Notes under the pieces: model-generated
Database searches by the model: none
Seen by the model: the letters and a program-made list of their open reading frames with translations, nothing else
Told to the model about the DNA's origin: nothing
Program-made: the position numbers and the translations under genes
In this document: piece after piece, positions 1 to 64,000 of the stretch
Position numbering within the stretch: the first letter of the stretch is position 1
Layout: every line of letters begins with the position of its first letter
Assembly: GCA_965214095.1 (NCBI GenBank)
Contig: OZ243938.1
Location: forward strand, 2,240,001 to 2,304,000
DNA: 64,000 nucleotides
Direction: 5' to 3'
Origin: Candidatus Poribacteria bacterium
GTDB lineage: Bacteria > Poribacteria > WGA-4E > WGA-3G

Positions 1-326
1 TTAATGGTAGTGGTAAGACCCGCAAATACTGTTGTTGATGCAACGGTTTTGGAAAGGTATCCTTGCAATTCAGCGCGAACATCATATCCACCCGGATCAA
101 TATTTGTCATGACATAATAGCCAGATGCGTTTGTTGTCGTAGATGTACTTGTACCGACAATTGAAACCTTGACATTCGCTAACGGTTGCTTTGATGATTC
201 AGCCGTGACAATACCGGAGATTTTACCGATCGTGGCAGCATCAATCTCTTGAGCACCGAAAATTACAAATAATGTGAAAATACTCAGAATGAAAAGTGCT
301 GTTTTAAAGATATTATCTACTTTCAA
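1..326 (-). CDS. Secreted protein with N-terminal carboxypeptidase-regulatory-like domain, probable TonB-dependent receptor (5' part only, runs off window start)
   Basis: Not in ORF track. Manual translation from TTG at 326 (AAGGAG upstream): MKVDNIFKTALFILSIFTLFVIFGAQEIDAATIGKISGIVTAESSKQPLANVKVSIVGT...TNASGYYVMTNIDPGGYDVRAELQGY, i.e. signal peptide plus GKISG..PL..V.V..G...T..SG.Y...N..PG.Y.V pattern. Confidence 0.75.
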   Translation of the reverse strand, partial: MKVDNIFKTALFILSIFTLFVIFGAQEIDAATIGKISGIVTAESSKQPLANVKVSIVGTSTSTTTNASGYYVMTNIDPGGYDVRAELQGYLSKTVASTTVFAGLTTTI

Positions 327-358
327 TGGACGACTCCTTTTCTTCTAAAGCACATGAC

Positions 359-1171
359 TTAAGTGTGCCGAAGTTGTTTATCAGACTTAGCTTCTAATAC
401 ACTTTCAATGAATTTCAAACTTTTTAGACTACGTTCCGTATGGTATTGGATAAAACTACCAAGTATCAGTTTCAGTTCACGATGATTACGTTCGGATGCA
501 CGAATTCTATTCAATTTACCGAACTCTGATTTCCGCAAGTTCTTTAGCAATTCACAACTTCCAGGTGCAATTGAAAATGCTGAGGTATCTCTGTGTTGAC
601 ACATTCCACAAAGCAGTCCGCCGAGGCGAACACTGAAAAGCATAACCAACATGGAATTTTGTGAATTTGGGAGAGGGGATGGTGTCACGATTGAACCACA
701 ATTCGCACACTGAGAAAGTTGTGGTGCATATCCTGCAAGGTCAAGGAACTTTATTTCAAAGACACGAACCAGTAACGGCACATCTTCGGTATCTGCTAAG
801 AAAGAGTAGGTATTTCGTAAGAGTTCGAAAACTTCGGGATTAGCATCACCTTCTGAGGCAATAGCATCAACTAATTCTGCTAAATAGCAACCATAAGTTA
901 TCCGCGTGAAATCTTCGCGGATACCATCAAAACCTTCAATTAGATCAAAACCTGTAAGACTCTGTAAGTCTTTGTTTTCGCGATAGTTAAAAAGAAGCAT
1001 GCCGTGGTTGAGTAGTTCTAAACTACCACTCAACTTGCTTTTCGGGCTCTTTACACCGTATGCCATAACTTTAACTTTCCCAAAATCGGGTGTATAGAAA
1101 GTGATGATCTTATTAGATTCTTGTAGAGTAAAGGCGCGAATTACAATCGCTTGTGTTTTTTGAACGGGCAT
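359..1171 (-). CDS. recO: DNA repair protein RecO
   Basis: N-terminal OB fold (AIVIR..E.NKI..FYT..FGK), FEIKFL..AGYAP.L..C..CG and GG..C..C zinc motif. Confidence 0.93.
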   Translation of the reverse strand: MPVQKTQAIVIRAFTLQESNKIITFYTPDFGKVKVMAYGVKSPKSKLSGSLELLNHGMLLFNYRENKDLQSLTGFDLIEGFDGIREDFTRITYGCYLAELVDAIASEGDANPEVFELLRNTYSFLADTEDVPLLVRVFEIKFLDLAGYAPQLSQCANCGSIVTPSPLPNSQNSMLVMLFSVRLGGLLCGMCQHRDTSAFSIAPGSCELLKNLRKSEFGKLNRIRASERNHRELKLILGSFIQYHTERSLKSLKFIESVLEAKSDKQLRHT

Positions 1172-1207
1172 AACTTTATGTTATCTGTGTGATATAAGGC
1201 GGGAAAA

Positions 1208-1282
<75 letters not shown>

Positions 1283-1292
1283 TTTCGCTTTA

Positions 1293-1321
1293 ATTATACC
1301 CACCCTATTCAGCTTTGTCAA
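1293..1321 (-). promoter_or_regulatory. Sigma-70 promoter for tRNA-Pro/recO
   Basis: Consensus TTGACA-17 nt-TATAAT on minus strand just upstream of the tRNA. Confidence 0.8.
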
Positions 1322-1331
1322 GTCTTTTAAC

Positions 1332-2606
1332 TTACTCTGAATTCTCAGTATTGCTTGCATTCTTCGGCATCAGAATTTGAATGCGATGAATCCTACGGTC
1401 GTCTGCTTCCAATATCGTAAATTCAATGCCACGGTATGTAAAAATCGCACCTGCTTCAGGAACGCGTCCCATGTGGTCAACAACAAATCCACCAATTGTA
1501 TCAATATTTTCCGAATCAAGTTCTGTCTCAAGTTTTTCGTTCAATTCAGCCAGGTTCAATCTGGCATCAACGGAATAGGTGTTTGTATCTATTTGAATGA
1601 AGGCATCCTGCTCACCTGCTTCGTCTTCGTCCTGAATTTCACCAACGATCTCTTCAATTATGTTTTCAAGTGTTATGATCCCTGCTGTACCACCGTATTC
1701 ATCTACGACTATGGAAATGTGTTGTTTATGTTCTCTCATCTCTCGGAATAGGTCAGATATCTTCTTGCTTTCTGGCGTGAAAAAGGCGGGACGACCAACT
1801 ATTAGTTCACGAAGGTTGATCGGTTTATTTTCTGCCCAACAATCCAACATATCCTTTACGTGTAAAATACCAATGATATTATCAATTGTCTCTTCATAAA
1901 TGGGGATTCGCGTATGCCTACACGCAATCGTCGTTTGTAAAACTTCATCAGCAGAAGTTCCAACTTCAAGCCATACTACATCAGTTCGCGCAACCAGAAT
2001 TTCTCTGGCAACTTTATCTGGTAAGTCTAAAATCCGAGAAATCATTTCACGGTCATCAGGTTCTAAAATATCTCGGATGTCGGCAACATTATCAAGTGTT
2101 TCTAATACTTCTGGAGAAACAAGACTATCATGTGCTGATGAAATATCACCCCCGAAGATACGCACGATGAGATTTACGAGAAAGCTCAACGGTATTAATA
2201 TAAGGAAACCGCACCAATAGACGATGCGCAAAGCACGTAATGCATGAATAGTCGTTCCGCTGGAACTATTTTGGACATAGTTCTTAGGAAATAATTCTGT
2301 GAAAACGACAAGACACAACGCAGCAAGACCACCACTCAGTATGCGATTGTTCCAAAATGTTGTAAACAAGACAACACTTCCAACTATCAGTAGAATCTTG
2401 ACCGTGATAATGGTCAACGAATAACGTCTCGGATGGCGTAAAAGCGAGGTTAGTACCTCATAACGTTTGCCACCTTCCTCTGCAAAATCAAGAATATCTG
2501 ACCTTGTTAAACGGGCAAGTAATGCTTCTGCAGCTGAAAACAACGCATTTAAAATTAACAGAATTCCTAAAAGAACTAATCTTGTAACTATATGTAGGTC
2601 ATCCAA
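1332..2606 (-). CDS. HlyC/CorC (CNNM) family protein: DUF21 + tandem CBS + CorC domain
   Basis: NALFSAAEA N-terminus, TELFPK, HTRIPIY, VVDEYGGTAGIITLENIIEEIVGEI.DE, TIGGFV...GRVP..G. Confidence 0.9.
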   Translation of the reverse strand: MDDLHIVTRLVLLGILLILNALFSAAEALLARLTRSDILDFAEEGGKRYEVLTSLLRHPRRYSLTIITVKILLIVGSVVLFTTFWNNRILSGGLAALCLVVFTELFPKNYVQNSSSGTTIHALRALRIVYWCGFLILIPLSFLVNLIVRIFGGDISSAHDSLVSPEVLETLDNVADIRDILEPDDREMISRILDLPDKVAREILVARTDVVWLEVGTSADEVLQTTIACRHTRIPIYEETIDNIIGILHVKDMLDCWAENKPINLRELIVGRPAFFTPESKKISDLFREMREHKQHISIVVDEYGGTAGIITLENIIEEIVGEIQDEDEAGEQDAFIQIDTNTYSVDARLNLAELNEKLETELDSENIDTIGGFVVDHMGRVPEAGAIFTYRGIEFTILEADDRRIHRIQILMPKNASNTENSE

Positions 2607-2656
2607 TCCTAAAATAACACCTCCGTTGTGTTTCCAATACTATCTCTATGTGATTT

Positions 2657-2759
2657 TATAGTGAATTATAAATATAAGTTGACACTTTCGACCCACGGTA
2701 GGCAAGGTTTCCTAACCTCGCCGATGCAGAGTGTTCAAGTAATTTCAAAATCTACTATA
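2657..2759. repeat. TATAGT-bounded MITE-like element carrying one GTAG-REP hairpin (copy 1)
   Basis: Imperfect ~30-bp terminal inverted arms TATAGT..ACAC / GTGT..ACTATA; internal GTAG-GCAAGGTTTCCTAACCTCGCC at 2698-2722. Confidence 0.6.
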
Positions 2760-2764
2760 TTGTC

Positions 2765-3214
2765 TTATTTCGTAGACCGCTTCAAATGAAGACGTTGTAA
2801 AATAATCTCCTGTTTTTCAAACATAACACAAGCTTCATTATAACTTTGATGGTCATATCCAAGTAAATGAAGCACACCGTGGACTGTGAGGAATGCTACC
2901 TCTTCTTCAAGTGAATGGGTTTCTTCTTTGGCTTGACGTTCTGCTGTTTCCATCGAGATGACAACATCACCAAGTATATGAGTGTTCTTGAGGTTATTAT
3001 CCTCACCTTCTTGCATAGCAAATGCCAATACATCTGTTGGGGCATCTATCTCTCTATATTCACGATTGAGTTGGGTCATGTGGGGATCGTCTGTCAATAA
3101 GATGCTAACCTCAGAATCTTCTAAATTATGTGCTATGAGCGTTTCTGACACTGCCCGTTCAACTTTTTCTATTTCAAAGGTTGTATTGCTACTGATATTA
3201 GTAATATCGGTCAA
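2765..3214 (-). CDS. ybeY: rRNA maturation endoribonuclease YbeY
   Basis: LNREYR..D.PTDVLAF, LGDVVIS, HGVLHLLGYDH signature; between phoH and corC-like gene. Confidence 0.95.
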   Translation of the reverse strand: MTDITNISSNTTFEIEKVERAVSETLIAHNLEDSEVSILLTDDPHMTQLNREYREIDAPTDVLAFAMQEGEDNNLKNTHILGDVVISMETAERQAKEETHSLEEEVAFLTVHGVLHLLGYDHQSYNEACVMFEKQEIILQRLHLKRSTK

Positions 3215-3219
3215 AACCT

Positions 3220-4227
3220 TTATTCCTCGGTCTTTTCTGCTTCTTCTAATATCTGTTTAGGATGTGGATGTGTTGACTGTTCATAAGCCTCAATGATACG
3301 TTGTACCAACTCATGCCGAACTACATCAACTTTAGAGAAGTATACGAATTCAATCCCTTTGATACCGTCAAGCACCTTTTGTGCGTCTGCAAGACCAGAA
3401 ACTTTATGTGTAGGCAAATCTGTTTGCGTTATGTCACCCGTTATAACGGCTTTTGAATCAAACCCGAGTCGTGTCAGGAACATCTTCATCTGTTCAATCG
3501 TAGCATTTTGTGCTTCATCAAGAACAACAAAAGAATTATTGAGTGTTCTTCCGCGCATGAATGCAATCGGTGCAACTTCAATGATATTCCGTTCAATATA
3601 TTTATCAAGTGCATCAGGTGGCATCATATCATACAACGCATCGTATAACGGTCGTAAATATGGATGTACCTTCGCTGCAATATCACCAGGCAAAAATCCA
3701 AGATGTTCCCCCGCTTCAACAGCAGGTCGAGTCAAGATGATACGACTCACCTGTCCGTTTTTAAGGGCAGAAACAGCCATCGCCATAGCAAGATATGTTT
3801 TGCCTGTCCCCGCCGGACCGATGCCAAAGACAAGATCATTGTGTTTGATCGCTTCAACATACCGTTTTTGCCCGGCTGTTTTCGGACGGATGACACCACG
3901 TTTCGAAAACACAGGTATGGATTCTGCTGGACTATGATTATCAATGGTGGATACATCTGCTTCCGATGCCCGAATCTCATAGTTAACATCGGTTGCCTGG
4001 ATACGTTCACCTTTTCGGATACGGTGAAGTAACGATTCCAACACTGCCACAACTTTATTGACCTTTTTTTGGTTTTCACCAAGGACAGCGATACTATCGC
4101 TTTTCAAAACAACGCGCACCTCAAAATCTTCTTCAATCATTTTTAGGAAGGCATCACTTTGACCAAAGAGAGCTTGTACCTCAGCGTTGTTCTGTATAGG
4201 AACACCCTTGAATGTTTGTTTTTCCAA
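3220..4227 (-). CDS. phoH: PhoH family ATPase
   Basis: GPAGTGKTYLA, LTRPAVEAGE.LGFLPGD, AFMRGRTL, DEAQN, TGDITQ.DL. Confidence 0.95.
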   Translation of the reverse strand: MEKQTFKGVPIQNNAEVQALFGQSDAFLKMIEEDFEVRVVLKSDSIAVLGENQKKVNKVVAVLESLLHRIRKGERIQATDVNYEIRASEADVSTIDNHSPAESIPVFSKRGVIRPKTAGQKRYVEAIKHNDLVFGIGPAGTGKTYLAMAMAVSALKNGQVSRIILTRPAVEAGEHLGFLPGDIAAKVHPYLRPLYDALYDMMPPDALDKYIERNIIEVAPIAFMRGRTLNNSFVVLDEAQNATIEQMKMFLTRLGFDSKAVITGDITQTDLPTHKVSGLADAQKVLDGIKGIEFVYFSKVDVVRHELVQRIIEAYEQSTHPHPKQILEEAEKTEE

Positions 4228-4462
4228 TCGGGTTTAAATCCTCCAAGAAGGTTATGTGTTAAACTTAACACGGTTTTGTAGAAAGAATCAAACGAAAATA
4301 TACAACAAGACATATAACCGAATCCAACGATATTCTCTGGGATTGGTTCAGTTTTCCTATTATATAATAACGTTAAACAAAATTCAAGCAGATTATCGCA
4401 ACCGTTCGTAAATCTTGATTTCACGAATTTTAGACCCTATTATGTTGCCGATTATCTTGGAA

Positions 4463-5116
4463 TCACAATTTCTCACGTGCATAGAATTTTACCTCCCTGA
4501 TTGAAGCACCTTTTAACGGAATCTGAATACGAGATGCCTTATTTTTTTCCGTTATTCTATTCTTACCACCAAAAGGACTTTTTTCATCTTTCACTCGGAC
4601 AGTATTCTGTTTATCTTGAATACCATCAGCAGTCAAACGTAAGTAAAGGATTTCTCGATTAATCTGAATCTTGACGGGTTGCTTGCTATCTATGTTGGTA
4701 TGTTGTTTATCACGCACCACTTCAAAGGATGTCTCAAACTTTGGAGGGTCATCCAAAGTTGTCACCAAGGCTAACTTTGGGATACGAGATTCTGGATATA
4801 TCTCAATATACGTTATATAAGTCGGAGAATCTAATTTTATCACGGCTTCTGTTCTAAAACCGCCCTTAATACTTGTAACATATTTCAATTCACTCGAATT
4901 ATTCCCGCGTGGTGTCAAACCTCCTTGTACCTCGTAGCCTTTCTCAACATGACCATTAAGCGCGAATGTGCTTACAGTTTCTAAATTTCCATCTACAAGT
5001 TTAGGATTAGTTGGACTTGTAAGTCGTGACGGATCTAACTCAATAGTGGGTTGGTTTAGGACAGCACACCCTAAAACACCAATAAGCAGAATGGACAAAA
5101 TGCCTAAGTTTCTCAT
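4463..5116 (-). CDS. Hypothetical lipoprotein
   Basis: ORF track 4463..5212; better start MRNLGILSILLIGVLG-C at 5116 (AAGGAG upstream), lipobox-like VLGC. Confidence 0.6.
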   Translation of the reverse strand: MRNLGILSILLIGVLGCAVLNQPTIELDPSRLTSPTNPKLVDGNLETVSTFALNGHVEKGYEVQGGLTPRGNNSSELKYVTSIKGGFRTEAVIKLDSPTYITYIEIYPESRIPKLALVTTLDDPPKFETSFEVVRDKQHTNIDSKQPVKIQINREILYLRLTADGIQDKQNTVRVKDEKSPFGGKNRITEKNKASRIQIPLKGASIREVKFYAREKL

Positions 5117-5198
5117 CGATCTTCTCCTTTTGATATGTAATACCATTTGTAATTTATTAGTTGTAATTAAACGAATGACCCGTTTGTAGTTGCGCAAT

Positions 5199-6260
5199 TT
5201 ATTGCGCCTCATTATTCAGATTAGGTACATCAACACCATATCGTTCAGCTGCTTCCACAAGCCGATCCCACGTTGGATCTTCTATTGGTATCCCTTCCAT
5301 TATCCTTTTTTCACGGCTACGTTCTTCAAATTCACCTGGAACATAAATTTCATCAACACCGGGCATCTTTGCGGATGATTTTACCCACTCTACAAGATGT
5401 TCAATTTCTTGTTCATAGTCAACTAAATCAATAAAATCCTCAATTTTAATTGCAAACATCACGATTCCACTTGCACCACGTGTAGGTTGTTCACGACTAC
5501 AACCTGCCCAAGAAAGTCCACCTGCTATTGCATCTATCATCACCCCGAGACCAAAACCCTTGTGTCCGAACTGGAAACCACCCAACGGCATAACTGCAGT
5601 ATCCGCTCCGCGTTCACGAAATGCATCTGGATCAGTCAAAGGATTACCCTCGGAATCAATCATCCAACCTTCTGGAATCGGTTCACCGCGCGCAATCTTT
5701 ACAAGGAACTTCCCACCTGCCACCACGCTCAACGTCATATCAAGTAGAAGCGGTTCTCCATTTGCACGAGGCACTGATATCGCAATCGGATTCGGTGGAA
5801 GTCTACGGGAAGTACCACCGTGCGGGTGCATGAACCTACCACCGCCATTGAGCAATACGATACCTATCATCCCAGCACGTGCAGCAATCGGTGGATATTC
5901 ACCCATACGCCCAGCATGTCCACATCGATGTAGACCGACTGCACCGATAGTACATGCCTTCGCTTTTTCTACTGCCATCTCCATTGCTTTCCGCGCTGCA
6001 ACCATACCAAGTGCCCCATTGACATTGATAACTGTCGCTGCCCCGCTCTCTCTGACAATCTCCATCTTATCTGCTGATGGACCACCTGTCATCCCACCAA
6101 TGTAATTCGGGGCATTGATGACTCCGTGTGAATCATGACCTGCCAGATTAGAATCAACCACGTGGTCGCTAACAATACGGGCATCTTCCTCAGTGCCACC
6201 TGCACCACGATAAATTTCGTATACAAACTTCCTCAATACAACATGAGATACAATCGGCAT
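5199..6260 (-). CDS. Ldh_2 family (malate/L-lactate/sulfolactate-type) oxidoreductase
   Basis: GHDSHG, H.GR.G.Y, NPIAI..P, LDM..S.VA.GK, GHKGFGL, PGE; start MPIVSH at 6260 with GGAGG. Confidence 0.88.
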   Translation of the reverse strand: MPIVSHVVLRKFVYEIYRGAGGTEEDARIVSDHVVDSNLAGHDSHGVINAPNYIGGMTGGPSADKMEIVRESGAATVINVNGALGMVAARKAMEMAVEKAKACTIGAVGLHRCGHAGRMGEYPPIAARAGMIGIVLLNGGGRFMHPHGGTSRRLPPNPIAISVPRANGEPLLLDMTLSVVAGGKFLVKIARGEPIPEGWMIDSEGNPLTDPDAFRERGADTAVMPLGGFQFGHKGFGLGVMIDAIAGGLSWAGCSREQPTRGASGIVMFAIKIEDFIDLVDYEQEIEHLVEWVKSSAKMPGVDEIYVPGEFEERSREKRIMEGIPIEDPTWDRLVEAAERYGVDVPNLNNEAQ

Positions 6261-6335
6261 GAAAGCCTCCTTAAACAAAAACAATTTCTTATTTCAAAAT
6301 AATAAATATAATCTGCAATGGAATAATAGCATGTA

Positions 6336-6917
6336 TTACTGGTTATCAGCAAATTCAATCTGTCTATAAACGTCCTGTAAAGACAACTCACATGCTATTG
6401 AAGTAAGAGATAGTACATTCTCAATTGATCGGAATTCGGTAGGTTTCCACAACGTTCCATGGCGCATATAGTGTTCAACGTGCACTTCGTCTTGTGAAAC
6501 AAGAATATATTCCTGCAGCGACGCAAGTTGTTGGTAATGTGAGAATTTATCTATTCGGTCATAGTCTTTTGTTGATGGTGAAAGTACTTCTATAATGATA
6601 ATGGGGTTAAGCAGTGTGTCAAAGGTATTATCTTCAAAGCGTGGTTTGTCGCACACCACAACAATATCAGGATAGAAATAGGAACTTGTAGAGGGTGCCT
6701 TCACTCGCATATCACTTGCCATGACCATACAACTACCATCCATCAATTTGTTGTTAAGGGCAGTTGACATGTTGGTTGTGATAATATTATGAGTGTAACT
6801 TGCTCCTGCCATTGCGACGATCTTACCGCGCACAAATTCACTCTTAGTAATCGCTTTGCGTTCCCGAGTGAGGTACTCCTCAGGGGAGAGTTGGGTTTGA
6901 ATTGCTACAGATGCCAT
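6336..6917 (-). CDS. Uma2 family (PD-(D/E)XK) endonuclease
   Basis: EEYL..ER....KSE...G...AMAGAS..HN.I, YPDIVVVC, IEVLSPST..YDR..KF..Y....SLQEYILVSQD. Confidence 0.9.
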   Translation of the reverse strand: MASVAIQTQLSPEEYLTRERKAITKSEFVRGKIVAMAGASYTHNIITTNMSTALNNKLMDGSCMVMASDMRVKAPSTSSYFYPDIVVVCDKPRFEDNTFDTLLNPIIIIEVLSPSTKDYDRIDKFSHYQQLASLQEYILVSQDEVHVEHYMRHGTLWKPTEFRSIENVLSLTSIACELSLQDVYRQIEFADNQ

Positions 6918-6988
6918 GGGTCTCCATTTATGTGTATGTTGTATGTTTTTTATTTAGGTTTAGTTGGCAAACGGATTGTATCAGTATC

Positions 6989-7107
6989 TATAGTAAAGTT
7001 TAGAATTAAGAAGACATTTCAATGCACTTGCCAGTACCACAAGTCCCGTAGGGGCGAGGTTTCCTTGCCCTCTGAGGCGTGTCCTATTAATTGTAAATTC
7101 CACTATA
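6989..7107. repeat. TATAGT-bounded MITE-like element carrying one GTAG-REP hairpin (copy 2)
   Basis: Left arm TATAGTAAAGTTTAGAATTAAGAAGACA, right arm (rc) TATAGTGGAATTTACAATTAATAGGACA; internal GTAG-GGGCGAGGTTTCCTTGCCC at 7048-7070. Confidence 0.6.
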
Positions 7108-7204
7108 ATATGATTGAAATTCCGATAGCGGTATATTTTGTAAGACACCTTTCAATAATGTTCAAATGACATACTCCCAAGCCTAAAGGCATTGGGTTTC
7201 TTTA

Positions 7205-8380
7205 TCACCTTATAGGTGACTCCACAAGGTTTAAGCCTGTGTGACGTAGGTGCCAGTTGAATTTGACACTTAGGGGGGATGCCATAACCCCGACTACAGA
7301 GTCTTTCAACTCTGATACTTTTCTATAGATGTTGATAGCACCAACACCATCTCTATGATACTTGAAACCACACGGACATTTATACTCACGTGTTGTCGGT
7401 TTCTTTCTATTGCCACACTTTGGACAGGTTTGTGATGTGTATGCTTCAGATACAGACTTCACATGTATTCCTGCCATTTCTGCTTTGTAGGTTATCATGT
7501 GTGTGATACGTGCGAAAGTCCATTGATGCACTTTCTGATTAGACTTTTTACTAAACTTCATATTCTCACGGATGCCTTTTAAGTCTCCTATCACAATCGT
7601 ATCTGCCTTCGCCTCTATGCAGTCAGATATAAACTTTGTTGTGATTTTATGTTCAGCATCTTTGAGTTGTGCATTCAGTTTGTCTAATGTTTTACGTTTC
7701 GCTTTTTTTAGTCTATACCAACGTCTTGAACGCCTTTTACAACGTTCTATCTCTTGTTGAAACACACCTTTTATCTTATTCTTATATCTCTGTATAGAAC
7801 GGATAAATCTACCATTATAGATAGTTGTCCGCTTGCCATCAAATGAAACTATTGGGTGTATCTCTCCCATATCAACTGATACTGTAATACCTGTATCTTG
7901 TTTCTGTGGTGTGTCTACTTGATAAACTAAAGCAAAGTAATATGCACCACGCTTAAAACACATCTCTACATACTTCGGTTTCTTATGAATGCCTTCAAGG
8001 ATAATAGGTGCATTCCCTTTGCCATTAGACAATATCAGTTTATTGTCCTTAATTCTAATAGCACCAGACTTCCAATGCACTTTGAAATGCTTTGGTGTCC
8101 GTTTCGGCGGTTTTGCTTCAGGGTTAGATTTCCTGACTTCAAAAAAACTCTTGAGACTATCAAAATAACTATCCGCACACGCTTGGACAGATTGACTATG
8201 TAATGCATAATCTCTATGACGCATGTATTTATGGACTGTGTTTTTAGACAACCATATACCTTTTTTCTTATGCGTTTTCCTAACAAGTGATACCACTTTA
8301 GAATAGCAACTCCCAGATGCACGTGCTAATAAATCTAATTGTTCAGTCCGTTTATGTTTCAATGTTTGTGTGAGATACAT
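7205..8380 (-). CDS. tnpB: RNA-guided endonuclease TnpB
   Basis: RuvC-I VSVDMG, IVIGDL, YKAE.AGI, SEAYTSQTCPKCG..CPCG zinc finger, RuvC-III HRDGVGAINI. Confidence 0.93.
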   Translation of the reverse strand: MYLTQTLKHKRTEQLDLLARASGSCYSKVVSLVRKTHKKKGIWLSKNTVHKYMRHRDYALHSQSVQACADSYFDSLKSFFEVRKSNPEAKPPKRTPKHFKVHWKSGAIRIKDNKLILSNGKGNAPIILEGIHKKPKYVEMCFKRGAYYFALVYQVDTPQKQDTGITVSVDMGEIHPIVSFDGKRTTIYNGRFIRSIQRYKNKIKGVFQQEIERCKRRSRRWYRLKKAKRKTLDKLNAQLKDAEHKITTKFISDCIEAKADTIVIGDLKGIRENMKFSKKSNQKVHQWTFARITHMITYKAEMAGIHVKSVSEAYTSQTCPKCGNRKKPTTREYKCPCGFKYHRDGVGAINIYRKVSELKDSVVGVMASPLSVKFNWHLRHTGLNLVESPIR

Positions 8381-8470
8381 TGTGTTATCCTTTGCATTGT
8401 GATACCATTTCTGAATGGAGCGGTGGCACTCTCAAGTGAGAGGCAGAATCCACCGCCACAATGCACTAAT

Positions 8471-8499
8471 GGTATAACACATTTTACCCAAAAAGTCAA
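8471..8499 (-). promoter_or_regulatory. Putative sigma-70 promoter for tnpB inside the IS
   Basis: TTGACT-17 nt-TATACC on minus strand between the left-end hairpin and tnpB. Confidence 0.55.
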
Positions 8500-8581
8500 G
8501 TATATTTGGCAGTGTTTCATCCCAAATCTAAAGAATTGGGCTTTCACACCGCAACGTTTGGTAATTATAGTCTTTACGACC

Positions 8582-11560
8582 TTATTTTTCAAGGTTAAAA
8601 TGAAGCATACCGTTGTTTGCTGTGCCAACGTAAAGGATGTTACCCTCAATTGCAAGAGAGGTAATGTGATTAGGTATCTCCGAGACCATCTGTTTCCAAC
8701 TACCGCTTTCCAAGCGATAAACACCTGTGGTTTTGGTGATTCCATAGAGAGTCGCTCCATCAACAGCCATGTGCGCCATGATGAGATTTGTCCCATCTGT
8801 ATCGGTGACATCCCGCCAATTTTTCCCGTCATCTGATGAAGTTACACCTGCATCTGTTGCCACATACACGGTGGAACCCACAAACACAATCTCATTGAAA
8901 ACGTTAACAGGAAACGGTAGAGCTGATGTGAAATCAAGCCAATTAGTTCCCTTATCAAACGATGCGACAAGATGACCATCACGTTTCCCGACATAAACAG
9001 TATTTCCTGATGCTGCAAGTTTGAGATCTTTCTTTGCTATATCCAATGACAATTCAACAGTTTCTTCTTGTTCGGTATCATACCATTCTATATCCCCATG
9101 TTCCCATCGGAAAAGTTTAAAATTGTATTCCAAATAGAATGTCCCACCACTGACAGTTAACGCACCCTGTAAACCTTCCCGTATTAGGACCCGCTGTATT
9201 CGTTTATCCACTTTAACCAATTGCTTAAAGAATTGGTTTGCACCTGAAAAGTTGTTTTGTAATTGTTCAACAGATTGTTTCCTAAACAGTGCAACATCCA
9301 GTGGTTCAAAGTGGTCTGAGTCAAAAAGTGGTATATCCTGAATCCGCACGAACGTTCTACCATTTGCAGACAGGTGATATGGACTGACTCTATCCCCGCT
9401 TTCGCCGTTATAATTTACACTTGCATAAATTACGCCATCAGATTTGACTATATGATTAATATAGGGGGATGATTCTCTATGCGGTTTCGACATGAGTATT
9501 TCAACAGGAACGTTCATCCAAGACTTACCATTGTCCGCAGTTTTTATCACATCTGCTCCGAGTCTTCCATACAGAGTTGTCACTTCGTTTTGTTCATTAG
9601 CGTCACCCCTATCCACGACGAGATCATATAGAAATCCCTTATCCTTATCTGGAGTGATGTTCACCATGTTCCACGATTTACCGCTATCAGTTGAACGATA
9701 AAGACCATCGTTACTACCGACATAAATAGTATCTGAATTCACTACGACAGCAGGACTTATACTATCCATAAGAGGTGAGATGTCTGCTAATTGTGGAGAT
9801 AACCATGTGTATCCTCCATCGAGAGATCGTACCATGCCTCTCTCCATCAATAAAAGTGTCTCTCCGGCAGCAATTAGTTTTGCATCAGGTATAAAACCAT
9901 TTACTGCCCACGCGTTTATAGGGGTTATGTCATGCCACATATCTCCGAGTTTACTTCCGCGAAATACACCCCAACCTCGTTCATGTCCTCGCGCTACTTT
10001 CGCAGGAACATCCCAACCTTCACTAAGTTCTGCCAATACATAAACATACTCTTTATTAGTTGTAACTGAATACACCTGTTTGATTGACTCTGGTAATTTC
10101 ATGCGTTTCCACCCGTTGTCGTCCAAACGATAAAATCCGTCTACTGTTCCGGCAAAAAGTGTGTTTTTAACTTCAACTAAAGAATTAATTCCCGACAATC
10201 CATTACTAATACTTTGCCAAGTCTTGCCCCAATCTTTGGAACTATAAACACCACTGTCAAAAGCAATATAGAATGCGTGGTCCGTTAGAATCAACCCAAT
10301 AGGATTCTGATGCTTTTCCTTCCAAGAGTAAAGTAAATCCCATGTTTTTCCATCATCTGTTGACTCGTAAAGTTCAGAAGAGGGTAAAAAATACAAAGTC
10401 TTGTTCCACGTTCCAAGCAGTTGTTGTTGTCCCGATGGAATTTGATACAAAGATTCAATGTTAGAGATGTCTTGCCACCCTTTCCCGTTGGCAGGTAATT
10501 TGTAGATCTTCCCAGAAGACGGAATAAGCGTATACAGATCACCATCAGGCGATGCAAGAAAACTATGTGCGGAACTACCAAACATCGGTTTAGACGGTAT
10601 CCACACTTGCTTAGGAACAGAATTGTCTTCTCCTTCTGCTTCTGCAGCAGCCAATAGAACTTCTTCGGATTTCTTACCGAGACTATCGCTTACACTAAGG
10701 ACATTTGGATTACCAGGTTGATTTAATTCATCCTGCTTTGCATCTACATTCTGTACAATAGACGCGTCAACAATTTCTACTGTCATTTCAGCCTGAGCAT
10801 CTAAACTATAAGGTTTTTGGAAACGTGTTAAGTATTGACTGCCAATGCCGAACATCAAAACAACCATTACTATACTTGATACAGTAATTGCCCATGGCAT
10901 TATAGGTTTGCTCCCGGTAGGTGCTCCCGGTCTTAGTCTTGCTACCTTCTCCATGATATTACCTGTTAGGTTCGGTGAAATCTGAAAATGGTCAAGTGCT
11001 TCTCTAATCATCGTCTCCTCCTTTTGTAGACGGTTCCGCGCACGTTGCAATCGACTTTTGATTGTGCCCGCAGACACACCCAAAAATCGACTAATCTCCT
11101 CAACCGTCATTTCACCAAGATAATGGAGCGTCATTACTGTGCGTTCACTCTCTTTCAATTTCGCAAGCAGTTTTTTCACAATATCGCGTTGTGTCTGATT
11201 CGCAGTTTTTGCGCGCTCTTCTGCGACATGTTGTGAATAAGCATCTTCCTGTAGCATCGTTGTCTCAGTCTCCTCTAAAGGTTGCGTTTTTATCCGATTT
11301 TTGCGGATCCATGTGGCACAAAGACGTGTTGTGATTACATACATCCACCCAGAAAACATTTTTGGATCTTTCAGGGTATGAAGGCTCTGATATATGATAA
11401 GAAAAACATCTTGGGTGATATCTTCAGCAGTGTGAAAATCCCCTAATTTTCGCCAAGCAAGTGCGTGAACCGATTTTTGATACTTTTCTACAAGTTCAGC
11501 GAATGCTGTTTGATCATCATCAAGAATTCGTCGGATGAGTTCAACATCGTCGTTTTTCAT
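8582..11560 (-). CDS. ECF sigma-70 factor fused to a transmembrane helix and a large beta-propeller (BNR/Asp-box) domain
   Basis: Sigma2 (AFAELV.KYQ, AEDITQDVF, FSGW.Y.I) and sigma4 (EISRFLGVSAGTIKSRLQRAR); hydrophobic WAITVSSIVMVVLMFGIG; repeated S.D.GKTW Asp-boxes. Confidence 0.88.
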   Translation of the reverse strand: MKNDDVELIRRILDDDQTAFAELVEKYQKSVHALAWRKLGDFHTAEDITQDVFLIIYQSLHTLKDPKMFSGWMYVITTRLCATWIRKNRIKTQPLEETETTMLQEDAYSQHVAEERAKTANQTQRDIVKKLLAKLKESERTVMTLHYLGEMTVEEISRFLGVSAGTIKSRLQRARNRLQKEETMIREALDHFQISPNLTGNIMEKVARLRPGAPTGSKPIMPWAITVSSIVMVVLMFGIGSQYLTRFQKPYSLDAQAEMTVEIVDASIVQNVDAKQDELNQPGNPNVLSVSDSLGKKSEEVLLAAAEAEGEDNSVPKQVWIPSKPMFGSSAHSFLASPDGDLYTLIPSSGKIYKLPANGKGWQDISNIESLYQIPSGQQQLLGTWNKTLYFLPSSELYESTDDGKTWDLLYSWKEKHQNPIGLILTDHAFYIAFDSGVYSSKDWGKTWQSISNGLSGINSLVEVKNTLFAGTVDGFYRLDDNGWKRMKLPESIKQVYSVTTNKEYVYVLAELSEGWDVPAKVARGHERGWGVFRGSKLGDMWHDITPINAWAVNGFIPDAKLIAAGETLLLMERGMVRSLDGGYTWLSPQLADISPLMDSISPAVVVNSDTIYVGSNDGLYRSTDSGKSWNMVNITPDKDKGFLYDLVVDRGDANEQNEVTTLYGRLGADVIKTADNGKSWMNVPVEILMSKPHRESSPYINHIVKSDGVIYASVNYNGESGDRVSPYHLSANGRTFVRIQDIPLFDSDHFEPLDVALFRKQSVEQLQNNFSGANQFFKQLVKVDKRIQRVLIREGLQGALTVSGGTFYLEYNFKLFRWEHGDIEWYDTEQEETVELSLDIAKKDLKLAASGNTVYVGKRDGHLVASFDKGTNWLDFTSALPFPVNVFNEIVFVGSTVYVATDAGVTSSDDGKNWRDVTDTDGTNLIMAHMAVDGATLYGITKTTGVYRLESGSWKQMVSEIPNHITSLAIEGNILYVGTANNGMLHFNLEK

Positions 11561-11611
11561 TTGCTATCTCCAAAAAGCAAGAGTGTGATTTATCATATAT
11601 CAAATTATAAT

Positions 11612-11639
11612 GTCGCAAATTAGGAGGAAAACGGTTGCA
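11612..11639 (-). promoter_or_regulatory. Possible ECF-type autoregulatory promoter
   Basis: TGCAAC...CGAC with ECF-like spacing about 50 nt upstream of the ECF start codon. Confidence 0.3.
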
Positions 11640-11880
11640 TAATTCTTAAAAGGAGATATTATTCTTGTGAAAAAAGAGTTTAGGATAGAATGTGGTTAGA
11701 TCTGCGTGTCATTAATAGTGTCTATATGATTAGAGACTATACTGCAGTATAGCAACACCTTAATTAACCTTCAAGTCCGAATTAGGATACAGATTTTCCT
11801 ATATCAAAACACAAAGATTTGATAAAATAACTGTCAATTCACTTCAATAATCAGAAATCGATAAAGGAACAACAATAGAA

Positions 11881-13341
11881 ATGGAAAACCGACCAAACAT
11901 TTTATGGTATTGCACAGACCAACAACGATTTGACACCATTGGAGCATTAGGCAACCCGCACATCCACACACCACGACTGGACGAATTTGTTAGCCAATCA
12001 ACGTCATTTACACACGCCTATTGCCAGTCACCTATTTGCACACCCTCTCGTGCAAGCTTCATGACTGGTATGTATCCTTCAGCCATTAGCGTCACCGGTA
12101 ACGGCAACCCAGTTTTTCCAGAATATTATGAAGATAGGTTAATCTCACATGTGCTTGCAAACAACGGTTATGACTGCGGTTTGATCGGGAAACTCCATCT
12201 TGCAAGTGCCTTTGATGGACAGGAAAACCGTGTTAACGACGGCTATCGCTACTTCCAATATAGCCACGACCACGGTAAACCGAAGGCTTATGGACATGAA
12301 TACGCGGATTGGTTACGCGAACAAGGTGAAGACCTTGGAAAATTATTACAACAACGAGTCGTCAATCAAAAACCGAAGAAAAAGACAGGACAATTTCCTG
12401 AACCCACACCAGATTGCGATAATATACCACCACATCTACATCAAACCTTCTGGTGCACCGAAAAAACAATTGAATTTATTAACAAAAACCGAAAGAAAGA
12501 TCAACCTTGGATGCTAAACATAAATCCATTCGACCCCCATCCCGGATTTGATGCACCTTGGGAATATTACCGTCGCTACGACCCAGAAACATTACCCGGC
12601 TGCCACTATCAAGAAAGCGATATTGCCTTTCAGAATAAATTAACAAACGCAGGTATCGATTTTCAATCACAGGCAAAACCACCCGAAGAGTGGGACCATA
12701 AACAGATGCAGGCTTCTTATTATGCCATGATTGAACAACTTGACCACGACTTCGGACGGATACTTGACCACCTTGACGCTGAGGGACTTCGGGAAAATAC
12801 TATTGTCATCTTTACTTCTGATCACGGAGAATCACTCGGTGACCATGGTTTAGCACATAAAGGATGCCGTTTCTATGAAGGATTGGCAAGAGTGCCGCTT
12901 GTTATCTCTTATCCCACGCATTTTTTAGAAAACGTCCGAACTGAAGCACTTGTAGAACTGCTTGATATTGTTCCAACACTATATGACATATTAGGTATTG
13001 ACATCCCCTATTATGTCCAAGGAAAATCACTTGCACCATTGTTGTGTGGCGATGCACCTGTATCTGAACACAGAGAGGCAGTACGTTCTGAATTTTTCGG
13101 AGCACTTTCAACTGAAGACCAGACACACGCGACAATGTACCGAGACAGACATTGGAAACTCGTCACCTACCATCAAAAAGGTATATGCGAATTATATGAC
13201 CTTGAAAATGACCCGTGGGAACACAACGATCTTTCCGAACATACCGATTATCAAGATATCAAATGGGAACTGTTCCAAAAGAGTTTTGATGCAACTGTCT
13301 ACGCACATCCACAGATGATACCTCGTGTCGCTTCACATTAG
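11881..13341 (+). CDS. Sulfatase (Cys-type, formylglycine-dependent)
   Basis: RPNIL...TDQQR, CTPSRAS.MTG, GKLHL, DPHP, FTSDHGE.LGDHG...KG, ELYDL..DP.E. Confidence 0.93.
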   Translation: MENRPNILWYCTDQQRFDTIGALGNPHIHTPRLDEFVSQSTSFTHAYCQSPICTPSRASFMTGMYPSAISVTGNGNPVFPEYYEDRLISHVLANNGYDCGLIGKLHLASAFDGQENRVNDGYRYFQYSHDHGKPKAYGHEYADWLREQGEDLGKLLQQRVVNQKPKKKTGQFPEPTPDCDNIPPHLHQTFWCTEKTIEFINKNRKKDQPWMLNINPFDPHPGFDAPWEYYRRYDPETLPGCHYQESDIAFQNKLTNAGIDFQSQAKPPEEWDHKQMQASYYAMIEQLDHDFGRILDHLDAEGLRENTIVIFTSDHGESLGDHGLAHKGCRFYEGLARVPLVISYPTHFLENVRTEALVELLDIVPTLYDILGIDIPYYVQGKSLAPLLCGDAPVSEHREAVRSEFFGALSTEDQTHATMYRDRHWKLVTYHQKGICELYDLENDPWEHNDLSEHTDYQDIKWELFQKSFDATVYAHPQMIPRVASH

Positions 13342-13375
13342 TGTATGGGTTGAACCTTCAAAGAGGTAGAAATAG

Positions 13376-15286
13376 ATGACCCCAAGAGCCGTTCTCATCG
13401 GGTTAGCACTCGTCATCGTTCAAACAGCAATCACTCCATACAATGACTACTACCTTCAAGGAACAGACATCTCTGGTAACCACTTTCCATTAGGTGCAGT
13501 ATTCACGCTCATTTTTCTGACATTTGTCATCAATGCCATCGTGAAGAAGATATTACCAAAAGCGATGTTCAGTCCGGCAGAACTCATAGTCATTTGGATA
13601 ATGATGTGCGTAAGTTCAGCTATCCCTTCAAAAGGAATGATCGGATTTTTGCTGCCATATTTAGCCGCACCTGTCTATTTCGCTACATCTGAAAACGAGT
13701 GGGCAGAAACACTCCATCCACACCTACCTGAATGGTTAATCGTATGGGACAAAAGTGCTGTCACCAATTTCTACGAAGGAGAGTCGGTCGTTCCATGGCT
13801 ACTCTGGATAAAACCGATAATCGTGTGGTCCGTTTTTATCCTACTCCTCTATTTTCTAACTATCTGTGTCTCAATTGTTCTACGAAAACAGTGGGTAGAA
13901 CGCGAAAGATTTATATTTCCGCTTGTGACTGTCCCCGTAGAGTTGGTTCAGCAATCCGCAACGCAAGCCAAATTAGGTTCTCTTTTCAACAAAAAACTCG
14001 TATGGATAGGCTTTGGCATCGCTGCAGCTTTTCATCTACTCAACGGATTGCACGAGTATATACCTGCACTCCCCTCCATCCCAAATCGTTACGACCTATA
14101 CGCACCATTCACCGAACGTCCGTGGATTGTGATGAGATGGTGGCCCCAATTCAGATTCTTCCTATACTTCTCTGTTATCGGCATAACATATTTTCTTGCA
14201 ATGGACGTGTCGTTTAGTTGTTGGTTCTTCTTTCTGGTTTTCAAGCTTCAATATATCATAATCAACGCATTTGCAATCCCTATCAGTCCTTGGATATGTG
14301 CAAGAGGGCAGACAATGGCAGCTTATGTTGTAATGGTGATCGCTTTTCTCATTAACAGCCGCGCACACATCATGGACATTCTGAAACGCACATTCACCAA
14401 ATCCTCCTATACAAATATTGACGACACTAATGAAGTACTACCCTATAGATGGGCAGTTTTTGGAGGTCTCATCAGTTTTCTACTGCTTATCATGCTGTGT
14501 GCTTATGCGGGGATGTCGTTGTGGGTCGCGTGTAGTATCATTGTTCTGTTCCTAATTGTTTCCACTGCGTTGTCATGGATGGTAGTCAATGGTGGCATGT
14601 TGCTAATTCAAGCTCCGATGTATCCCGTAGAATATTTTGAGATTGTTACCGGTTCAAGAATCATCAACGCTAACAGTTTAGCACTCTTAGGATTTCAACG
14701 CGTCATGATGCGCGACTGGGGAGGTATTCTAATGCCGAGCGTTCTGCACGGGTTCAAAGCCGCAGACCCTGTCGGAGTAAATCGCAAAAAAATTCTCGGA
14801 GCAATGATGCTTGCAATCGTAGTCGCAATTGGTGTTTCTTTCGCTGCATCCCTACCACTGATATATGACAAAGGTGGCGTAAATCTGCAAAGGGGGCCAT
14901 TCATCGGAGCACCAAGATACTTCAACCACATCGTTTCCCTAATCCAATATCCCAAGGATATGAAATTAGGTGAAGCATACAGCATGCTATTAGGTGTTGG
15001 CATCACATCATTTCTACTCATCATGCAACGGCAATTTATGTGGTGGCAGCTGCACCCAATCGGTTATGTGATGGGAGCAGTATATTCCTCATATTTCCTC
15101 TGGTCCTGTATCTTTATCGGATGGTTTGTGAAGTTCTTAATCCTAAAATCAGGTGGAATAGGATATTATCGGCGGTACCGACCACTATTTATGGGATTGA
15201 TAGTCGGTGAATTTGGCATCGTCGGCGCGTGGATGGTGCTGGGAATGTTCACAGGTGTGAACTACCAAAATGCACTGCCAGGGTAA
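13376..15286 (+). CDS. Large polytopic membrane protein, putative transporter (DUF6785/DUF6784-like), paralog 1
   Basis: Many hydrophobic segments; motifs ATSENEW, FYEGE, LRKQW.E.ER..FP, DVSFSCWFF, HPIGY, GLIVGE shared with 17944 and 57269 ORFs. Confidence 0.75.
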   Translation: MTPRAVLIGLALVIVQTAITPYNDYYLQGTDISGNHFPLGAVFTLIFLTFVINAIVKKILPKAMFSPAELIVIWIMMCVSSAIPSKGMIGFLLPYLAAPVYFATSENEWAETLHPHLPEWLIVWDKSAVTNFYEGESVVPWLLWIKPIIVWSVFILLLYFLTICVSIVLRKQWVERERFIFPLVTVPVELVQQSATQAKLGSLFNKKLVWIGFGIAAAFHLLNGLHEYIPALPSIPNRYDLYAPFTERPWIVMRWWPQFRFFLYFSVIGITYFLAMDVSFSCWFFFLVFKLQYIIINAFAIPISPWICARGQTMAAYVVMVIAFLINSRAHIMDILKRTFTKSSYTNIDDTNEVLPYRWAVFGGLISFLLLIMLCAYAGMSLWVACSIIVLFLIVSTALSWMVVNGGMLLIQAPMYPVEYFEIVTGSRIINANSLALLGFQRVMMRDWGGILMPSVLHGFKAADPVGVNRKKILGAMMLAIVVAIGVSFAASLPLIYDKGGVNLQRGPFIGAPRYFNHIVSLIQYPKDMKLGEAYSMLLGVGITSFLLIMQRQFMWWQLHPIGYVMGAVYSSYFLWSCIFIGWFVKFLILKSGGIGYYRRYRPLFMGLIVGEFGIVGAWMVLGMFTGVNYQNALPG

Positions 15287-15432
15287 TCCACTTGTTATTA
15301 TACCATTTCTAATTAAGAACACACAATTATAGAAATAGCTGGTTAGTAGTCGCGCAATTCATTACACCTCGGACATTCTCTGCCTTAACCTAACCTACAA
15401 TTTACTTCATTTCTCTTATACCAAACTCACTT

Positions 15433-15569
15433 TATAGTAAAAACCATAATTATTTACACACTACGGTAGGTTCGGTTTCCTAACCGAACCGGTGTTTATT
15501 CAGTTTCATAGATGCGGTTAGGAAACCGCATCTACCGAGGAGTGTGCACGTATTTTACATTTCACTATA
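15433..15569. repeat. TATAGT-bounded MITE-like element carrying two inverted GTAG-REP hairpins (copy 3)
   Basis: Arms TATAGTAAAA..ACACT / AGTGT..TTCACTATA; REPs GTAG-GTTCGGTTTCCTAACCGAACC (15466-15490) and an inverted copy ending CTAC (15509-15535). Confidence 0.65.
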
Positions 15570-15791
15570 AAACCAAATTACCATTGAAATCCATTTTCTT
15601 GTTGTATAATTTTACAAATATTGTTAATATGCAATGTTATAGACAGTTTGAAAATACATGAGACAAACTCACGTTAAAATATGCAACACCCATTATTGTT
15701 TAATGGTGAATGTATTGAAAAGAATTGTGCCAATGCAAAAGGCACAAAAACTATATTCCGGAATCAAACTTCCATTATGGAGGAAACGAAG

Positions 15792-16592
15792 ATGAAATTT
15801 AGAAATCAGAGTAATACTTTACTACTATGTTTAGGTATCCTCATATTTGTGTTGTCTGTCACTGCTATCAGTCATGCCCGTGTCATTGAAGATGCAAATG
15901 TTGAAGTTGTCTACCTATTTGACGAAGGAGAAGGTGATGTCGCTTATGATTCATCTCCAAACGGACGCGATGGAACAATCATAGGTGCACAATGGGTAGA
16001 TGCTGTTTATGGAACCGGACTACAGTATGATGGCGAAGATGATAACCTGATTATTGATGGATATGCCGGGGTAGGGGGTACAGACCCACGGACTATCCTT
16101 TTCTGGTTTAAATCAGATTCCACAAGACAACATTCATGGGTCAAATGGGGACCGAATACTGCTGGGGCAAAATATTACATCCGAGCACACCCAGCAGGTG
16201 AAGAATGCTTCTTGAGAATTGAGGTTAACGGTGGACAAAATTACGGGAACGATAATGTCTGTGACGGCGAATGGCATCATTGTGCATTGGTTTTTCCCAA
16301 CGGTTCAGATTCTGTCCAAGACCACCACCTATATGTTGATGGTAATCTTCAAGAAAAGATTGGTAATGATCATGTGATGGACACGGGTGCTCAAGAACAA
16401 GTTGTGAACATTGGTGCCCGTCTCACTGGACACCATTTTTTACACGGTATTATGGATGAACTCGCAATTCTAAGCACTGACTTGGATGCAGATCAGATAA
16501 ATGATATAAAAGAAAACGGCTTGCATGGTTCTGTCAGTGTTGACCCGAAAGGAAAATTAGCCACCAGTTGGGCAAGAATTAAAAAGTATTAG
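15792..16592 (+). CDS. Secreted LamG/concanavalin A-like (jellyroll) protein
   Basis: Start MKFRNQ at 15792 after GGAGG; signal peptide; YLFDEGEG..AYDSS.NG, DGEWHH.ALV, LYVDG, G.MDE; C-terminal VDPKGKLATSWARIK. Confidence 0.85.
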   Translation: MKFRNQSNTLLLCLGILIFVLSVTAISHARVIEDANVEVVYLFDEGEGDVAYDSSPNGRDGTIIGAQWVDAVYGTGLQYDGEDDNLIIDGYAGVGGTDPRTILFWFKSDSTRQHSWVKWGPNTAGAKYYIRAHPAGEECFLRIEVNGGQNYGNDNVCDGEWHHCALVFPNGSDSVQDHHLYVDGNLQEKIGNDHVMDTGAQEQVVNIGARLTGHHFLHGIMDELAILSTDLDADQINDIKENGLHGSVSVDPKGKLATSWARIKKY

Positions 16593-16618
16593 TCTAATTC
16601 AAGACTTGCACACAAACG

Positions 16619-16648
16619 GTAGGCGCGCTTTGTAAGCGCGCCTCTTTG
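16619..16648 (+). terminator. GTAG-REP-type hairpin, possible terminator
   Basis: AGGCGCGCTT-TGT-AAGCGCGCCT followed by CTTT directly after the LamG gene. Confidence 0.5.
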
Positions 16649-16821
16649 CATTGCACACGGATACCATGTCCCACACTACTGTAGTACGGGTTTTCCGCTC
16701 CCCGCACTCCCGTTTACATCCACAACAATTCCATCTACCGTGCTGGCCGTGGATGTACGACTGAAAATGGCCGTGTGAATATTAATTGAATTTTAAGGAA
16801 CTGACATTTAGAGGAATATGA

Positions 16822-17655
16822 ATGGCAATATTGACAGACGCACACCGTGACCATTTTGATGAATATGGATATATGGCAATTGAAAATGCAGTACCGATTG
16901 CGCTGTGTGAAGCAGTCGTTGACGCAATTTTTGCATTCTTGGAGATGGACCCATCCGACTCGAATGATTGGTATCGCGCACCTCACAAACCCGGTGCCGG
17001 TATGGTAGAAATGTACTTTCATCAGGCGATGTGGAACGTGTACCAGCATCCACCGATCTATCAAATCTATACCGAGGTGTATGGCACTGAACGTATTTGG
17101 GTGCACATAGATAGAGTCAACATGAAACCGCCCAAACATCCTGATTATCCCGAATGGGATCACAAAGGGATGTATCATTGGGATGCGGATACATCAAAAC
17201 TACCTGTACATTTCAGCACACAAGGGGTTTTGTTTCTAAGAGATACCGCAGAAAATCAAGGGTCTTTTGTATGTTGGCCCGGGGCACATAAGTCACTAAT
17301 AGATGAAGAGAATCCGTGGGTGCCTGAATTGACACCGGAAGTATATAGAGAGAAATTTGTCCAAGTGCCAGCCAAAGCAGGTTCATTATTGATCTGGCAT
17401 ATAGCACTTCCACACGGAAATGGTCGCAACACGTCTGATAAACCTAGACTGGCACAATACATGAACTATTACCGAGCACCAAATCCAATGAATGAGGAAC
17501 GTCGTCAGGAGCGACTTACTCTGTGGAGAGAACGCAGAGCATTAGGACACGGACCCTATCCTGGTGACCCACGCGGCTGGGAAGCGAAAAACTACGGATC
17601 ACCAGAATTGACTCCTTTAGGACGAAAACTCTTAGGTGTTGATTTGTGGGATTAA
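16822..17655 (+). CDS. Phytanoyl-CoA dioxygenase (PhyH) family Fe(II)/2OG oxygenase
   Basis: F.E.GY..IENA, H.D motif (YHWD), KAGSLLIWH..LPHG.G.N.S..PR. Confidence 0.88.
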   Translation: MAILTDAHRDHFDEYGYMAIENAVPIALCEAVVDAIFAFLEMDPSDSNDWYRAPHKPGAGMVEMYFHQAMWNVYQHPPIYQIYTEVYGTERIWVHIDRVNMKPPKHPDYPEWDHKGMYHWDADTSKLPVHFSTQGVLFLRDTAENQGSFVCWPGAHKSLIDEENPWVPELTPEVYREKFVQVPAKAGSLLIWHIALPHGNGRNTSDKPRLAQYMNYYRAPNPMNEERRQERLTLWRERRALGHGPYPGDPRGWEAKNYGSPELTPLGRKLLGVDLWD

Positions 17656-17715
17656 CGTGGAAAAAATGATTTATTATGCAACGGAAACCTTGGATTTTCT
17701 ATTATGGTAATAGAT

Positions 17716-17931
17716 TTATTTTTGAAGTGGTCCGAAGTCTATGTTGTAAAAATTAAGCAGCCAAACACAGATACCTAACAGAAAAAGTGGAATACAGATA
17801 AGGAGGATAAGAATAAAGAAACCCCATACCCACGCTCCTTTGGACTTTGCTACCGTTGCCAAACGTGCGATCAACATTCCACCACCGATTATTATAACGA
17901 CTACAAACCCAAAAACCATCATCACCATTTT
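17716..17931 (-). CDS. Small hypothetical two-TM membrane protein
   Basis: Two strongly hydrophobic segments; fills the gap between PhyH and the next gene; start uncertain. Confidence 0.4.
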   Translation of the reverse strand, partial: KMVMMVFGFVVVIIIGGGMLIARLATVAKSKGAWVWGFFILILLICIPLFLLGICVWLLNFYNIDFGPLQK

Positions 17932-17943
17932 TCTTTTCTCTCT

Positions 17944-19857
17944 ATGAAGCAGTCTCAAGCAAAAAGTCCTATTACCTTCCGTGCAGTGTTAATTGGGGTT
18001 GCTCTCATCCCACTTAACAGTTATTGGATTCTGCACCTGAGTTATATCTGGGATTCTAATCGTCCTACGAGTTTGGCGTTACTCTTCAACGTGCTGTTTA
18101 CACTACTTGTTTTGATTGCCATAAACGCTTTTCTGCGTCGGATACGACCTTCACTTGCATTTTCGCAAAGTGAACTTCTAACTATCTACGCGATGTTGTG
18201 CCAAGCCTCCGTTTTTGCAGGGCGCGACATGCTACAAGTATTAGTTCCGATAATGGGAAACGGTTTTTGGTACGCAACCCCAGAAAATGAGTGGGCACAA
18301 CTCTTTCATCAACATCTTCCCGAATGGCTCGTTGTTGGAGAACTGGACATATTACGCGGTTTTTATGAAGGTGAATCAACACTTTACATCCAATCACATT
18401 TTCAAGCATGGTTAGTGCCAACGTTATTATGGGTATGCTTTTGTCTCGTCCTCGGTGTAACGATGCTGTGTCTGAACGTGCTTTTACGCAAACAGTGGCA
18501 GGAACATGAACGTCTCACTTACCCGATTGCCCAACTCCCCTTTGAAATCACACAAGAAAAAACTGGCTTCTTCAATCGTCGTATGATGACTGTAGGACTG
18601 TGCATCGCTGCCTTGCTCAATTTACTGTATAGTTTACACCAAATCAATCCTGTTTTCCCTACAATTCCGCTTTATCACAATTTTCGTCTCACAGAGCAGC
18701 CGTGGAGTGCGATGAATAATCCTGGATTCCGCATTAGTTTTTTTCCATTTGCAATTGGTGTTGGTTTTCTGATTCCGCTTGATTTGGGGTTCTCCTGCTG
18801 GTTTTTTCATCTGTTCTGGCATTTTGAGCGGATTATCGGACAGAGTCTTGGGTGGCGTGGTTCTATCGGCTTCCCAAGAGAAATGGCACAGATTCGCGGT
18901 GTGTGGATAGCTTTATTCCTCTGGACGTTGTGGATGGGACGTTCACATGTTAAGGTTGTTCTCAAAACTATCTTCAACAGTCGTTCTCCGACTAAGAGTG
19001 ATGAAGGGGAAGCATTACGATACAGAACAGCGGTGATTGGTGCACTTGTTGGACTAATACTGATTTTAGCCTTCTGTGTAAAGGCTGGTATGTCTCTATG
19101 GTTTGCTTTACTTTTCTTTGTCATCTATTTAGCGATGTCTGTGACAATAACGCGTATTCGTGCCGAATTAGGACCGCCTGCACACGATCTATACAACGCT
19201 GGTCCAGATCTGCTCTTGACAGATGCGATTGGAACACGACGTGTCGGCAATCGCAATTTATCTGTGATGTCGCTATTCTTCTGGTTGAATCATCTTTCCT
19301 ACCGCGCACACCCGATGCCGCATCAACTGGAAGCACTGAAACTTGCACATCAAACTCGCTTTAATGGCAAGCAACTATTATGGGTATTAGCAATTGCGAT
19401 TTTTGTTGGTGCACTTTCGGCTGCGTGGGGACATCTGCATCTATCATATCAAGTTGGTTTAGAGAATGCACGTTCATGGTATGCGCGTGCGGCTTTCAAT
19501 CGATTGGCTGGGTGGCTGTATAATCCGAGTGAAACGAACTTGGGTGGTATGATGTATACGGTTGGTGGGTTTTTCTTTGCTATCAGTCTGCTGCTTTTGC
19601 GATGGCGTTTTATCCAGTGGCCACTTCATCCTGTGGGATATGTTGTTTCAAGTTGGTGGACATTTACGGGACTATGGTTTCCACTTCTAATCAGTTGGAC
19701 TGTTAAGCGGATTCTGCTTTCAACAGGCGGTGTACGGTTATATAGACGCGCAATACCATTTTTCATCGGTTTGGTCATTGGTGATGTCATAGTCGCTTCT
19801 ATCATTAGCATATTAGGTTTGTTCTTTGATTTCCGTGTTGTCTACCTCAGTTGGTAA
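17944..19857 (+). CDS. Large polytopic membrane protein, putative transporter (DUF6785/DUF6784-like), paralog 2
   Basis: ATPENEW, FYEGE, LRKQW.EHERL.YP, DLGFSCWFF, RIRAELG.P.HDL, HPMPH.LE, WPLHP.GY. Confidence 0.75.
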   Translation: MKQSQAKSPITFRAVLIGVALIPLNSYWILHLSYIWDSNRPTSLALLFNVLFTLLVLIAINAFLRRIRPSLAFSQSELLTIYAMLCQASVFAGRDMLQVLVPIMGNGFWYATPENEWAQLFHQHLPEWLVVGELDILRGFYEGESTLYIQSHFQAWLVPTLLWVCFCLVLGVTMLCLNVLLRKQWQEHERLTYPIAQLPFEITQEKTGFFNRRMMTVGLCIAALLNLLYSLHQINPVFPTIPLYHNFRLTEQPWSAMNNPGFRISFFPFAIGVGFLIPLDLGFSCWFFHLFWHFERIIGQSLGWRGSIGFPREMAQIRGVWIALFLWTLWMGRSHVKVVLKTIFNSRSPTKSDEGEALRYRTAVIGALVGLILILAFCVKAGMSLWFALLFFVIYLAMSVTITRIRAELGPPAHDLYNAGPDLLLTDAIGTRRVGNRNLSVMSLFFWLNHLSYRAHPMPHQLEALKLAHQTRFNGKQLLWVLAIAIFVGALSAAWGHLHLSYQVGLENARSWYARAAFNRLAGWLYNPSETNLGGMMYTVGGFFFAISLLLLRWRFIQWPLHPVGYVVSSWWTFTGLWFPLLISWTVKRILLSTGGVRLYRRAIPFFIGLVIGDVIVASIISILGLFFDFRVVYLSW

Positions 19858-19932
19858 GTCATTGCGATAGAATATTGGTGGTAACTTTGCTTCAAATGTT
19901 GCGTTGAAATTATCAGGTAATCTTGCTATTAT

Positions 19933-20871
19933 ATGAGTATGATGGATACAGAAAACTTCTCACTCAAAGTGAATATTGGCGGGATTCGGATGCGGAATCC
20001 TGTTATGACTGCCTCTGGTACATTCGGCTATGGCAGTGAATATGCCGATTTTGTAGACCTAAACCGACTCGGTGCGGTTGTGATGAAAGGTGTTACAAGT
20101 GTGCCGTGGCCTGGCAATCCGATGAACCGCATTATGGAAACGCCCTCCGGTATGCTTAATGCTATTGGACTGCAGAATGTCGGTGTGGATGGTTTTATCT
20201 CCGAAAAATTACCTTACCTTCGTGAATTTGATGTGCCTGTTATAGTGAACGTCTGCGGTAAAACTGTGGAAGAGTATCTGACGGTCGTTGAGAAGTTAAG
20301 CAGTGCAGATGGCGTTGCTGGTGTGGAACTCAACATCTCCTGTCCGAACCTTGATTGCGGAGGAATGAGTTTCGGTGTTGATGCGACCTTAGCACATCAA
20401 CTTGTCACAGAGGTGAAAGCAAGAACGCATTTGCCGTTGTTGGTTAAACTATCGCCTAATGTTACGGATATTACCGTGATTGCGCGTGCAATTGAAGATG
20501 CAGGCGCAGATGCACTCTCTGCAATCAATACCCTACTCGGCATGGCAATCAACGCAGAAACACGCAAACCCGAACTAGCAAATATAACAGGTGGTCTGTC
20601 AGGTCCTGCAATCAAACCTGTCGCATTAAGATTGGTTTGGGAGGTGTACAAAAACGTCTCTATTCCGATTGTGGGAATGGGTGGTATAATGAACGCGACA
20701 GATGCATTGGAATTTTTCATCGCGGGTGCTTCGGCAGTAGCAATTGGAACGGCGAACTTTGTCAATCCAAAAGCATCATTAGAAGTGATTGAAGGCATTC
20801 ACGTATATCTTGAAAAGATGAACATGAAATCAATAAATGAATTGGTTGGGAGTTTGGACGTTGATGTCTAA
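19933..20871 (+). CDS. pyrD: Dihydroorotate dehydrogenase family 1 catalytic subunit
   Basis: ASGTFG, NAIGLQN.G, ELNISCPN, VKLSPN, INT, GGLSGPAIKP. Confidence 0.93.
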   Translation: MSMMDTENFSLKVNIGGIRMRNPVMTASGTFGYGSEYADFVDLNRLGAVVMKGVTSVPWPGNPMNRIMETPSGMLNAIGLQNVGVDGFISEKLPYLREFDVPVIVNVCGKTVEEYLTVVEKLSSADGVAGVELNISCPNLDCGGMSFGVDATLAHQLVTEVKARTHLPLLVKLSPNVTDITVIARAIEDAGADALSAINTLLGMAINAETRKPELANITGGLSGPAIKPVALRLVWEVYKNVSIPIVGMGGIMNATDALEFFIAGASAVAIGTANFVNPKASLEVIEGIHVYLEKMNMKSINELVGSLDVDV

Positions 20872-20885
20872 TCAAAACGAAAATG

Positions 20886-20914
20886 TTGATATATTTTATT
20901 ATTCGGTGTATAAT
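20886..20914 (+). promoter_or_regulatory. Putative sigma-70 promoter for pyrB
   Basis: TTGATA-17 nt-TATAAT. Confidence 0.6.
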
Positions 20915-21023
20915 TTGAACCAGAATTGATTTATGAACGTTTACCGGATGGTATCATGCAATATATGTCAAATGGAAATGTCATTGAATCAGAGAATGGC
21001 GGACCACCACACGCATAGAGGAG

Positions 21024-22106
21024 ATGATGCGACACCTCGTAACACTTGATGATCTATCGAATTTTGAAATAGAGCAGATTTTTCGCTTAGCAGAAGGGAT
21101 GCAGTCCCAACAGGAAACCTGGTCAGGTATTTGCCGTAGCAAATTGCTGGCAACGTTATTCTATGAACCGAGTACACGTACTCGGCTTTCCTTTGAAAGT
21201 GCGATGGAACGTCTCAATGGTGGGACACTCGGTTTCGCTGATCCGAGTTCTACCTCTATGACCAAAGGTGAAACCCTCGCTGACACTGCACGGATGGTCA
21301 CGAACTATGCGGACCTTATTGTGATGCGACACAGTTGGGCAGGTTCTGCGCGGGTTATGGCACGTTATTCCAATATCCCTGTCATCAATGGTGGAGATGG
21401 CAGCCATGCACATCCAACACAAGCCCTAACAGACCTCTATACAATTATTCGTCGCAAATCACAGGTGCATGGGTTGACAGTGGGCGTTTGCGGTGATCTT
21501 CGGTATGGACGCGCAGCACATTCGTTTACCTTAGCTGCTGCCAGATTCGGTGCCAACCTTGTTCACATTGCCCCGCATGGATTACAGATGCCACCTTGGG
21601 TGCTGGCTCGATTGGCAGAAAATCACAAACAGACACCTCTTGAGGTGGAAAACGTCACAGAGGTGATTGAAACGCTTGATGTTATCTATGTTAATCGGCT
21701 TCAGGAAGAACGGCTGCCACCCAATTTAGATGCAAAAACGGTGCGTGGTAGTTATCTGCTGAACGCTGATGTAATGAAAAACGCGAAACCTGATGCGATG
21801 ATAATGCACCCGTTGCCTCGCGTTAACGAATTGGCTTATGAATTAGACGATGACCCGCGTGCTGCCTATTTTGAACAATCTGCAAATGCCGTGCCAGTAC
21901 GAATGGCTCTTATTGCAAGCCTGATGGGATTGGAACAACTCATCTTAACCCAACCACCAACCCGTAACATTAGCGAGTCTACAGAACAGTGTGAAAATAC
22001 CAACTGTGTTACCAACCACGAGACCTATCTGACACCAGAACGTGAAACGTACAATGGTCATGCAGAAGTGAACGCTTGTGCGTATTGTGGTAATCTGCTT
22101 TCATGA
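21024..22106 (+). CDS. pyrB: Aspartate carbamoyltransferase catalytic subunit with C-terminal PyrI-like zinc motif
   Basis: FYEPSTRTRLSF, KGETL.DT, HPTQAL.D, RLQEER, MHPLPR; tail CENTNCVTNHE..CAYCG. Confidence 0.92.
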   Translation: MMRHLVTLDDLSNFEIEQIFRLAEGMQSQQETWSGICRSKLLATLFYEPSTRTRLSFESAMERLNGGTLGFADPSSTSMTKGETLADTARMVTNYADLIVMRHSWAGSARVMARYSNIPVINGGDGSHAHPTQALTDLYTIIRRKSQVHGLTVGVCGDLRYGRAAHSFTLAAARFGANLVHIAPHGLQMPPWVLARLAENHKQTPLEVENVTEVIETLDVIYVNRLQEERLPPNLDAKTVRGSYLLNADVMKNAKPDAMIMHPLPRVNELAYELDDDPRAAYFEQSANAVPVRMALIASLMGLEQLILTQPPTRNISESTEQCENTNCVTNHETYLTPERETYNGHAEVNACAYCGNLLS

Positions 22107-22151
22107 GACACATGAGACAGAAAATAAGCAAGACCTTTTGTGTAGTGAAGT

Positions 22152-23600
22152 CTATTCTTCATCAGGTTCATCTTCGGGTACAGGCACTTTGGAAATCATT
22201 CCATCTTTCTCAATGATAGCAAATCGAGCGATACGCCATAGCGGTGATTTTTCACTTACTGCCTGCCATCCACCTTCAAAATGTGTGACCGTAACAAAGT
22301 CTTTTTCAGCATCAGGTTCATTACCACCAAACACTTCATGAGTTGTCCAGTTTGTATAGGTTACTGGTTCACCACTATCCCATCGCCAAACGCCTTCCTC
22401 TTCCACATCATTGAGTCCTATCCAAAAATCCGGATTTCTAAACATAATTTGCACCCAGACCTGCTCTTCTTCGTCGTTGATGGATAGGAGGTGTGATTCT
22501 TCTTTTATAGCCTTCTGTTGTGCATCGTGCCACCCATTACAAGGAACTTGTGCATAAGCGTGTCCATTTGCGGGATTGATGATCCAAACTATTTTCTCTG
22601 GTTTTCTTGGGATTGGTGGACGGATATTGGCACCAGCGAATGCCTCAGCAGCCACACGTTGTCGCTGATTCTGTTCAATCTCATTCTTGTTATCTGCCGG
22701 CTTTTTCTTGACTGGGTTTCCATCAAGTTTAATTACGATATTCTCAGGATGGACACCTTTATTGATTAGGAAAGGCCCTGCACCACCAGAAAAATTCTTA
22801 ATAGTTACGGAAAGCGTGTAGTAGCCTGGATCATCTCTATATTCATTAAAATAGCCTTCAGCATCAGTAATGCATTCTGTTCCATGCCTCCCGCTACCTC
22901 CACCAAATTCTCCTCCGCGAAACGCTATGGATAGACGTGCGTCAGTATTTGCAACAGGTGTTCCATCTGCATATACAATCTGTGCGCGGATTTGCAATAG
23001 TTTCTTAACTGTAATTTTAATGTCTTCTATGTTTGTGTCAGGTTTCAATCCAAATGTCAATCCTCCAAATGGTCCCATATCATCCACAGGATAAAAAGTA
23101 ATTTTGTTCAACTGAATTGAGACGATTTGCATTTCAGATTTAGTTCTCTGATTCTGCATCATTAACAATCTATGTTGATGTGCTTGTTGTGGCTTATTGT
23201 GGTCAATATTTTGGAGTACATCTAACATTCCATCAGGAATTCCATTTATCTGTACCATACCAGACTGTATGTTTTCTGATTTGAAGGAGCCATCATCTTC
23301 AGATTCCACTATAGCAAAGGGCGGTGCATCTGGTTGTTTTCCATCATCTGGTTGTCCTCCTAATTGGTGTGCGGCGATCATAAAGGGATGAGGCATACCG
23401 TTTACGACTTGCATAGATTGAACAAGGAAAGTGTATCCAGCAACTGCTTTGCCTTCTGTATCCATAACTTTTCCAGATATTCCGCTTGCAGCTTGTTGTT
23501 TAGGTTCTACAGGTGCTTCTTGAGCAATAACATTCGTTATAGTTGTCAGTATTATGAGGACGAATGCTACATGTTTACTTATGGTGTAGATGCATTTCAT
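22152..23600 (-). CDS. Secreted protein: carboxypeptidase-regulatory-like beta domains + C-terminal C-type lectin domain (paralog A)
   Basis: Start MKCIY at 23600 (AAGGAG); signal peptide; NPANGHAY, W.DAQ, L.SIND.EEQ.W, FWIGLND..EEG.W.W.SGEPV.YTNW. Confidence 0.8.
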   Translation of the reverse strand: MKCIYTISKHVAFVLIILTTITNVIAQEAPVEPKQQAASGISGKVMDTEGKAVAGYTFLVQSMQVVNGMPHPFMIAAHQLGGQPDDGKQPDAPPFAIVESEDDGSFKSENIQSGMVQINGIPDGMLDVLQNIDHNKPQQAHQHRLLMMQNQRTKSEMQIVSIQLNKITFYPVDDMGPFGGLTFGLKPDTNIEDIKITVKKLLQIRAQIVYADGTPVANTDARLSIAFRGGEFGGGSGRHGTECITDAEGYFNEYRDDPGYYTLSVTIKNFSGGAGPFLINKGVHPENIVIKLDGNPVKKKPADNKNEIEQNQRQRVAAEAFAGANIRPPIPRKPEKIVWIINPANGHAYAQVPCNGWHDAQQKAIKEESHLLSINDEEEQVWVQIMFRNPDFWIGLNDVEEEGVWRWDSGEPVTYTNWTTHEVFGGNEPDAEKDFVTVTHFEGGWQAVSEKSPLWRIARFAIIEKDGMISKVPVPEDEPDEE

Positions 23601-23634
23601 GGTATTATCTCCTTTTATTGGTAAGTGGTAAGGA

Positions 23635-24927
23635 CTATTCAGTCTCTTCATCAGGTGTTGGTGCCCCAATGACAAGATCTTTCTTCTCCAAAATGGCTTT
23701 ATTCGTGATATTTGCAACAGGATTATCTGTACGTACTTGTTGCCATTTCCCTGTCACACCGATGAGTGCAGTATAAGTCTTGCCAATATTTTCATCCTGT
23801 TCACCATCATTTTTTGGAGCAGCCAGTAATTTTTGAGTGTCCCAATTGGTGTAAGTGATTGGATCACCGTTATCCCACTTTTTTTCATCTTTTTTCATTC
23901 CATCGGTGAATCCGATCCAATAGTTTTCTTTTCCGTAGACATCAAGCAACCACTGTTGTTCGTCTTTATCATTGATAGCGACGAGATATGCTTTTTGTTC
24001 TGTTGCCTTGGCGAGTGCTTCTTCAGGTGATTGACAGTTAATTACTTTGTAGGCGTGTCTGTTTGCAGGGTTAATTGCCCATACGCCTTCACGTCTCTTT
24101 TGAGTAATGGTGCGTCTAAGTTCCATGTTAGGTGCAGGTCTTGGAGCTGGCGGCACCTGTGGTCTGAAAATATTTGGATTCGGAGGTGCTTGTTGAACTC
24201 CTTTTAACGTTAGGGTTAAACCGTCAAGTCGTTGTCCTTCTTCAAGCAATAATTCTGGGGATTCTGCCTTTTGTCCTTGATATTCAATGGTGATAGTATA
24301 ATAGGCAGACCTATCAACATACTCAGTAAATCTTCCTTCATTGTCAGTTTGCGTTGATCCACTTCCACTACCAGATCCTCCGTTGACATATCGTCTTTTT
24401 GTTTTGAGGTTAACTCTTGAGTTTCGGAGGGGTGAACCATCATCCTTAAGAACCTGTCCTCGAATTCGCATCCGTTGTCGAACAGTTAACTTCACATCTA
24501 TCTTATCGGTTTCCTCTTCTATTCCGAAAGGAAATCCACCAAACATAAAAAACTGATGTGGGTGAACACTGAAGGCAATCCCTTGAATTTCAATACCGCG
24601 AATTTCATAGTCTGAATTGCGTTCTGGAAATAATGATAAATGATTGACTGAAGGTACAACAGTGTTTTTTATTACAAAAGAACCGGTTGCATCAGTATTA
24701 CTCGGTTGTGGTGGTGGCATTACAGGTTCACGTCCACGTATACCATGTCTCTCAGGAATAAAAGTTCCCTTAAACGACTTAACTGCAACGATAAGGTCAG
24801 GTACGGGATCTCCATTTTCGTCAACGACCTCTCCAGAAATGATTGATGCGTTACTATTGTAGGAGAATAATAGAAAAACCACTATACACATGATAAAAAG
24901 CGTTATTGTAAAATTTGATCGTTTCAT
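23635..24927 (-). CDS. Secreted protein: carboxypeptidase-regulatory-like beta domains + C-terminal C-type lectin domain (paralog B)
   Basis: Start MKRSNF at 24927 (AAGGAG); ISGEVVDENGDPV, TD.EG.F; NPANRHAY, LVAIND..EQ.W, YWIG.TD, W.NGDPITYTNW. Confidence 0.78.
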   Translation of the reverse strand: MKRSNFTITLFIMCIVVFLLFSYNSNASIISGEVVDENGDPVPDLIVAVKSFKGTFIPERHGIRGREPVMPPPQPSNTDATGSFVIKNTVVPSVNHLSLFPERNSDYEIRGIEIQGIAFSVHPHQFFMFGGFPFGIEEETDKIDVKLTVRQRMRIRGQVLKDDGSPLRNSRVNLKTKRRYVNGGSGSGSGSTQTDNEGRFTEYVDRSAYYTITIEYQGQKAESPELLLEEGQRLDGLTLTLKGVQQAPPNPNIFRPQVPPAPRPAPNMELRRTITQKRREGVWAINPANRHAYKVINCQSPEEALAKATEQKAYLVAINDKDEQQWLLDVYGKENYWIGFTDGMKKDEKKWDNGDPITYTNWDTQKLLAAPKNDGEQDENIGKTYTALIGVTGKWQQVRTDNPVANITNKAILEKKDLVIGAPTPDEETE

Positions 24928-24988
24928 TGTGTGTCTCCTTCTGTTAAGTTTGGTGGGTGTATTTGATTTTAATGTTGATGATGTTACT

Positions 24989-25017
24989 ATTATACACGAA
25001 TGGAATGTTGTTGACAA
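24989..25017 (-). promoter_or_regulatory. Putative sigma-70 promoter for the lectin gene pair
   Basis: TTGTCA-17 nt-TATAAT on minus strand. Confidence 0.55.
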
Positions 25018-25162
25018 GTTAAGTGTAGACTGGAACAGAGATAATCAATTGTTAGTATCACTATAGTTGAAAAATCTTCCAACAAAATATCGAGGTTGGA
25101 AACGCCTCCAACAGAAGTTTCAAGTGCCAATTGCATACCTATGAGTCAGTACGGAAAAAATG

Positions 25163-25191
25163 TTGCATACCCTGTAGAAACGTGGTATAAT
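25163..25191 (+). promoter_or_regulatory. Sigma-70 promoter of the rpsB-tsf operon
   Basis: TTGCAT-17 nt-TATAAT with extended -10 TG. Confidence 0.7.
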
Positions 25192-25229
25192 TAACACAAT
25201 TTGATTAGGCAAGAAAACAGAGTTAACAG

Positions 25230-25335
25230 AGATACACATCTCCAGATTTGCACGGCGGGTTCTCTCATCATGAGAGTCTGATGCAGATATGAAGGAGGTG
25301 GACGTATAAACCCAATGAGGAGTCATGAACTTCTC
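25230..25335 (+). promoter_or_regulatory. Probable rpsB (S2) autoregulatory leader RNA
   Basis: Long 5' UTR with ACACATCTCC...GGAGGTG pairing, internal CTCTCA/TGAGAG hairpin and AAACCC; position matches S2 leaders. Confidence 0.5.
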
Positions 25336-25351
25336 AACTCAGGAGGAAATT

Positions 25352-26233
25352 TTGGCAGTTACAATGAAGGAACTCCTTGAATGTGGAGTGCACTTTGGTC
25401 ACCAAACCAGACGTTGGAATCCGAAGATGGCTGAGTACATCTTCGCCGAAAGAAATGGTATTTACATTATTGATTTACAGAAGACATTGACTATGCTTGA
25501 AACTGCAGTAGAATATGTCAGGAGTATTGCTGCTAATGGTGGTGTAGTCCTTTTTGTAGGCACTAAACGACAATCTCAGGAAGCAGTTCTTGAGGAAGCA
25601 CTTCGATGTAGCATGTACTACGTTAATCACCGTTGGTTAGGTGGTATGTTGACAAACTTCCAAACCATACGCCAAAGCATCAGTAGGTTAGAAGCCATTG
25701 AAGAAGAAGAAACGAGTGGTGAACTTGAGAAACGTCCGAAGAAGGAGATCATTCGTCTCATGCGTGAAAAGGGGAAGTTGTCCAATAACCTTACCGGTAT
25801 CAAGGAAATGTCAACACTTCCTGAAGTGGTTGTTGTCACGGATACGCGAAAGGAACACACAGCAATTGCCGAGGCAAACAAACTCGGTATTCCAATAATA
25901 GCAATCGTAGATACGAACTGCGATCCAGATCCTGTTGACCTACCTATCCCAGGCAACGATGATGCGATTCGTTCCATTCGGTTAGTCTGTGCTGTTTTGG
26001 CAGAAGCTGTTATAGAAGGGCGTGGCGATGCCTTAGAAGGTGAAGAAGTTGAAGCGGAAAAAGGACAACCTGAAGAAAGCCAGATTGATAAAGTCGCAGA
26101 AACTGAACGTCACGAGGAGCAAACAGCAGAAATAATTGATACTGAACAACTCTCAGCGGAGCCAGAGGCAATTGGGGATGCAGAGCAAAGACGAACCCGT
26201 CAATCTCGCCCAAAAAGAAGTCCTCGTCGATAG
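25352..26233 (+). CDS. rpsB: 30S ribosomal protein S2
   Basis: [44 protein letters not shown]; likely TTG start at 25352 after AGGAGG. Confidence 0.97.
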
Positions 26234-26563
26234 TGATAACCGTCACTACAGATTACTGCTCAGGACTATTTCAAATTTGCAACCAAAAACACGAAAAATA
26301 AAACAGATAGTTTTTAACTATAATAGAACTTACGCGAATTTCACCGTTTATCTCTAACAATGTCTAATAACGTGTTTTTTGTGATATTATGAGTAATGCG
26401 CACTGGTAAGGCACGAAATCGATGGCATGAATGTTATAAAGCATTCCACGCCTACAGTATGAGCGTAAGTTTATTTCAAAAATTCAGAAATAGTGTGCCA
26501 GCAACACGGATGTATAGTGTATTATGGTCTGGCACCGTAAAAATGGGTCTAATTGGAGGAAAC

Positions 26564-27157
26564 ATGGCAATTACAGCAAAAATGGTCAGTGAGTTACGTT
26601 CACGGACTGGTGCTGGCATAATGGACTGCAAGAAAGCACTGACAGATACGGATGGCGATCTTGATGCTGCGATTAAGAAATTGCGCGAGCAAGGATTGCG
26701 TGCTTCTGAAGTGAAGGGTGGACGCGCTACTGAAGAAGGACTTGTTGTCTCATATATTCACCCTGGAAACCGCGTCGGCACATTAGTTGAATTGAATTGC
26801 GAAACCGACTTTGTTGCGCGTACAGAGCAGTTTCAGAAATTGGCAACTGAAATCGCTATGCAAGTGGCTGCTGCAAAACCAAAATATGTCAAGGAAGACG
26901 AAGTGCCAGCAGAAGATCTTGATGCAGAAAAGATGATCTTGAAAACACAGGCAAAACAAGAAGGTAAACCTGACCATATTGTTGATAAAATTGTTGAAGG
27001 ACGGCTTTCTAAATTTTATTCGGAAGCATGTCTATTAAAACAACCTTATATTCGAGATGCCGATAAAACTATTGAGGACCTTGTAAAGGATGCAATCGCG
27101 CAACTTGGCGAGAACATCGTTGTGAAACGTTTTGTGCTCTATGTCCTCGGACAGTAA
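26564..27157 (+). CDS. tsf: Elongation factor Ts (short ~197-aa form)
   Basis: MAITAKMVSELR.RTGAG.MDCKKAL, ELNCETDFVA; ATG at 26564 after GGAGG. Confidence 0.96.
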   Translation: MAITAKMVSELRSRTGAGIMDCKKALTDTDGDLDAAIKKLREQGLRASEVKGGRATEEGLVVSYIHPGNRVGTLVELNCETDFVARTEQFQKLATEIAMQVAAAKPKYVKEDEVPAEDLDAEKMILKTQAKQEGKPDHIVDKIVEGRLSKFYSEACLLKQPYIRDADKTIEDLVKDAIAQLGENIVVKRFVLYVLGQ

Positions 27158-27222
27158 ATATCATCATAGACAGCACAACTTACATCGGAATCGGTAAAAC
27201 CAGAAAGGAATAGGAAATTCAG

Positions 27223-27810
27223 ATGCAAGAAGTACTGAAAAATGCTGAATCACGCATGCAAAAGTCAATTGAGTCAACTTTGACGAAATTGTCACATATC
27301 CAAACTGGTCGCGCGACGACAGCGTTGTTAGACCAGGTTACAATTAACTATTACGGAAGTAAAACTCCACTGAACCAAGTGGGAACGATTACGACACCTG
27401 AACCACGTCAGTTGGTCATCCAACCTTGGGACAAAACACTTATAACCGAAATTGAAAAAGCAATTGCACAATCCGACTTAGGATTAGCAACAAGTAACGA
27501 TGGTAGTTTAATTCGGATACAAGTGCCTGAATTGACGACAGAACGTCGGGTTGAATTGACCAAATTGGTAAAGAAGTTGGCGGAAGAAGGTAGAGTAGCG
27601 ATTCGCAATATCCGACGTGATGCTAACGATGCTATTCGCAAACTTGAAGGCAATGATTCGGGGTCGGGTAGCCGTAGAAGCAAAGGTCGAGGTGGCGATA
27701 AGAAAAGTGGGCGCGCTGACGCGGATCCAGTCCAAAACTTAACTGATACCTACGTAGACCAAATTAACGAATTGGCCGAAGCAAAAGAAGCTGAACTTTT
27801 AGAGAACTAA
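27223..27810 (+). CDS. frr: Ribosome recycling factor
   Basis: TGRA...LLD...YYG..TPL.Q, QPWD, P.LT.ERR, RVAIRNIRRDAND. Confidence 0.95.
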   Translation: MQEVLKNAESRMQKSIESTLTKLSHIQTGRATTALLDQVTINYYGSKTPLNQVGTITTPEPRQLVIQPWDKTLITEIEKAIAQSDLGLATSNDGSLIRIQVPELTTERRVELTKLVKKLAEEGRVAIRNIRRDANDAIRKLEGNDSGSGSRRSKGRGGDKKSGRADADPVQNLTDTYVDQINELAEAKEAELLEN

Positions 27811-27812
27811 TT

Positions 27813-28667
27813 ATGTTTTGGCGGCGAGCTTTGAGTGTAGTAGTGCTGCTTCCGGTAATCATCCTGATAATTTATTGGGATGGTTGGCCTTGGCATGATA
27901 AGCCTTTGCTTTATCTACTGCTCGTTTCCTTCGCTGTCACCATGATGCAAATCGAATACTGCAGGTTAGCTGGAAACTTCGGCAGCAAATTGAATCCGGT
28001 TATACCTGTCGTTCTCACGGTTTCATTTAGTTGTTTTGCATTTTTCTTGCCCGAATCAATAGAAAATGTGAACGTTTCAATCATAATGTCCTGCTTCATG
28101 GTCGGAGTATTCATCTACGCTTTCGCATCAAGCATTTTCCGTGGAAAAATTGATGGAGAATTGTGGACCGTCAAGTTAAAACTAACAGGGATACTAACAA
28201 TCGGATGGGCATTTGGTTATCACTGTATTCTTCTGCGAATAACAGGTGAATTTGGTTTTCAACTAATCATCTTACTCATCGGTACAATTTGGTGTAGTGA
28301 TACCGGTGCGTATCTTATCGGTAGGGCAGTCGGTAAAACTAAACTCAGCACCCCGATTAGTCCCCGGAAAACAGTTGAAGGTACAATTGCTGGTTTAGTC
28401 GTAGGCACCCTGACAAGTGTTGTCCTCAGCATGTTATTTCTACAAGGAACGGTTTCGTTGTCACACGCAGCTATTTTAGGGTTCGTATTGAGTGTGTTGG
28501 GACAACTTGGTGATTTGAGTGTCTCACTCATGAAACGGACTGCAGGTGTCAAAGACTCTGGAGATGTTATACCGGGACACGGTGGATTTCTTGATAGATG
28601 TGATAGTTTGATATTTACCACACCTATCCTCTATTATTATCTCATTTTCGTTGGGATTTTAAAATAG
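27813..28667 (+). CDS. cdsA: Phosphatidate cytidylyltransferase
   Basis: W.SDTGAY..G...GK, ISP.KT.EG, GDL..S..KR..GVKDSG..IPGHGG.LDR.DS. Confidence 0.93.
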   Translation: MFWRRALSVVVLLPVIILIIYWDGWPWHDKPLLYLLLVSFAVTMMQIEYCRLAGNFGSKLNPVIPVVLTVSFSCFAFFLPESIENVNVSIIMSCFMVGVFIYAFASSIFRGKIDGELWTVKLKLTGILTIGWAFGYHCILLRITGEFGFQLIILLIGTIWCSDTGAYLIGRAVGKTKLSTPISPRKTVEGTIAGLVVGTLTSVVLSMLFLQGTVSLSHAAILGFVLSVLGQLGDLSVSLMKRTAGVKDSGDVIPGHGGFLDRCDSLIFTTPILYYYLIFVGILK

Positions 28668-28786
28668 AAATATATTCAACTTGTGTCATATCGCTGTCTA
28701 TAAGCAATGTATTTGATGCATCCAGGACAGACTATCTAAATATCATTCAAGGCGGGTATACATCACTGCCAAAATAATCAATACAC

Positions 28787-29953
28787 ATGAAGCACATTGC
28801 GATTTTAGGTAGTACCGGTTCTATTGGAAAAAACACCCTTGACGTTGTTGAAACACACAAAGATGCATTTAAGGTTGTTTCCCTTGCAGCCAACAAAGAT
28901 GTTGATACGTTTGAACATCAAATACGAAAATTTCGTCCGCGTATAGCAGCATTATTTGATATTAATGCTGCAAATTGTCTTCGTGAACGCCTACATGATT
29001 ATGAGGGAACTGAAATACTTTCAGGCAATGATGGCATTCTTGCTGTCGCTACTGTTGATGAAGCTGAACAAGTCTTAGATGGAATGGGAGGAAGTGCAGG
29101 GTTGCTTCCTACATTAGCCGCTATCAATGCGGGTAAAGACATCGCCTTTGTCAATAAAGAAGTAATGGTAATGTGCGGTGCTTTGGTACTGGAAGCCGTA
29201 AAGAGGAACGGTGTCAACTTAATCCCTATTGACGGTGAAATGAGTGCGATCTTTCAGTGTTTAGAAGGTGCGCGAGATAAGCAAACTGACATACATAGAT
29301 TACTCTTAACTGCATCTGGTGGACCGTTTAGAGATACACCGAAAGAGAGTCTTTACAAAGTTACACCACAACAAGCATTAAAGCATCCTAACTGGGATAT
29401 GGGGGCAAAGATAACGATTGATTCAGCAACCATGATGAACAAAGGATTGGAAGTTATTGAGGCAAAATGGTTGTTTGACATTGAACTTGAAAAAATAGAC
29501 ATCGTTGTCCACAGGGAAAGTATCGTGCATTCAATGGTTGAATGGACAGATGGATCAACACTTGCTCAACTCGGACCAACGGATATGCGTATTATGATTC
29601 AATACGCTTTAACATATCCTAACAGGCTTTCTACGCCAGTCCCACGTTTAGATTTACGCGAACCTCGTACATTGCATTTTGAACCGGTTGATAGAGAAAA
29701 GTTCCCATGTATCTCACTTGCTTATACCGCCGCTGAAGTCGGAGGGACGCTTCCCGTTGTTCTTAGCAGTGCAGACGAAGTTGTGGTAGATGCTTTTCTT
29801 GATGAAACCATCGGTTTTATGGACATTCCCTCCGTCTTGCAGAGTGTAATGGACAAACATGAAGTGATTGCAGACCCTACACTTGAGGATATTCTTGAAG
29901 TTGACAAGTGGGCAAAATCGACTGCACTTTCAATCATTAACGCTAAGAGGTAG
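28787..29953 (+). CDS. dxr: 1-deoxy-D-xylulose-5-phosphate reductoisomerase
   Basis: LGSTGSIG, LTASGGPF, HPNW.MG.KITIDSATMMNKGLEVIEA; variant PIDGEM instead of PVDSEH. Confidence 0.95.
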   Translation: MKHIAILGSTGSIGKNTLDVVETHKDAFKVVSLAANKDVDTFEHQIRKFRPRIAALFDINAANCLRERLHDYEGTEILSGNDGILAVATVDEAEQVLDGMGGSAGLLPTLAAINAGKDIAFVNKEVMVMCGALVLEAVKRNGVNLIPIDGEMSAIFQCLEGARDKQTDIHRLLLTASGGPFRDTPKESLYKVTPQQALKHPNWDMGAKITIDSATMMNKGLEVIEAKWLFDIELEKIDIVVHRESIVHSMVEWTDGSTLAQLGPTDMRIMIQYALTYPNRLSTPVPRLDLREPRTLHFEPVDREKFPCISLAYTAAEVGGTLPVVLSSADEVVVDAFLDETIGFMDIPSVLQSVMDKHEVIADPTLEDILEVDKWAKSTALSIINAKR

Positions 29954-29996
29954 TGCAGCATTGGCAAACTTGCCGTCATAAAATAGGAGACATATA

Positions 29997-31694
29997 ATGG
30001 ATTTTTTTCAACCTATCCTTTCAATTATCCCTGGTATCAAAGCAGTTCTACTTGCTATTATCCCACTCGGATTTCTAATTTTTATTCATGAACTCGGTCA
30101 TTTTCTTGCTGCGAAACGTGCGGGGATAAAGGTCAATACGTTTTCACTCGGTTTCGGTCCAAAAATCTTTGGATTTACGAAAGGAGAAACACTTTACAAA
30201 CTCTCACTCTTGCCGTTTGGTGGATATGTCGCAATGGAAGGTGAAAACCCGACTGAACAGACTGGTGAAGAAGGTGAATTTGGTAGTGCTTCTCTCGGTA
30301 ATCGTGCATTTGTTGTTATCGCTGGACCTGTAGTGAATTTATTGTTCGGTATATTAGCATTCTGGTTTATTTTTACCGTGGGGCTTGATAGAGATTCTGC
30401 AGGGTTAATCAGTCGTTTAACAGGACAGTCTTTTAGCAATGAACAAGAGGCGGTTCAGATAGGTATGCTTGCCGATAATGGTCCCGCTGCTGTGGCAGGT
30501 GTCAAACCTGGCGACACAATTGTTTCTTTAGATGGTACCCCAATAGCAAATTGGAATGTATTCCACACGAAAATTTTCACCAATCCTGAGAAGGAAATGG
30601 AACTCGTCGTTGAACGGGATGGAGAACAGGAGATACTTACCGTAACACCGGATGCTCAAGCTGGTGGTCCGAGGGGTGACTATGGGGTGCTCCAGGTAAG
30701 CAGTACAAGTGCTGCGTTTGTTTCCAATGTTGATGAAAGCAGTTTGGCAGCAGAAGCAGGCATAAAAGTTGGCGATCAGATAGAAACAATTAACGGTCAA
30801 CAGATATATTCTGTCCCTCAGTTTGGTCCTGATATCTGGCATCCGAGATTCGACTGGTTTGGAACAAATTACCAAGCACTTTACCAACAGATTAACGAAA
30901 ACAGAGAGGAAATTGCAATCGGTGTTAGCAGAAGTGTTGACAAAGAAACTTATGAGAAACTCACAATAACAATGCCTGTCACTTGGGAGATAAGAACGGA
31001 TGTTCAAGAAAAAAGCACTGCAGATAAAGCAGGGCTTAAGAATGGTGATGTTCTGATCCGTTTTAACGGAAATTCAGTAGACAGTAAATCGCTCTTCTCG
31101 GAATTGGAGATAGTGGATGATGATCCGATAGTACTCGGTATTTTACGTGATGGAACTGAACAAACGGTAACGCTTTTACCAGCAGAGGCTTCAGCTAAGG
31201 ACGAAGAAGACACATTTTTGGGAATTAAATGGGCACCCTATCTGAGTGGAATGAGAATAGGTGGGTCCCCGTTACCCAAATATAACGTGTTTACAGCAAT
31301 TGGTAAAGGATTTGAAACGACTTGGCTTACGTTTACCTCTATCACACGCACACTAAAACAGTTGATTGGTGGAGAGGTATCTCCGAAGTATCTATCGGGT
31401 CCGATTGGTATTGCGGATGCTACGAGTCGTATGTTTGATAGTGTTAGCTTAACTACAGTTCTCTTTTTCATCGGTTTTATCAGCATTAACCTCGCCATCG
31501 TTAATCTGTTACCAATTCCCATTGCGGATGGTGGACATCTCCTATTTTTTGCCGTTGAGAAAATTAGAGGACAACCCGTACCACGAAGAGCACAGGAAAT
31601 TGTTCAACAGGTGAGTGTAATCCTTCTCATCGCACTATTCTTGTACATCACTTGGTTTGACAGCATTACGTTGTTTGATAGCTGGTTTAACTAA
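29997..31694 (+). CDS. rseP: RIP metalloprotease RseP (M50) with multiple PDZ domains
   Basis: HELGH, FSLGFGP, P.GGYV, AGP..N, NLLPIP..DGG; three A..AG.K.GD repeats. Confidence 0.92.
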   Translation: MDFFQPILSIIPGIKAVLLAIIPLGFLIFIHELGHFLAAKRAGIKVNTFSLGFGPKIFGFTKGETLYKLSLLPFGGYVAMEGENPTEQTGEEGEFGSASLGNRAFVVIAGPVVNLLFGILAFWFIFTVGLDRDSAGLISRLTGQSFSNEQEAVQIGMLADNGPAAVAGVKPGDTIVSLDGTPIANWNVFHTKIFTNPEKEMELVVERDGEQEILTVTPDAQAGGPRGDYGVLQVSSTSAAFVSNVDESSLAAEAGIKVGDQIETINGQQIYSVPQFGPDIWHPRFDWFGTNYQALYQQINENREEIAIGVSRSVDKETYEKLTITMPVTWEIRTDVQEKSTADKAGLKNGDVLIRFNGNSVDSKSLFSELEIVDDDPIVLGILRDGTEQTVTLLPAEASAKDEEDTFLGIKWAPYLSGMRIGGSPLPKYNVFTAIGKGFETTWLTFTSITRTLKQLIGGEVSPKYLSGPIGIADATSRMFDSVSLTTVLFFIGFISINLAIVNLLPIPIADGGHLLFFAVEKIRGQPVPRRAQEIVQQVSVILLIALFLYITWFDSITLFDSWFN

Positions 31695-31702
31695 ATTGCT
31701 AT

Positions 31703-32419
31703 ATGCATGGAATTGACATGGATAATAGTCTAAGAGAAGAATATCTTAACATAGTTGCAACTGTGAGGGAACACGTGACAGAACAACTTGAATTCGGTTT
31801 TTTAGAAGCAGAAACATCAGAAAACGGAAAAGAACATCCGTTTTCAGACTTAGATTTAGCTGCACTAAACGATGATGCCCAAAGTTGTGTAAAATGCGGA
31901 TTACACGCAGAACGCAACTCAGTTGTTTTTGGTGTTGGAAACCTAAATGCCGACTTGATGTTTGTTGGTGAAGCACCCGGTGCTGATGAAGACAAGCAAG
32001 GGGAACCTTTTGTTGGCAGAGCAGGAAAATTACTTACAGACATTATTAAGGCGATGAAATTAACACGTGAAGATGTCTACATCGCTAACGTGTTAAAATG
32101 CCGTCCTCCAGGCAACAGAAATCCTACGCCTGATGAGGTAGAAACTTGTAGTCCCTATCTATTACGACAAATCACGTTGATCCAACCGAAAATCATCGTA
32201 GCACTCGGTAGTTTTGCTGCACAGATGCTATTGGATACGAAAACAGGAATATCCGCACTCCGCGGGCGGTTCCATGAGTTTGCTCTCGCCCAACAAGACG
32301 ATAATGCTCCTACCGTTATGCCGACCTATCATCCTGCGTATCTGCTCCGAAATCCGAGTGCGAAACGCGATGTTTGGGAAGACATGCAACAGGTGATGGA
32401 TTTATTACATGGTAAATAA
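31703..32419 (+). CDS. Uracil-DNA glycosylase family 4 (Fe-S)
   Basis: [41 protein letters not shown]. Confidence 0.92.
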
Positions 32420-32485
32420 TGCTTACACGATGTAACCGCTTGTACGTCTACCAAGACCTACCATTTATTTGGATAGAGTAAGATA

Positions 32486-34999
32486 ATGAATTACGCCAAC
32501 GTTGCTTTTCCTATAGCAGTCAACCGTCTGTTCACTTATTCTGTTCCACAACACCTTGATACAATTTTACAACCCGGTATGCGTGTGCTCGCCTCTTTCC
32601 GCAGAGATAGTCAGGAAGGCGTTGTCGTAGAGCGGACAGATACAACCGATTTGTCACCAGACCAGATAAAAGACATCTCCGACTGCCTTGACGATGTGCC
32701 AACTTATTCTGATGAATTACTTTCACTCACAAAATGGATGGCAGACTACTATCTCACTTCCTGGGGTAACGCCCTTTTTTGTGCTGTTCCTGCAGCAGTC
32801 CGGAACCAAAAACAACAAGTCGTGAAACTTGTTCCTGAATACACACCGCCAACTGGAAAGGTGCAGAAAGCAATTGTCGCACATTTGGAATCAGAGGATG
32901 AACTGACTCCCAACCAGCTTGGCCGTCGCATTGGCAAAAGTTACGCACAACTCCGACCTACCATCACAGCACTTCGTGAAAAGGGTGTTGTTGAGGTCAT
33001 TGTCAGTCACAAGCCGAAAGCCACTACGCAATTTACCAATATTGCTACATTAGCATTGACAAATGCTGAAATAGAGGGTGAGATTTCTGAACTGACTACA
33101 GGTGGAGATGGATATGAAGCAAATAATGAGAAGAAACAACGCACCACACATGCAGCCGCTGCCAAACATGCCGAAATTCTTCAGACACTCCTTGATGAAG
33201 GAGGCTCAGTATCCACAGCAGAAATAACAAAACGGGTCAAGACAAGCATCTCACTACTTCGCACACTTGAAAGACGGGGACTAATTAAGATATCTCGCGC
33301 GGAAGCGGTGCGCAACCCACTCAGCAGTCAGCATGTCGTACCTACATCGCCACTTACTCTAAATTCAATCCAATCTGAAGCATTTGAAGACATTCTGAAA
33401 GGCCTCCAGTCGGAAGATAGATCACATTACCGATACTTACTTCACGGTGTCACAGGTAGCGGCAAAACAGAAGTGTATATGCAGGCGATGACGCATATCC
33501 TTGAAAGTGGAAAATCAGTTATCGTGCTTGTTCCGGAGATTTCTCTGACACCGCAAACAACATCAAGGTTTATTGGTCGTTTCGGTGAGCGCGTTGCACT
33601 CCTTCACAGTCGACTCAGTGACGGTGAACGTTTTGACCAGTGGCATCGTATCCAAAAAGGGGATGCAGATATTGTTATTGGTCCCCGATCTGCTATTTTC
33701 GCTCCTGTAAAACAACTCGGTCTACTGATTATTGACGAAGAACACTCAGATTCATATAAATCGGATACTGCACCGCGTTACCATGCACGTGAAGTTGCAC
33801 AAAAACGAAGTGAACTCGCAAACTGTCCGATAATACTTGGCAGCGCGACACCGTCCCTTGAAAGTTATTATAACTCTCAGAACGGCACTTATAAACTGCT
33901 TAAACTGCCTTCGCGTGTATTAGACAGAAAGATGCCAGAAGTCCATATTGTTGATATGCGAGAAGAACTAAAGAATGGCAACCGCACAATCTTCTCCGAA
34001 CTCCTCAGAAACTCAATTGGTGAAAGGTTGGAGAAGCATGAACAGACTATACTGTTTCTAAACAGACGCGGACATTCCAGTTATGTATTCTGTCGCACTT
34101 GCGGTTATGTAGAGAGGTGCGAAAACTGCTCTATTTCATTAACATTCCATTTTGAAACAAAAAGAATGGTCTGCCACCATTGTGGACATCAACGTGACAC
34201 GCATGCATCTTGTCCTGATTGTGATGGCGTTGCAATTGATTACTTTGGTCGCAGAGGATTTGGGACAGAAACAGTTGAGCAAGAGGTGCGTAAATCTTAC
34301 CCAACGGCAAATATCAAAAGATTTGATGCAGATTCAACTGCACGAAAAAATGCACATCAGCACATTTTGGACGGTTTCCAACGACAGGAAATTGATATTC
34401 TCATCGGGACACAGATGGTGGCAAAAGGTTTGGATTTCCCCAATGTGACCTTGGTTGGGGTGGTTGTTGCTGATACTGCTTTGAATTTACCGGATTTTCG
34501 CGCAAGTGAACAGACGTTTAGTCTGCTCACACAAGTTGCTGGTCGTTCTGGACGGGCTGATACAGCTGGTGAAGTAATCGTCCAGACCTACATGCCGAAC
34601 CACTACAGTATTTCATCTGTCAAGAAACATGACTACATCGGTTTTTATCAACAAGAGATAGAAGCACGGAGTGTTTTACAATATCCTCCTTTCAGTCATG
34701 TTGCCACACTTTTGCTACGTGGTGAGGATGAAAAAGTGGTAATTGACGCTATGCATTCTGTTGATGAGCATCTTCAAGCTTTACAAAGTGAAGATTTTCC
34801 AGAGGTGAAAATTTTAGGTCCTGCTCCTGCCCCGCTCTCTAAGATAGATGGAAAATACCGATGGCATTTCCTGCTCCGATGTCAGAACGTAGACCAAATT
34901 AGTCAACTGTTTCAACGATTGAACGAAGAACCACCAGCAATATTAAAATCGAATGTAATAGATTATATTATAGACATAGATCCAACAAATACGTTATAA
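32486..34999 (+). CDS. priA: Primosomal protein N' (replication restart helicase)
   Basis: HGVTGSGKTEVY, DEEH, GSATPSLES, LNRRG, four CxxC pairs, GTQMVAKGLDFP. Confidence 0.96.
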   Translation: MNYANVAFPIAVNRLFTYSVPQHLDTILQPGMRVLASFRRDSQEGVVVERTDTTDLSPDQIKDISDCLDDVPTYSDELLSLTKWMADYYLTSWGNALFCAVPAAVRNQKQQVVKLVPEYTPPTGKVQKAIVAHLESEDELTPNQLGRRIGKSYAQLRPTITALREKGVVEVIVSHKPKATTQFTNIATLALTNAEIEGEISELTTGGDGYEANNEKKQRTTHAAAAKHAEILQTLLDEGGSVSTAEITKRVKTSISLLRTLERRGLIKISRAEAVRNPLSSQHVVPTSPLTLNSIQSEAFEDILKGLQSEDRSHYRYLLHGVTGSGKTEVYMQAMTHILESGKSVIVLVPEISLTPQTTSRFIGRFGERVALLHSRLSDGERFDQWHRIQKGDADIVIGPRSAIFAPVKQLGLLIIDEEHSDSYKSDTAPRYHAREVAQKRSELANCPIILGSATPSLESYYNSQNGTYKLLKLPSRVLDRKMPEVHIVDMREELKNGNRTIFSELLRNSIGERLEKHEQTILFLNRRGHSSYVFCRTCGYVERCENCSISLTFHFETKRMVCHHCGHQRDTHASCPDCDGVAIDYFGRRGFGTETVEQEVRKSYPTANIKRFDADSTARKNAHQHILDGFQRQEIDILIGTQMVAKGLDFPNVTLVGVVVADTALNLPDFRASEQTFSLLTQVAGRSGRADTAGEVIVQTYMPNHYSISSVKKHDYIGFYQQEIEARSVLQYPPFSHVATLLLRGEDEKVVIDAMHSVDEHLQALQSEDFPEVKILGPAPAPLSKIDGKYRWHFLLRCQNVDQISQLFQRLNEEPPAILKSNVIDYIIDIDPTNTL

Positions 35000-35066
35000 T
35001 ACCTACTTAACCTGATGTGCAGGGAAACAAGAATTGCCTGCACCAAATTAAAGGAATTAATCATAT

Positions 35067-36023
35067 ATGGGCAACCGGATATTTGAGAAACTTGATAATA
35101 CTGACTTAATTGCACAGAGTCCTATTCTCGTTTTTGCTGCTGACCCGCTTGCATCAGCAGGCATAAAAGGACTCGGACAAGTGCAACACCCAAAACCGCA
35201 CTATCGAACGCATGGCGAGTTCTTACAACTCCAACGGGATCTTGTTGCAGATGGACAACTTGATGGTCTCCTGATGACCCCCGCAGATGCGGAAATACTT
35301 GCGCTTGATGAAAACCTGTTTGAGAACACGCCAATCACCCCAATTGTTCGCATGAACTCCGAAACTGCAATCTGGAATCCGAGATTTGGTGTGTACACCT
35401 CAAGACCATCAATGCCATTTCAGACAGTTTTCCCTGAAGATATGCAACGGTATTGTGAGACGCTTGTTGGTCCTGCGTTGGATTGCCGGGTCAATCTCGG
35501 ATTATATTCAATTACTCTCAACAATGACCCACTTGTCGACGAGAAAATGTTGCATGCTTACGTTCAATTTGCACATATTGTGGGAGAAATAGAAGGATTT
35601 GATCATCTATTAGAGGTGTTTTTGCCGAATGTAAAAATGCCGGGAATGGATGAAGAAAAACGGGGTATGTATGTCGCCGATTCTATTGTCCGCACGATGA
35701 GTTATCTCCGTAAACACCAACGTCCTCGTTTCATAAAGACTGCATACACGACTGCTGATGTTTGGACGGAATTATGTCAATTTGATACAACGCTTGTTAT
35801 CGGTGCGTTGGGTGGAGCGCGGCAAAATGCTCGTAGCACTTTTGCCCTGGCACATAACGTTGTACAGAACGGTGGACGCGCTATATTGTTCGGCCGCACA
35901 ATCTTTGGTGAAGATGATCCAATTAGTTTTGTGCAATGCTTACGGCGCGTGCTTGATGGAGACTCTGATCCGCAAGCGGCACATGCAGACTATCAGAAGA
36001 ACCTAAGAACTCGGACATCTTAG
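35067..36023 (+). CDS. Uncharacterised class I aldolase-like TIM-barrel protein
   Basis: LLEVF.PN, FIKTAY (candidate Schiff-base Lys), ALGG, GG.AILFGRTIF phosphate-binding-like motif. Confidence 0.55.
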   Translation: MGNRIFEKLDNTDLIAQSPILVFAADPLASAGIKGLGQVQHPKPHYRTHGEFLQLQRDLVADGQLDGLLMTPADAEILALDENLFENTPITPIVRMNSETAIWNPRFGVYTSRPSMPFQTVFPEDMQRYCETLVGPALDCRVNLGLYSITLNNDPLVDEKMLHAYVQFAHIVGEIEGFDHLLEVFLPNVKMPGMDEEKRGMYVADSIVRTMSYLRKHQRPRFIKTAYTTADVWTELCQFDTTLVIGALGGARQNARSTFALAHNVVQNGGRAILFGRTIFGEDDPISFVQCLRRVLDGDSDPQAAHADYQKNLRTRTS

Positions 36024-36054
36024 CGAAAACAATTATGCTGTGTCCTTCAGTCTT

Positions 36055-36270
36055 GTAGGTGCGGTTTCATAACAGCATCATAGGTGTCAATTTAGCGTCC
36101 TTCCAAGTACCGGTAGGTTCGGTTTCCTAACCGAACTAGCTTTGTGCCAAATACCTTCATAGAGGTTCTCGCGTAGGATCCGGTTCGGTTAGGAAACCGA
36201 ACCTACCAGCCTGGGATTATAGCGTAATTCTCTTAAATTGACGCCTATGGTGCGGTTTCATGACAGCACT
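36055..36270. repeat. Composite REP cluster: 16-bp TIR element with two inverted REPs, flanked by a ~20-bp direct repeat
   Basis: TIR CATAGGTGTCAATTTA (36079-36094) / TAAATTGACGCCTATG (36234-36249); REPs at 36113-36137 and 36182-36206; flanks GGTGCGGTTTCAT(A/G)ACAGCA. Confidence 0.65.
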
Positions 36271-36320
36271 ATAAGAAGGCACACATGCCTAACGTGCCTT
36301 CTTACTGATATTGCTATCAC

Positions 36321-38030
36321 CTAAATAACTCGTTTCGCATAGACATAATATGCACCAAGCGATAATTCACCTGTCTCATCAGAGAACTCTGTGTGCATCC
36401 GTGTCTGTCCTGCTTTGAGATCGAATGTAAAGTTCACACCGACAGCATCAGGTTCAATAACTTGCGTTGCAGTCTGATCACCAATACGGATTTGTGCTGT
36501 TTTCAAATTTAATGCACGTCCACCATTGTATAGGTCAATTTTCTCACCGGGAATACCTTCGGTAATTGCCCTATTTTCCTCTCGTGGCCAGCGGCGTAAC
36601 TCAAAACTATACTCACCATCTTCAGGGATCTCAATTGCCCAATATCCGTTGCATTCCATCCCGTTTCGAATAGAACCTTGATTCCAAGCATTTGCACTGC
36701 CGTGCCAATCATGTGTTGTAATACATGCAAGTTGCTCGTTTTGCGTGCCGACGACAATTGGACATTCTTCATCAAACCTTTGTGAAACTATTGTCCACCA
36801 TGCTTCATAATGTTCGCGAAGTTCAGCAACGACATCAGGGTGTTGATCGGCAATGTCCTCTCGTTGCTCGGGATCTGCTTGAATATCGTATAGTTCCGTG
36901 CCGTTGATCAGTCTCCATCTTTGTGACATTGTAGCACTCTGTCTCCACTTTACTGGATTTTCAATCCGCTGCGAATCGGTGACTACCACACGATCTTCCC
37001 ATTCTTCCGGTTTATCTTGAAATAATGGTGTAATGCTTTTTCCATGGAAACGAGAGTTATCAGACACTTCTAAATCGCATAGGTCAATTAGGGTAGGTAG
37101 CAGGTCAATGTTGGCAGTGAGTTCGTCAACTTCTTTCTTTTCTGAAAAACCACCGCTGGGCCAATGCATAAACAGGGGTACACGATGTCCACCTTCATAA
37201 GGTGAACCTTTTTTACCACGCATCCCAGCGTTATATCCAGACTTAACATACTGCTGTCCATCTAAGTCGCAGCCATTAGCAGAACCATTATCTGTCATAA
37301 AGATAAGGATAGTATTTTCTTCAAGTCCGAGAACTTTAAGATGGTGTCGAAGTCGTGCCATATTATCGTCAATGTTGGTAATCATTCCATAAAAACAGGA
37401 ACGTGATTCTGGTTCGCCTTTCCTTCGGTAAACTTCACTATATGCATCGGGAACACGGAAGGGGCCGTGGGGTGCATTGGTCGGAATATAGCAGAAAAAT
37501 GGACGTTCCTTATTGCGTTCAATAAACTTCATTCCTTCCTGAAACCAGACATCTGTGCAGTAACCCTCAAAAGGTTGTTCAGAACCGTTGCTGAAATAGG
37601 TGTCGTCAAAGTAGTCGTTTCCCCAATAGTCTGGTGTTTGACTGATACCGCCGCCGCCGTGATAGAGTGCCTCTTCAAAACCTCGGTCATGCGGACGGAA
37701 CGGATAATTATCTCCAAGATGCCATTTACCGAACATACCTGTTTTATACCCGTTGCGTCTGAAGATATCTGCCATCGTGACTTCATCACTGCGGAGGAGT
37801 GACCTTCCTCCGATGGTATGCCATACACCTGTTGAGTTGCAGTAACGTCCGGTCATTATGCCTGCGCGCGTCGGTGAACAGGTGGGACCGACATGTAGGT
37901 TCTGCAGTTGAACGCTCTCTCCAGCAAGTGCGTCAAGGTTTGGGGTGTTGATGACAGGATTTCCAGTGCATCCTAAATCACCGTAGCCTTGGTCGTCGGT
38001 AATAACGAAAACAAGATTAGGTTGTGTCAC
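36321..38030 (-). CDS. Arylsulfatase (Cys-type)
   Basis: PNLVFVITDDQGYGDL, CSPTRA..MTGR, GKWHLG, TNAPH.P, TDNG, KGS.YEGGHRVP. Confidence 0.93.
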   Translation of the reverse strand: MTQPNLVFVITDDQGYGDLGCTGNPVINTPNLDALAGESVQLQNLHVGPTCSPTRAGIMTGRYCNSTGVWHTIGGRSLLRSDEVTMADIFRRNGYKTGMFGKWHLGDNYPFRPHDRGFEEALYHGGGGISQTPDYWGNDYFDDTYFSNGSEQPFEGYCTDVWFQEGMKFIERNKERPFFCYIPTNAPHGPFRVPDAYSEVYRRKGEPESRSCFYGMITNIDDNMARLRHHLKVLGLEENTILIFMTDNGSANGCDLDGQQYVKSGYNAGMRGKKGSPYEGGHRVPLFMHWPSGGFSEKKEVDELTANIDLLPTLIDLCDLEVSDNSRFHGKSITPLFQDKPEEWEDRVVVTDSQRIENPVKWRQSATMSQRWRLINGTELYDIQADPEQREDIADQHPDVVAELREHYEAWWTIVSQRFDEECPIVVGTQNEQLACITTHDWHGSANAWNQGSIRNGMECNGYWAIEIPEDGEYSFELRRWPREENRAITEGIPGEKIDLYNGGRALNLKTAQIRIGDQTATQVIEPDAVGVNFTFDLKAGQTRMHTEFSDETGELSLGAYYVYAKRVI

Positions 38031-38064
38031 GATAATATCTCCATTTATTTAATTTTATAGTATG

Positions 38065-39252
38065 TTATTGCAACGCCTTTTTAATGCGATCTAACCCACG
38101 ATGTATCTCTGTCAAAGAGGTAGCGAAGGAAAGACGCAAATTGTTGTCTGCCCCAAAACCATCACCAGGTACAACACCGACACCAGCAGAGCCAAGTAGA
38201 TAATCGGTTATGTCCATTGAACCTTCAATCTTGTTGCCCTCAAGTGTTCTGCCGTAGTGTGCAGAAAAGTCGGGGAAAATATAGAATGCACCCTGCGGTT
38301 TGACATAACTCACACCATCAATATCATCAAAACGTTGACAGATGACATCGCGGCGTTCTTCAAAAGCCTTACGCATTTCCTCAACGGCATCCTGTGGTTC
38401 TTTCAGTGCGGCAACTGCACCTTTTTGTGCAATTGAGGTCGGATTTGAAGTGCTATGGGATTGGATGCGGGACATCGCTGAAATCGCATCTTCGGGACCT
38501 GCAGTATAACCGATGCGCCATCCTGTCATGGAGTAGGCTTTCGATACACCGTTCACAACAAAGGTTATCGCTTTTGTTTCCTCATTAAATGAGGCGGGAC
38601 TCTGATGGGTCGCACCGTCGTATAGCAGTGCTTCATAAATTTCATCAGAAATGAGGTAGACCTGATTTTCAACAGCGAGTGCTGCAATCTGTTTAAGTGT
38701 ATCAATATCGTAGGTTGTGCCGGTGGGGTTGCTCGGACTGTTGATGAGTATCGCCTTGGTTTTTGGTGTTATCGCTGCTGCTACCTGTTCAGGTTGCATA
38801 CAGAAGTTCTGTTCTGCAGTTGTTTCAATGACTTTTGGCACAGCACCTGCTAATTTGATCTGCTGTGGATAACTCACCCAATACGGTGCTGCAAAGATTA
38901 CCTCGTCTCCCGGATCACATATCGCTTGCATGATGTTATAGAGGGTGTGCTTTGCACCGCATGAAACTATGACTTGGGATGTTGTATAACTCAATCCGTT
39001 ATCGTTCTGAAATTTCTCAACGATTGCTTCCCGTAGTTCGGGAATACCGGGGACAGGTGTGTATTTGGTAAAACCTGCATCAAGTGCCTCTATTGCGGCG
39101 GCTTTGATATAATCGGGTGTATCAAAATCGGGTTCACCTGCTCCGAATTTGACAACATCTACGCCATCGGCAATCATCGCGTTGATTTTCGCTGTGATGG
39201 CTAAGGTGGATGACGGTGTTACGTTTTGACTCCGTTGTGATAGTGAAATCAT
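38065..39252 (-). CDS. aspC: Aspartate aminotransferase (class I PLP)
   Basis: GEPDFDTP, NSPSNPTG, SDEIYE, SKAYSMTGWRIGY, P.GAFY.F, RLSFA. Confidence 0.88.
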   Translation of the reverse strand: MISLSQRSQNVTPSSTLAITAKINAMIADGVDVVKFGAGEPDFDTPDYIKAAAIEALDAGFTKYTPVPGIPELREAIVEKFQNDNGLSYTTSQVIVSCGAKHTLYNIMQAICDPGDEVIFAAPYWVSYPQQIKLAGAVPKVIETTAEQNFCMQPEQVAAAITPKTKAILINSPSNPTGTTYDIDTLKQIAALAVENQVYLISDEIYEALLYDGATHQSPASFNEETKAITFVVNGVSKAYSMTGWRIGYTAGPEDAISAMSRIQSHSTSNPTSIAQKGAVAALKEPQDAVEEMRKAFEERRDVICQRFDDIDGVSYVKPQGAFYIFPDFSAHYGRTLEGNKIEGSMDITDYLLGSAGVGVVPGDGFGADNNLRLSFATSLTEIHRGLDRIKKALQ

Positions 39253-39282
39253 TAATTCTCCTTATCTTTATATATCGTTCCC

Positions 39283-39500
39283 TTATGACGATAAGATTAG
39301 TCTAAATTCATCAATGTTTGAAACTTCAAGTGCCTGCTGGCATAGCTGCTTGAGTTGCTGTAGTTCTTCAATGCTCTCAAGGATAGGTTTTAGTGGCTGC
39401 ACTTCATCGGGTGAAAAATGGAATTCTAATATATTCATGAGTGATTCAAGAACGCCTTTTCTCTCACCTTGTTCAATACCTTATCTAATTGTCCACTCAA
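39283..39500 (-). pseudogene. C-terminal remnant of an Rpn/YhgA-like (DUF4351-type tail) gene
   Basis: Manual translation VEWTIR*GIEQGERKGVLESLMNILEFHFSPDEVQPLKPILESIEELQQLKQLCQQALEVSNIDEFRLILSS*; in-frame stop, no N-terminal domain. Confidence 0.55.
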
Positions 39501-39535
39501 CTGTGGTGTGTCATCAATTTCCTTATTTTCTTTTG

Positions 39536-40399
39536 TCATAACGTCTTCGCAAGTTGCTTTAACAAATCCTTCTGTTTTCGTGTCAAGGCTTTGGGAACTT
39601 CCACAACAAGTCGAACACGTAAATCCCCGTTGCGTCCAGTGGGGTCAACTATTCCTTGTCCACGGATACGTAACTGCTGCCCGGGTTGTGCTCCTGATGG
39701 TATTTTGAGATCCACATTACCTGATAGCGTTTGCACTCGGACTGTGCCACCTAAAGCTGCGGTTGTCATAGGCACTTTTACATCTGTTACTAAATCAAGA
39801 CCATCTCGCGATATTGTTGGATGAGGTTGAACGGATATTTTAACCATCAAGTCCCCTGATTGTCCCGCACCGATGGATTCTCCTTGTCCCCGCACCCGTA
39901 GTGTTTGACCGTCTTTAATGCCCGGTGGAATCTTAATAGTAATGTTTCTTCCTTGTATAGGAACCTCTTTCTTTGTTCCAAGCACAGAATCCTCAAAAGG
40001 AATAGTTAGGTTTATGCGATGGTCACGCCCGCGGTATGTACGAGTAGTTCTCCGTTGCGGTCCAAATACATCACCGAAAGCATCATCAAATCCACCGTAA
40101 CCCGACCGTCCAAGAATATCGTTTAAGTTTATGTGAGAAAAGACATCGTTCACATTGGTGAAGCCTTCAAACCCCATACCGTGCACGCCAGCATGACCAC
40201 GGGTATCATAGGCGCGTCGCTTTTCTGGATCAGATAGCACGGAATAAGCATTAGATGCCTCTTTAAATCTCTCTTCAGCAGCTTTGTCACCGGGGTTCTT
40301 ATCCGGATGGTATTTGACTGCCAATTTGTGATATGCTTTTTTGATTTCTTCTGAAGTAGCGTCTCGATTAACGCCAAGAATTTCGTAGTAGTCGTTCAT
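39536..40399 (-). CDS. DnaJ-class chaperone without zinc finger (CbpA/DnaJ2 type)
   Basis: [15 protein letters not shown]-domain, G/F region, C-terminal IPPG..DG..LRVRGQG; no CxxCxGxG. Confidence 0.9.
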
Positions 40400-40454
40400 A
40401 GGTTTTGTTACTATTCATTTAGTAGTTTATTTTCATTTATCACAAAATACAAAT

Positions 40455-41588
40455 TTATAATAATTCTATCATTTCATCAACAGAAGCGATTTTATGTCGT
40501 TCTTTCACGATTGTCTTACCAAAATCTAGTATAGCGGTTTCAACATGCAGTTTTCGTTGCAAATCTGAAATAACCTCAATGTCTTTGACATGTGCTGCCC
40601 CTATGATTCGTCTCAACATTTCCAATCCAGCAAATCCTACAGACTCCCGGAAGATCACTTGCAAGATGCGAGACTTTAGCGACAAGTCCATCTTAAACTC
40701 GTCAGTATATGTTTTCCATGTCTGAATTATTGCAGTAATTATTTCTGACTGAACTTTAGTATTGTCTGTATGAGAATAATAAGATAAGAGATAATTTGCC
40801 CAGAACAAACCAATGTCAAATCCGACAGGACCGTAGAAAGCAAATTCAGAGTCAATAACTTTGGCAGAATTACCTTTTACCATAATGCTACCCGTGTGAA
40901 GGTCTCCGTGTGTCAACCCACGCTGTACTCTTAGAAAAACGCTCTTTAATTCATCTACCTGTTCCAAGAATTGTTGGTCAGTTCTCAATCGGTCAACCAC
41001 TGTCTCTAAACCTTCCGTGTGGTAATTTGTTTCGTGATCAGTAAAAGGAAAAGTGAAAACGTAATCGGCAGTTATAGCCTGCATCACGGTGTTTGCAAAG
41101 TCTTTCTGGTACTTATTAATAATGACTTTATCAAGGTTATCGGTGTAGGTTTGGCTATGTACAATTCCCATAAACCTTCCGATTAGTACAGGGATTGTCT
41201 GACTGACGTTCCCCGCAATGAGATCCTCTCGCAGCAGCTTGTAACCTTTGAGATCCTCCATAGCAATTACTGCAGCCTCACTATCAAAATAGTATAGTGT
41301 TGGCACTGTCTCACTTGCAAATTGATTGTAAACTTGAAGTGAACGTAACTCATAAGTCAAACGTTCTGAAGACAATGGATAGTCAGGTCCCAATATTTTA
41401 ATATAAGGTGGTGCTTGCTTTAACACCAAAGACCTTTCCGAGTGTGTTGAATCGGATACTCGAAAGACAAAGTTGAGATTCCCATCTCCGATCTCTTCAG
41501 AATGCAAGTCTGCACCCGAATCAAAAAAAACTATTTCAACTTGTCGTTCACGAAGATATTGAGGGATGGTTTCTCTATTAAGTTCCAT
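40455..41588 (-). CDS. mtnK: S-methyl-5-thioribose kinase
   Basis: EIGDGNLNFVF, KQA.PY, HGDLHTGS, ID.EFAFYGP.GFD.G, GFAG.E..RRIIG.AHV.D. Confidence 0.92.
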   Translation of the reverse strand: MELNRETIPQYLRERQVEIVFFDSGADLHSEEIGDGNLNFVFRVSDSTHSERSLVLKQAPPYIKILGPDYPLSSERLTYELRSLQVYNQFASETVPTLYYFDSEAAVIAMEDLKGYKLLREDLIAGNVSQTIPVLIGRFMGIVHSQTYTDNLDKVIINKYQKDFANTVMQAITADYVFTFPFTDHETNYHTEGLETVVDRLRTDQQFLEQVDELKSVFLRVQRGLTHGDLHTGSIMVKGNSAKVIDSEFAFYGPVGFDIGLFWANYLLSYYSHTDNTKVQSEIITAIIQTWKTYTDEFKMDLSLKSRILQVIFRESVGFAGLEMLRRIIGAAHVKDIEVISDLQRKLHVETAILDFGKTIVKERHKIASVDEMIELL

Positions 41589-41622
41589 ATATCGGTAAGA
41601 ACAACCCGGAAGAAATCTTTAT

Positions 41623-42624
41623 CTACAACAAGAGTTCTTCTGCAATTTGGATTGCATTTAAAGCTGCACCCTTACGAAGATTATCGGCAACAACCCACAT
41701 ATTTAATCCGTTTGAAATGGATATGTCTTCACGAATACGTCCAACATATACATCATCTTTCCCAGCAGCTTCTATCGCCATGGGATACTTGTAGTTGTCC
41801 GGATCATCTATCAGCTGCACACCAGGAGCATCTGCAAGACATTTATGTGCTTCAGCAGGAGTAAGTTTTTCATGGGTCTCAAGGTTAATTGACTCTGAAT
41901 GTGCAAAGAAAACTGGCACACGTACAGTAGTTGCTGAAACACCGATAGTATCATCAGAAAGGATTTTATGGGTTTCATTGACCATCTTGAGTTCTTCTTC
42001 GTTATCACCGGTGTCAGTAAAGGGCCAATCAAAAGCGACATTAAATGCCATCTGATGCGGAAAACGATCAAGAGTGATAGGTTTGCCTTCTAACGCTTCG
42101 GTTGTTTGTAGAATCAATTCATTCACTGCCTGACCACTCTTACCGGAAACACTTTGATAAGTAGAAACAACAATTCGTTTGATTCCAACAGCATCATATA
42201 TCGGTTTGAGTGCGACCATCATCTGTATGGTTGAACAATTTGGATTAGCAATAAGTCCGTTATGTTTGTGTGCAGCATCCATATTGACTTCAGGCACAAC
42301 TAAAGGCGTGTTATCATCCATACGGAAAGCACTCGTATTATCAATAACCAATGCCCCTTTATCAACTGCTGTTGGCATGAATTCTCGACTGACTGATGCC
42401 CCCGCCGAAGAAAAGACAAGGTCAACATCATCAAACGAGTCGTGAGTCAATTCTTCTATGACGATGTGTGCCCCTTTAAAAGTTAAGATTTCACCTGCAG
42501 ATCTGTGAGATGCCAGCAGTTTCAGACTCCCAACAGGAAAAGCGCGTTCTTCTAAAAGCCCCAACATAGTGTTGCCAACTGCCCCTGTTGCCCCGACAAT
42601 CGCAACACGATAACTCTCATTCAT
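41623..42624 (-). CDS. asd: Aspartate-semialdehyde dehydrogenase
   Basis: VGATGAVG, IDNTSAFRM, ANPNCSTIQ, STYQSVSG, RVPV..AHS, DNLRKGAALNA. Confidence 0.96.
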   Translation of the reverse strand: MNESYRVAIVGATGAVGNTMLGLLEERAFPVGSLKLLASHRSAGEILTFKGAHIVIEELTHDSFDDVDLVFSSAGASVSREFMPTAVDKGALVIDNTSAFRMDDNTPLVVPEVNMDAAHKHNGLIANPNCSTIQMMVALKPIYDAVGIKRIVVSTYQSVSGKSGQAVNELILQTTEALEGKPITLDRFPHQMAFNVAFDWPFTDTGDNEEELKMVNETHKILSDDTIGVSATTVRVPVFFAHSESINLETHEKLTPAEAHKCLADAPGVQLIDDPDNYKYPMAIEAAGKDDVYVGRIREDISISNGLNMWVVADNLRKGAALNAIQIAEELLL

Positions 42625-42868
42625 CTTATTTTACCTCAAAGTCTATCTTTTCTAATTATATAATAATGTTACCACAAAGTTAAGACTTAAGCAAACCTGT
42701 TTTACAACACGCATTGGTGTGATATAAGCGAGTTTCGCTAAATATTGATAAATCATACAAAAATTAACATTAAAAACCCTATTTATGTAGATAAATACTA
42801 TATTGAAGCAACCTGAATAGTAACCAAATTTGCTAAACATCGTTATTAGTAGTAAGCAAATGGGATTC

Positions 42869-42897
42869 CTGCGTTATTTAGCGTGGAAAACTATAAT
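42869..42897 (+). promoter_or_regulatory. Putative promoter firing into the structured intergenic element
   Basis: CTGCGT-17 nt-TATAAT; good -10, weak -35. Confidence 0.4.
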
Positions 42898-42903
42898 GTT
42901 AAG

Positions 42904-43347
42904 TTGTTTTGAAGTGAATTAACTAACAATCCCACTGCTTTCGCTGTGGGTCTAACCACATAAACTCGTACGGGAGTATTTTAAGTCATTTGAGAAAAGC
43001 AAGGCTCTATAGTGTAAGTCGAACCGAAGTCCACACTACGCAGATAGTCAACTGGCACCGTATCTATGGGAAGTGTGCAGATAGTAAAACTTGGCGGATC
43101 CCCAGAGGGACAAGTTGCGGTAGACATCATCGCCCGAGACGCTATCTTATCAAAGAGATTTAAGATGCGACGTGCGAATCACTCTTTAACCTCGCGGTAG
43201 GGTATACCGAGAGACTAAACGCCTGTGGAGTCCAAGTTAGACCTCATGCAGTTCAGGAAGGAGGCACGAGAGATGGAAGCAGGAATCACGCTGGTTGTGT
43301 GTTAAAGAGGGAAACGACTTTAGTCGTCGTGAGTATCACACATCCAG
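42904..43347 (+). ncRNA. ORF-less structured RNA / IS200-IS605 derivative ending in a TnpB omega-RNA-like scaffold
   Basis: Series of hairpins 42931-43169, then CTCGCGGTA..TACCGAGAG, ACGCCTGTGGAG, GAAGCAGGAA, ACGAC-TTTA-GTCGT hairpin and GAGTATCAC, as at IS605 right ends; no tnpB ORF. Confidence 0.6.
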
Positions 43348-43354
43348 TTGTACC

Positions 43355-43383
43355 TTGACAATGTTGGGGAAATATAGTATCCT
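43355..43383 (+). promoter_or_regulatory. Sigma-70 promoter for hup
   Basis: TTGACA-17 nt-TATCCT. Confidence 0.65.
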
Positions 43384-43571
43384 ATAGATAGAAACTATTT
43401 TATTTCAAGAAGAACTTAAGACATTCTATATAATTTTGTTGCAAGTTGGGTAGTTTCTATCAAATTTAACTTTTCAGTCAGATGCAATGTAATCATCTTA
43501 TGTAAATTCAAAACTTATATGTGATTATTGTTTGACTGTATATATATTCTTTATCAAAAGGAAGTTGAATC

Positions 43572-43856
43572 ATGGCTAAGAAATTGATGAAAGACGACAT
43601 CATCAACAGTGTCGCTGACAAAGCAGAACTTACCAAGAAAGATGCCGCCGCTGCTGTTGAAGCGTTTACAGCAACTGTTCAAGACGCTTTGGAGAAAGGC
43701 AATTCAATTGGACTCATTGGTTTTGGTACGTTTGAAGTCAGAACCCGTGCTGCTAGAGAAGGTCGCAATCCGCAAACCGGTGCACCTCTCAAAATACCTA
43801 AGAAAAAGGTTCCGGCATTCAAAGCTGGTAAGAAACTTAAAGACGCTGTCTCCTAA
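43572..43856 (+). CDS. hup: DNA-binding protein HU
   Basis: [22 protein letters not shown]...VP.FK.GK.LKDAV. Confidence 0.96.
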
Positions 43857-43884
43857 ATGAAGTCGTTTGACTTATTTTTGAAAG

Positions 43885-43923
43885 GTCGTGGAATATCATT
43901 TATTTCCACGACTTTTCTTTTTT
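43885..43923 (+). terminator. Rho-independent terminator after hup
   Basis: GTCGTGGAA / TTCCACGAC stem followed by T-rich tract. Confidence 0.8.
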
Positions 43924-44175
43924 AACGATCCATCCTATCAAATAAATTACAATCAAGACTTCGCAATGACAGTAGGTGTGCTTTGTAACGGCGCATACCA
44001 TTTGTGTGTAAGTGCTGATTGATTTACCAATATTCTCCAGAAAATTGATTGAAAATACTCGGATACTATGCTATCATGATAAGCGATATACAACTCCAAA
44101 TTAAATGTCTGTTTATTCAAGAATATATTGGAGTTGTCAGAGCAATGGAAAAGAGTATATTTCAGGAGAACTGTG

Positions 44176-45228
44176 ATGTTAATCAGAGCAAGAGCACCTG
44201 TCCGTATTGATTTTTCAGGTGGTTGGAGTGATGTTGCCCTTTTCACTGAGGAAACTAAAGGACTTGTTGTCAACGGAGCAATCAATAGATACGCTTATGC
44301 AACTCTTGTATGTGGTAGTCAAACAACTTTCGCCGAATCTGTTGAACTTCAACGTATTCTAGGGAAAAAGATTCGTATCTATTCCGCAGATTTTGATACA
44401 TTCGTTGGAGCTGAAGATGTACGGCAACTTGAATATGATGGTAATATTGATCTCGTGAAAGCAGCTGTTCGTCAGATGTCAATCCAAATTGGGAGTTTTG
44501 ATCTGATTACACAGTCCAACGCTCCACCGGGAAGTGGACTTGGAACTTCGGCAGCGATGGGAGTAGCTCTTATAGGAGTACTCGGTGCGATTAAAGATGT
44601 GACATATCTCCCATACCAGTATGCTGAACTTGCCAGCAGAATTGAACGACATGAATTGGATATCCTTGGTGGTAAACAGGACCATTATGCTAGTGCTATC
44701 GGCGGAATAAGTTTTATGGAATTTCAAGGGGAAGAAGTAAAGACATCTCCATTAAAACTACCTGCACATATTCGATATGAACTTGAAAAAAACCTTGTGC
44801 TATGTTACACCGGACAATCACGTCTCTCAGGGAATATACATCAGAACGTTACACAAGCATATAAAAGTGGTGAAGTGGGTGTTAGGAAAGCATTAGAAAA
44901 TCTAAAAACTATTGCAGAATCCACAAAAGCAGCTCTTATACGTGGACGTTTTGCAGATTTCGGTGAACTCTTAACAGAAAATTGGACAAATCAGAAAAAA
45001 CTGCATACCTCTGTAACAAACGAACAGATTGATAAACTCTTTAAAATTGCAAAAAAACACGGTGCAATTGGCGGTAAAGCGTGTGGTGCTGGCGGTGGTG
45101 GCTGTCTACTATTCTACTGTCAACCGACACGTGAGCATAACGTCCGACAGAAACTTGAAGAGGCAGGCACAAGAATTATTGATTTCAACTTTGATGCCGA
45201 CGGTCTCCAACTGTGGCGAGTTGAATAA
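44176..45228 (+). CDS. GHMP family sugar kinase (HddA / heptose-7-phosphate kinase-like)
   Basis: RAPVRIDF.GGW.D, PPGSGLGTS, GGKQD.Y, GGK.CGAGGGG; start after AGGAG. Confidence 0.85.
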   Translation: MLIRARAPVRIDFSGGWSDVALFTEETKGLVVNGAINRYAYATLVCGSQTTFAESVELQRILGKKIRIYSADFDTFVGAEDVRQLEYDGNIDLVKAAVRQMSIQIGSFDLITQSNAPPGSGLGTSAAMGVALIGVLGAIKDVTYLPYQYAELASRIERHELDILGGKQDHYASAIGGISFMEFQGEEVKTSPLKLPAHIRYELEKNLVLCYTGQSRLSGNIHQNVTQAYKSGEVGVRKALENLKTIAESTKAALIRGRFADFGELLTENWTNQKKLHTSVTNEQIDKLFKIAKKHGAIGGKACGAGGGGCLLFYCQPTREHNVRQKLEEAGTRIIDFNFDADGLQLWRVE

Positions 45229-45343
45229 GTGAACTGAAATAGCAGACATCGCAACCCGCAGATTATTCAGCACAACATGTGCCTCTATTACAATATTGTA
45301 AGCAATCTGATTGATCCTGTATACTACTATGGAAGGAATATTA

Positions 45344-46357
45344 ATGGAAACTACCCAAATAGAAACAGATTTAGAAGCCGCCGAGTTCTTAAAAACTGCT
45401 CGTGGAAACATATTGACTGAACTGAAAAAACGGATTATCGGACAAAGCGATGTGATTGATCAACTGCTTATCGCTCTATTTTCACAAGGACACTGTCTCC
45501 TTGTAGGTGTGCCGGGTTTGGCGAAAACGCTGCTTATCAGCACATTTGCTAAAATACTAAAACTTCCCTTTAACCGCATCCAATTTACACCGGACCTTAT
45601 GCCAACAGATATCATTGGCACAGATATAATTGAGGAAGAAATAAATACCGGGAAACGTGCATTCCGGTTTATCAAGGGACCTGTTTTTGCAAATATTGTG
45701 CTTGCAGATGAGATTAACCGAACTCCACCAAAAACACAGGCAGCCCTCTTACAAGCGATGCAAGAGTATAAGGTGACTGCGGGAGGTAATACTTATGATT
45801 TGGAACTTCCTTTCTTTGTGTTAGCCACACAAAATCCTATAGAACAGGAAGGCACATATCCATTGCCTGAAGCACAACTTGACCGCTTTATGTTCAATAT
45901 CTACATTGATTATCCAAAGAAATCTGAGGAAAAAGAAATTGTTCTAACAACTACCTCCGCGTATGAACCGGAGATAGGGGCGGTAATTTCGGGTGAGGAA
46001 GTGCTTAGATTACAACAGATTGTACGGAAGGTTCCTATTGCTGAGGCGATGGTAGATTATGCCGTTGAACTTAGCCTAAATACGCGTCCATCACATCCAG
46101 ATGCACCTGATTTTATCAAGGATTGGGTCAATTGGGGCGCGGGACCACGTGCATCGCAATATCTTGTCTTAGGTGCAAAAGCACGGGCTATTATGCACGG
46201 ACGCTATCATGTCAGTTATGAAGATATCAAAGCAGTCGCAAAACCTGTCTTACGCCACAGAATATTGACAAATTTCAATGCTGAAGCAGACGGTATTACC
46301 AGTCTTGATATTATTGAAAAGTTGTTAGAAGAGGTCCAACCACAAGAAGATAATTGA
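45344..46357 (+). CDS. MoxR family AAA+ ATPase
   Basis: GH.LL.GVPGLAKT, RIQFTPDLMP.D, LADEINRTPPKTQAALL, ATQNPIEQEGTYPLPEAQLDRF. Confidence 0.93.
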   Translation: METTQIETDLEAAEFLKTARGNILTELKKRIIGQSDVIDQLLIALFSQGHCLLVGVPGLAKTLLISTFAKILKLPFNRIQFTPDLMPTDIIGTDIIEEEINTGKRAFRFIKGPVFANIVLADEINRTPPKTQAALLQAMQEYKVTAGGNTYDLELPFFVLATQNPIEQEGTYPLPEAQLDRFMFNIYIDYPKKSEEKEIVLTTTSAYEPEIGAVISGEEVLRLQQIVRKVPIAEAMVDYAVELSLNTRPSHPDAPDFIKDWVNWGAGPRASQYLVLGAKARAIMHGRYHVSYEDIKAVAKPVLRHRILTNFNAEADGITSLDIIEKLLEEVQPQEDN

Positions 46358-46466
46358 GTTATTACCTCCCATACATATACCTTCTATCATTGTAGCGCGG
46401 GTCTGTGTGTCCCATACTGCAAAGTGTTAGATGTGATTTTAACTATAAGAGGCGTAATCCACGAAG

Positions 46467-46703
46467 ATGAACAAAAAAGATACCCACACTCCTCAAAGCC
46501 TAAGTCTTATGAAAATGGACAAGTCTGCATTTTCGGTTACAACGCTTTCTGATAAAACTAACGACAAGGAATACTGGTTGTCGAAAACGCCTCAGGAACG
46601 TTGGCAGGCACTTGAAATTATGCGACAGATAAATTATGGCTACGATCCAACTACCGTCAGACTTCAAAGAGTTCTTGAAATTGTTGAACGCACATCAGAT
46701 TGA
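46467..46703 (+). CDS. Small hypothetical protein, partner of the downstream nucleotidyltransferase
   Basis: D.EYWLS.TP.ER..A.E.MR pattern; overlaps next gene; start may be 46509. Confidence 0.65.
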   Translation: MNKKDTHTPQSLSLMKMDKSAFSVTTLSDKTNDKEYWLSKTPQERWQALEIMRQINYGYDPTTVRLQRVLEIVERTSD

Positions 46704-47082
46704 ATACCTTCTCGTTGGAGGATACGCTGTTAGCTTTCACGGATATCCACGTACAACATTGGATATGGATATATGGATAGCGATACAGCGTGAAAATGCC
46801 GTGAAAATGGTTGATGCCTTGAGAGAATTTGGTTTTGAGAGTGCTCAATTAACTGTCGATCTCTTTTTAAAGCGAGATCAAATTATACGAATGGGAAATC
46901 CTCCAGTCAGAATAGAAATAATGACTACGATTTCTGGTGTCAACTTTGATGAATGTTATTCGGAACGGATTACAGAAGTGATTGATGGAGTTAAGGTTGA
47001 AATTATAAACTTGGAGCATTTGAAATTAAACAAACAAGCGGCTGGACGATATAAAGATTTGGATGATTTAGAAAATCTATGA
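46636..47082 (+). CDS. Small nucleotidyltransferase-fold protein (DUF6036-like)
   Basis: YLLVGGYAV..HGYPR.T.D.DIW, L..NK.A.GR.KD..D.E.L. Confidence 0.8.
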   Translation: MATIQLPSDFKEFLKLLNAHQIEYLLVGGYAVSFHGYPRTTLDMDIWIAIQRENAVKMVDALREFGFESAQLTVDLFLKRDQIIRMGNPPVRIEIMTTISGVNFDECYSERITEVIDGVKVEIINLEHLKLNKQAAGRYKDLDDLENL

Positions 47083-47108
47083 GTTATTATTTTTGACATA
47101 ATTTTTGT

Positions 47109-47135
47109 CTATCAAAGTTGACGCAACTTTGATAG
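47109..47135. terminator. Hairpin between convergent genes, probable bidirectional terminator
   Basis: CTATCAAAGTTG-ACG-CAACTTTGATAG 12-bp stem. Confidence 0.6.
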
Positions 47136-47218
47136 GGACAAATAGGAATAAAACATTGGAAGATAGAGAAGTTATCGTGAATCTATGGTATGTGATTGAT
47201 GAAGAAGGATAAATTTAT

Positions 47219-48562
47219 TTAATTCCCTTCATAAGCATCCAGTTTGCGGTATAAAGTTCTTACGCCAATGCCAAGTATTTTCGCAGCCTCAGTTTTATTG
47301 TCACCTGTTTCTTTGAGCGTCTTATAGATCGCAGCCTTTTCAATATCTGCCATCTTCATACCAACCCTACCTATGATTTTGTCCTCATCAAGTACAGGCA
47401 AATGCTCTACCGGTTTAGATGAAACTTCCTGCTGTTCTACCGATGTAACGATTGATGTAACCTCATCTTGTGTTAGATTTTCCAAGCCTTCTTGACTTGC
47501 TAAAAGAACATCATAGGCTTTCCTAAAAATATCGGCTGCATCGTCTGATTCTGCAATGTGTATCCACTCATTATCATCATCGGAAATTGGAATTCGCACT
47601 TGATCATCTATCGGCATAGAGTTTGATTTAAGCAGACGAGATACCAATGCAATCAGTGCTAAAATTGTTTTGTAAATGGCAACATTTTCTGTTGGAATAG
47701 TGTCAGTATTCTGGTTTACAAGTTGTATAGATGTCCCAGGTTCACCAGTGATTTGAACGGGTAACTTTGTCCGTCCAAATTCTGTATCTAAAGGAAAATC
47801 CTTCAGTTCAAGTTCATCTGATGTTGCTACAATGATGGCGGATTCAACGGCATTTCTGAGTTGGCGTATATTTCCTTGCCAGTCTGCATTTTGAAGATGG
47901 TTGAGCGCGTCCGGTTTTATACCAGTTACCGCTTTATTGTGTTTTTCGCTTAATTCAGATATGAAGGTATCTACAAAAAGCGGGATATCTTCACGCCTGT
48001 CTCGGAGTGGTGGAATCTGAATGTGGAATAGATTGAGCCTGTAGTAGAGGTCTTGTCTAAACTTTTTGTCCTTGACTGATTGTTCAAGATTGACATTTGT
48101 AGCTGCAAAAATTCGGACATTCACATGGACGTTTCTCTCACCACCGAGTCGTGTGAATTCTTGTGTTTCTAAAACACGGAGAAATTTTACCTGTACCTCA
48201 GGGGACATTTCCCCGATTTCATCAAGGAACAGAGTGCCTCCATCTGCAAGTTCAAACACACCACGTCGTTGACTTGTTGCACCCGTAAACGCCCCTTTTT
48301 CATGTCCAAAGAGTTCGCTTTGAAGTAGGTCTTGATAGAATACCCCGCAATTCACTGCTTTGAAGAGGCGATCTTTTCGTCTACTATTTTCGTGGATAAT
48401 CTGTGCGACTACCTCTTTTCCAACCCCTGTCTCTCCAGTGATAAGTACGGTGGCATCTGTTGGCGCGACTTGTGTGACTTGGTGCCAAACTTTTTGCATC
48501 GGTTCGGATTTACCGATGACAAGATGTGTATTGGGAATGGAAAGGGTTGGTGGCAGGTTCAT
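47219..48562 (-). CDS. Sigma-54 enhancer-binding protein (AAA+ and Fis HTH) lacking an N-terminal sensor domain
   Basis: GETGVGKE, SELFGHEKGAFTGA, LFLDEIGE, FR.DLYYRL, W.GNIRQL.N, C-terminal NKTEAAKILGIG.RTLYRKL. Confidence 0.92.
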   Translation of the reverse strand: MNLPPTLSIPNTHLVIGKSEPMQKVWHQVTQVAPTDATVLITGETGVGKEVVAQIIHENSRRKDRLFKAVNCGVFYQDLLQSELFGHEKGAFTGATSQRRGVFELADGGTLFLDEIGEMSPEVQVKFLRVLETQEFTRLGGERNVHVNVRIFAATNVNLEQSVKDKKFRQDLYYRLNLFHIQIPPLRDRREDIPLFVDTFISELSEKHNKAVTGIKPDALNHLQNADWQGNIRQLRNAVESAIIVATSDELELKDFPLDTEFGRTKLPVQITGEPGTSIQLVNQNTDTIPTENVAIYKTILALIALVSRLLKSNSMPIDDQVRIPISDDDNEWIHIAESDDAADIFRKAYDVLLASQEGLENLTQDEVTSIVTSVEQQEVSSKPVEHLPVLDEDKIIGRVGMKMADIEKAAIYKTLKETGDNKTEAAKILGIGVRTLYRKLDAYEGN

Positions 48563-48605
48563 TTCGATCCTTATGAAATCCTTGATGTATGTTCACCCAA
48601 CTATT

Positions 48606-49310
48606 TCATTGGATAATGTCGAGGATCAGTTGTGGGTCATTCTTAATATCTTCAAATACTTGAATACCATTGTTATATATCTTCTTACACAACCTTTTGA
48701 ACACAAGTCCTTTCATATCATTATAAGTGGTGTGCAATTGCTTCCTTAAAATTTCTCCTGCCAATATACAATGGTAATTTGGAAGCTCAAGTTCAATGAT
48801 CATTTTCCTGTCAGTCTTGCCCAGAAGGAAAATCTGAGTAACCAAATCCGTACCCTGAATAGGAAGTTGCAATGCTTTAACGTATTTTCCACCTAACAAA
48901 AAGAAAACAAGATCATAATTTTTGACTAATTTTTTTATATTCGCATTAAGTTTCTCTCTGCCGCTGCCGCATAAAATATCACTTTCACCGTTAGGAACAT
49001 TGTAAGGAACTATATCCTTACGTTCATTGATTAGTCCAAATCCTGTTGAAATAATGTGTAAATCAATAGTTGTTTTCCCGGATTGATTATGTTCTCTGAC
49101 ACTTCTTAATCCATCCATCAACAATATATGACCGCGACCTTTATACATATCTGCAGCAGGTGCTTTGTAATCACTGAGTTCTTTTATTCGCATAGGTAGA
49201 TGATTGGGATCGGAAGATTGAAAATCTGTAGGTTTAAGTTGGTTGGGAAGTCTCCTATATTTCTGCGTAGCCGTGCATGGACTAATTATCAATATCTTCA
49301 TTAGTTTCAT
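48606..49310 (-). CDS. Hypothetical protein, YaaA/DUF6884-like (paralog 1)
   Basis: MKILIISPCT..QK, PAADMY.G.GH....G...R, DL.IISTGFGL......IVPY, YDLVFFLLG..Y. Confidence 0.6.
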   Translation of the reverse strand: MKLMKILIISPCTATQKYRRLPNQLKPTDFQSSDPNHLPMRIKELSDYKAPAADMYKGRGHILLMDGLRSVREHNQSGKTTIDLHIISTGFGLINERKDIVPYNVPNGESDILCGSGREKLNANIKKLVKNYDLVFFLLGGKYVKALQLPIQGTDLVTQIFLLGKTDRKMIIELELPNYHCILAGEILRKQLHTTYNDMKGLVFKRLCKKIYNNGIQVFEDIKNDPQLILDIIQ

Positions 49311-49315
49311 CTGCT

Positions 49316-50059
49316 TTACTGTTTCTGCACAATCTCAATCAACCGCTGCGGATCATTCTTCACTTCCTCAAATACGTGAAAGCCATCACGACACGCAGCC
49401 TCACACAACCGTCGAATCACAACACCCTTCAATGCATAATTTGAGGTGCGTAGACCTTTCTGCAAATCTCTCCCTGTCTCAACAACATGGACATTCGGCA
49501 AATCTTCATTGACCGCCTTTCTCTGACTTTTAGGCAATAGGAAAACTAACGGGACCGAACGTTCCACTTCAAAAACGCGCTGCAATGACTCTATATCGTC
49601 CGGTCTCAATAACGAAAAAACAAGATCATACCTTTCAAGTAATTCCACCGTCCGTTCAGGAACACCACTATCATCAAACTCCATGACATCAAGTTCGTGA
49701 AGTGGAGCAGTGTCAAAGGGAATAACAATGTCCTTTTCGTTCACTGGGTTCTTTTTGCCATCTATACGACAATAATACCACGGAAAATATAGGTCAACGA
49801 TATTCTTTCCATAATGTTCATGTTCTCTAATCAGATTCAAGCCTTCACGTAGTTGAACAAATAGAGGTCCAGTGAACATTTCACCTGCAGATAAGCGGTA
49901 GTCGTTACTTTTGTTATACCATCCCTCAGCATTGAAACCGCACAATTCTTTTATACGTGCCTTCAGTTTGTCGGATGAACTGCAATCTTCAGCACTGAGA
50001 GGATTGTCAAGTTTATGTTTCTGTCCCGTTGTGTAAGAATTAAAAATTAATATTTTCAT
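49316..50059 (-). CDS. Hypothetical protein, YaaA/DUF6884-like (diverged paralog 2)
   Basis: Start MKILIFNS at 50059, 4 nt after the secF stop; SAGEMFTG, DIVIPFD, YDLVFSLL, KG.V..RLC...G..VFE.VKNDPQ shared with paralog 1. Confidence 0.6.
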   Translation of the reverse strand: MKILIFNSYTTGQKHKLDNPLSAEDCSSSDKLKARIKELCGFNAEGWYNKSNDYRLSAGEMFTGPLFVQLREGLNLIREHEHYGKNIVDLYFPWYYCRIDGKKNPVNEKDIVIPFDTAPLHELDVMEFDDSGVPERTVELLERYDLVFSLLRPDDIESLQRVFEVERSVPLVFLLPKSQRKAVNEDLPNVHVVETGRDLQKGLRTSNYALKGVVIRRLCEAACRDGFHVFEEVKNDPQRLIEIVQKQ

Positions 50060-50063
50060 AAAA

Positions 50064-51404
50064 CTATGCTTTGGCACCTTGTTCTTTTTGTTGCCAAATA
50101 TAAAGTATCGGACTGGCAATAAAGACAGATGAATAAGTTCCTATCAAGACGCCAACGATCAAGGCTAATGCAAATGTATTTATCTCCTCTCCCGGACTGG
50201 AAAGGACAAAAATGACAGCAACGACAAACAGGGTTGTTATTGAAGTGATAACGGTTCGACTTAGCGATTGATTGATGCTTCGGTTTAACACGTCAATGTA
50301 TTCAGTGCCGCGTAAAGATGCACCGTTTTCGCGAATTCTGTCAAACACAACAATTGTGTCGTTGAGTGAATATCCAATAATCGTAAGGAATGCCGCGACG
50401 GTAGGAAGATTTATCTCTTTTGAAAAGATAGCAAAGATGCCTAATGTGATAAGTACATCGTGAACGAGTGCAGCAATCGCACCGATGGCAAAACGGAATT
50501 CAAAACGCCACGATATATAGAGCAGTAAAATTGCGATTGATGCCAGAACCGACCAGAGTGCTGCCCATTGTAGATCACGGCCTACACTCGGTCCTACTTC
50601 AATGACATTTACACCCTCTGGGACAGATTTCCAACCGTCTCCCCCTTCAAATAGTGCTTCAGCAAGGATACCTCCAACGCTTGCTTGTATTTGAATAATG
50701 GCATTTTCAGTTAAATCAATACCGATTTCTTCGGCAAGTGCCACTTGCATCACTGTGCCATCAGCAATTAGTTTCACAGAACTAACCTGATTTTGTCTTC
50801 GCTCATCACCATCTACAAACTCTATTATGTCGTTCTCTGATAAAAGATGCACTTTCTCAACTGTGCTGCTGACTTGAATGTTCTTTGCAGTTGCATCTCC
50901 AGGGTCAGACAAAATAGGTATGTTGATGGACTGTTGCTGGAAATCGGGACGATATCCTATTGAGATGAACACCTCGTTTTCTATAGGATATTTTCCCGGT
51001 TCAATCTGAATCTTAGCTTCATAACCTAAGCTGCTCAACTTCGCTTCTAATTCAGTTTCAGTTATAACAGCTTTACCTGTTGGTAGTTCAAGTTTTTTAT
51101 CATAACCTTTGTCGTTTAGTTTTTCTTGCAGTTCAGTCTCAGTTATAACCGTTTCGCCAGATGCCATATTAATCACATTCGTATCAAGACCTAATTCGGT
51201 CAGTTTTGCTTGTAACTCAGTTTCTGTTAACGGTCTACTGATTTTTGCATGAACTTTGACCCCGCCACGGAAGTCAATTCCGAAATTCGGACCGCCTTGG
51301 ACAAAAAGAAAAACAATACCGATACTGATTAGGACAGCAGAAAACAAAAATCCGGTACGATGTCTATTAATAAAATCAAATTTTGTATCTCTTAGGAATT
51401 GCAA
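50064..51404 (-). CDS. secF: Protein translocase subunit SecF with enlarged periplasmic domain
   Basis: GIDFRGG, VGP.VG..L, Y...RFE, HDV, IIGYSLNDTIVVFDRIREN, LSRT..TS.TT, GTYSS.FIA. Confidence 0.95.
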   Translation of the reverse strand: MQFLRDTKFDFINRHRTGFLFSAVLISIGIVFLFVQGGPNFGIDFRGGVKVHAKISRPLTETELQAKLTELGLDTNVINMASGETVITETELQEKLNDKGYDKKLELPTGKAVITETELEAKLSSLGYEAKIQIEPGKYPIENEVFISIGYRPDFQQQSINIPILSDPGDATAKNIQVSSTVEKVHLLSENDIIEFVDGDERRQNQVSSVKLIADGTVMQVALAEEIGIDLTENAIIQIQASVGGILAEALFEGGDGWKSVPEGVNVIEVGPSVGRDLQWAALWSVLASIAILLLYISWRFEFRFAIGAIAALVHDVLITLGIFAIFSKEINLPTVAAFLTIIGYSLNDTIVVFDRIRENGASLRGTEYIDVLNRSINQSLSRTVITSITTLFVVAVIFVLSSPGEEINTFALALIVGVLIGTYSSVFIASPILYIWQQKEQGAKA

Positions 51405-51431
51405 TTTCTAAATCCTTCCATATTCAGTGTT

Positions 51432-53381
51432 TTAGATGCTTAATTTCTTTACATCTCTATTGCCGATTGTCAACCCGTATACCTCTCGTGTTACAATAAT
51501 CGCAGTGAACATACTTGCGAGAATACCTATACCGAGTGTTATGGCGAACCCTTTTATCGGACCTGTCCCAAATTGATATAGGACAAGAGCGGTAAAGAAC
51601 GTGGTGAGATTGGCATCCAGAATAGTTACAAAAGCGCGTTGATAACCACTCGTGATGGCATCCCAGACCGATTTTCCTGTTCGTAACTCCTCGCGTATAC
51701 GTTCAAAAATAAGTACATTCGCGTCAACGGACATCCCAATTGTCAAGACTAATCCCGCGATACCAGGGAGTGTCAATGCCGCCCCGAAACCTGCTAATGC
51801 ACCAAGAATGATAATCATATTGAAGACAAGAGCAAGGATAGCAATAAATCCCGATAAGCGATAATAAATAATCATAAATATCAAAACACCGAGAAGTCCA
51901 ATGATTGCAGCTTTTATACCATTATCAATAGAATCTTGACCGAGACTGGGACCGACAGCACGTTCTTCACCAACTTGCACACCAACAGGAAATGCACCTG
52001 CGTTGAGGATATTTGCAAGATAGTTTGCTTCCTCAAAATTGAAGTTACCTTCAATCATTGCACTTCCTCTTATCTGCGAGTTGATTCTGGGGGCAGATTG
52101 CACCTTATCGTCAAGAAGAATTGCCAAATGTTCTCCGATATGAGCACCCGTGATTTTAGCAAATTTGGTTGTACCTTCAGAGTCAAAATCCATCAGGACA
52201 ACGATTTCAAAACTCGTACTACCTGTACTGGCTCTGGAATCCTTGATGTTATGTCCTGAAAGCAGCACTGGACTTTCTAAAACATACCAATCGCCTGTTT
52301 CATGATGATACCGAATTTCTGTGTCCTCTGGAAGATTATCTGGGGGTGGTGTGTTTGCTGAACCCGACCAAAAATTACCACCAGAAGGATTTTTTGCTAC
52401 CATCTTGAACTCTAATCGACCCATTGTTTGCACTATACGAAGCGGTCCCGATGAATCCTTTGCTCCCGGTAACTCTATGATAATTCGTGGACGATTTGCT
52501 TCCTGACGGATAGACGGTTCGGCAACACCAAAAGCATCAACTCTATTTCTTAAGACAATCAATACACGTTCAATTGCTTGATCGCTGTATTTCTGCATTC
52601 CTTGTTCAGTTAAGCGAAGTTGATAGGTAGATTGTGTGTCCTTTGCAACAGCTGCCTCTGCATTTTCAAAATAATCTACCTCATTTAACAAATCTACAGC
52701 TTTTTGCAGGTACTCATCCTTCTGTGCTTGATCTGATCTAAGTCGAGAAGGGATTTCAATAAGTACATTCAATGCATCTTCCCCATCAACCTGATCAACT
52801 TGTCGGCACAAAATTTGTTCAGCTCTAAGCATCTCAGGAATAGTGTATGTATGTGCTTTCAACAATTCACTTTTAGATTTCTCCAGATCAACTTCCAGGA
52901 CAAGGTGAACACCGCCTTTCAAATCTAACCCTAACTTCAGACGATTTCCCGGCAGAACTGGTCTCAAAGACGTTGGAATACTACCGTATAGATGTAAATT
53001 CTCCAAAGTAGCAGCAGGGTTTACTTTCGCTTTGTCGGAGACAAGTTTGACAAAAAATTCTTTGGTTTCAGTAGTATCAAACTGGTAGTCAACCGTTTCT
53101 TCAAAATCGAGTTTTTCTAAATGGACTGTGAAAACATCCTGGAGTTCATCAATTGCCTCTTGGAAGTTTTTTCCCTCCGGATATTCTACGTCCGCTAAGT
53201 TTACTTTAATTGCGTTGTCTTCAGTGATTTCAAAATGCGGGAGTGATTTCTGCATCCACAACGGCAAATTGCCATACAACGGCAAATAAAGACTTTCTGG
53301 TGTAGGAATAAGGTATAGAACTGATAACAGTAATACACCGATAATTAAAACAATTTTCCAGATATTGAATCTGTACATCAA
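51432..53381 (-). CDS. secD: Protein translocase subunit SecD
   Basis: LGLDLKGG, RVD.FGVAEP, VGPSLG.DSI, LTLPGIAG..LTIGMSVDANVLIFERIREE. Confidence 0.96.
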   Translation of the reverse strand: MMYRFNIWKIVLIIGVLLLSVLYLIPTPESLYLPLYGNLPLWMQKSLPHFEITEDNAIKVNLADVEYPEGKNFQEAIDELQDVFTVHLEKLDFEETVDYQFDTTETKEFFVKLVSDKAKVNPAATLENLHLYGSIPTSLRPVLPGNRLKLGLDLKGGVHLVLEVDLEKSKSELLKAHTYTIPEMLRAEQILCRQVDQVDGEDALNVLIEIPSRLRSDQAQKDEYLQKAVDLLNEVDYFENAEAAVAKDTQSTYQLRLTEQGMQKYSDQAIERVLIVLRNRVDAFGVAEPSIRQEANRPRIIIELPGAKDSSGPLRIVQTMGRLEFKMVAKNPSGGNFWSGSANTPPPDNLPEDTEIRYHHETGDWYVLESPVLLSGHNIKDSRASTGSTSFEIVVLMDFDSEGTTKFAKITGAHIGEHLAILLDDKVQSAPRINSQIRGSAMIEGNFNFEEANYLANILNAGAFPVGVQVGEERAVGPSLGQDSIDNGIKAAIIGLLGVLIFMIIYYRLSGFIAILALVFNMIIILGALAGFGAALTLPGIAGLVLTIGMSVDANVLIFERIREELRTGKSVWDAITSGYQRAFVTILDANLTTFFTALVLYQFGTGPIKGFAITLGIGILASMFTAIIVTREVYGLTIGNRDVKKLSI

Positions 53382-53627
53382 ATGCTCCTATTCTCTATTA
53401 CTATATTTACGGATGATAGAACTCTGCAGATTATGGATATAATCTTAATACGTGTTTGTTATGTTCAGTAATCCTATGATAATTCCTTAGGATAAAAATA
53501 TTGTTATTGAAGCGTAGTCTACCTTTCATCCGTAATTCTTCAATCGTTGTACATATCTGAAAAGTGAATACTCACAAGATATGTCTTTGAGATGACCACA
53601 CTTTCATTTCTTTGAGGTATATTATTA

Positions 53628-53703
53628 TGGTGCGCCTGGGAGGAATCGAACCCCCGACACGAGGCTTAGGAAGCCCCTGCTCTATCCCCTGAGCTACAGG
53701 CGC
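53628..53703 (-). tRNA. tRNA-Arg(CCT)
   Basis: Reverse complement GCGCCTGTAGCTCAGGGGATAGAGCAGGGGCTTCCTAAGCCTCGTGTCGGGGGTTCGATTCCTCCCAGGCGCACCA; anticodon CCT; CCA encoded. Confidence 0.95.
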
Positions 53704-53762
53704 GTCAACTTTAGGAACTACCAATACGATAATCTACTACCCTCGTTGAATTACAATCTATC

Positions 53763-54278
53763 CTAATATTCAACAAGAGAAAAGATCGGTGGTCCTGTAA
53801 CTTTTTTTCTACCCTCAAATTCCGTTAATTCTAATAAAAGCGCAACGCCAATTATTTCCGCCTCCAACTGTTTAACGAGTTCAATTGAGGCAGAAAGCGT
53901 TCCACCAGTCGCCAATACATCATCACATATTAGCACACGACTCCCACGCGGAAAAGCATCCTGATGAATAGCAAGCGTGTCTGTACCATATTCCAGATTA
54001 TAGGTCACTTCATAACAATCAAAAGGCAGTTTGCCACTCTTACGGATAGGAACGAAACCTAAATCTAATCGGTGCGCAAGTGCCGCACCTAAGATAAAAC
54101 CACGAGCATCAATGCCTACAATTACATCAATCAACTCAGATTTAAAACGGTTTGCGAACACATCAATTGCTGCATTAAATGCTGATCCGTTTCCTAAGAG
54201 AGGTGAAATATCTTTAAAACTGACACCTTGCGTGGGGAAATTGGGTATTACTCGGATATATTTTGAAAAATCGCTCAT
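53763..54278 (-). CDS. apt: Adenine phosphoribosyltransferase
   Basis: IP.FP..GV.FKDI.PLL, DARGF, RK.GKLP, LEYG.D, DDVLATGGT. Confidence 0.95.
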   Translation of the reverse strand: MSDFSKYIRVIPNFPTQGVSFKDISPLLGNGSAFNAAIDVFANRFKSELIDVIVGIDARGFILGAALAHRLDLGFVPIRKSGKLPFDCYEVTYNLEYGTDTLAIHQDAFPRGSRVLICDDVLATGGTLSASIELVKQLEAEIIGVALLLELTEFEGRKKVTGPPIFSLVEY

Positions 54279-54310
54279 ACCTACTTAATTTGACACCTCC
54301 TTGTAATATT

Positions 54311-55363
54311 TTATATAGGTTCAGCATGCGGATGAATCATTATTTTCATTCCTTGTCGGGATTCCATAGTTTCAAAAGCTTTATCAATTTCTGTAAGTGG
54401 AAAATGGTGAGTAATGAGCGGTTGTACCCGAACTAATCCTTTTTCAAGAAGTTCAACTGCTAACTCATGGTGTCGAGGAACACAGCCGTGAGAACCCGTT
54501 ACGAAACACTCTTTATAATGAATTGTGTTTGAAAGCACGTTCATTGGACGCATGGTCTTTGGTAATCCACCGAATAGGTTAACATAACCGCGGTGTGCTA
54601 CCATTTCAACCCCCTGTTCATGTGCTTCAACTGAACCGCAAGTCGTAACAACGATATCTGCTCCTTCACCATTCGTTTCTTCACGGCAACGTTCAACTAC
54701 ATCCTCTTCTTCTGAGGCAATATAAACATCTGCTTCGTAGAACTTTGCTATTTCCATCCGGAGTTTGCTACGTTGAACACCAATCACTTTCGTTGCACCC
54801 ATCACACGTGCAAGGTCAATCATCATGCAACCGATCGGTCCCAATCCAATAATCACAACACTCTTCCCAAGAGACATGTTCACCAACTCAAGACCATTAA
54901 TTGCACAAGCGAGAGGTTCTGCAAGGGCGGCTTCGTCAAAACTGAGACCAGTACCAAATGCTGTAACAGGACCTTCTTCCAAAACCAAGCGAGGTAGTTT
55001 CATATATTGAGCAAATGCCCCGGGTATTTGGTATCCGATGGCGTAATTAATTGCACAATTATTACCGAGGCCATTTCTGCACCAATGACACTGTCCACAC
55101 GGCACATCCGCACCGATGGACACGCGGTCACCTTCTTTTACACGCGACACGTTTTTACCGACTTTAACAACAACGCCTGAGTTTTCGTGCCCAATAATCG
55201 TCGGTGGTTCAACGCGTGGGTTGCCATGATGGAAAATACGAACATCGGATCCACAGATACTGACCGATTCAATTCGCATTAGCGCGGATTCACTATCTAT
55301 TTCCGGTTCAGGCACATCTGTCACATTGAAGTTTTCAAGGCTTTCAAGTATAGCCGCTTTCAT
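54311..55363 (-). CDS. Zinc-dependent polyol dehydrogenase (MDR family, L-iditol 2-dehydrogenase-like)
   Basis: ICGSD, GHE.SG, C..C..C..G....C, AEPLAC, G.GPIG. Confidence 0.88.
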   Translation of the reverse strand: MKAAILESLENFNVTDVPEPEIDSESALMRIESVSICGSDVRIFHHGNPRVEPPTIIGHENSGVVVKVGKNVSRVKEGDRVSIGADVPCGQCHWCRNGLGNNCAINYAIGYQIPGAFAQYMKLPRLVLEEGPVTAFGTGLSFDEAALAEPLACAINGLELVNMSLGKSVVIIGLGPIGCMMIDLARVMGATKVIGVQRSKLRMEIAKFYEADVYIASEEEDVVERCREETNGEGADIVVTTCGSVEAHEQGVEMVAHRGYVNLFGGLPKTMRPMNVLSNTIHYKECFVTGSHGCVPRHHELAVELLEKGLVRVQPLITHHFPLTEIDKAFETMESRQGMKIMIHPHAEPI

Positions 55364-55387
55364 ATTTCCTCTTGTTTTAGATATTAA

Positions 55388-56449
55388 TTACGGTTGAATA
55401 AGAACTTTAGCATAAAATTCGGTTTTATCTCTCATCATGTTTAAGACTTTAATAGTTTCTGTCAATGGCACTTTGTGAGTAATAAGCGGAAAAAGATCTA
55501 ACTTTCCAGATGCCATCGCTTGCAGTACCGTCCGCCAATCATCGTCGTTACCAGATACACTGTAATCGGAATTCCATGTTCCCAAGATACGAACTTCGCG
55601 TCGCATTAGTTGTGAGATCAGTGATGCAGGAAGGGTTACATCTCCAATTGGATTCCCTAACAACACCACACTCCCACCGCGTCGAACACTCCCTAACGCA
55701 TATAAATAAGTTTGTGGTACACCAGCTGCTTCAATACATACATGTGCACCTTCTCCTGCTGTCTGTGTGTTGACAACATCAATCGGGTCTACCCGCGTGC
55801 TGTTAAATACGTCTTCAAAACCGAGACGTTTTGCTAATTCAAGTTTATCGGGTATAATGTCAAACAGCAGTACTTGTGTAGAACCCATAGTCCTTGCCCA
55901 TTGTGCTACCATCAACCCGATTGGACCGGTGCCAAAAATCGCCACCGTTTTTCCTACAAGTGACTCCTGGACCCGTTGAATTGCATGGAGTGCTACAGCA
56001 GCAGGTTCAGTCTGTGCTGCCTCTGCTAACGTTACACCTTCGGGGATGCGAATGATATTCTCTTTTGGTGCAACAACAAATTCAGCAAATGCACCATCAC
56101 TTCGTGAACCGAGGTAGTCGTAGTCGCTACATTGAACATATTTCCCGTTCTCACAAGCCACACAAGTTCCACACCAGATAAGCGGAAAAACGACAACATT
56201 GTCTCCCTGTTTGAATTCATCAACACCTGCCCCACATAAATCCACCGTTCCAGCAAATTCATGTCCACAGACTGTAGGAAAACTATATGTGCCTTTAGAG
56301 AATATCCTCGGAATATCTGAACCACATACACCACAGAAGCCAATTCGGACTCGGACGTGTCCATCAGAGACGGTTGGAATAGACATCTGTTCTAAACGCA
56401 AATCTCCAACACCGTGGAGGACAAGTGCCTCCATCAGTCCGTTTTCCAT
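55388..56449 (-). CDS. Zinc-dependent dehydrogenase (galactitol-1-phosphate 5-dehydrogenase-like)
   Basis: GVCGSD.PR, GHEFAG, C..C..C..G....C..YDYLGSR.DG.FAE, EPAAVA.H, G.WNS. Confidence 0.88.
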   Translation of the reverse strand: MENGLMEALVLHGVGDLRLEQMSIPTVSDGHVRVRIGFCGVCGSDIPRIFSKGTYSFPTVCGHEFAGTVDLCGAGVDEFKQGDNVVVFPLIWCGTCVACENGKYVQCSDYDYLGSRSDGAFAEFVVAPKENIIRIPEGVTLAEAAQTEPAAVALHAIQRVQESLVGKTVAIFGTGPIGLMVAQWARTMGSTQVLLFDIIPDKLELAKRLGFEDVFNSTRVDPIDVVNTQTAGEGAHVCIEAAGVPQTYLYALGSVRRGGSVVLLGNPIGDVTLPASLISQLMRREVRILGTWNSDYSVSGNDDDWRTVLQAMASGKLDLFPLITHKVPLTETIKVLNMMRDKTEFYAKVLIQP

Positions 56450-57174
56450 TATACGCCTCTATCTTCAAGTCCAAGTGAAATCGCCTGATGAATCCGTTTT
56501 ACATTTTCTGTGCGTGAACCGGATTTCTGAAAAACGCTACTGCTTCCTCCGACTAAGATATCTGCCCCTGCCGCTACCATTTTCGGTATATTTTCAAAAC
56601 TGACATTTCCGTCCACTTCAATTGGCATGTTCACACCTTGTTTGTCCAAATAGGCTCGACAATCTGAGATTTTTCGTAATGTCGCAGGTACTAACTTCTG
56701 ACCGGCAAATCCCGGATTCACTGTCATAATTAGCACAAAGTCAAGTCTATCAACAACATAAGTCAGCGCGGAAAGCGGGGTCGCTGGATTCAAAGCAACA
56801 CCCGCTTTAATATCATACCCTTGAATTACTGATAAGGTTCTGTCCAGATGGATAGCAGATTCAGCGTGTACAGCGATCTGTTGCACACCGATCTTTGCAA
56901 CTGCTTCTACAAAAAAATCGTTATTATCCACCATCAAATGAATGTCAAACTCACAATCGGTCTTATCGCGTAGTTGTTCTATGAGTGCCAAACCGATTGG
57001 CATGTTAGGGACGAAGTGTGCGTCCATCAAGTCAAAATGAAGTAGGTCTATCCCCGATTTTTCTAATAATTGAATATCTTTTTCTAAATTACAGAGGTTA
57101 GCACACATAACTGATGGTGCTATGCGGATGTTGTTATTTTTAGTGTTTGGGGATTGACTCTCAGGAGTCGGCAA
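56449..57174 (-). CDS. rpe: Ribulose-phosphate 3-epimerase family protein (Rpe/AlsE-like)
   Basis: IAPS, H.D.MD.HFVPN, DIHLMV, ALNPATP, MTVNPGFAGQ, EVDG; substrate may be a hexulose phosphate. Confidence 0.85.
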   Translation of the reverse strand: MPTPESQSPNTKNNNIRIAPSVMCANLCNLEKDIQLLEKSGIDLLHFDLMDAHFVPNMPIGLALIEQLRDKTDCEFDIHLMVDNNDFFVEAVAKIGVQQIAVHAESAIHLDRTLSVIQGYDIKAGVALNPATPLSALTYVVDRLDFVLIMTVNPGFAGQKLVPATLRKISDCRAYLDKQGVNMPIEVDGNVSFENIPKMVAAGADILVGGSSSVFQKSGSRTENVKRIHQAISLGLEDRGV

Positions 57175-57268
57175 GGTTTTTCTCCAAATAAATTCGTGTA
57201 TTTCAATTTTATTATTATAACATGAAATGAGTGAATTGTCAAATTTTGGGTAAGGTGGTTAGGAACAT

Positions 57269-59221
57269 TCAAAACAAAAACCGATACATAGGCGTATTCG
57301 TTGTAATCCCAATAAGACTCCACACACCGCCAACAATAAACTCTCCCAGAATCAACCCAAGAAAAAATGGAATAAATTTACGATGCAGATTCATCCCACC
57401 TTGCCTCAAAATAATCCACTTGATAACGGAACTGACAAAGATTGAGAACCAGAACACATTCATAGACCAACTGCTCGAAATCGCAAACCCCGCGGGATGA
57501 AAGGGCCACCAAAACAGACGTATTCGCATAAGCATCAAGAATCCTGTTATCAGAAAACCGACACACATGGCAACAATTGCAGGAACGTCTGGCACTTTGG
57601 GAGAAGTCAACCAACCCTGAAGGCGATTGAACGGTCTTCCAGCAAACCAATCCCGTGCACCTTCAATGTATGAGATATGGTAAAATGCCCAAAATGAACC
57701 GAATGTACCGACAACTATTGCCACACACATGGCAATGAGAAGTCCGCGATTGGAAATTCGTGTCCGTTCAGCAAGCTTAAAACCTTCCAGGATATGTGGC
57801 ATTGGATGACCACGATAAGCACGATTGAATGAGAACAGATACGCCAACATCGTCAGGTTTTGCGGTCCAAGTAGACGTGTCCCGAAGATACGAGGCATCA
57901 TCTCATCCGGTCCGATGAAATGCAAATCATGCACAGGTGAACCGAGTTCAGCACGCATGCGGGTTACAGCAGTAGAAATCGCATAGTATATGCCAAAGAA
58001 AACTACAATTGCCCAGATTGACATACCCGCAGCATTGCAAAAGATTGCGATAAACAATAGACTGCCGATAAGACAAAGGATCATACCGCGATAGGACATC
58101 GGTTCATCAGAATCGACACCTACCCGCGGTCTAAAAACCTTGCGTGCCACTTGTGCAAGGTGTTTTCGCGTAGCAACAACAGCAATCACAAACAGACCGA
58201 TATACGCGCCAAACGACTGCTCATCGGTGAACGGAAAATTCGGCATCCCTCTAATACCCAACGCATCACCAAAAATCCGTTCCACCTTCCAAAACAGATA
58301 AAAGAACCAGCAGGAAAACGACAGATCCAACGGAATAAAGAACGCCATCCCAACAGCAAACGGAAATACTGCGACTGGTGTCCATCCCACTGCACTCCAC
58401 GGTTTCTGTGTAAAAAATGGACGTAAATCATACAGACGACCACCCAAACTCGGTACATTCGGAAAAAGAAAGTGCAACCCGTTCAGAATATCAATCGCAC
58501 CCGCAATCCCAAAACCAAGCCACATCATCTTATTTGTCAGCAGTTTTGTTCTGCCGACATTCGTAAGCTCAAGAGGAAGTTGAATAATCGGATAACTCAG
58601 TTTTTCATGTTCTGTCCACTGCTTACGAACAAGCGTATTGATGAAAACCATGACGAACACAAGCGCGCACAAAAAACCACCCCAAGTTAACGTGGTAGTC
58701 AGCCATCCTTCAATGATTTCCCATTGATATAAACTGGTTTCTCCACGATAGTACTCCGTTAGAAATGTCTTATCTTTAACTGCAATCCAATCAGGGATAT
58801 ACCGATGAAATAGATGTGTCCAATCGTTCTCTGGTGTAGCATACCAGAATGCGTACGGAATCATCGGTATTAAGACGCGGAGAACATCGTGTCCTGCCAA
58901 GGAAGAGGCAATCGCGAGCATGACATAGATAGTCAGCAATTCACCTTGTTCAAAGGCAATTCGTGGAAGCACCTGTTTCAATACCAAATTCGCACCTGTA
59001 AGAACAAAGATGCAGAAAATGACATTAAAATAGAGCGAAATCGTGGTTGGATACCCTTGTCCTGCGGAATCTAAAATCCAATAGACATTGGGTATAGTGA
59101 GCGCGGTGCCGATTAAGATCGCACGCCATGTCGCACCAAAGCGACGGGGATTCTTGCCTGTTAAATCGCGATGTCTTCGTCCATCATCGCTTCCTGATTG
59201 ATGTGAGGTAGTAGGTCTCAA
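57269..59221 (-). CDS. Large polytopic membrane protein, putative transporter (DUF6785/DUF6784-like), paralog 3
   Basis: ATPENDW, RKQW.EHEKL.YP, DLSFSCWFF, RMRAELG.P.HDL, HPMPH.LE, WPFHP.GF, GLILGE. Confidence 0.75.
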   Translation of the reverse strand: MRPTTSHQSGSDDGRRHRDLTGKNPRRFGATWRAILIGTALTIPNVYWILDSAGQGYPTTISLYFNVIFCIFVLTGANLVLKQVLPRIAFEQGELLTIYVMLAIASSLAGHDVLRVLIPMIPYAFWYATPENDWTHLFHRYIPDWIAVKDKTFLTEYYRGETSLYQWEIIEGWLTTTLTWGGFLCALVFVMVFINTLVRKQWTEHEKLSYPIIQLPLELTNVGRTKLLTNKMMWLGFGIAGAIDILNGLHFLFPNVPSLGGRLYDLRPFFTQKPWSAVGWTPVAVFPFAVGMAFFIPLDLSFSCWFFYLFWKVERIFGDALGIRGMPNFPFTDEQSFGAYIGLFVIAVVATRKHLAQVARKVFRPRVGVDSDEPMSYRGMILCLIGSLLFIAIFCNAAGMSIWAIVVFFGIYYAISTAVTRMRAELGSPVHDLHFIGPDEMMPRIFGTRLLGPQNLTMLAYLFSFNRAYRGHPMPHILEGFKLAERTRISNRGLLIAMCVAIVVGTFGSFWAFYHISYIEGARDWFAGRPFNRLQGWLTSPKVPDVPAIVAMCVGFLITGFLMLMRIRLFWWPFHPAGFAISSSWSMNVFWFSIFVSSVIKWIILRQGGMNLHRKFIPFFLGLILGEFIVGGVWSLIGITTNTPMYRFLF

Positions 59222-59372
59222 AATTGATTACGAACTTTCCGCGTTGTCATCCTGTAATCCAAAGCGTTGGTAATGTCTAAATTTTCTTGAGTTTTTCAGT
59301 AAAACCTTGTATACTTAACAATCAAAACTTCTCAAATTGTCCAAAGTGTTACTTATATTTTTTTGAATAAAG

Positions 59373-60218
59373 GTGAAAAAAATGGAAACAATGAACGATT
59401 TGTCTGAGGCGGTAGTCCTTTCGTCAGAACAAAAGCAGTTTGTTGATAACAACGGATATCTCTTAATAAAAAACGCATTACCCCCAGATGTCGTAGCAGA
59501 AATTGATGCTGCCGTTGATGAAGTTTACGCGAAACAAGAGGAAGCAGGCAATCTGGAAGGTGGAGGTAAGTTGAATCTTCGCAATTGCATTACACATCAT
59601 GAGGCATTTCTCCAACTTCTCGACTGGCAGAAGACTTTTCCTTATGCATGCGGCGTTCTGAATTGGAATATACAGATGATTACGTCACATCTGATTGTGC
59701 TACCTTCAAAAGAGGAACCACCCGATGATGTTAAAACCAAAATTGGACTTCATCGTGATGGTGGAACGTCATATCGTGAAATGCAGGAACCGCATCCGCG
59801 TATTCTGCTTAAAATTGCTTATGCAATTAGCGATCAGAGTGATCCTGCTTCAGGTGCAACGGTGTTAGTGCCAGGAAGCAACAGGTTGACTGGAATGCCA
59901 GCAAGAGACCCAGAAACAGGATGGGCACGTGGCGCAATTTCTATGAACGTCAATGCCGGCGATGCATTCCTCTTTGAACAACGGACATATCATGGTATCG
60001 GACATAACTGGTCTGGACTTCCGCGCAAAACTATCTTTATGGGATACGCATACCGTTGGGTCAAACCGATGGATTATATCATGATGCCTGATAAATTAGT
60101 TGACAGATGCAATCCAATACAAAAGCAACTCCTCGGTGTTGTTGATGATGCATTGAGTTTCTATATCCCACAAGATAAGGATGTCCCGTTGAAATCCATC
60201 ATGAATGGTGGCAAATAA
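59373..60218 (+). CDS. Phytanoyl-CoA dioxygenase (PhyH) family Fe(II)/2OG oxygenase
   Basis: NGYL.IKNAL, LHRDG, GAT.LVPGS, AGDA.LF...TYHG...N.S..PR. Confidence 0.88.
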   Translation: MKKMETMNDLSEAVVLSSEQKQFVDNNGYLLIKNALPPDVVAEIDAAVDEVYAKQEEAGNLEGGGKLNLRNCITHHEAFLQLLDWQKTFPYACGVLNWNIQMITSHLIVLPSKEEPPDDVKTKIGLHRDGGTSYREMQEPHPRILLKIAYAISDQSDPASGATVLVPGSNRLTGMPARDPETGWARGAISMNVNAGDAFLFEQRTYHGIGHNWSGLPRKTIFMGYAYRWVKPMDYIMMPDKLVDRCNPIQKQLLGVVDDALSFYIPQDKDVPLKSIMNGGK

Positions 60219-60250
60219 GATTTAGCGCATCGGCAACGGAGACACTTCGG

Positions 60251-61165
60251 TTACTTTATCTCTGACTTAAGTGATAGACTGTGTTCCAACAAAGCGCGGG
60301 CATAGGGAATGTTGTGCAGTCCGTAGCCACTGTCTCCTTTTACCATATCATAGTTCAATTTAGCATCAATATACGCCTGAGAGGTTTTATCCTCAGCGTT
60401 GTCAAGTATTGCTTTGACCTCCTTCATTTTTGCTTCAATTTCTGCTTGATATACAGGGAGCTTCTTCGCCATATCGTTGTCAACAGTATCATGACATCCT
60501 GCACTGCTGCAGGTTGAGAAGTCCGCCTTGAAGGTATGACCACCATGTTTTTCCTCTATCTTCTCGTCATCTGTTGCCGTTTCAATCTTTGCCATGTGGC
60601 AGTGGACACAACGTTTTTTCATGGCACGCACATGGGGTGATGGCATACGCCTAACACCAGCACCTTCGCGTCCCAAAAACATCTCTGATTGTGATTGATG
60701 TACTATACCAGCACCAGCACAACCGCAGTCCATTTTGTGACAAGTGACACACAATTTCTTTGCTGGCATCACTAATAAATGTTCTTCTTGGCTGCTGTGT
60801 GAATGGCAGGATGAACAAGCGACAGCATTAACCGCTGTCTTTTCGTTATACGGGTGTCCGGGTATGGCATATTCTGCGAAGGTTTCATAACCCGATGAGT
60901 GGCAGCTCAGACATGACGGCTTTACCTCATACGGTCCTTCAAGAAGATTAACAAGAGCATGTGAATGTCCAGCCTGTGTCCATTCTGCGTAAGCGGATTC
61001 ATCCCCGTGACATTTGTTGCAACCTTCTGCAAATGGTGTTTTGGTCTGTTCTGTTGTGTCCTGTTGTGTTTCCTCAGTCTCAGCTTGTATAGTCGTCATT
61101 AATATTACAACAAATGAACCCATCAATAGAGATAGCACAAAAAATAAGAATGTTTGTTTCATCAA
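60251..61165 (-). CDS. Periplasmic multiheme c-type cytochrome (5 CxxCH + 1 CxxxxCH)
   Basis: Signal/TM anchor; CNKCH, CLSCH, CSSCH, CVTCH, CVHCH, CSSAGCH; C-terminal helical D.GYG.HN..YA..LL. Confidence 0.85.
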   Translation of the reverse strand: MMKQTFLFFVLSLLMGSFVVILMTTIQAETEETQQDTTEQTKTPFAEGCNKCHGDESAYAEWTQAGHSHALVNLLEGPYEVKPSCLSCHSSGYETFAEYAIPGHPYNEKTAVNAVACSSCHSHSSQEEHLLVMPAKKLCVTCHKMDCGCAGAGIVHQSQSEMFLGREGAGVRRMPSPHVRAMKKRCVHCHMAKIETATDDEKIEEKHGGHTFKADFSTCSSAGCHDTVDNDMAKKLPVYQAEIEAKMKEVKAILDNAEDKTSQAYIDAKLNYDMVKGDSGYGLHNIPYARALLEHSLSLKSEIK

Positions 61166-61306
61166 CTCTACAATGTCCTTGAATTATTTTCTTAAATAGT
61201 CTATATTGATTTTCATTTAAGATATGTCATTTTTCAAATTTTGTCAATCAAAAGTTTGCGTAATTGATTGCACTAACTAACATGTATACAAAGGTGGTAT
61301 TAATTT

Positions 61307-61966
61307 ATGTCTCAAATTGCTTTATTTAATGGTAAAAACTTGGATGATTGGCACGCCAGAGGCGGTGCATCAGAACATGCATGGTCTGCTATCGGTGATG
61401 TCGCGCTCAATCCAGATGATCGTAAGTTGTTGACAGCAACTCCCGGCGAAGGCATCTTTTACAACGGTCCCACAGGACGAACCGCTGATCTCTACACAGA
61501 ATATGAACATGGAGATTGTGAACTACACGTAGAATTCATGGTGCCACAAGGTTCAAACTCCGGTGTTTATGTGATGGGTCGGTATGAAATTCAAATATTG
61601 GATAGTTGGGGTGCAACAGAACTCAACTACGGCACATGCGGAGGTGTCTATTGTCGTTGGATTGACAACAAACCTGTTGACGGTGTGCCACCCCGTGTCA
61701 ATGCAAGCAAACCACCCGGTGAATGGCAAACTTACGATATTACATTCCGTGCACCGAAATTTGATGCTAACAATAACAAGACGGCAAATGCTACCTTTGT
61801 CAAAGTCGTATGGAATGGACAGGTAGTTCATGAAGACGTGGAAGTAGTTGGAGTAACACGCGGTGCAATGTTAACTGAAGAAGCCGCTACGGGTCCTTTA
61901 CTGCTGCAAGGAGATCACGGTCCAGTAGCATACCGCAATGTCGTCTTGACACCTATTGACAACTAA
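61307..61966 (+). CDS. DUF1080 / 3-keto-disaccharide hydrolase family protein
   Basis: LFNGKNL..W, LH.EF..P..SNSGVY..G.YEIQI.DS, PGEWQTYDI.F, LQGDHG.V.YRN. Confidence 0.88.
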   Translation: MSQIALFNGKNLDDWHARGGASEHAWSAIGDVALNPDDRKLLTATPGEGIFYNGPTGRTADLYTEYEHGDCELHVEFMVPQGSNSGVYVMGRYEIQILDSWGATELNYGTCGGVYCRWIDNKPVDGVPPRVNASKPPGEWQTYDITFRAPKFDANNNKTANATFVKVVWNGQVVHEDVEVVGVTRGAMLTEEAATGPLLLQGDHGPVAYRNVVLTPIDN

Positions 61967-61976
61967 TTTGAAGCTT

Positions 61977-62002
61977 AAGGTTCGGTTACCTAACCGAACC
62001 TT
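61977..62002. repeat. REP-family hairpin (probable terminator after DUF1080 gene)
   Basis: AAGGTTCGGTTA-CC-TAACCGAACCTT; same core as REPs at 15466 and 36113. Confidence 0.65.
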
Positions 62003-62104
62003 TCCTAAAATCAATAAATAACATCCCAAAATATAAAGAATTTAATAAATCTGATCTTCTTTTCAACAACATATAAAATACACAAACTAAAACGAGACAG
62101 ATCT

Positions 62105-64000
62105 GTGAAATATCTCCGTTTATTTATTACCATTATTATGTTCTCAACCTTCCTGTTTCCCAGTTTTGCTCAGGAAGAAGCACCCGAAGAATATATTGTC
62201 AAAATTGTCTATTTCCTTCCAAATGACCGAACAACACGTGAAGACATAGATGAGAAAATTGAGAAAATGGTATTACGTGTTCAGAACTTTTATGCCGACC
62301 AACTGGAAAACTACGGACACGGAAGAAAAACCTTTAGAATTGAAACCGATGAAAATGGAAAGGTAGTAATACATCATGTCATCGGAAGGAAAATTGCTGA
62401 AGAATATAAAAAGAAACCTGCAAGTTGTTTTGGTGAATTTGCAAATAGAATCCAAACCCGTAATACTATATTACTTGTCTTTCTGGATCATGGCAGTGGA
62501 ACGATAGGGAAGGCATGCGGGGTGGCTTATACAGGAAGACGCACACTCATTCCTGCCTCCGGTGGTTGTTTTAATTGGAGAACAGTCGCCCATGAAATCG
62601 GACACAACTTTGTCTTGCCACATGATTTCCGAGATGGTAGGTATATCATGTCTTATGGACCAGGTCCGCAAGACATGATTTCGGAATGTGCAGCAGAGTT
62701 GTTAGCACTCAATCCCTACTTCAACGGAGGCAGACTTGGGATAGAACAAGGTTCAAAGGTTGAGGTGTTTTCAACTATCGTGTATCCACCAGATAATACG
62801 CATGCCTTTTTTGAGGTGACAGACCGAGATGGACTCAATCAGATATTTTTCTTACACGGTCCTACATTAATGCACAGTTGCCACTCCATATCTGGCAATC
62901 GAGCAATCGTCTACATTGATACTGCAACAATAAGGGATAGGGTGGTAATTGTTCGAACTGTGGATGTTAATGGCAACACAAGATATCCAGGCAAGTTTCC
63001 AATTCCTGACATTGAGCCATCTATCGTAATAGACATTTCTCCACAACGATTAGATATAGATAATGGGTTAATCGGTTATTGGACGTTTGATGAAGCAAAT
63101 GGACAATATGCATTTGATGCAAGCGGAAACGGCAACTACGCACGCCACGGGAGAGGGACATCAATAGAATTTAACGGCGGTAAAATTGGGAGTGCGCTGT
63201 TATTTGATAGTAAAAAGGAAGATGCCATTGTCAAGAACGGTGGTGACTTAATCAATGGATTGACTGATTTTACGCTAAGCCTTTGGGTGAAAGCTTCTAA
63301 AGTCAATAGCGAAAGAGGATTTATTTTTTACAGATCACCTAACGACAAAGATCAGGTTTTTGCAATGCGTTACGACGCGAAAGGCTTCAAAGGTGGTGGA
63401 AAGAATGTTATTAAAGCGGCTATTACCACAACAGGTGGCACTCAGATTTATGAGAGTGCAAGCAACATGCAAACAACTGAGTGGCAACACCTTGCATTGA
63501 CATGGCAAACGGGTAGCAAACTGAAACTACACATCAACGGAGTGCTTGATCAACCAACATTTAACAGTGATGCAACAGAAGGTGAAATTACTGGTGTTGA
63601 AAGATTGATAATCGGCAGAGGTAGTAAAGATATAAACAATTCCTGGAATGGTCTCGTTGACGATGTACGCATATACAATAGAGCTTTGAGTGCAAATGAA
63701 ATCGCTAATTTACCCTTCGTTATAAATAAGGTAGAGCACTTTCACGGTGTCGCTTTAGCAAGTGTTGCCAATTTTACTACTCAGACAGTTGATGCTGGAA
63801 AAGGGATTGAATATAGTTTTAGCGTCACTAACACAGGAAACGTCAATGACACGTTCAATTTAACAACATCAGGTAATGTTACCACTACATTGAGCGAATC
63901 ATCAATATCACTTCCCCCTGGAAAATCTTCTGTTGTATCAATCACAGTTCCAGATAATGCAGCTATTGCAGGTGATTACACTGCTGAAATTACTGCTACA
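62105..64000 (+). CDS. Secreted metzincin-type zinc metalloprotease + LamG domain protein (3' end beyond window)
   Basis: Not in ORF track. From GTG 62105: signal peptide MKYLRLFITIIMFSTFLFPSFAQ, IVYFLPND, HEIGHNFVLPH at 62591, Met-turn YIMSY, then LIGYWTFDE..G..AFDASGNG, WQHLALTW, LYING, DDVRIYNRAL. Confidence 0.85.
   Translation, partial: MKYLRLFITIIMFSTFLFPSFAQEEAPEEYIVKIVYFLPNDRTTREDIDEKIEKMVLRVQNFYADQLENYGHGRKTFRIETDENGKVVIHHVIGRKIAEEYKKKPASCFGEFANRIQTRNTILLVFLDHGSGTIGKACGVAYTGRRTLIPASGGCFNWRTVAHEIGHNFVLPHDFRDGRYIMSYGPGPQDMISECAAELLALNPYFNGGRLGIEQGSKVEVFSTIVYPPDNTHAFFEVTDRDGLNQIFFLHGPTLMHSCHSISGNRAIVYIDTATIRDRVVIVRTVDVNGNTRYPGKFPIPDIEPSIVIDISPQRLDIDNGLIGYWTFDEANGQYAFDASGNGNYARHGRGTSIEFNGGKIGSALLFDSKKEDAIVKNGGDLINGLTDFTLSLWVKASKVNSERGFIFYRSPNDKDQVFAMRYDAKGFKGGGKNVIKAAITTTGGTQIYESASNMQTTEWQHLALTWQTGSKLKLHINGVLDQPTFNSDATEGEITGVERLIIGRGSKDINNSWNGLVDDVRIYNRALSANEIANLPFVINKVEHFHGVALASVANFTTQTVDAGKGIEYSFSVTNTGNVNDTFNLTTSGNVTTTLSESSISLPPGKSSVVSITVPDNAAIAGDYTAEITAT

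Follow-up and report, generated by a model that had tools for sequence, protein, structure and literature searches.

A gene-less, probably mobile IS200/IS605-family element with a putative structured RNA domain between the asd and HU genes of a Candidatus Poribacteria bacterium

What occupies the spacer that separates a semialdehyde dehydrogenase gene (asd) from the gene of an HU-type protein in this Candidatus Poribacteria bacterium? A reading made from the sequence alone, over the 64,000-nt stretch of DNA that we refer to as the window, had seen there a large, highly structured RNA ending in a module similar to the omega RNAs of TnpB, with an insertion that pairs with its own would-be guide, and had offered as explanations a domesticated or trans-acting guide RNA, an IStron-like element or a new large non-coding RNA. 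Our analysis indicates that the region very probably derives from an IS200/IS605-family insertion sequence that carries only tnpB, as a non-autonomous element without protein genes (a PATE, or "standalone omega-RNA" element). The parent insertion sequence is common in this Candidatus Poribacteria genus.

The asd-HU insertion and its copies in relatives

The main features of the locus are the following.

41623-42624, minus strand: semialdehyde dehydrogenase gene (asd)
42910-42913, plus strand: TGAA target or transposon-adjacent motif, host sequence outside the element
42914-43339, plus strand: ORF-less IS200/IS605-family element of 426 nt, delimited by the empty sites of two sister species (G021 and G001) and by the full-length alignment of the copies in relatives
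43340-43355, plus strand: would-be guide, host flank older than the insertion, with the same letters at both empty sites
43572-43856, plus strand: HU-type protein gene

The spacer does lie between the semialdehyde dehydrogenase and HU-type genes, and contains an island richer in G+C (0.42-0.53) than the DNA around it (0.24-0.33). The earlier statement that it has no credible ORF was correct: the element region contains no ORF of at least 60 aa, the longest reaching 57 aa on the plus strand and 49 aa on the minus strand, and its short frames are broken by indels between copies.

The orthologous spacer of one sister species (G021) is empty, the equivalent of window position 42913 joining that of 43340 so that ...ttttgaa is followed directly by acatccag..., and a second sister species (G001) has a precise empty site that agrees with the first. 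These two sites set the limits of the element at 42914-43339 and indicate that the flank that would act as guide is older than the insertion. The comparison also places the insertion 3' of TGAA, with target duplication absent. Each of the 16 aligned mini copies (the gene-less elements of this kind) with a left end has this motif directly before it, as do all 7 full tnpB elements that were checked. In runs X5 and X6, contigs of ~98% identity span the same asd-HU insertion, which close strains therefore share. Among the data examined it is common only to these near-identical strains. With G021 and G001 empty, retention at one orthologous locus across species, as expected of a TldR-like guide, is not found; the locus has had no long-term retention. 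The domesticated, locus-specific guide proposed from the sequence is contradicted by these empty sites, together with the mobile multi-copy family to which the element belongs.

This family is widespread in the genus. When 41 genomes (its own and those of relatives) were searched with the element, 20 matched, all of them within the genus: matches were found in 19 of the 24 other genomes of the genus and in none of the 16 from three other families. The search for other copies that the sequence-only reading had proposed revealed the full-length unit of 430-480 nt elsewhere in the genus, in four genomes: 6 copies in G003, 8 in G020, 2 in G050 and 1 in G013. The mini copies sit in different flanks, amounting to 24 distinct insertions in relatives, and those of G003 are near-identical to one another, as are those of G020. 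(Copies without recognisable ends, L113, L114, L041, L063 and L105, were omitted from the flank analyses.) Its own genome has one full mini copy and one 5' fragment only, the latter at L006 ~1501-1612 (C1 1741270-1741381, minus strand), 83% identical, which comprises the left end and ~80 nt of the adjoining interior. The signs of mobility come from the copies in relatives. In metagenome contigs an exact 19-mer scan gave 0 matches, and a scan with a degenerate pattern gave 17 loci, among which there was one true copy (L163, 100 bits). Matches in Gemmatimonadota and Arthrobacter records spanned 22-23 nt and were set aside as chance.

The relation of the insertions to host genes bears on the suggestion that this is an IStron-like element that splices itself out of host transcripts. 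At 23 of the 24 mini insertions the nearest downstream ORF of at least 100 aa is co-oriented with the element; in the one remaining case (L011) a LysM/M23 gene in the same orientation follows after 37 nt. One copy lies in frame within truD (L135 792-2369, in G020); the two halves match Pfam TruD 17-195 and 245-411, and joined by precise excision they would be read in a single frame. PATEs with IStron ends are described in part of the 2023 preprint of Zedaveinyte et al. All of this would suit an IStron, but the truD case is the only intragenic insertion of the 24, and the full tnpB elements are equally co-oriented with the next downstream gene (8 of 8), so that co-orientation is a family property and gives no clue to the function of the interior; a special insertion pattern was accordingly rejected as a hint to that function. 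Furthermore, group I introns have a U before the 5' splice site and a G as last intron base, whereas here the 5' flank ends in ...TGAA and the element in ...TCAC, and searches up to E 10 of the window and of eight divergent copies gave no match to a group I intron or another ribozyme. This option fails on these three points (intron match, boundary bases, intragenic share), and we consider that the element is almost certainly not an IStron. Co-orientation may reflect single-strand target choice or selection.

Two further observations concern the insertions. Elements are often found 0-40 nt from the downstream open frame, in which case the guide covers the ribosome-binding region. In G020 one mini element (L105 2473-4201) is interrupted by ~1.37 kb near the equivalent of window 42980-42983; the interruption has the size of a full tnpB element and may be a nested insertion.

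Kinship with tnpB-only insertion sequences

The protein-less derivative that we favour shares both of its ends with insertion sequences that do encode TnpB. The relevant features are these.

42931-42950, plus strand: left-end subterminal hairpin CCCAC-N10-GTGGG, with compensatory variants and likeness to tnpB elements
42956-42993, plus strand: remnant of the insertion-sequence promoter region, from alignment to the full element L083
43189-43339, plus strand: right end, an omega-RNA scaffold with 77-87% identity to the right ends behind TnpB genes
43191-43213, plus strand: scaffold helix CTCGCGGTA/TACCGAGAG, covarying
43222-26 with 43279-83, plus strand: scaffold helix CCTGT/GCAGG, covarying
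43240-45 with 43261-65, plus strand: scaffold helix GACCTC/GAGGC, covarying
43314-43332, plus strand: right-end subterminal hairpin ACGAC-TTTA-GTCGT, then CGTGA, covarying

Behind 358-aa TnpB genes, in its own genome as well as in relatives, there is a right end with which the 3' 150 nt of the element are homologous (77-87%). This agrees with the earlier proposal of an omega-RNA-like right end lacking a tnpB gene in cis. The left end, from 42914 to ~42993, resembles that of tnpB-only elements of 1364-1379 nt, with up to 92% identity over 40 nt and a weaker likeness as far as ~42993, and the right end (43189-43339) is 77-82% identical to theirs. All 7 full elements of this size that were checked begin with GGGAATTA... 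directly after TGAA and finish in ...GAGTATCAC, a terminus common to the window element and the tnpB-only insertion sequences of the same genus. In its own genome the last 95-125 nt recur 7 times and the first 112 nt once; two of the right-end copies follow intact 358-aa ORFs, two follow broken tnpB genes and the remainder are orphans.

The hairpins vary in a compensatory manner. The CCCAC/GTGGG stem recognised in the sequence-only reading is the left-end hairpin, for which the copies have variants such as CCCAAGTC..GACTTCGGG and CCCAATGC..TTTTGGG, and the right-end hairpin alternates among GAC/GTC, GGC/GCC, GCC/GGC and GGA/TCT. In the scaffold helix CTCGCGGTA/TACCGAGAG 8 of 9 pairs hold among 27 distinct copies, and relative to the tnpB-linked copies it shows the compensatory version CCGTC/GACGG. 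As in an omega RNA, the 3' end is at the element boundary GAGTATCAC, with the flank as putative guide. Four traits of a PATE are present in the element: a fixed motif without duplication, shared hairpins at both ends, no genes and several copies in relatives.

In loci of a second genus, g13 (L116/L099 and others), the same interior and scaffold are followed by a simpler right terminus, CCCAC..TTTAG..GTGGGAGTGTCAA, which has no GTGTG...GCACAC block. The RNA core is therefore common to elements with two kinds of right-end hairpin.

Candidate partners in trans are encoded nearby. The 358-aa TnpB carries the Pfam domains OrfB_IS605, Cas12f1-like_TNB and HTH, TnpB of the same family shows the motifs GIDVGI, GIETL and DRDINAA, and the genome's TnpB matches the solved TnpB 8bf8 with an E value of 3.8e-47. 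G000 has two intact TnpB genes of the element's family, and there are 27-28 matches each in G003, G020 and G050. Genes for Y1 TnpA (Y1_Tnp) are present in G000, and the sole lead to a cognate TnpA is a partial tnpA of G020 that has a sequence resembling the left end next to it. Four tnpA(Y1)-tnpB pairs are found on contig C1 (80511-81976, 2168924-2170389, 2384494-2385962 and 4230081-4231549); their TnpB is of another family, with ~30% identity to that of the element, and these pairs are possible sources of transposase in trans. Elsewhere in the window, at 7328-7975 (C1 2247328-2247975, minus strand), a weak TnpB match (29% identity, E 1.6e-9, residues 141-352) may represent a TnpB remnant or a distant member of the family.

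As for transcription, the TATAAT that had been noticed upstream is there, at 42892-42897, in host sequence 17 nt before the element. The full tnpB element of G003 has, directly after the left-end hairpin (L083 1390-1419), a perfect TTGACA-18-TATAAT promoter (12/12) with a TG extension. At these promoter positions the mini copies hold ACTCGT and TATTTG or CATTTG, and a scan for sigma-70-like promoters found none in the mini copy L091 and none on the plus strand of the window element. One metatranscriptome (run X9) has a contig of 151 nt, with a depth of 3, that covers 43046-43160 at ~92% likeness, and also pieces of other elements. This weakly suggests that an RNA library contains a related copy; such a contig indicates presence, not expression. 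No sequence of run X21 (guessed to be RNA, with the same species label) was placed on the window.

The interior and the right terminus of the window copy

Between the shared ends, from ~42994 to 43188, the element has no likeness to tnpB, yet this interior is conserved and covarying on the plus strand. The following parts are predicted.

42989-43154, plus strand: structured and conserved RNA domain ("module") with TTTGA/TCAAA as its closing stem, from RNAalifold and pair counts
42999-43001 with 43076-78, plus strand: module helix GCA/TGC
43007-12 with 43064-69, plus strand: module helix CTATAG/CTATGG, from covariation
43035-39 with 43044-48, plus strand: module helix ACTAC/ATAGT, from covariation
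43099-102 with 43107-10, plus strand: module helix TCCC/GGGA
43117-21 with 43129-33, plus strand: module helix GCGGT/ATCGC

Window 42956-43188 showed no likeness to tnpB loci by blastn; against 14 tnpB loci nhmmer --max returned a single 20-nt match (E 9.5), and the covariance model of the interior, run on tnpB loci with filters off, gave at best 8.1 bits (E 0.42) at scattered positions. A decayed tnpB pseudogene was rejected as the origin of the interior (best tblastn match with TnpB, E 0.16). In Rfam the whole window gave two tRNAs only at the gathering score; at E <= 10, nothing relevant was found in 42600-43600, where the only match was a chance one to MIR444, or in eight divergent copies, with the IS605-orfB motifs, HEARO and group I introns included.

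The evidence for structure comes from the comparison of copies. RNAalifold predicts 62 pairs over 27 distinct copies, 17 of them with compensatory changes, and in these copies 98.2% of the cells of the module are paired. Changes on both sides were found in 18 pairs, against 9.9 +/- 1.7 in shuffles (0 of 500 shuffles as high), and the covariation score of the module is 0.236, against 0.128 shuffled and at most 0.082 with partners slid, figures that are inflated by having the consensus structure and the pair counts come from one alignment and by the relatedness of the copies. Ten interior pairs are mostly G-U on the plus strand (10 to 26 sequences per pair), which points to an RNA that shares its strand with the omega RNA. 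The module is always followed by the scaffold, also in the divergent copies of G024 and G147, which score 81 bits (with one hairpin missing) and 40 bits against the covariance model.

Some of the stems read from the single sequence fare well in this comparison. GCGGT/ATCGC is paired in 100% of the cells of the 27 distinct copies, and AACTTG/CAAGTT in 93%, although the latter has zero compensatory changes. ATCTTA/TAAGAT is paired in 81-88% but is absent in the second genus. TAGTGT/ACACTA is unsupported (76% paired, no compensation), covariation favouring CTATAG/CTATGG and ACTAC/ATAGT in its place. As for the region being "highly structured", the folding energy is no better than that of shuffles (MFE z = -0.75 on the plus strand and -0.53 on the minus strand), so that only covariation speaks for structure. 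The suggestion of a large structured RNA foreign to Rfam agrees with this covariation and with the Rfam searches.

The interior is found beyond the genus of the window. BLAST matches appeared in 17 of 176 genomes of the phylum; 13 were strong, 5 in genus g1 and 8 in the 65 genomes of genus g13, and the other 4 covered only 25-48 nt. A covariance model of 162 positions had matches in 15 of 151 genomes. These 15 belong without exception to family f1, and the 51 genomes from eight other families had none. In these searches the domain was found in two genera of one Poribacteria family.

One may ask whether the interior is functionless filler, an old product of deletion or recombination whose conservation comes from recent spread alone. 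The near-identity of the copies inside G003 and inside G020 and the result of the promoter scan would agree with this, and divergence from the orthologous copy of X5 is no lower within the element (3/226 and 4/141 nt) than outside it (3/208 and 7/361 nt). However, copies of the two genera are 28-31% apart and have kept the helices by changes on both sides (18 pairs), the unpaired junctions GAACCGAAGTCCACA and ACTGGCACCGT are nearly invariant where the helices vary, and the divergent copies still reach the covariance-model scores given above. We therefore regard filler as unlikely.

Another possibility is that the conserved hairpins act in single-stranded DNA, in the "peel and paste" transposition by TnpA, rather than in RNA. 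IS200/IS605 elements move as single strands, using DNA hairpins at their ends, and both the left-end and the right-end hairpins covary here. On the other hand, many interior pairs are G-U (G-T), weaker in DNA, the full tnpB elements transpose without this interior, and the module is fused to an RNA scaffold of the same strand; for the interior a role in DNA seems very unlikely. The interior thus appears to be a conserved structured RNA domain, undescribed in Rfam and fused to the omega-RNA scaffold, and in the protein-less derivative such a domain of ~165-195 nt stands in the place of tnpB and its promoter.

The right terminus is where the window copy departs from its family.

43291-43313, plus strand: family-conserved linker and GTGTG..AAAGAAGCACAC block, degenerate here, from the alignment of 36 right-end termini

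These are the 23 nt that had been taken for an insertion specific to this locus, splitting the terminal hairpin. That claim is refuted by the alignment, since a homologous segment is present in all 35 other distinct right ends; the same segment thus occurs in other copies whatever their flank, which the sequence-only reading had itself named as grounds against its proposal. The block AAAGAAGCACAC (or AAAAAAGCACAC) is found in 34 of the 35 other termini and AAAGAAGTACAC in the remaining one, and the longer linker of A-AGG type in 35 of 35. The window reads AAAGAGGGAAAC where the family has AAAGAAGCACAC and its linker is shortened, being the sole copy of the 36 without the invariant block and the long linker; by these two differences its scaffold is not intact. 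At 43309 and 43311 the orthologous copy of X5 has A and C, respectively, and so is closer to the family consensus. Given also the similar divergence inside and outside the element, we read the window copy as a fixed copy that is probably decaying neutrally, with the flank pairing as a by-product.

That pairing was the basis for proposing a self-sequestered or domesticated guide RNA, in which 43291-43309 would pair with 43337-47 and with 43182-90, silencing the guide or acting in trans on the HU promoter. The two complementarities are real: CTGGTTGTGTG pairs with CACACATCCAG at 10 of 11 positions, and CTCTTTAAC (43301-09) with GTTAAAGAG (43182-90) at 9 of 9. The former is the highest among 38 distinct pairs of right end and flank (the window alone has 10, with 9 in 4 copies, 8 in 19, 7 in 13 and 6 in 1), only 22 of 3000 random TGAA-adjacent genome flanks reach at least 10/11 (empirical P ~0.007), and the latter is the best of 27 copies with complete data, the 26 others having 2-7 of 9. 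Besides, the would-be guide does abut the TTGACA at 43355 of a promoter-like site, as had been stated. Against this proposal, the flank is identical at the empty sites; 6 of the 11 flank pairs draw on the family-invariant TGTGTG and the terminal CAC; and the 37 other copies, each compared with its own flank, have at most 9/11, so that the segment does not co-vary with the 3' flank. The changes in the segment destroy precisely the block that is invariant in 34 of 35 other termini, and a perfect 9-mer complement within 426 nt is expected ~0.35 times by chance (arithmetic). We consider a sequestered guide highly improbable, and in a copy that is decaying, chance is the likeliest origin of the pairing between segment and flank, as far as sequence comparison can tell; the P of ~0.007 and the window-specific changes that also complete the 9/9 pairing speak against it, and chance is likely, short of proof.

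For CTCTTTAAC/GTTAAAGAG, in a comparison that leaves out the G003-type copies (175-nt extraction), the tnpB-linked copies have 2-5 of 9 (chance level) and two mini copies of G050 have 7/9; this pairing could be a pseudoknot specific to mini elements, or chance. No TGAA-adjacent match to the would-be guide, with up to 3 mismatches, was found elsewhere in the genome.

A possible mode of action and comparison with known systems

If the protein-less derivative works as such elements are described to do, a Y1 TnpA would have mobilised it in trans, read-through from host promoters would probably transcribe its RNA, and TnpB from full elements would load this RNA, also in trans. The loaded RNA might then guide the cutting of the empty site, TGAA followed by ACATCCAG..., and the 5' domain could benefit the RNA of the element itself, for instance by stabilising it, aiding its processing or helping it to compete for TnpB. 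Going further, the mini elements could be, beyond deletion relics, a lineage that has replaced tnpB by a selected 5' RNA domain of ~165 nt fused to the scaffold, which may aid the making, the stability or the preferential TnpB loading of the RNA, or be a ribozyme or sensor that controls guide availability; we put this forward as a tentative proposal that may well prove wrong.

The interior would in any case mean that a folded RNA domain, rather than tnpB debris, is kept in two genera of uncultivated sponge symbionts. Should it help a gene-less element to obtain or use the TnpB of others, it would add a new layer of competition among RNA-guided transposons and, if true, provide a natural accessory module for the engineering of omega RNAs. 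The asd-HU locus itself would be a decaying insertion before the HU gene and not a domesticated regulator.

Among known systems, the closest by descent are the tnpB-only (IS1341-type) insertion sequences of the genus (L083, with 1364 nt, and L002 and L003 in its own genome), with which the window element has in common TGAA, both hairpins, the ...GAGTATCAC terminus and the 150-nt scaffold at 77-87% identity. They differ by their perfect TTGACA-18-TATAAT and their 358-aa TnpB, neither of which is found in the mini element. The TnpB-omega RNA complex of ISDra2 (PDB 8bf8, 8exa) is similar in having a homologous TnpB (E 3.8e-47), a right-end RNA and a 3' guide, a likeness that refers to the protein sequence of TnpB and to the position of the RNA. 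IStrons, which combine a group I intron with IS605 or IS607, likewise have a structured RNA that follows the left end and precedes the omega RNA, and protein-less derivatives of them are known from the part of the literature cited above; the window element differs in its boundary nucleotides, which do not suit such an intron, and in the lack of any group I intron signature.

A literature search found no paper joining "Poribacteria" with "TnpB". Protein-less elements of this kind are already in print: in part of their text, Meers et al. (2023; PMC10055086) state that gene-less PATE-like IS200/IS605 elements "often encode" omega RNAs used in trans, and part of Altae-Tran et al. (2023, PNAS; PMC10691335) reports mobilised standalone omega RNAs that exist and work in trans. 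As far as those parts of the two papers describe them, PATEs and standalone omega RNAs resemble the window element in sharing their ends with tnpB elements of the same genome, in being ORF-less and multi-copy, in carrying at their right end an omega-RNA scaffold whose putative guide is the flank, and in their need for TnpA and TnpB in trans, which for the window element we infer. What the window family adds to them, by the same partial descriptions, is a covarying RNA domain of ~165-195 nt, with no counterpart in the parent insertion sequence or in Rfam, placed before the scaffold.
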